NCBI GenBank assembly: GCA_039794085.1
Contig: JBDIWC010000052.1
Span: 1-24,423, forward strand
Length of the DNA stretch: 24,423 bases
Source of the DNA: Gemmatimonadales bacterium
Lineage (GTDB): Bacteria > Gemmatimonadota > Gemmatimonadetes > Gemmatimonadales > GWC2-71-9
Reading direction: 5' to 3'
In this document: one piece after another, positions 1 through 24,423 of the stretch
How positions within the stretch are numbered: position 1 is the first letter of the stretch
How the letters are laid out: the number at the start of each line of letters is the position of its first letter
Notes under the pieces: generated by a model
What the model saw: the letters and a program-made list of their open reading frames with translations, nothing else
Database searches by the model: none
Told to the model about the DNA's origin: nothing
Made by a program: the position numbers and the translations under genes

Positions 1-1
1 G

Positions 2-164
2 AAGCCGGAAGAGCCCAACCCTGAAGTGGATGGACCCGTCTGGTGAACCCGAGCCAACTTGCTCCGTGGCCAAGCGGTTGGCGTTCCCCTGGGCGAAGGC
101 CCCGGGGAACCCACGCGACCCCGACGCGCCTCTGTGGTTCCGGCTCGGCCGGCTTGGGGAATAG
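2..164. repeat. Dispersed MITE/REP-like element, inverted copy of 24291-24423
   Basis: 32-164 is the reverse complement of 24291-24423 with 2 mismatches. Bounded by imperfect inverted motifs AAGCCGGAAGAGCCCAACC (2-20) and GGTTCCGGCTCGGCCGGCTT (136-155). The same motif opens each module at 4832-6438. Confidence 0.9.
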
Positions 165-234
165 CGAATGGGGACGGGGTACCCCTGGGAGCGCCGGGCG
201 GGAGCCCGGCGAGCACCAATGTCAAGATGCTCCC

Positions 235-756
235 TTACTCCCGCTTCTTCCGGTTGTAGGTGCCGTCAAAGATCGCGCGCCAGGTGGTTCCGCGGTCCGT
301 GGAGATCTCCCAGACCTGCCGCACCTGGTCGGGAGTGACCGGAGTCCAGGTGATCCGATCCAGGACCGGCCCATTCGGCGTCTGCCGAGCCGGCCCCGAG
401 AGCACCATCCGCCCCTCGACCAGACCACCGGAGAGATCGAGGATCGTCCCGCCGGCACCGACCCAATGCTGGGTCCACCGCTTCTCAGTGGGACGCCAGG
501 CGTTGATGCTCTTTCCCCCGCTCCCATTTCCCGCGGTCCAGTTCTCGAGAAGAGCACATCCTCCGGCGAAGGAGACGATTTCGTTGTGTCCCACAACCCT
601 GTCCTGTGCAGTCACCTCCCAGGAGCCGATCCAGAAGTCGAACTGATGGAACTCCGGTCCGGCGCAGGCAGGGGGAGGGCTCTTCTGGGCCGTAACCTCC
701 CGGGCGTGAACCACCACCGCGGTGAGCAGTATCGGGAGCAGCACACGGATCTTCAT
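235..756 (-). CDS. Exported conserved hypothetical protein (possibly DUF1579-like beta-barrel)
   Basis: 173-aa ORF with signal peptide MKIRVLLPILLTAVVVHA, motif CxxxEFHQFDFWIGxW and C-terminal WE.STD.GxTW..FDG.Y. Confidence 0.8.
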   Translation of the reverse strand: MKIRVLLPILLTAVVVHAREVTAQKSPPPACAGPEFHQFDFWIGSWEVTAQDRVVGHNEIVSFAGGCALLENWTAGNGSGGKSINAWRPTEKRWTQHWVGAGGTILDLSGGLVEGRMVLSGPARQTPNGPVLDRITWTPVTPDQVRQVWEISTDRGTTWRAIFDGTYNRKKRE

Positions 757-843
757 CTTGGGTTTCTCCAGGTTCAGGGGATCGTCTCATGCGACCGCTG
801 GTACCGCGCTATCTTCTGGGGGTCCTTCCTGGAGGCCGCTTCG

Positions 844-1704
844 ATGTCGTTGCCCCCGACCCGCCTGCACAGCGTCCTTGACACCCCTTTTCCCCTGACG
901 GACATCGAACGCCGGAGATTCGAGACCGACGGATTTGTGCATCTCCGAGGCGTTCTCGCTCCCTCCGCCGTCACCACCTGCGGCACCCGGATCACCCGGC
1001 TCGCCCTGGCGCTCGACCCCAACCGCCAGGTTCCCCTGGATCGGCGCGACACCTACGGCCAGGCCTTCATTCAGGTGGTCAACCTCTGGCTCAAGAGTCA
1101 TGTGGTTCGGGATTTCGTCTTCGGCCGGCGGCTCGCCCGGATCGCCGCAGAGTTGCTCGGGGTCGATGGGGTGAGACTCTGGCACGACCAGGCGCTCTAC
1201 AAGGAGCCGGGAGGCGGAATCACGCCATGGCACACCGACCAGTACTACTGGCCGATGGCCTCGGATCGCTGCGTCACCGCGTGGGTGCCGCTGCAGGAGA
1301 CCCCGATCCCGATGGGCCCCCTTGCCTTCGCGGCCGGGAGCCATCGGATCACGGCGGGTCGGGATCTTCCCATCGGCGATGCCAGCGAGCGCGCTCTCGA
1401 TGCCGCGGTGCGCGCCGCGGCGTGTCCGGTGGTTCAGGAACCGTTTGCTGCGGGAGACGTGTCGTTTCACCTTGGCTGGACCGCCCACCGGGCCGGCCCC
1501 AACACCTCCACCCTTCCCCGCGGGGTCATGACGATCATCTACATGGACGCCACGATGCGTCTCGCACCCCCCGCCAATCCGAACCAGGAGGCGGACTGGA
1601 AGGCCTTCTGCCCCGATGTGCAACCGGGCGACGTGATCGATGCGCCAATGACGCCGGTGATCTGGAGTCGGCATCCTCTCCAGGACGTAGGACTTAGGAC
1701 GTAG
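844..1704 (+). CDS. Phytanoyl-CoA dioxygenase (PhyH) family Fe(II)/2-oxoglutarate dioxygenase
   Basis: ATG at 844 with GGAGG at 831-835. Motifs FETDGFV, KEPGGGITPWHTDQYYWP (HxD), distal HRAGPN and R. Upstream part of the 43..1704 ORF is antisense shadow. Confidence 0.88.
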   Translation: MSLPPTRLHSVLDTPFPLTDIERRRFETDGFVHLRGVLAPSAVTTCGTRITRLALALDPNRQVPLDRRDTYGQAFIQVVNLWLKSHVVRDFVFGRRLARIAAELLGVDGVRLWHDQALYKEPGGGITPWHTDQYYWPMASDRCVTAWVPLQETPIPMGPLAFAAGSHRITAGRDLPIGDASERALDAAVRAAACPVVQEPFAAGDVSFHLGWTAHRAGPNTSTLPRGVMTIIYMDATMRLAPPANPNQEADWKAFCPDVQPGDVIDAPMTPVIWSRHPLQDVGLRT

Positions 1705-1740
1705 GACTCAGGATGTCCTATGTCCTATGTCCTATGTCCT
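1682..1740. repeat. Inverted heptamer tracts (TAGGACN)n / (TGTCCTA)n; possible bidirectional terminator
   Basis: About 4 TAGGAC(G/T) units followed directly by 4 TGTCCTA-type units, between convergent stop codons at 1704 and 1741. Confidence 0.85.
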
Positions 1741-2925
1741 CTAATACCGCGGGACGGCCGGATCCACCTCCTCACTCCAGGCGGCGATTCCTCCCGTGAG
1801 GTTCACCGGTCGCGGAAACCCGTGCTTCAGCATCAGCTTTGCCGCCCGGCGACTCCGGACTCCGGTCTTGCAGTAGAGTACCACCTCGCGCGTGCGATCC
1901 AGCGTGTGGAGGCTCTCCTCCAGTGCACCGAGGGGAACGAGCCGGGCCCCCGGAATCCGGGCGATGTCCCATTCGTGCTGTTCCCGAACATCGATCAGCT
2001 GTACCCTCGCCCCCTGCCCCAGACGCCGGGCGAGTTCCGTCACGGAAATCGCGCCGATCGTGCCCGTGGCCTCATCGTGGTCGCTGTCGTTTCCCGTGAG
2101 ACCGCAGAACGCCTCGTAGTCGATGAGCGCCTGGATCTCCCCGGTTCCGCAGGCGGGGCAGGTCGGATCCTTCCGCACCTCGATGCTTCGAAACCGCATC
2201 CGCACCGTGTCCACCAGCAAGAGCCTTCCCACCAGGGAGTCGCCGAGGCCGAGAATGAGCTTGATCGCCTCGGTGGCCTGGATGGTCCCCACGAGTCCGG
2301 GCAGCACGCCGAACACTCCCGCCTCCGCGCAGCTCGGCACCGATCCCGGGGGAGGGGGTTCGCGGAAGAGGCAGCGGTAACAGGGGCCGTCCGGATGGGC
2401 AAAGACCGACGCCTGGCCCTCGAAGCGGAAGATGCTCCCGTAGATGTTCGGAACGCCGAGCAGCACGCAGGCATCGTTGACGAGGTATCGGGTGGGAAAG
2501 TTGTCCGATCCGTCCACCACGAGGTCGAACCCCCGGGCGATCTCCAGCGCGTTGGTGCTGGTGAGACGGGTGTCGAACCGCTCGAGGATGACATGCGGGT
2601 TGATCTCCCGGAGACGGTCGCACGCCGAGTCGAGCTTGGCCCGGCCAACATCGCTGGTACCGTGAATGATCTGGCGATGGAGATTGGTAACGTCGACGGT
2701 GTCGAAGTCCACGAGCCCGAGGGTACCCACGCCCGCCGCGGCGAGGTACATCGCCGCCGGAGAGCCGAGCCCGCCGGTCCCCACCAGAAGGATCCGGGCC
2801 TGCTTGAGCCGGCGCTGGCCGTCGATGCCGACCTCCGGCAGGATCAGGTGGCGGCCGTACCGGAGGATCTCCTCGTTGGTCAGCTCCGGGAGCGGGATCG
2901 CGGACGGCGAAGGTCGGTGTGCCAT
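1741..2925 (-). CDS. moeB: Molybdopterin-synthase adenylyltransferase MoeB with C-terminal rhodanese (MoeZ/MoeBR type)
   Basis: RYGRHLILPEVG, GTGGLG nucleotide loop, NLHRQ, DGSDNFPTRY, CYRC and CPAC zinc motifs, rhodanese CKTGVRS. ATG 2925 chosen because the upstream extension is repeat-derived. Confidence 0.93.
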   Translation of the reverse strand: MAHRPSPSAIPLPELTNEEILRYGRHLILPEVGIDGQRRLKQARILLVGTGGLGSPAAMYLAAAGVGTLGLVDFDTVDVTNLHRQIIHGTSDVGRAKLDSACDRLREINPHVILERFDTRLTSTNALEIARGFDLVVDGSDNFPTRYLVNDACVLLGVPNIYGSIFRFEGQASVFAHPDGPCYRCLFREPPPPGSVPSCAEAGVFGVLPGLVGTIQATEAIKLILGLGDSLVGRLLLVDTVRMRFRSIEVRKDPTCPACGTGEIQALIDYEAFCGLTGNDSDHDEATGTIGAISVTELARRLGQGARVQLIDVREQHEWDIARIPGARLVPLGALEESLHTLDRTREVVLYCKTGVRSRRAAKLMLKHGFPRPVNLTGGIAAWSEEVDPAVPRY

Positions 2926-2976
2926 GACCCGGAATGTATCACCCTTCCCCATGCCAGCACCCCCGGCCCCAGGGCG

Positions 2977-3053
2977 TAGGACGTAGGACATAGGACGTAG
3001 GACATAGGACGTAGGACGTAGGACGTAGGACGTAGGACGTAGGATGTAGGACG
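2977..3053. repeat. Tandem heptamer tract (TAGGAC[G/A])x11
   Basis: Eleven consecutive 7-mers, one of them the variant TAGGATG. Confidence 0.95.
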
Positions 3054-3065
3054 TACCCAGCACTC

Positions 3066-3115
3066 AGGGCGACGCATGCGTTGCCCCTATCGCCCAACGC
3101 CTATCGCCTACCGCC
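3066..3115. repeat. GTAG-type REP-like palindrome plus CCTAYCG heptamers
   Basis: AGGGCGACGCATGCGTTGCCCCTA (3066-3089), then CCCAACG/CCTATCG/CCTACCG units abutting the OYE stop codon. Confidence 0.7.
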
Positions 3116-4213
3116 TCACAGTGCCGCCACCTCGCGCGTTGGGTAGTCGGTATACCCCTTTGCGTCTCCGCCGTAGAAAGTGGAGGGATCCGGCGGGTTG
3201 AGCGGTGCTCCCTCGGCGAAGCGCTCCACCAGATCGGGATTGGCCAGCATGGCGGTCCCATAGGCCACCAGGTCGGCTTCTCCATTCGCAATCGCCGCGT
3301 TTCCGCTCTCCCGGTCATATCCACCGTTCACCATCAGCGGCCCGCTGAATACGCCGCGGATGTGGGGAGTGACCCGCTCTCCCGCGCCTCCGAATGGGTG
3401 GTCCGGGGTGATCGCCTCCATCACGTGAAGATACGCGAGACCGAACCTCTCAAGCTGACGAGCGGCCTCGGTGAACGTGGCCACCGGGTTGCTGTCCCGC
3501 ATGTCGTTGAACGGGTTGTGGGGAGAGAGACGGACTCCGATCCGGCCCGGTTCCCACGCCCTCGTCACCGCGTCGACCACCTCCACCAGGAAACGAGCCC
3601 GGTTGGCCGCGCTTCCCCCGTACTCATCGGTGCGATGATTGCTCCCGTCGCGAAGGAACTGGTCGATCAGATACCCGTTGGCGCCGTGGATCTCGACCCC
3701 GTCGAACCCTGCCGCCCGGGCCCGCACCGTGGCGTCGGCCCAGGCCCCCACCAGACCGGGGATCTCGTCCTTCTCCAGCGCTCTCGGCGTGGGAAAGTCC
3801 TTCATCCCATCCGTGGTGAACAGTTGTCCCGCCGGCTTGATGGCGCTTGGTGCGATCGGCGTCTTCCCGGTCATCACGGGGTGGGAGATCCGGCCCACGT
3901 GCCAGAGCTGCACCACGATCCTGCCGCCCCGGGCGTGGACCGCATCGGTCACCCGCTTCCACGCCGCCTGCTGTTCGTCGGTATGGAGGCCCGGAGTGTT
4001 GGGGTAGCCCAGGCCGTCCTCCCTCACCTGGGTCGCCTCGGTGATGATGAGCCCCGCACTCGCGCGCTGGGCATAGTACTCCGCCACCAGATCGGTTGGG
4101 GCATGCCCTTCACCGGCCCGGTTGCGAGTGAGCGGAGCCATGACCACCCGGTTGGGGAGCTCAAGCCGCCCGGCGGTGAATGGGGTGAGGAGTGGTTGAA
4201 TCGTGTCGGTCAT
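3116..4213 (-). CDS. nemA: Old yellow enzyme family alkene reductase (NemA-like NADH:flavin oxidoreductase)
   Basis: NRVVMAPLTRNRA, EYYAQRASAGLIITE, QLWHVGR, EIHGANGYLIDQF, GYTDYP; GGAG RBS upstream. Confidence 0.93.
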   Translation of the reverse strand: MTDTIQPLLTPFTAGRLELPNRVVMAPLTRNRAGEGHAPTDLVAEYYAQRASAGLIITEATQVREDGLGYPNTPGLHTDEQQAAWKRVTDAVHARGGRIVVQLWHVGRISHPVMTGKTPIAPSAIKPAGQLFTTDGMKDFPTPRALEKDEIPGLVGAWADATVRARAAGFDGVEIHGANGYLIDQFLRDGSNHRTDEYGGSAANRARFLVEVVDAVTRAWEPGRIGVRLSPHNPFNDMRDSNPVATFTEAARQLERFGLAYLHVMEAITPDHPFGGAGERVTPHIRGVFSGPLMVNGGYDRESGNAAIANGEADLVAYGTAMLANPDLVERFAEGAPLNPPDPSTFYGGDAKGYTDYPTREVAAL

Positions 4214-4283
4214 TGTCCTGCTCCCTTACTGAAATGGTGATGCGAGCAACGTATAGGTATGAACCATGCGTCGAAAACAAAGA

Positions 4284-4712
4284 CTACCCCAGGTCGATGC
4301 CCTGGAGCTCTCCCCGCTCCCAGCTTCTATCCCTAAGCGCCTGTGAGACGGCGGCGTCGAGCCGGGACAGAATCGCGAGTCCCTCCACTATCCGGGTTCT
4401 CCCCAGGGCGGTGAGACCGGCCCGGATGCACCGGCGATCTTCCGGGTCCGGGATCCTCTGAACCAGGCCGTCGGACTCGAGCCGATCGACCAGCTGGGTG
4501 ATGTTGGACTTCACACACCCGCACCGCTCCGAGAGCGCAGTAAGTGGCAGGGGCTCCTCCGATTCCGAGAGGTGCCGGAGGAGCCCGACCTTGGCGAGAG
4601 ACAACCCCACTGCGGCGAGATCGGCGTCGGCACGGGCCTCGATGGAGTGGGCCGCACCAAGGAGCCGACCGATGGCAGGGTAGGGGTGGGCCGGGGTTTG
4701 GATGCTATTCAT
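4284..4712 (-). CDS. MarR family transcriptional regulator
   Basis: wHTH motifs SNITQLVDRLESDGLVQR and DPEDRR..LT..G. Start moved to ATG 4712, which lies just downstream of a clear promoter. Confidence 0.9.
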   Translation of the reverse strand: MNSIQTPAHPYPAIGRLLGAAHSIEARADADLAAVGLSLAKVGLLRHLSESEEPLPLTALSERCGCVKSNITQLVDRLESDGLVQRIPDPEDRRCIRAGLTALGRTRIVEGLAILSRLDAAVSQALRDRSWERGELQGIDLG

Positions 4713-4747
4713 AAGTGAATAGTACACCTAGGAAACGTCTATGTCAA
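4705..4747 (-). promoter_or_regulatory. Sigma70 promoter with overlapping palindromic operator (probable MarR site); leaderless start
   Basis: Minus strand TTGACA (4747-4742), N17, TACTAT (4724-4719), N6, ATG. Inverted repeat CTATTCA-TAAG-TGAATAG at 4705-4722. Confidence 0.8.
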
Positions 4748-4831
4748 TGAGAGGGGTGTTGGGGACGGGGTGTTGGGTTTTGGGTATTGGGTGGTTGTCT
4801 GGCCTCCGTCCTACGTCCTCTGTCCCAGGTC

Positions 4832-6438
4832 CTAAGCCGGCAGAGCCGGAACCCAACGGGGTGTCCTCAGGCTTGGCCTGGGTTCATGTACAGTCTGGAG
4901 CGCCTCTCCTACTCCCCGACAGCCAGCCACAAGAAGCACAAAAGGCACAAGACCACCACCCCGAGCGCCCACGCCCGCCACGCCCCCGAACGCAGACCGC
5001 ATCGGTGGTTCCGCCCCTTTCGTGACGGCGAGCCCCCCCTCGGGGTGTCGCCAGAGGCCCCGTTCTGCCACGGCGCTCCGCGACTCGAATACACCGGAGA
5101 CCTCGAAGCTGGATGCCTTCCCAAACGCCGTAAAACACGCTGCCCGTAAGGGTTTCCGGGCGTTGCCCAAAAATATTGTTGCTTTTTGTGTTCAAACTTG
5201 TCCGTAAGGGACTAAAGTCCTAAGTCCTAAGTCCTAAGCCGGCAGAGCCGGAACCAAATAGGCGCCTCGGGGTCGCGTGGGTTCCCCGGGGCTCTCGCCC
5301 GGGGAAACACCACTCGCCTCGACGCGGCGATCCGCGACGTGAACGCACCAAACGCCTCAAAGTTGGATGCCTTCCGGGGAGCCGTCAAACGCACTGCCGA
5401 CAAGCGTTTCCGGGCGGCCTCCGAAGTTTTGTTGTCGTTTTGCGTTCAATCTTGTCCGTAAGGGACTAAGCCGGCAGAGCCGGAACCACAGAGGGGCCTC
5501 GGGGTCGCGCGTGGGTTTTCTTCGGCATGGGTTCCAGTCCCTCTGGAGCCCTCTGCCCACCCCCAGAGCCAACCACAAGAAGCACAAAAGGCACAGAAAC
5601 CTCTCTCGCCCCGGTGGGACCCCATGCGCACCGAGGTGTGCCTCTTGTGACTTCTGTGCTTTTTGTGGCCACTCCCCTTGCACGGCGCGGCCGATACGAT
5701 CGCCGTGACCCGAACGGTCGGCGGGGGGGGGGCGGGAGTCGCCCACAATATTGTGGCCGTCTTGCGTTCAATCTTGTTCCGTAAGGGACTAAGCCGGCAG
5801 AGCCGGAACCACAGAGGGGCCTCGGGGTCGCGCGTGGGTTTTCTTCGGCATGGGTTCCAGTCCCTCTGGAGCCCTCTGCCCACCCCCAGAGCCAACCACA
5901 AGAAGCACAAAAGGCACAGAAACCTCTCTCGCCCCGGTGGGACCCCATGCGCACCGAGGTGTGCCTCTTGTGACTTCTGTGCTTTTTGTGGCCACTCCCC
6001 TTGCACGGCGCGGCCGATACGATCGCCGTGACCCGAACGGTCGGCGGGGGGGGGGCGGGAGTCGCCCACAATATTGTGGCCGTCTTGCGTTCAATCTTGT
6101 TCCGTAAGGGACTAAGCCGGCAGAGCCGGAACCACAGAGGGGCCTCGGGGTCGCGCGTGGGTTTTCTTCGGCATGGGTTCCAGTCCCTCTGGAGCCCTCT
6201 GCCCACCCCTAGAGCCAACCACAAGAAGCACAAAAGGCACAGAAACCTCCTCTCGCCCCGGTGGGACCCCATGCGTACCGAGGTGTGCCTCTTGTGACTT
6301 CTGTGCTTTTTGTGGCCACTCCCCTTGCACGGCGCGGCCGATACGATCGCCGTGACCCGAACGGTCGGCGGGGGGGGTCGGGAGTCGCCCACAATATTGT
6401 GGCCGTCTTGCGTTCAATCTTGTTCCGTAAGGGACTAA
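4832..6438. repeat. Array of five head-to-tail non-coding modules joined at CTAA, including three 323-bp tandem units
   Basis: Modules 4832-5215, 5234-5469, 5466-5792, 5789-6115, 6112-6438. Each begins CTAAGCCGGCAGAGCCGGAACC and ends TTG(C/T)GTTCAA(T/A)CTTGT(T)CCGTAAGGGACTAA. Confidence 0.93.
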
Positions 6439-6514
6439 TCTGCGTCCTATGTCCTGTGTTGGCCTCTGTCCTAGGCCCTAATCCCATGTCCTAGGTCCTC
6501 TCCCAGTCCATCAC

Positions 6515-6549
6515 TTGATCAGTATGAGATCATACTCTATCCTCATACC
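6515..6549 (+). promoter_or_regulatory. Leaderless sigma70-type promoter with palindromic operator for the RHH protein
   Basis: TTGATC (6515-6520), N17, TATCCT (6538-6543), N6, ATG. Palindrome AGTATGA-GA-TCATACT (6521-6536) plus a third TCATAC at 6543-6548. Confidence 0.75.
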
Positions 6550-6936
6550 ATGCCGAAGGCCCGTGTCACGATCACGATTCCCGAGGAACTCCTCGCCGCG
6601 GCGGACCGGCGGGCTCGGGATCTCGACCGGTCCCGGAGCTGGGTCATCGCGGACACGCTGCAGCGGGGCCTTTCGTCCAACGTCACCCCATCGCAGAACC
6701 GGTCGGCGGTCGTAAGAGAGCCCGTCGTCGGGTACCAGGCCGGGCTTGGTCCACAGCGGTTGGCGCAACTCGAAGCCGACCTCCGACTCACTCCGACGGA
6801 GCGAGTTCGCGTGGCCGAAAGCACGGCGAAGATTGGGCGACTGATCACACGCCCCGGACCGTCGAAGCGCGTCCTCATCTTCGACCGGTACGAGGATTAT
6901 CTCGAATGGGACCGCCGGGAGAGGATCCTGCGATGA
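6550..6936 (+). CDS. Ribbon-helix-helix (CopG-like) protein with C-terminal extension; putative antitoxin/regulator
   Basis: N-terminal RVTITIPEELLAAADRRA...SRSWVI RHH pattern; ATGA overlap with the next gene. Confidence 0.8.
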   Translation: MPKARVTITIPEELLAAADRRARDLDRSRSWVIADTLQRGLSSNVTPSQNRSAVVREPVVGYQAGLGPQRLAQLEADLRLTPTERVRVAESTAKIGRLITRPGPSKRVLIFDRYEDYLEWDRRERILR

Positions 6937-7400
6937 CCGACCAGTTCCAGACCCATCTCGCGGAAGTGTGCAGCGCTCTCAATCGGGAGGGCGCCCACTA
7001 TGTTCTCGTCGGTGGAGCCGCCTTGCAACTGTGGGGGACGACCCGCGCCACGCGGGATATCGATATTCTGATCGAAGCGACGGTCCCAAACGCCGAGCGG
7101 GTGCTGGAAGCCCTGGGACAGACAGGATTCGGACTTGCAAAGGAGTTCTTGGCCGAGGAGGTGGCCGCGAAGCATGTGACAATCATCGGCGATTTCCCCT
7201 GCGTGGACATCTTTACCGTCGCCTGGTCTGTTCACTACCCCGAGGCCATCACCGATGCGGTCTGGTTTGATCTGGAGGGTGTCTCGGTTCCGACCGCCTC
7301 CATCGAGCATCTTATCGCCTCAAAACGAACCAACCGTCTTCAAGATGCCGCCGACATCGAAGTGCTGGAGGAGATCAGGAGGCTGCGGAGAGAAGTTTGA
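6933..7400 (+). CDS. Pol-beta-type nucleotidyltransferase (DUF6036/AbiEii-like), putative toxin
   Basis: VLVGGAAL...RATRDIDILI (GG and DxD), VDIF, C-terminal LIASK...RLQDAADI. ATG at 6933 overlaps the upstream TGA. Confidence 0.83.
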   Translation: MTDQFQTHLAEVCSALNREGAHYVLVGGAALQLWGTTRATRDIDILIEATVPNAERVLEALGQTGFGLAKEFLAEEVAAKHVTIIGDFPCVDIFTVAWSVHYPEAITDAVWFDLEGVSVPTASIEHLIASKRTNRLQDAADIEVLEEIRRLRREV

Positions 7401-7690
7401 AGTTCGAAGTTCGAAGTTTGAAGTGACCTCTCCCGCACCCCGTCACCCCTGGCGCCCTTGCGCCTTCGTGCCTTTGCGTTGAAGCAGTTCCATGAACATC
7501 GCAATCCGGACGACGGGAGCAGTGTTAGGTTTCCAGCGTTCACACCACCCCTCACCCCACGTTGGTCGGGGCAGGAACCGGTCCCGGACTCCATCTCCCT
7601 CGGCGCCCCTGCGCCTTCGCGTTGAAGCAGTTCCATGAACGTCGAGGTCGCGACAACGGGGTGTAGAGGCCGTTCGTGAACGGCCCGCAC
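7392..7690. repeat. Composite repeat region: GAAGTTY heptamers, 22-bp direct repeat, GTAG-type REP
   Basis: GAAGTT(T/C) x4 at 7392-7419; GCGTTGAAGCAGTTCCATGAAC at 7476-7497 and 7619-7640; GTAGAGGCCGTTCGTGAACGGCCCGCAC at 7663-7690. Confidence 0.82.
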
Positions 7691-7757
7691 TGCACCCTGC
7701 AACCTCCTCAGATCCCTCTCTTCTCTCAGGATGACCCCCGTGTCATTCCTGCATGGC

Positions 7758-8747
7758 CTAGCCGCTAATCACCCCGGTGTCCTGAAACGCCACCGGCAGG
7801 AGCTCCGCGCCCGCCTCCCGGAGCGCTACCCGCACCCGGTCGGGATCCCGCGCCAGAAAAAGGATCGATCCTCCCGCCCCCGCTCCCACCGCCTTCCCGC
7901 CGAGCACGGCACCCGTCTCCCGGGCCACCCGCTCATAGCGCGCCATGGTCTCCGTCCGCATCCCGGCGTCGAGTTGCTGCTGTGCCGTCCAGTTCCGGTC
8001 CAGCAGCACACCGACCCGTGCCAGATCTCCCGCCACCAGCGCCTGGGCCATGGCGATCCCCGCGTCTCGAATGTCGTGCAGAGCCCGGGACACAGTCTCG
8101 TCTCCACGCTCCCACGCCTGCATCACCCGGGCGATCGTCTCCCCCGACACCCGCGACCCCCCGGTCCACGCCACCACCATCGAGGCTTCGAGCACGGAGC
8201 GGAACTCCGGATCCAGCAACAGTGGCTGCACCCGCACCCCGTCTCCCGAAAACTCCAACCGGTTGATCCCGCCGAATGCCGCGGCCCACTGGTCCTGCCT
8301 CCCGCCGGGATTCCGCACATCCGCTGATTCCAACTGATACGCATCCTCCGCCAGATCGGCCGGTTTCAGCGCCACTCCGGGGCTATGTCGCAGGGCGGCC
8401 ATGAGCGCCACGCCGAGCGCACCCGAGGCGCCGAGGCCCGATCCGTGAGGAACGGCGCTCCGGGCCGACACCGTTCCCGGTCCGAACCCACACCGTCGGA
8501 CGGCGGCGGCAAGGAGGTCGAGCCCCCGCATGTCCGTGCTCGCTTCGCCCAGGACCATGCTCTGGCCGGAATCCTCCGAGAGGAGCACCGTCTCATCGCC
8601 GCCCCAGGTCACCGTCACCCGCACCAGGTGGTTGATCGCCACGTTGGTGACGACGCCCCCCTCCCGGTCCGCGAACGGCGGCACATCGGTCCACCCACCC
8701 GCCAGGTCGAGCCGAACCGGCGCCCGCGCCACGACGGTGTCTCTCAC
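7758..8747 (-). CDS. GHMP-family sugar kinase, HddA (heptose-7-phosphate kinase)/fucokinase-like
   Basis: ARAPVRLDLAGGWTD, PHGSGLGAS, GGRQDQWAAAFGG, GKAVGAGAGG; GTGA overlap with the upstream gene. Confidence 0.87.
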   Translation of the reverse strand: MRDTVVARAPVRLDLAGGWTDVPPFADREGGVVTNVAINHLVRVTVTWGGDETVLLSEDSGQSMVLGEASTDMRGLDLLAAAVRRCGFGPGTVSARSAVPHGSGLGASGALGVALMAALRHSPGVALKPADLAEDAYQLESADVRNPGGRQDQWAAAFGGINRLEFSGDGVRVQPLLLDPEFRSVLEASMVVAWTGGSRVSGETIARVMQAWERGDETVSRALHDIRDAGIAMAQALVAGDLARVGVLLDRNWTAQQQLDAGMRTETMARYERVARETGAVLGGKAVGAGAGGSILFLARDPDRVRVALREAGAELLPVAFQDTGVISG

Positions 8748-10189
8748 GGTGTGCGCCAGCGGGTGACCGTGGGCAGTTCCCCCCGGAGGTCCATCCGGAT
8801 TCCCGTGATCGCCCGGCGCTTTCCCTGGATGCCTCTGGCGTGGTAAAGGAAGGTGACGGGAACCTCGCGGGTCAGAATCTCGAGCAAATCCTCTCCCGGT
8901 GGTGCGGACAGACCCGACACGGCAACGAGAGGAGAGAGGTGACCCAGCATCAGATCGCCGCTCACGCCCAACACCGCGGCATCGAAGTCGGGCGTGTCGG
9001 CGTTGACCCGGGCCAGGTAGGCCGACAACTCGAGTTGCCGGATCCGCACCGAGATTCCCGTACGCGCCAGCTGGGCCTGCACCAGCTGTTCGAGGGCGGC
9101 CTCCCCGCTGCCCACGGTGAGGAGCTCGAACTCCAGCGGGGCGTCAAGGGACTCTTGGGTGCGGTCTCCCGGTCCCGCCTGGGATCCCCGAGAGGCAGGC
9201 ACCAGGGCGATCAGCTCCGGGGGGAGCGGTCCCGTGCCGGGTGTCCCGTACCCGAAGGTGATTCCGTCGACTATCTCCGTGCGATCGAGTGCGAGCGCCA
9301 CCGCCCGTCGGGCAGCCCAGCGATCGAAGGGTGGTCTTCGAGTGTTGAAGACAAGGGAGATGGTGAAAAGGAGGGGATAGTCGAGCACCTCCAGGTCCGG
9401 TTGGCGGCTGACAAACGCGGTGTGGGCCGGGGCGATCCCCGCCAGGTCGAGTTCCCCCGACGAGAGCGCCGCGAGCTTGGTGGCCGGTTCATCCACCACG
9501 GCCACCACCAGTCGCTCGAGCAACGGCGGCCCGCCGAGCTCGGCGGGAAAGTCCTCGTTGCGCTCGAAGACCCACCGGCGATTCGCCTCGTGCGTCACGA
9601 ACCGGAAGGGCCCGTTACCCACCGGATGCTCATTCCACTCCGCTCTTCGGAGGTCTGTTCGTGGTGTCGATCCCAGGAGGTGCCTCGGCGCGATGGCGAG
9701 ATCGGTGAGGACATCGGGTATCCGATCCTGCGGGGTGCTGAAGGTGAGGGAGACGGTGGTGTCGTCCGGCGCGTGGACGGAAGTGATCTGGCTCAGATCG
9801 GTGGCGCGGGGGTACCCCGTCTCGGGATCGCGGGCCGCGTCCAGGGTCCAGGCCACATCGTGGGCTGTGGTCCGTGTGCCGTCATGCCAGTGGAGCGCGG
9901 AGGTCAGGGTGAGGGTGAGGAGGGTCCGGTCCTCGGACCAGGTCCACCGGCGGGCCAGGTAGGGTTCGACCTGGAGCAGGGAGTCGTACCGGACCAGTGT
10001 GGTGAGCAGGACATACCGCTGCACCTGCTTCGCGAGGGGATGCGTGGTGACGAGAGGGTTGGCACTCTGCAGGTCGGCTCCCGAGGCGAGGAGCACGGTC
10101 CCCGGACGGCGGTCGGCCTGCCGGCCGCAGGCGGCGAGCAGGCAGAACAGCGCGATGACGGGTCTCGGCAACCGAAGCAGAAGCATCAT
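8744..10189 (-). CDS. Peptide/nickel ABC transporter substrate-binding lipoprotein (family 5, OppA/DppA-like)
   Basis: Lipobox LLAAC, PYLARRW, WHDG...TAHDV, PVGNGPF, SGELD. Start set at ATG 10189 (or 10186) because the upstream extension is repeat DNA. Confidence 0.9.
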   Translation of the reverse strand: MMLLLRLPRPVIALFCLLAACGRQADRRPGTVLLASGADLQSANPLVTTHPLAKQVQRYVLLTTLVRYDSLLQVEPYLARRWTWSEDRTLLTLTLTSALHWHDGTRTTAHDVAWTLDAARDPETGYPRATDLSQITSVHAPDDTTVSLTFSTPQDRIPDVLTDLAIAPRHLLGSTPRTDLRRAEWNEHPVGNGPFRFVTHEANRRWVFERNEDFPAELGGPPLLERLVVAVVDEPATKLAALSSGELDLAGIAPAHTAFVSRQPDLEVLDYPLLFTISLVFNTRRPPFDRWAARRAVALALDRTEIVDGITFGYGTPGTGPLPPELIALVPASRGSQAGPGDRTQESLDAPLEFELLTVGSGEAALEQLVQAQLARTGISVRIRQLELSAYLARVNADTPDFDAAVLGVSGDLMLGHLSPLVAVSGLSAPPGEDLLEILTREVPVTFLYHARGIQGKRRAITGIRMDLRGELPTVTRWRTP

Positions 10190-10194
10190 GGACG

Positions 10195-10496
10195 TGTGAA
10201 GTTCGAAGTGTGAAGTTTGAAGTGTGGACCGGGGAGGGTGGAATGTGAAGGGGGAGAAATTGAAGGGTGAAGTTCGAAGTGTGAAGGGGGCAGGAGGACT
10301 GGGCCCTCGGAGCCCATTTTGCCACCGGGACGTCACCCCGGCGAACGCCGGGGTCCATGGTCGAGCATGCAAATGACTCACACGAAGACACGAAGACACG
10401 AAGGGCACGAAGCTCCTGGAACTGCCTCAACTCAAAGTCGCGAGGGCGCAGGGACGGCAAGAAGTTGAACCGCTGGGGGCGCGAGGACACAGAGGG
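10195..10496. repeat. Composite repeat region: GAAGTKY heptamers, REP-like hairpin, CACGAAGA octamers
   Basis: Heptamers at 10195-10285; CGTCACCCCGGCGAACGCCGGGGTCCAT at 10331-10358; CACGAAG(A/G) units at 10381-10412; TGGAACTGCCTCAAC at 10417-10431 is an inverted near-copy of the 7476/7619 repeat. Confidence 0.82.
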
Positions 10497-10631
10497 TTGA
10501 CGGCACCCACATCCCGTCCCCAGTCTCGGACGTCAGACACCGGCAGCAGCGGGAAATGATCAGATATTCCTTAACGGGGTGAATGACGATGCGTCCCTGG
10601 GGGTGGGACCACCTCTGACGGAGAGACCCGC

Positions 10632-11552
10632 ATGCAGATCAACATTCTCGTGTGGCGAGCGGCGGGTGTGCTGGCACTCACCGGGTGCGGCGGGTCGGCC
10701 GCGACGTCACCGAGCGACAATCCGGGTCCGGACGCGACGAGTCCGGTGCCGATCGACCTGCAGGTCGATGGAACCGCAGGTACCTACAAGGGACTTCCGC
10801 TCCAGCTGGTGGACAACGGGGCTCCTGCGGTGCAACCGGTGGATGGGATCATCGGGATCGTGTGCGTGGGCATGAGCAACAGCAACCAGGAGTGCGCGGA
10901 TTATCGCACCCGTGTTACGGGGGAGTTCGCGGGTCAGATCGCGCCAACCGTACGGGTGGTGAACTGCGCCGTGGGGGGGCATGCCATCGAGCGATGGATC
11001 GACCCCGAATTTGACGATGTGCTCTGGAATGCCTGCCTCACCCAACGGCTCCCCCAGGCCGGCGTCCGGCCCGACCAGGTCCGGGTGATCTGGCACAAGG
11101 CAGCCAACCAGTTCACCACCGGTCCCGGGGGAGTCCCCCTGCCCACCTACCCCACGGCGGGCAGCGATTTCGAGGCCTTTGTCCAGAACCTCGATGCCTT
11201 CGCGGCGCGGGTCCGAGGAAAGTTCCCCTCCGTGCAGGCCGTCTATACCTCTTCCCGCAGCTACGGCGGATTCTCCGGCAATCCGGGGCGCGGGGAACCC
11301 CTGAGCTACGAGGAGGGTCACGCCCTGAACCAGTGGCTCCAAACCCATGCCACCGTGGAGGGCATCTGGTACGGGTGGGGGCCCTACCTGTGGGCGCCCG
11401 ACTGCGCCAGCGGGATGACCAATGGCGGGGGCATCTGCTATGTCCGGGGCGACTACGTGGAGGACGGGGTTCATCCCGGTCCCGGGGCGCGGCAGAAGAT
11501 CTCGACCCTGCTGCATGCCCGGTTGCTCCGGGAGGCGTGGTATCGGAGGTAG
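10632..11552 (+). CDS. Lipoprotein with SGNH/GDSL-like hydrolase motifs
   Basis: Lipobox LTGC; block-I-like VGMSNS, block-II-like NCAVGG, block-V DGVHP; GGAG upstream. Confidence 0.75.
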   Translation: MQINILVWRAAGVLALTGCGGSAATSPSDNPGPDATSPVPIDLQVDGTAGTYKGLPLQLVDNGAPAVQPVDGIIGIVCVGMSNSNQECADYRTRVTGEFAGQIAPTVRVVNCAVGGHAIERWIDPEFDDVLWNACLTQRLPQAGVRPDQVRVIWHKAANQFTTGPGGVPLPTYPTAGSDFEAFVQNLDAFAARVRGKFPSVQAVYTSSRSYGGFSGNPGRGEPLSYEEGHALNQWLQTHATVEGIWYGWGPYLWAPDCASGMTNGGGICYVRGDYVEDGVHPGPGARQKISTLLHARLLREAWYRR

Positions 11553-11669
11553 GCGGTAGGCGGTAGGTGGTAGGTGGTAGGTGGTAGGCGGTAGGCGGTC
11601 CCGGTGATGGTACGACCTCCTACGAGCTGTGCCCTATGTCCTACGTCCTTTGTCCTACGTCCTGCGTCC
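11548..11669. repeat. Heptamer tracts (GGTAGGY)x7 and degenerate (YGTCCTA)n
   Basis: Seven GGTAGG(C/T) units at 11548-11596, starting at the stop codon; GTCCT-type units at 11630-11669. Confidence 0.9.
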
Positions 11670-11684
11670 GCGGTACATTCCCCC

Positions 11685-12668
11685 ATGCTCTCCCTCCTGG
11701 CCGGCCGCCTGGTCCGGGGCCTCCTCGTGGTGTTCGGGGTCGTCACCCTGACCTTTGTCCTGCTGCACCTGGCACCGGGGAATCCGGTGACGCTCCTTCT
11801 CGGGCCCTCGGCGTCTCCAGCGCAGGTCGAAGCCCGCACCCGCGCCCTCGGGCTCGACCGGCCCCTGCCGGTACAGTATGGGAAGTGGTTGGGCCGGGCG
11901 GCCCGCGGCGATCTGGGAGAGAGCATCGCGACCGGTCGGCCGGTGGCCACCATGCTCCGGGAGGCCTGGCCCCGGACCGCGTTGCTCGTCGCCCTCTCCC
12001 TCGCGGCGAGTTACCTGCTCGGTCTCCTTGTCGGAGCCATCCAGGCCACCACCCGACGGCGGGGAGTGGATCACGCCCTCTCCATCGGTACCCTTACGCT
12101 GTTCGCCATGCCCTCCTACTGGCTCGGGCTGTTGCTGGTGATGATCTTTGCCTGGCAGTTGCGGTGGTTCCCCGCCTTCGGAGCGGCGGGTCTCGACGCC
12201 GATTTTCTGACGGGGTGGGCCCGGGTCCAGGATCGGCTGGCTCATCTCGCCCTTCCCCTTCTCACCCTCACACTGATCGGGGTGGGTGGCGTGGCGCGCT
12301 ACGTCCGGGCCGCGATGCGGGATGTCCGCGAGGCTCCGTTCGTCCTCGCCGCGCGGGCCCGCGGGCTGGGGAACGCCCGGGTCACCCGGCGCCACATCCT
12401 CCGCAACGCCCTCGTCCCCGTCGTGACGCTGCTCGGCCTGTCGTTGCCGGCGCTCTTTTCGGGCACCGTGTTCATCGAGGTGATTTTCGGGTGGCCCGGG
12501 GTCGGACTGGTGCTGGTGCAGGCGGTCGGGGCGCGGGATCTCCCGGTGGTGATGGCGGCCACAACGGTCAGTGCCATTCTCGTGGTCGTGGGGAACCTCC
12601 TGGCCGATCTGATGACAGCGCGAGTGGACCCCAGGGTCCGTCTGGTGCCGGAGCGCACGGGTGAGTGA
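11685..12668 (+). CDS. Peptide ABC transporter permease (DppB/OppB-like)
   Basis: LGLDRPLPVQY, GDLGES, HLALP, EAA-loop ARARGL...HILRNAL, IEVIFGWPGVG, DPRVR. ATG 11685 lies 5 nt after TACATT. Confidence 0.92.
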   Translation: MLSLLAGRLVRGLLVVFGVVTLTFVLLHLAPGNPVTLLLGPSASPAQVEARTRALGLDRPLPVQYGKWLGRAARGDLGESIATGRPVATMLREAWPRTALLVALSLAASYLLGLLVGAIQATTRRRGVDHALSIGTLTLFAMPSYWLGLLLVMIFAWQLRWFPAFGAAGLDADFLTGWARVQDRLAHLALPLLTLTLIGVGGVARYVRAAMRDVREAPFVLAARARGLGNARVTRRHILRNALVPVVTLLGLSLPALFSGTVFIEVIFGWPGVGLVLVQAVGARDLPVVMAATTVSAILVVVGNLLADLMTARVDPRVRLVPERTGE

Positions 12669-13497
12669 ACGATCTCACTCCGCCTGGGGAGTGGGAGCCA
12701 CTCTCGGTTCCGTCATCCTGGCTGTTCTGGTCGGGACGGCACTCCTCGCTCCCTGGATCGCGCCCGACCCCGGTGCCCAGAGCGACCTGGTCCACACCCG
12801 GTTCCTGGCCCCGTTCACCACCGACCTGAACGGCACCTTCCACCTGTTCGGGACCGACCGCCTGGGACGCGACCTCTGGGCCCGGCTGGCCCATGGAACC
12901 CGGATCTCACTCGGGGTTGGTGCGCTGGCCGTGCTTCTCTCCTCGGGGATCGGCCTGCTGGTGGGGGCGGTGAGTGCAGTCTACCCGCGCCACGTGGGGA
13001 GCGTGCTGATGGGGGGGACCGATCTGGCCCTCGCCCTTCCTCGCGTGGTGTTGCTCCTGCTGCTTGCCGCCCTCTGGCAGCCCAGTGCCGCACTGGTGGT
13101 GGTCGTGCTCGGCGTCACCGGCTGGATGCCGGTGGCCCGGCTGGTGCATGGCGAGACCCGTACCGTGCTTGCCCGGCCCTACGTCGAGGGTGCCATCGCT
13201 CTGGGATCACCCCGTCGCCGAGTGCTGCGAGCTCATGTGATTCCCAACGTGCTCACCCCGGTGATCACCGCCTCGGTTCTGGGAATGGCCAACGCCATCT
13301 CCCTCGAGGCCGGCCTCAGTTTTCTGGGCGTCGGAGTGCAGCCTCCCACGCCGAGCTGGGGGGCGATGATCGCCTCGGGACGGGAGACGATCGTGAACGC
13401 GCCGTGGGTGGCCCTGCTCCCCGGGATTCTGCTGGTGACGACGGTCGTGGCGCTGGCGATGGTGGGGGATCAGCTGCAGCGGACCAATGATCAATGA
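12661..13497 (+). CDS. Peptide ABC transporter permease (DppC/OppC-like)
   Basis: HLFGTDRLGRD, GTRISL, YVEGAIALG...HVIPN, EAGLSFLG, PSWGAMI; overlaps the upstream permease by 8 nt. Confidence 0.92.
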   Translation: MSERSHSAWGVGATLGSVILAVLVGTALLAPWIAPDPGAQSDLVHTRFLAPFTTDLNGTFHLFGTDRLGRDLWARLAHGTRISLGVGALAVLLSSGIGLLVGAVSAVYPRHVGSVLMGGTDLALALPRVVLLLLLAALWQPSAALVVVVLGVTGWMPVARLVHGETRTVLARPYVEGAIALGSPRRRVLRAHVIPNVLTPVITASVLGMANAISLEAGLSFLGVGVQPPTPSWGAMIASGRETIVNAPWVALLPGILLVTTVVALAMVGDQLQRTNDQ

Positions 13498-13530
13498 TCA
13501 ATGACCAACGAACAATGACCAATGACCAAT
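13484..13530. repeat. Heptamer tract (CAATGAY)n
   Basis: About 6 CAATGA(T/C)-type units overlapping the permease stop codon. Confidence 0.88.
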
Positions 13531-13657
13531 CACCAGTGTCTCCTCCTGATATCGGACATAGCGCCGGATTGTTTATAACTCCTCGTCGACACCGGTCGGG
13601 GGCCCTGGCGAGACCAGCCGCGGGGACGCCATCCGTTGAAGAGAGGGACCGGCCGAC

Positions 13658-13686
13658 TTGCCAAGTGGGGCACGTTGCTATAGTAT
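13658..13686 (+). promoter_or_regulatory. Possible sigma70/extended -10 promoter for the response regulator
   Basis: TTGCCA at 13658 and TG-C-TATAGT at 13676-13684, in an AT-rich patch. Confidence 0.4.
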
Positions 13687-13752
13687 TGAATCATTCGCTT
13701 TTCATTCTCCGCTGCCGGACCTCTACTTGGCACTCACGGAAAAGGTGCCTTT

Positions 13753-14580
13753 ATGGTCGGTTCCCGCTCCCCCTCGCTTGGATCAATCCCACCGTCGAAC
13801 CCAGTTTCCGCCTTTCCGGGTCGTCGCCGCACATCCTGTGCGACCCCGCGTAGAACCGTCACCGCCAGCACCACCAAGTCAGGTGCCAAGTCAGGTCCGG
13901 ACGACACCACGATCTCACTCCTGATCATCGACGACAACCGCTTGCTCCTCGAGGGGCTGGCGGCGATGATCCGCGCTCAACCGGGATTCCGCGTGCTCGT
14001 GGCCTCCACCAGGGTCGATGAGGCCCTGGCGGCGCTGCCTGACCACACACCCGACATCGTGCTCCTCGATATCGGCCTGGAGGCCCACGACAGCCTCGAT
14101 CTGACCGCGCGGGTGAGCCAGGAGGCCCCCTCGGCCCGGGTGATCGTCATGGGTCTCCTCTCCGGACAGGAAGACGTGGCCGACTACGTCCGGGTGGGGG
14201 CGTCGGGATTTGTCATGAAGGAGGCCTCGGTGGAGGACCTCTTCTCCACCATCCGGGCCGTCGCCCGCGGCGCCGAAGTGCTCCCGCCCGTTTTGACTCA
14301 CACGCTGTTCTCGCAGATCAATCAGGACCCGACCCTTCGGAACGATGCCCGGCGCCTGGAAACCGTGGGCCTGACCGCACGGGAACTCCAGGTGGTCGAC
14401 CTGCTGGGCAAGGGATTGAGCAACAAGGAGATCGCGACTCACCTGAACATCGCCGTGCACACCGTCAAGAGCCACGTGCACAATGTGCTGGAGAAGCTCG
14501 CGCTGCGCAGCCGCCTCGAGGTGGCCGCCTTCTCGCATGGTCAAACACCACCCGACCATCCTTCCCGCCACAACTCCTGA
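13753..14580 (+). CDS. NarL/LuxR-family response regulator (start uncertain)
   Basis: Receiver LLIIDDN...PDIVLLD...GASGFVMK; LuxR HTH LTARELQV...GLSNKEIA..LNIAVHTVKSHV. Confidence 0.9.
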   Translation: MVGSRSPSLGSIPPSNPVSAFPGRRRTSCATPRRTVTASTTKSGAKSGPDDTTISLLIIDDNRLLLEGLAAMIRAQPGFRVLVASTRVDEALAALPDHTPDIVLLDIGLEAHDSLDLTARVSQEAPSARVIVMGLLSGQEDVADYVRVGASGFVMKEASVEDLFSTIRAVARGAEVLPPVLTHTLFSQINQDPTLRNDARRLETVGLTARELQVVDLLGKGLSNKEIATHLNIAVHTVKSHVHNVLEKLALRSRLEVAAFSHGQTPPDHPSRHNS

Positions 14581-14677
14581 TCTCGATCTCTCGCTGTCGC
14601 CAGGGCGTGCCGCGGCCCACCGGCCTGCGAAGGTGGATTGGACCCGCCTCCCGGTGGTCCCTCCGGACTCCATCCCA

Positions 14678-14724
14678 TTTCATCCGTTCGATCGATTGTC
14701 TCCGGCACCTCGAACCCTCACATT
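14678..14724 (+). promoter_or_regulatory. Putative activator-dependent promoter P1
   Basis: GATCGA-TTGTCT-N17-CACATT; same layout as 14894-14928 and 23057-23023. Confidence 0.4.
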
Positions 14725-14881
14725 TTATACCTGCGTTGTACCCCCGCGCTGTACCCATTCCGCGTTGTTTCGGGAGGGACCGGTCATCAGGCCTGTCCCT
14801 CTCCTGCCATCCGGATCCGGTGGCGTCCGAACCCGGGCCCTGCGGACTCCCCGCCTTCGGCATTCGGGTTGACACCTCAGG

Positions 14882-14928
14882 ACTAGCTCCATTGAGCGAT
14901 TGGCGGGCCGACTCCCTTCCGGTAGAGT
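14882..14928 (+). promoter_or_regulatory. Putative activator-dependent promoter P2
   Basis: GAGCGA-TTGGCG-N17-TAGAGT. Confidence 0.5.
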
Positions 14929-15334
14929 TGTACCATGGCACGCTCGCGAGCACACCCCCCGGTGACCCCGGGGACGGATGGCAGTATCCATCGACAGCCG
15001 GAGGGCAGTCGCGGTCATCGACCTGGTGTCAGTGCCGCTGCTCCCGGCTTGGGGAACAGTTCCCGGGAGTGGGATGCCCCCATGCCGGTGGCGGGGTCAT
15101 CGGATCAGCGGACGGAGGGGCGAGTGGATCTCCACAGGGGATCGCCGCCGCACGGGGCCAATGGGGCACTCCCCAGCTGGAGCGGGGACGACTCCCCCGA
15201 CCCCTGGGACTTTTGCGGGCCGATCCCGGGGCGGCGGCGCGCGCACTGATCGAGCGAGAGGCCACCACGAGGACCGCGGGCACGGGGGAAGGGGTCGTCG
15301 TTCGTGAACAAACATACAGTGAGGAGAGTAACTC

Positions 15335-15550
15335 ATGCGTCCACTGGTCCTGGTCGGGATCGTTGTCTTCGGTCTCGGCACCTTTGTGCTCCTGCGGGGA
15401 GCGAGCTTCACCTCCAAGAAGGACGTACTCCAGGTGGGGGACCTCAAGATCACGGCGGACGAGCGTCAATCGGTCCCGCCGTGGCTCGGCGGGGTGGCGA
15501 TGGTGGCGGGTGTGGTTCTCATCGTGGCCGGGGCGCGGAAGCCCTCATGA
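15335..15550 (+). CDS. Small two-helix membrane protein (possibly DUF3185-like)
   Basis: 71 aa, GAGGAG RBS at 15321, two hydrophobic segments flanking FTSKKDVLQVGDLKI. Confidence 0.82.
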   Translation: MRPLVLVGIVVFGLGTFVLLRGASFTSKKDVLQVGDLKITADERQSVPPWLGGVAMVAGVVLIVAGARKPS

Positions 15551-15578
15551 CACCCGCGGTGGGAGTCTGAGGCGTTCC

Positions 15579-16646
15579 ATGGCCTTCCGTGACACTCGCC
15601 CCTCGCCGGGGGACCAGGCTCGTGCCACCCTGGCCTCGATCGGGGACGCGGTCATCACCACCGACCTCTCGGGCGCCATCACGTACCTCAACCCGGTGGC
15701 CGAGCGACTGACCGGCTGGACTCTCGCAGAGGCGCTGGGAGAACCGTTGGACCGCGTCCTGCCCCTCATCGCCGAGGCCAACCGCGCGCCGATCATGGAT
15801 CGGGTGGCACGCTGTCTGGAGGAGGGGCGCTCGACCGACCTGGAGGACGGCGTGCTGTTGCTCCGGCGCGATGGGACCGAGGTTCCCGTCGGCGATTCGG
15901 CGGCCCCCCTTGTGGACCCGGCCGGAAAGACGGTCGGGGTTGTCCTTGTCATGCAGGATGAGAGTGAGAAGCGCCGGGTGGGACGCCGACTCACCTACGA
16001 GGCCACCCACGACGTTCTGACCGGCCTCATCAATCGCCGGGAATTCGACCGTCGGCTGGCGCGCATCCTGTCCGACCTCACGGACACCGATTCAGAGCAG
16101 GCGATGGTGATGCTCGACCTCGATCACTTCAAGGAGGTCAATGATTCCGGTGGGCATGACGCCGGCGACGCGGTACTCCGGAGACTCGGTCCGCTGCTCA
16201 CTCGCCAACTGCGCAAGCGCGACACCCTTGCGCGTCTGGGTGGCGACGAGTTTGGCATCCTGCTGGAAAACTGTCCGCTGGACACGGCGGTTCACATCGC
16301 CGAGGGCGTTCGGCTGGCGGTCGAGCAGTCCCGGTTCACCGTGGAAGGCATCCCGTTCTGGATCACGGCGAGCATCGGCCTGGTTCCGATGACACCGGGG
16401 AGCGGGGGAATGGCGGCGGTGATGCGCGTGGCCGACGCCGCCTGCTACGCTGCCAAGGCGAGCGGAGGCAACCGGGTTCATCGCGGATCGGCGGTGCGCT
16501 CTGACACAGGCTCTCTCCAGGTCCAGGCGCCTCCCGGGACAACTGCGGTGCGACGACCGGAGGGTCGCGGGAAGTGGCGTCACACGGATCAGACCATCGC
16601 GTTGCCACACGGAGCATCGAATGACGCCCTCCTCAGGGACCACTGA
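15579..16646 (+). CDS. PAS-PAC diguanylate cyclase (GGDEF)
   Basis: TLASIGDAVITTD..YLNPVAE PAS; HDVLTGLINRR; DLDHFKEVND; RKRD I-site and intact RLGGDEF; no EAL domain. Confidence 0.92.
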   Translation: MAFRDTRPSPGDQARATLASIGDAVITTDLSGAITYLNPVAERLTGWTLAEALGEPLDRVLPLIAEANRAPIMDRVARCLEEGRSTDLEDGVLLLRRDGTEVPVGDSAAPLVDPAGKTVGVVLVMQDESEKRRVGRRLTYEATHDVLTGLINRREFDRRLARILSDLTDTDSEQAMVMLDLDHFKEVNDSGGHDAGDAVLRRLGPLLTRQLRKRDTLARLGGDEFGILLENCPLDTAVHIAEGVRLAVEQSRFTVEGIPFWITASIGLVPMTPGSGGMAAVMRVADAACYAAKASGGNRVHRGSAVRSDTGSLQVQAPPGTTAVRRPEGRGKWRHTDQTIALPHGASNDALLRDH

Positions 16647-17055
16647 CGCGGCGCGGCGCCTCTGGGCGCGTCTGGCGGGGGACACCCACGAGCCGGTGGA
16701 GATCGCGCGGGTGGCGGGACAGCTCGGGGCGCAGCTCCGGCTGGGGCTGGGGCGCTGGATCGGGGTGGACGCGTACCAGGCACTCCTCGAGCGCGCCGCG
16801 GTCACCGCACGGACCACACATCCAGGTCTCGACGGTGTCTCCTGTCTGGGTGAGGATTCCGCGGTGACTCTCGCGGCGGTGCGAGTCCATGGGTCCGCCG
16901 CGGTGGTGGACGGCCTGGTGGCCCTGGTAGCCCTGGTGATCGAACTGCTGGGCCGGATCATCGGGCAGGAGATGGCAAGACACCTGGTGGAGCAGTGCGG
17001 GGCGCCTCCCCCGCACCCGCTCCCCCGCACGGAATCCAAGGAGAAAGCACCATGA
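16621..17055 (+). CDS. Small helical hypothetical protein coupled to the KaiC-like ATPase
   Basis: 144 aa; internal pseudo-repeat LGRWIG / LGRIIG; ATGA overlap with the ATPase gene. Confidence 0.75.
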   Translation: MTPSSGTTDAARRLWARLAGDTHEPVEIARVAGQLGAQLRLGLGRWIGVDAYQALLERAAVTARTTHPGLDGVSCLGEDSAVTLAAVRVHGSAAVVDGLVALVALVIELLGRIIGQEMARHLVEQCGAPPPHPLPRTESKEKAP

Positions 17056-18755
17056 CGCGCAAACCCAAGGCCGCTCCCGTCACACGGACCCCGGCGTCAC
17101 TGGAGCTTCTGGACACGGGAGTGCCGGGGCTCAACGACGTGCTGGGCGGCGGACTCCCCGCGCTGTCCTTCAACCTGGTCGCCGGCGGCCCCGGGTCCGG
17201 AAAGACGACACTGTCGCTGCAGATCCTCTTCGCGACCGCGACCCCCGAACGACCGGGCCTGTTCATCACCCTCCTCGGGGAAACCTCGCTGAAGCTGCTG
17301 CGGTACCAGCAACTCTTCAATTTCTTCGACCCGGCGCGGATCGGGTCGGACATCCACATTCTGAACCTCAGCGAGGATGCGCTGGAGGGTGACCTGGAAC
17401 GGCTGCTGCTTCGGATCATCGCCGAGGTGGACCGGCTCCATCCACAGGTCGTCGTCGTGGATTCGTTCCGATCTCTTCTGCGGGTTCAGGGGACCTCGGC
17501 CCCGATCCGGGAGATCGAGCGCTTCGTGCAACGGCTGGCGATGCACCTCACGACCTGGGAAGTCACGTCCTTCCTGATCGGTGAATACCCCGAAGCCGAA
17601 CTGCGCGATCCGGTGTTTACCATCGCCGACGGCATTCTCTGGATGACCCAGGAGGCGAACCGCAATTCGGTGGTGCGACAGCTCCAGGTCGTGAAGGCGC
17701 GCGGGATGGCCTCGAAGCCGGGGCTGCACACCCTGCGGATCGGCAGGGCGGGGGTACAGGTGTTCCCGCGAATCCCCGAATCGTCCCGGAGCCTGCACCC
17801 CAGGGGAAACAAGCGGCTGTCGAGCGGCATCCCGGAGCTGGATGAGATGATGGGCGGGGGAATTCCGGTGGGCGATTCCCTGGTTCTCGCCGGTCCCACC
17901 GGAGCCGGCAAGACGACCTTCGCCATGCGGTTTGTAGCGGCCGGCCTCGAAGCGGGCGAAGCGGCGGTGGTGGCGATCTTCGAGGAGCACCCTGACGCCT
18001 ATCTCCAGCGGACCAAGACCGAGGTCGACCTTTCCGAGGCGATGATTCAGGACAAGCTGCGGGTGATCTACCTGCGGCCCCTCGACCTGTCGGTCGACGA
18101 GACCTTCGACGAAATCCGGTCGGCGGTCCAGGCGATCGGCGCCACGCGGGTGGTCATCGACTCGATCTCCGGCTTCGAGATGGCCCTCGCCCCCGCCTTC
18201 CGGATGGACTTCCGGGAGTCTCTCTATCGTCTCATCGGGGCCCTCACCGAACTCGGCGTCACCGTCTTCTCCACCGTGGAGGTCGTGGCCGGCCGGGAGG
18301 GTCCCGGGCTCCAGCTCACCGGGTACCAGGTGTCCTTCCTGACGGACGACATCCTCAGCCAGCGCTACGTGGAAATCGAGGGCGTGCTCCGCAAGGCCCT
18401 GGTGGTGGTGAAGATGCGGGGGAGCAACCACAATCGTGAGTTCCGGTTCTATGAACTCACCGGGAGCGGGGTCCAGATCCACGAGCCGCTCCATGACTAC
18501 GACGGCATCATCACGGGGATGCCCACGCGCAAGCTTCGGCGCCCGCCTCCCGCGCACCCCGGCCTGACCGACCAGGAAGTGCTCGTGTTCGAAATGATGA
18601 CCCGGTCGGGGCCACTCTCACCGGAAACGATCGCCCGACAGACCGGCCTTCTCCCCGCCGAGATCATGCCCATTCTCGATCGCCTGATCCAGCTCGACCA
18701 TGTGAGCCACACCGACGCCGGCTACCTGGCCACCCCGCGATCCCGCGTCCGCTGA
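17052..18755 (+). CDS. KaiC/RAD55-like double RecA-domain ATPase with C-terminal winged-HTH-like extension
   Basis: AAGGAG RBS. TGVPGL..GGPGSGKT..VVVDS..VVKARG (CI); SGIPELD..GPTGAGKT..FEE..VVIDS..VVKMRGS (CII); tail LTDQE...PLSPETIARQTGL...ILDRLIQLDHV. Confidence 0.9.
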   Translation: MTRKPKAAPVTRTPASLELLDTGVPGLNDVLGGGLPALSFNLVAGGPGSGKTTLSLQILFATATPERPGLFITLLGETSLKLLRYQQLFNFFDPARIGSDIHILNLSEDALEGDLERLLLRIIAEVDRLHPQVVVVDSFRSLLRVQGTSAPIREIERFVQRLAMHLTTWEVTSFLIGEYPEAELRDPVFTIADGILWMTQEANRNSVVRQLQVVKARGMASKPGLHTLRIGRAGVQVFPRIPESSRSLHPRGNKRLSSGIPELDEMMGGGIPVGDSLVLAGPTGAGKTTFAMRFVAAGLEAGEAAVVAIFEEHPDAYLQRTKTEVDLSEAMIQDKLRVIYLRPLDLSVDETFDEIRSAVQAIGATRVVIDSISGFEMALAPAFRMDFRESLYRLIGALTELGVTVFSTVEVVAGREGPGLQLTGYQVSFLTDDILSQRYVEIEGVLRKALVVVKMRGSNHNREFRFYELTGSGVQIHEPLHDYDGIITGMPTRKLRRPPPAHPGLTDQEVLVFEMMTRSGPLSPETIARQTGLLPAEIMPILDRLIQLDHVSHTDAGYLATPRSRVR

Positions 18756-20401
18756 TGGCCCTCGGCACGACGAAGCCTGAGCGATGGCGTTCCCGCCGGG
18801 AGTTTGACTCACGCTACCGCCAGCTCGTGGAACTGGCCCCCGACGGGATTCTGGTCCACGACGGCGAGCGGATCGTGCTCGGCAACGCGGCGGCCGTCCG
18901 GCTCGCCGGAGCGAGCTGCCGGGAGGAACTGGTCGGCCTGCCGATCGGCACCTTTCTCGCTCCGCCCTACCTCAAGGCGGTCCAGTCCCTCATCCTGGAC
19001 GACAGGGAACCCGCCGAACTGTCACCTCCGGTCCGGGACACTTTTCGCCGACTCGACGGATCCCTGATCGACGTCGAGGTCCGGGCGGTGGCGTTCATGG
19101 ATCAGGGGTCTCCCTCCGCCCATCTCGTGATTCGCGACATCACCGAACGCCTGGCCCGGGAGCGGTCGGCGCAGGAGCGGGAGGAGAGCGTCCAGCAGGC
19201 GCAGCGCATGGAGGCGGTGGGCGTTCTCGCCGGCGGTGTGGCCCACGAAGTGAACAACATGATGGCGGTGGTGCTGGGGTTCAGCAAATTCCTGCTGGAA
19301 AACCCGCGCCTGCCACCCGCATGTCACGGAGATGTTCTGGAGATCAGGAAAGCGGCCGATCGAGCCGGCTTGTTGACCCGGCAGCTTCTCAGTTTCAGCC
19401 GCCGGGCCGTTCACCAGCCGGTGCCCATGGACCTCTCCGCGGCGGTCCATGACGCCGAGGCCAGTGTCCGCCGGGTCCTGGGAGAGGGCCGGAATCTGGT
19501 GGTGGAGGAGGATGGGTTGCTTCCCGTCCATGCCGATCCGGGGCAGTTCCTGCAGATGATCCTCAATCTTGCGGTCAATGCTCGAGACGCCATGCCCGAC
19601 GGGGGCACTCTCACTCTCACCACCGCCGTGGCCGAGCTTCCGGACAGCATCGCCGCCGGGGATGGGGCGACCATCCCGGCAGGCCGGTATGCCGCTCTCC
19701 TGGTGAGGGATACCGGCATGGGGATCGATCCGGCGGTTCAGGCGCGGATCTTTGAGCCCTTCTTCACCACCAAACCCCTGGACCAGGGAACCGGGCTCGG
19801 TCTCTCCGCGGTCCAGGGCATCGTGGGACAGCACCATGGTTACGTCACCGTGGCGAGCACGTCAGGCGTGGGCACGACATTCACCGTGTTTCTCCCCCTC
19901 CTTCCCACTCCCACACCACTCCCCCGAGAGCGGACTCGTCCGCCCTCCGATCCGACCAGGACCTGGGATGGAGTCACGGTGCTCGTGGTGGATGACGAAC
20001 CGGCCGTTCTCTCGGTGGTCGCCCGTTGTCTGGAGCAGGTGGGATTCCACGTGCTGCAGGCGCGGGATGGAGGTGATGCGCTGACCACCATCGACAGGCA
20101 CGGGCCCCCGGACCTGGTGCTCACCGACCTGATGATGCCGGGCATCGGCGGAGCCGCATTGGCACGGCGATTGAAGGAACAGTGGCCGGATCTGCCGGTC
20201 CTCTTCATGTCCGGGTTCTCGTCTGAGGAACTCCAACGGCAGGGTGCCCTCGACTCCCCGGGTATTCTGGTTCAGAAACCATTCACATTCGACGAACTGA
20301 TGGCCGCCGTCGGGACGGCCCTCCGGCACGTGGCCTCGCGATCCGGGCATGTTTCCCGGATTGAAAGCCGGGCTCGGCGCGCTCCGCGCGACAGGCCCTG
20401 A
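18755..20401 (+). CDS. Hybrid sensor histidine kinase PAS-HisKA-HATPase-REC (CckA-like)
   Basis: PAS; H-box AGGVAHEVNN; N-box NLAVNARDAM; DTGMG, FEPFFTTK, GTGLGL; receiver VLVVDDE..LTDLMMP..FMSG..KP; TGATG coupling. Confidence 0.93.
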   Translation: MALGTTKPERWRSRREFDSRYRQLVELAPDGILVHDGERIVLGNAAAVRLAGASCREELVGLPIGTFLAPPYLKAVQSLILDDREPAELSPPVRDTFRRLDGSLIDVEVRAVAFMDQGSPSAHLVIRDITERLARERSAQEREESVQQAQRMEAVGVLAGGVAHEVNNMMAVVLGFSKFLLENPRLPPACHGDVLEIRKAADRAGLLTRQLLSFSRRAVHQPVPMDLSAAVHDAEASVRRVLGEGRNLVVEEDGLLPVHADPGQFLQMILNLAVNARDAMPDGGTLTLTTAVAELPDSIAAGDGATIPAGRYAALLVRDTGMGIDPAVQARIFEPFFTTKPLDQGTGLGLSAVQGIVGQHHGYVTVASTSGVGTTFTVFLPLLPTPTPLPRERTRPPSDPTRTWDGVTVLVVDDEPAVLSVVARCLEQVGFHVLQARDGGDALTTIDRHGPPDLVLTDLMMPGIGGAALARRLKEQWPDLPVLFMSGFSSEELQRQGALDSPGILVQKPFTFDELMAAVGTALRHVASRSGHVSRIESRARRAPRDRP

Positions 20402-20471
20402 AGGGCGGCGGAAAGTTTGAAGTTTGAAGTTCGAAGTTTGAAGATGGACCCCGGCGTCCGCCGGGGTGACG
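20370..20471. repeat. Dispersed 35-bp repeat, GAAGTTY heptamers and REP-like hairpin between convergent genes
   Basis: GGGCTCGGCGCGCTCCGCGCGACAGGCCCTGAAGG (20370-20404) recurs at 23173-23207. ATGGACCCCGGCGTCCGCCGGGGTGACG (20444-20471) is an inverted near-copy of 10331-10358. Confidence 0.85.
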
Positions 20472-20492
20472 CTCCGATGGCACGGAGGGAAG

Positions 20493-22568
20493 CTACCGGA
20501 ACAGCGGCCAGTCGCGGTGCACGCCCACGGTCAGGGCTGAGCGATGGTCCAGGAGGCCCCGACCGAAATCGATTCGCAGGACGCCCAGGTCCCCCTCGCC
20601 GATCCCGACGCGAAGACCTCCCCCGCCGTCCAGGAAGAACCGGTCGTTGCCCAATCCATCCGCCGCCGAGATCACCCGGGCCCCATCGAGAAACAAGCCA
20701 ACCGCGAAGATGAACGGTCCGACGCGGTGGACGGGATGGTCCCCCGCGAGTCCCGCGTGGAGAATCCCCCGGCCCGCTCTCCGGCCGGCCAGAGCACCAT
20801 CCCGGCTCCCCGGTTCCGCCCGCAGCGGAATGGCCCACGAAATGTTGCTGCCGGTCACCGGCCAGGTCCCCAGCGGGGCCCGCGAGCTCACCCCGTCGAA
20901 CCCGAGACGGGTGGACCAGGCCGCGCGACCCAGCCCGGGCGAGGAGACCCACGTCGCACGGAGGCCACCCCGTGTGTACGAGGAGGGGCCCGAGAGCGCG
21001 GCCGCCTGCTCCCCCACCACCGTCAGTCTGAACCGGTCGCCCCACCCGCGCACCGTGGTCCCGGCCGACATCACCAGGAAGTCCCGGTTCCCGGACCAGC
21101 GCTCCACCCGGACTCCCGCCGACGGCCGCACCCCGGGGGTGATCCACCCGCCGAACTCCACCGCGGCCGATCGTCGCGAGTCCTCGACCACCCGGCCGTT
21201 CGCCGTGTCGAGCGCGAAACGGACCCGCTCCCAGGCGCCCTCCATTCCGATCACCCCCGGGAAGGGAAAGCCGACCGGAATGTCGGACCGGAAGGCGGCC
21301 CGGGGGCGGGCGGTCTCCCAGCGATAGAGAACACTCCAGAGTTCTCCGCCTCCCGTGGGACTGGCCACCTCGAGGCCCACCTCGCTCCGGGCCACGGCCC
21401 GGATCAGGCCCGCCGCCGCCAGGCGCCAGGCGGGACCCACCATCGGGCGTTCCACAACGGCGGCGCGGACCTCCACCACGCCGCCGACAACCGGCTGGTA
21501 GTACACGGACGAGGAGCGGAGCGCGGGGATCTCGGAGACCCGGCGCCGAGCCAGGGCGAGGCGCGATGGAGTGAGCACCGTGGCATGGGGCACCGACATC
21601 GCGTCCGCAATCTGGCGGAACCGGATCTCCCGGGTTCCGTCGATCCGGAGGAGATCCACGGTGGGGCTCCCGAGATGATTCCAGGCGGAGAGTGCGCCAT
21701 CCTCATCGCCGGTGAGGTACCGGCTGGTGGCGAGGATCTGCCACCCCAGCGCGTCCTCGGGAACGAGCGCCAGGTATTGGGTGACGAGTGGGATGGCGTC
21801 GGCATGGCGTCCCTGCCGGAATCGGACAGCGGCCATCTCCCTGAGGATCACCGGTTCCCGGGGGCAGGCCTGCCGGGCTTCCGCGAGCAACCGGGCGGCG
21901 GCATCCAGTTGGTCGGCGGCCACGGCGTCGAGCGCCGAGTCGATCCAGGGAGCGCATGGCATCGGATCCGGCGGCGGCGGCGGAACCGGGGCCTCGGAGG
22001 GTACGACAGGCGACGAGGTCGGGGTCGGCATGGGCCGGATCACCAGTGCCCAGCGATCGGCCACGCCCCATCGCGCCATAAAGGTGGTCTCGTCCATGGT
22101 CATGAAGGGGGCAAGGGCGGGATCATGGATCACGACCGTGCCACCGCTCCATGCGAGCACAACGACGTAGTGGTATTCGTCGCGGCCCGACTCGATGAGG
22201 GCCACCACCGGGATGCTGTCGCGGAGGGACTGTTGAATCAGGTCGGGGGTCCCGCGAAAGGCCCGGGTGTCCCATCCCCGGGCGCGGGTGGCCGAGTCGA
22301 GTTCCGTCGTAAGAATCCCGCCCCGGTCGTGCCGCACCAACGCGCTGAAATCCTCGGCGTACACACCCCGTCGCCCCCACCATCGCTCGACCATGGCGAC
22401 GGCCGCGCCACCGCAGAGCAAAACCGATTGGGGGAGATAGGGTACATCCAACACCACAGGAGAACCGGGGGGCGGCCCCGCGGGGGGAGCTTGCGCCATC
22501 CCCGCGGTGCTGCCGATTCCAGTCAGGATCCCCAGTCCCGCCATGACGAACCGCACGGTGGACCGCAC
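20493..22568 (-). CDS. Exported C39-like cysteine peptidase fused to TPR, POTRA-like and Omp85-like beta-barrel domains
   Basis: Signal-like N-terminus; VPYLPQ..LCGGAAVAM (Q47, C52), HYVVV (H133), HDP (D149); Pro linker; TPR helices; POTRA-like LRIDG..ARRRV..VVERP; barrel end GGGLRV..LRIDFGRGL..LTVGV. Exact start uncertain (22568/22556/22544). Confidence 0.8.
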   Translation of the reverse strand: MRSTVRFVMAGLGILTGIGSTAGMAQAPPAGPPPGSPVVLDVPYLPQSVLLCGGAAVAMVERWWGRRGVYAEDFSALVRHDRGGILTTELDSATRARGWDTRAFRGTPDLIQQSLRDSIPVVALIESGRDEYHYVVVLAWSGGTVVIHDPALAPFMTMDETTFMARWGVADRWALVIRPMPTPTSSPVVPSEAPVPPPPPDPMPCAPWIDSALDAVAADQLDAAARLLAEARQACPREPVILREMAAVRFRQGRHADAIPLVTQYLALVPEDALGWQILATSRYLTGDEDGALSAWNHLGSPTVDLLRIDGTREIRFRQIADAMSVPHATVLTPSRLALARRRVSEIPALRSSSVYYQPVVGGVVEVRAAVVERPMVGPAWRLAAAGLIRAVARSEVGLEVASPTGGGELWSVLYRWETARPRAAFRSDIPVGFPFPGVIGMEGAWERVRFALDTANGRVVEDSRRSAAVEFGGWITPGVRPSAGVRVERWSGNRDFLVMSAGTTVRGWGDRFRLTVVGEQAAALSGPSSYTRGGLRATWVSSPGLGRAAWSTRLGFDGVSSRAPLGTWPVTGSNISWAIPLRAEPGSRDGALAGRRAGRGILHAGLAGDHPVHRVGPFIFAVGLFLDGARVISAADGLGNDRFFLDGGGGLRVGIGEGDLGVLRIDFGRGLLDHRSALTVGVHRDWPLFR

Positions 22569-22590
22569 CGGCGCGTCAACGTGCCAGTGC

Positions 22591-22968
22591 TTACACCGCC
22601 AGCAGGATGAGCACGAGCAGAATAATGATGATCACCGTGGTGCTGATCACCACCTTCTGGTCCCCGCCGGCCAGGACCTGGTCGGTGACCCCGGCCTGCT
22701 GGGCAAGCCGATCCAGCGACGCCCCGTCCAGGGCGGCCACCCGGGCCGACAGATCGGCGGGACTCACTCCCATCTGGCCGGCCACCTGCCGGGCGCGATC
22801 ACTGGAGAGAAGAGAACGGACCGCTTCGCGATTGGCCCCCGGACGGGCCGCGACGGCGGCATCCAGGTCAGTGGTGCTGACGGCACTCCGATCCTGGGCG
22901 ACCAGTGGGGAAGCGACACCGAGAGTGGTGGCGGCAGCAAGCAGGGAAAGCGAACGATATCTGGACAT
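22591..22968 (-). CDS. PA2779-like exported protein with AGG motif and C-terminal hydrophobic tail
   Basis: GAGGAG RBS; signal peptide ending LVA-Q; GVSPADLSARVAALD..L..LA; LAGGD followed by VIIIILLVLILLAV. Confidence 0.82.
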   Translation of the reverse strand: MSRYRSLSLLAAATTLGVASPLVAQDRSAVSTTDLDAAVAARPGANREAVRSLLSSDRARQVAGQMGVSPADLSARVAALDGASLDRLAQQAGVTDQVLAGGDQKVVISTTVIIIILLVLILLAV

Positions 22969-23022
22969 GCGAACTCCTCGGGAAACGGCGGGCATGAAGA
23001 CCCGCTCAGTGTCGGACCCTGA

Positions 23023-23092
23023 ACACTACCGGGGAAGCATGGGCATACCAATCGATCATTCGGGCGGGTCGGGACTACGTCGGAAGGATGAG
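23023..23092 (-). promoter_or_regulatory. Putative activator-dependent promoter P3 of the PA2779-like/C39 operon
   Basis: Minus strand GATCGA-TTGGTA-N17-TAGTGT; upstream CTCATCCTTCCGA resembles TTCATCCGTTCGA of P1. Confidence 0.5.
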
Positions 23093-23115
23093 TCCTGGCG
23101 GGGGACCTCACGGAC

Positions 23116-23173
23116 CACGCGAGCAGTCGCTCACGGGATCGCCACGGACCCCTGCGGGGTCCTCGCGATGACG
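23116..23173. repeat. 58-bp direct repeat, copy 1 (REP-like, GATCGCCACG...CCTCGCGATGAC)
   Basis: Matches 24090-24147 with 2 mismatches; internal hairpin GGACCCC-TGC-GGGGTCC. Confidence 0.9.
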
Positions 23174-23289
23174 GGCTCGGCGCGCTCCGCGCGACAGGCC
23201 CTGAAGGCCGGCAGAAAGTTCGAACTTCAAACTTCCCTTCGCGTCATCGCGTCTTCGCGTGACCCTTCGAGACTGGAAGCCCGGGCGGG

Positions 23290-23973
23290 TCAGCGCGGTG
23301 GGTTCGGCCGACTGGCGTGAAGAATCGCAGCGTTCCAACCACCCGGACCACCGGCCACCCGCTCCCCCAGCTCGAGGATCAGGTCCTCCTCGGTGGTCAT
23401 GCGAAGGCCCTTGACCGCTTCCTGAAACCGATGGGCGCCGACAGGTCCCTCAACCCCCACGAGGAGGAGGGTGATAGTGCGCCCCTCCAGTCGCGGCTCA
23501 CGGGCAGGGTTGGAGGTCAGGCTTCCCGGAACACCCAGGGAGTAGCTGCAGAGGACCCGGCCACTGGCGGTCGAGGCATCGGGGTCTCCACCGACTCGGG
23601 TACAGAAGCGGTTGACACCCCCAACCTGGAATCCGGTGGACCCGCCACCACCGCTGTGGACAGTATTCTGGGAACCCGCACCGGCCTCATTCGGTGACCT
23701 TCCCCAAGCCACTTTCCACAAACCCTGGGATCGCCTCGTGGGGAGAGAATCGTCCGTGAGGCCGAGAAACCGAACTCCCGTCGGAGCCATGACGTAGACA
23801 CCCACTGTCATCGGAAGCTCCGACTCGATGACTATCCGACCCCGGTCGAAATCCGCAGAAACGACGCGAAACGAGGGTGGGTCGGCCTCGGGAGACGGAG
23901 GAGGAACCGGCTGGACCGACACTCCCGGGCCGCATGCACCCAGCATCGACACCAGGACGATACTCGCTCTCAT
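23290..23973 (-). CDS. Orphan lipoprotein
   Basis: GGAGG RBS before ATG 23973; lipobox MLGAC; 227 aa; no family recognised. Confidence 0.7.
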   Translation of the reverse strand: MRASIVLVSMLGACGPGVSVQPVPPPSPEADPPSFRVVSADFDRGRIVIESELPMTVGVYVMAPTGVRFLGLTDDSLPTRRSQGLWKVAWGRSPNEAGAGSQNTVHSGGGGSTGFQVGGVNRFCTRVGGDPDASTASGRVLCSYSLGVPGSLTSNPAREPRLEGRTITLLLVGVEGPVGAHRFQEAVKGLRMTTEEDLILELGERVAGGPGGWNAAILHASRPNPPR

Positions 23974-24089
23974 GGGGCACCTCCGGGTTGGTCCTTCTGC
24001 GAGTCGGAACGCTCCCGACTCACCACTGAGAGTGCCTGCTTGCAGGTGCCAAGTCAAGTCCGAGACTCGGACGGCTAGCCATCCCGGAT

Positions 24090-24147
24090 CACGCGAGCAG
24101 TCGCTCACAAGATCGCCACGGACCCCTGCGGGGTCCTCGCGATGACG
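24090..24147. repeat. 58-bp direct repeat, copy 2
   Basis: Matches 23116-23173. Confidence 0.9.
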
Positions 24148-24171
24148 AGGCTACAGGAACTGCTGGACAGC

Positions 24172-24234
24172 CAACAGAATGGATAAACAGGACATACGGG
24201 ACCTAGCATCCCGTGCATCCTGTCCATCCATGTC
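24172..24234. repeat. Degenerate inverted 9-mer repeat pair (ACAGGA.. / ..CATCCTGT)
   Basis: ACAGAATGGATAAACAGGACATACGGGA is imperfectly complementary to CATCCCGTGCATCCTGTCCATCCATGT. Confidence 0.55.
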
Positions 24235-24290
24235 CCAGACAATTCTCGCATGCCGGACTCCGACCCCACGCGCGACGCCCCCCGTACACC

Positions 24291-24423
24291 CTACTCCCCA
24301 AGCCGGCCGAGCCGGAACCACAGAGGCGCGTCGGGGTCGCGTGGGTTCCCCGGGGCCTTCGCCCAGGGGAACGCCAACCGCTTGGCCACGGAGCAAGTTG
24401 ACTCGGGTTCACCAGACGGGTCC
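24291..24423. repeat. Dispersed MITE/REP-like element, truncated by the window end
   Basis: Reverse complement of 32-164; first ~80 bp also closely similar to 5236-5320. Confidence 0.9.

Follow-up and report, generated by a model that had tools for sequence, protein, structure and literature searches.

Two adjacent genes in the window (the whole of the 24,423-nucleotide contig JBDIWC010000052.1 from a Gemmatimonadales bacterium, GCA_039794085.1) encode a small exported protein of the PA2779 family and a fusion of a C39 cysteine peptidase, a TPR segment and a POTRA domain to an Omp85-type barrel. We read them as a protease that faces the periplasm from an outer-membrane barrel and would cut the small protein after a LAGG motif, with the barrel engaging the hydrophobic tail that follows. 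As a whole this reading is tentative, standing a little short of an even chance, and its parts differ in strength: the protease is very probably periplasmic, a cut at the Gly-Gly is probable from the sequence patterns, we lean toward the barrel binding the tail, and we rather doubt that the tail ends up in the outer membrane. Sequence analysis and comparison of homologues establish the domains, the catalytic set, the gene linkage, the loss of the Gly-Gly with the protease, and the survival of a protease-less barrel together with its partner. If the predicted exchange of the first barrel strand for a helix holds, the gene pair would be an undescribed kind of cell-envelope processing machine. 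The features are as follows.

22974..22979, minus strand: GAGGAG, a Shine-Dalgarno-like motif preceding the small gene (motif count over 72 loci)
22591..22968, minus strand: small exported protein of the PA2779 family, 125 aa, the likely substrate (NF033919, 48.3 bits against a cut-off of 40)
22897..22968, minus strand: predicted Sec signal peptide, residues 1-24 of the small protein (by eye; P21, A24 and Q25 at least 90% conserved)
22663..22674, minus strand: LAGG, residues 99-102, putative cleavage site with the cut after G102 (Gly-Gly in 72/72 loci with a fused protease)
22594..22662, minus strand: 23-residue tail made up of a short strand-like segment, S-T-T and poly-Ile/Leu (conservation and hydrophobicity)
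20493..22568, minus strand: C39-TPR-POTRA-Omp85 fusion, 691 aa (profile matches and predicted structures)
22032..22451, minus strand: C39 cysteine peptidase domain, residues 40-179, with Q47, C52, H133 and D149 (PF03412 above cut-off)
21957..22031, minus strand: Pro-rich flexible linker, residues 180-204 (low pLDDT at 184-201)
21678..21956, minus strand: TPR segment, residues 205-297, with the Cys205/Cys235 pair (profile match and predicted structure)
21450..21662, minus strand: single POTRA, residues 303-373 (beta-alpha-alpha-beta-beta in both models; aligns to the last BamA POTRA)
21387..21431, minus strand: predicted amphipathic helix, residues 380-394, at the Omp85 beta-1 position (both models, block pLDDT 92-93)
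20517..21383, minus strand: Omp85-type barrel of 15 long strands with LRA(H/E) and F-x-D-x-A motifs (predicted structure and profile alignment)

The small gene (22968-22591, ATG start) is followed on the minus strand by the large one (22568-20493, GTG start), and the 22-nt gap between them agrees with the co-oriented pair reported in the first-pass annotation. The Shine-Dalgarno-like motif occurs ahead of the small gene in 68/72 loci and ahead of the large gene in 4/72 (chance 0.11), where the large-gene starts are rule-based calls. Because of this difference, and because a PA2779-family gene of P. stutzeri ranks in the top 3% by expression under four conditions (PMC10155442; like the other papers marked "in part" below, cited from the accessible portion of its text), we infer that the small protein would be made in excess over the enzyme. 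A search for a sigma-70 promoter found none. Direct repeats of 64 nt flank the operon, but they belong to repeats spread over the whole genome (the four pieces tested occur in 8, 112, 100 and 4 copies), and a mobile-element reading was therefore dropped. We also set aside as expression evidence one RNA run (0.10 share), in which a relative's contig of ~92% identity had flat depth across both genes, since DNA carry-over is possible.

The small protein had been described as having a signal peptide, a helical body, LAGG and a hydrophobic tail, and its sequence features, together with the NF033919 match, fit that description; its signal-like N-terminus has a boundary at A24|Q25, as judged by eye. 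The tail is better conserved (mean identity 0.76 and 0.63) than the body (0.40), reaches a Kyte-Doolittle 19-window mean of 3.05, extends 21-26 residues beyond the Gly-Gly in 71/72 partners, and carries at most one basic residue in its last four positions in all 72, and thus no basic cluster. Searching the 54,130 open frames of the genome with a profile of the tail gave a single protein; as the tail occurs only once in this genome, it is not a many-to-one sorting tag. We compared the region before the putative cut with the leader rule for PCATs, which calls for GG, GA or GS at -2/-1 and for hydrophobic residues at -4, -7 and -12 (PMC10885120, in part). The partners have Gly-Gly at -2/-1 in 72/72 and L or M at -4 in 70/72, but L, I, V or M at -7 and -12 in just 1/72 and 9/72 (5/72 and 30/72 if Ala is counted as well). 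With the rule satisfied only at -4, recognition of the partner must differ from that of PCAT leaders. In wider partners, Ala-Gly takes the place of Gly-Gly.

The C39 domain of the large protein scores 32.6 bits with PF03412 (cut-off 22), and its profile matches the peptidase domains of ComA, PCAT1 and 6mpz. The intact papain-fold set of Q, C, H and D noted earlier is confirmed, as Q47, C52, H133 and D149 are present in 149/149 aligned full-length members; among close rows, Cys52 is found in 107/121, and the remaining 14 start downstream of its position. The PA2778 model NF033920 covers residues 40-295 only, with a score of 56 against a cut-off of 150, and the barrel-linked C39s retain a catalytic Asp motif that is missing from the 10 lipoprotein forms compared. 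The linker has a median length of 25 residues (range 18-61). Both Cys205 and Cys235 are present in 146/149 full-length rows, and the pair is likely a periplasmic disulfide.

The TPRs and the one POTRA expected from the first pass were recovered, the former as a TPR_14 match above cut-off and the latter as a single POTRA fold in the AlphaFold models. The C-terminal half models as a barrel, as had been anticipated: residues 298-691 gave a pLDDT of 95.4 and a pTM of 0.90, Foldseek matched the barrel model to TamA and BamA (E 1e-14), and superposition on TamA (8us3) gave a Z of 26.7 with an rmsd of 4.5 over 355 aligned residues. When its profile was compared with that of 30 BamA sequences from the phylum, the alignment stayed collinear from the last POTRA through to the C-terminus, at a probability of 95.2 (local) and 97.7 (global). 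Pfam PF01103, which had been proposed as a check, gives no match in the large protein and matches 3/27 relatives weakly (one above and two below cut-off). The Omp85-type C-terminal signature held in part, in that the barrel fold is there whereas a terminal aromatic residue is not, and a short tail follows the last strand. In Omp85 proteins, the loop-6 motif (L/M/V)RG(W/Y/F) locks onto F-x-D-x-G of strand 13 (PMC11358297, in part); here, variants of both motifs align to those of BamA, with LRAH in 120/149 and R583 invariant in loop 6, and F-D-A in 139/149. Thus, the large protein is almost certainly an outer-membrane Omp85 barrel, but since both models have 15 long strands rather than 16, it is filed as an Omp85-derived variant and not as a canonical member. 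Since the genome encodes a BamA of its own and four further PF01103 genes, the C39-fused barrel is an extra.

What sets this barrel apart is its beginning. In both models, the helix at residues 380-394 aligns in the register of BamA beta-1 and the 15 long strands come after it, which suggests that the helix replaces beta-1; we consider this very likely as far as the predicted structures can be trusted. Given the topology, the helix should point outward from the periplasm; it may fill the barrel wall or sit inside the lumen behind a parallel seam, as in VDAC. The first-pass description did not include a helix at this position. The segment from E373 to G408 is fixed at 36 residues in 143/149 members, and 74% of 149 rows show helix-like periodicity there, where BamA beta-1 is strand-like in 30/30, but the test is noisy, as BamA beta-2 is likewise helix-like in 77% of rows. 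By the same measure, the segment is helix-like in 5/7 split-form and 7/7 protease-less barrels. Covariation (335 rows, effective 246) was higher at i+4 (1.03) than at i+2 (0.58) in the helix, but i+4 reached 0.97 in strand beta-4 as well; a pair between R390 and V681 had a z of 5.1 in an analysis that is noisy, with many implausible top pairs. BamA binds its substrates through beta-1 (PMC11116518, in part).

We found 420 full-length homologues of the large protein among 7991 candidates scored, a count that puts the architecture far beyond chance, and 547 cluster representatives at E up to 1e-30, fragments among them; close relatives are named Gemmatimonadales. Linkage to PA2779-like genes, on which the first-pass interpretation depended, was upheld: of 80 loci, 73 have the whole partner gene upstream, three more have its tail at a contig edge, and four lack upstream DNA, so that the partner is upstream in 76/76 loci with DNA there. 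From the partner's side (80 partner-picked loci), the large gene comes next in 57, does not do so in 10 with at least 300 nt downstream, and could not be placed in 13 that are too short. Within the phylum, the barrel occurs in 11/201 genomes, all of them among the 14 with a partner match, and we therefore consider the system accessory. Two other architectures occur. In a split form, found at six loci (phylum that of an Acidobacteriota genome), a free exported C39 gene precedes a TPR-POTRA-barrel gene, and in a barrel-less form, the C39-TPR protein has a lipobox-like Cys (10/10 examined by eye). In a C39 tree (44 rows, midpoint root), the fused and split forms group apart from the lipoproteins (94/92). 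A lipobox-like Cys is also found, by pattern, in 20/72 fusions. Searching for shorter homologues gave 70 proteins, of which several are named partial and many lie on short contigs, and did not reach the lipoprotein family; plasmid searches gave two weak ABC-transporter matches and did not find the partner.

The recurring neighbours at 98 loci were a response-regulator cluster (28), a YiaD/OmpA lipoprotein (13), an AI-2E transporter (8) and small membrane proteins. Genes of these kinds are generally associated with the envelope or with general stress, and they hint at such a role here, with envelope upkeep the most likely purpose. We rejected a RiPP cluster, as no modifying enzyme or ABC exporter recurs among the 40 largest neighbour clusters of these loci.

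The best evidence for cleavage at the Gly-Gly is that it is lost along with the protease. We examined 401 genomes of the class, 63 of which have the partner; by the large-protein profile, 30 of these encode the fusion, 7 a C39-less barrel and 26 neither. The Gly-Gly is present in 32/32 partner copies of the fusion genomes, but in 2/11 copies of the genomes with a C39-less barrel and in 2/31 copies of those in which neither barrel nor C39 was found (4/42 copies in all where the fusion was undetected; one copy cut by a contig end is left out). None of the four exceptions has the preceding L-A. These losses are not 42 independent ones: in quick trees with few columns, the C39-less barrels are a single clade nested among the fused ones (36 rows, SH-aLRT 99), and the partners lacking Gly-Gly form two clades (91, 86) and one long branch (55/74 copies), which amounts to some two or three events. 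Searches for PF13529 gave no match in 3/7 protease-less genomes or in 4/4 orphan genomes checked; each of the other four protease-less genomes has one PF13529 gene elsewhere, and the one inspected is divergent. Two of the genomes with neither gene group with the protease-less clade and may reflect assembly gaps. The pattern supports the idea that the C39 domain cuts at the Gly-Gly, against which we count the unfilled -7 and -12 positions, the Ala-Gly of the wider partners, the small number of events and the other PF13529 genes.

The same sample bears on the barrel. One clade retained the barrel and the partner while losing the protease and LAGG, and thus the partner itself is likely what the barrel acts on. 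In one family, the partner is kept in 23/23 genomes in which neither barrel nor protease was found; together with the barrel-less lipoprotein systems, this indicates that the barrel is dispensable in many lineages.

We propose the following mechanism. The small protein, made in excess, would be exported and held by its hydrophobic tail; the large protein would be an outer-membrane protein whose C39 domain faces the periplasm, where the linker and the TPR-POTRA segment may give the protease reach to the LAGG site. A cut after LAGG would free the tail from a periplasmic pro-domain, and the helix-gated seam might then take up the tail and place it in the outer membrane. In the fullest version, which we regard as possible though on the unlikely side, the large protein would be a helix-gated Omp85 insertase whose lateral gate lets the helical tail enter the outer membrane, with the pro-domain removed by the fused C39, and thus an outer-membrane counterpart of a PCAT that handles a helical peptide instead of beta-barrels and treats the protease as an optional module. 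Against this, a tail so hydrophobic would normally stop in the inner membrane.

The main rival to this mechanism gives the barrel no part beyond that of an outer-membrane post, from which the protease spans the periplasm and cuts a partner whose tail remains in the inner membrane, with the helical body either released or transferred to an envelope amine in the manner of a sortase. The hydrophobicity of the tail is sufficient for an inner-membrane anchor, the linker is long, the conserved loop-6 lid motifs (as defined in PMC11358297, in part) suggest a closed pore, and the lipobox-like Cys in all 10 barrel-less relatives examined shows that a lipid anchor can replace the barrel. In contrast, a mere post has no need of an altered beta-1, the part of the partner that is conserved is the tail and not the body, and the barrel still adjoins the partner in the seven genomes that have lost the protease. 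Lipobox and barrel also occur together in the 20 fusions noted above, which weakens the idea that the barrel merely replaces a lipid anchor; because it is in addition kept without C39 and found as its own gene, we take it to be more than an anchor. We judge the post to be a serious but improbable account.

Two further accounts concern the C39 domain itself. We considered that it might bind without cutting, or have another target, so that the pair would be a chaperone/inhibitor or a toxin-immunity couple. Other activities are possible for C39-like folds, and one C39-like protein was inactive on double-glycine peptides (PMC13642728, in part). The leader positions -7 and -12 of the partner are unfilled. 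A transposon screen listed PA2778 among candidate T6SS toxins, with a candidate immunity gene next to it; this is its only appearance in the literature that we found, and one without follow-up in the accessible text (10.1101/733030). On the other hand, the catalytic set is universal among full-length members, the Gly-Gly decays once C39 is lost, and the partner outlives the protease, for which an immunity gene would have no reason. We find this account quite unlikely. A type Vd autotransporter, in which the barrel exports its own C39-TPR to the surface to act on a surface-exposed partner or on outside substrates, was suggested by the enzyme-POTRA-Omp85 order that parallels PlpD (PMC4104836, in part), and the first-pass annotation had spoken of a type-Vd-like passenger. 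That term could not be kept: the N-terminal domain is a C39-TPR rather than a patatin-like passenger, and in PlpD itself the patatin domain is periplasmic and its transfer to the surface contested (PMC11116518, in part), so that PlpD no longer offers a precedent for a secreted passenger. The split, lipoprotein and C39-less-barrel forms also speak against it, and the Cys205/Cys235 pair points to periplasmic folding; we give surface export very little credence.

If a helix has indeed taken the place of beta-1, this Omp85 lineage, whose fused, split and protease-less forms span at least two phyla, would be a new barrel architecture and would provide a natural test of lateral-gate function. The joint loss of Gly-Gly and protease gives the widespread PA2778/PA2779 pair its first testable substrate and site, and should the tail end up in the outer membrane, the system would be a route for alpha-helical peptides into that membrane.

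Among known systems, the closest is the PA2778/PA2779 pair (NF033920 and NF033919; Pfam DUF6627), which shares the small protein family, the gene order and a related C39-TPR (29% identity over 163 residues to a full member). In contrast to the large protein, which adds the POTRA and the barrel, PA2778 members are lipoproteins of ~300-350 aa without a barrel. PA2779 is recorded as a neighbour of bswR (PMC3985676, in part); the literature found on the pair holds no characterisation, and the pair is catalogued, in its unfused form, in NCBIfam. With TamA, BamA, PlpD and the metallo-Omp85 proteins, the large protein shares the POTRA and barrel, the loop-6 Arg motif and F-x-D, and with PlpD an enzyme fused in front; it differs from the superfamily in its predicted beta-1 helix, its 15 strands, its dedicated partner gene and its lack of a terminal aromatic residue. 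C39-TPR is not among the ten Omp85 subfamilies given in the accessible part of PMC4104836, and our literature searches, whose coverage of subscription papers was limited, found no description of the barrel form.

The PCAT/AMS transporters (PCAT1, ComA, LahT) follow a similar logic, with a related C39 fused to a membrane transporter fold and a long-leader Gly-Gly precursor encoded next door. Here, however, the protease and its partner are both exported, an outer-membrane barrel without an ATPase forms the membrane part, -7 and -12 depart from the leader rule, and modifying enzymes or an ABC exporter do not recur nearby. The GlyGly-CTERM/rhombosortase system likewise has a Gly-Gly followed by a hydrophobic C-terminal segment and a dedicated protease (as indexed under PMC3237569 and PMC6219818). 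There, the same tail is found on many unrelated proteins and the protease is an intramembrane rhomboid; here, there is one target per genome, its tail lacks the basic cluster, and the protease is a soluble papain-fold enzyme.

REP-like intergenic repeats, pieces of which occur in 4 to 112 copies in the genome, lie on both sides of the operon, in which the gene for the PA2779-family partner is paired with that for the C39-TPR-POTRA-Omp85 fusion. A signalling block also adjoins the pair, and an open frame lies upstream of it.

Window 20369-20475, 23108-23242 and 24082-24147: REP-like intergenic repeats flanking the operon
Window 13753-20401: signalling block adjoining the pair
Window 23290-24108, minus strand: open frame of 272 aa, located upstream of the pair, that contains a lipoprotein-like start

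The signalling block encodes a NarL-type regulator, a PAS-GGDEF protein, a double ATPase of KaiC-like type and a PAS hybrid kinase, together with a protein of 144 aa that matched no family; a NarL-type regulator and a KaiC-like gene also adjoin the pair at other loci. The 272-aa frame had no matches in Pfam or NCBIfam. Elsewhere in the window, the DNA of 5446-6392 consists of tandem repeats, and each of two open frames there repeats a block of ~110 codons. Beyond BamA and a TamA-like gene, the source genome holds three more PF01103 genes (L083, at G000:C1:87427-91026; L084; L085), one of which lies within a 1106-aa frame.

Among the genomes of the class sample, all 23 from family f9 retained the partner gene (for example at L292, L293, L340 and L348), some in two copies, and neither the protease nor the barrel was found in these 23 genomes. 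Their small proteins keep the hydrophobic tail, and the GG motif is mostly gone. Ten barrel-less C39-TPR lipoproteins (L180, L181, L182, L205, L208-L211, L217, L219) are without the third catalytic motif, H/N-D-P; in this form, the peptidase and partner genes are convergent at L181, and two partner genes stand in tandem at L205. In the split system (L260-L266), the partner, which has Ala-Gly at the end of its body, is accompanied by a free C39 protein of 170-190 aa and a separate TPR-POTRA-barrel protein, with the C39 gene of L266 on a different contig (L297).

At seven loci, a TPR-POTRA-barrel gene without a protease sits immediately downstream of a partner gene, and GG is absent from most of these partners.

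G666:C9 (L360): protease-less barrel gene behind partner
G720:C81 (L355): same arrangement
G684:C79 (L343): same
G774:C63 (L351): same
G722:C180 (L353): same
G738:C113 (L364): same
G154:C120 (L267): same

These loci constitute a natural control for the role of the barrel by itself.
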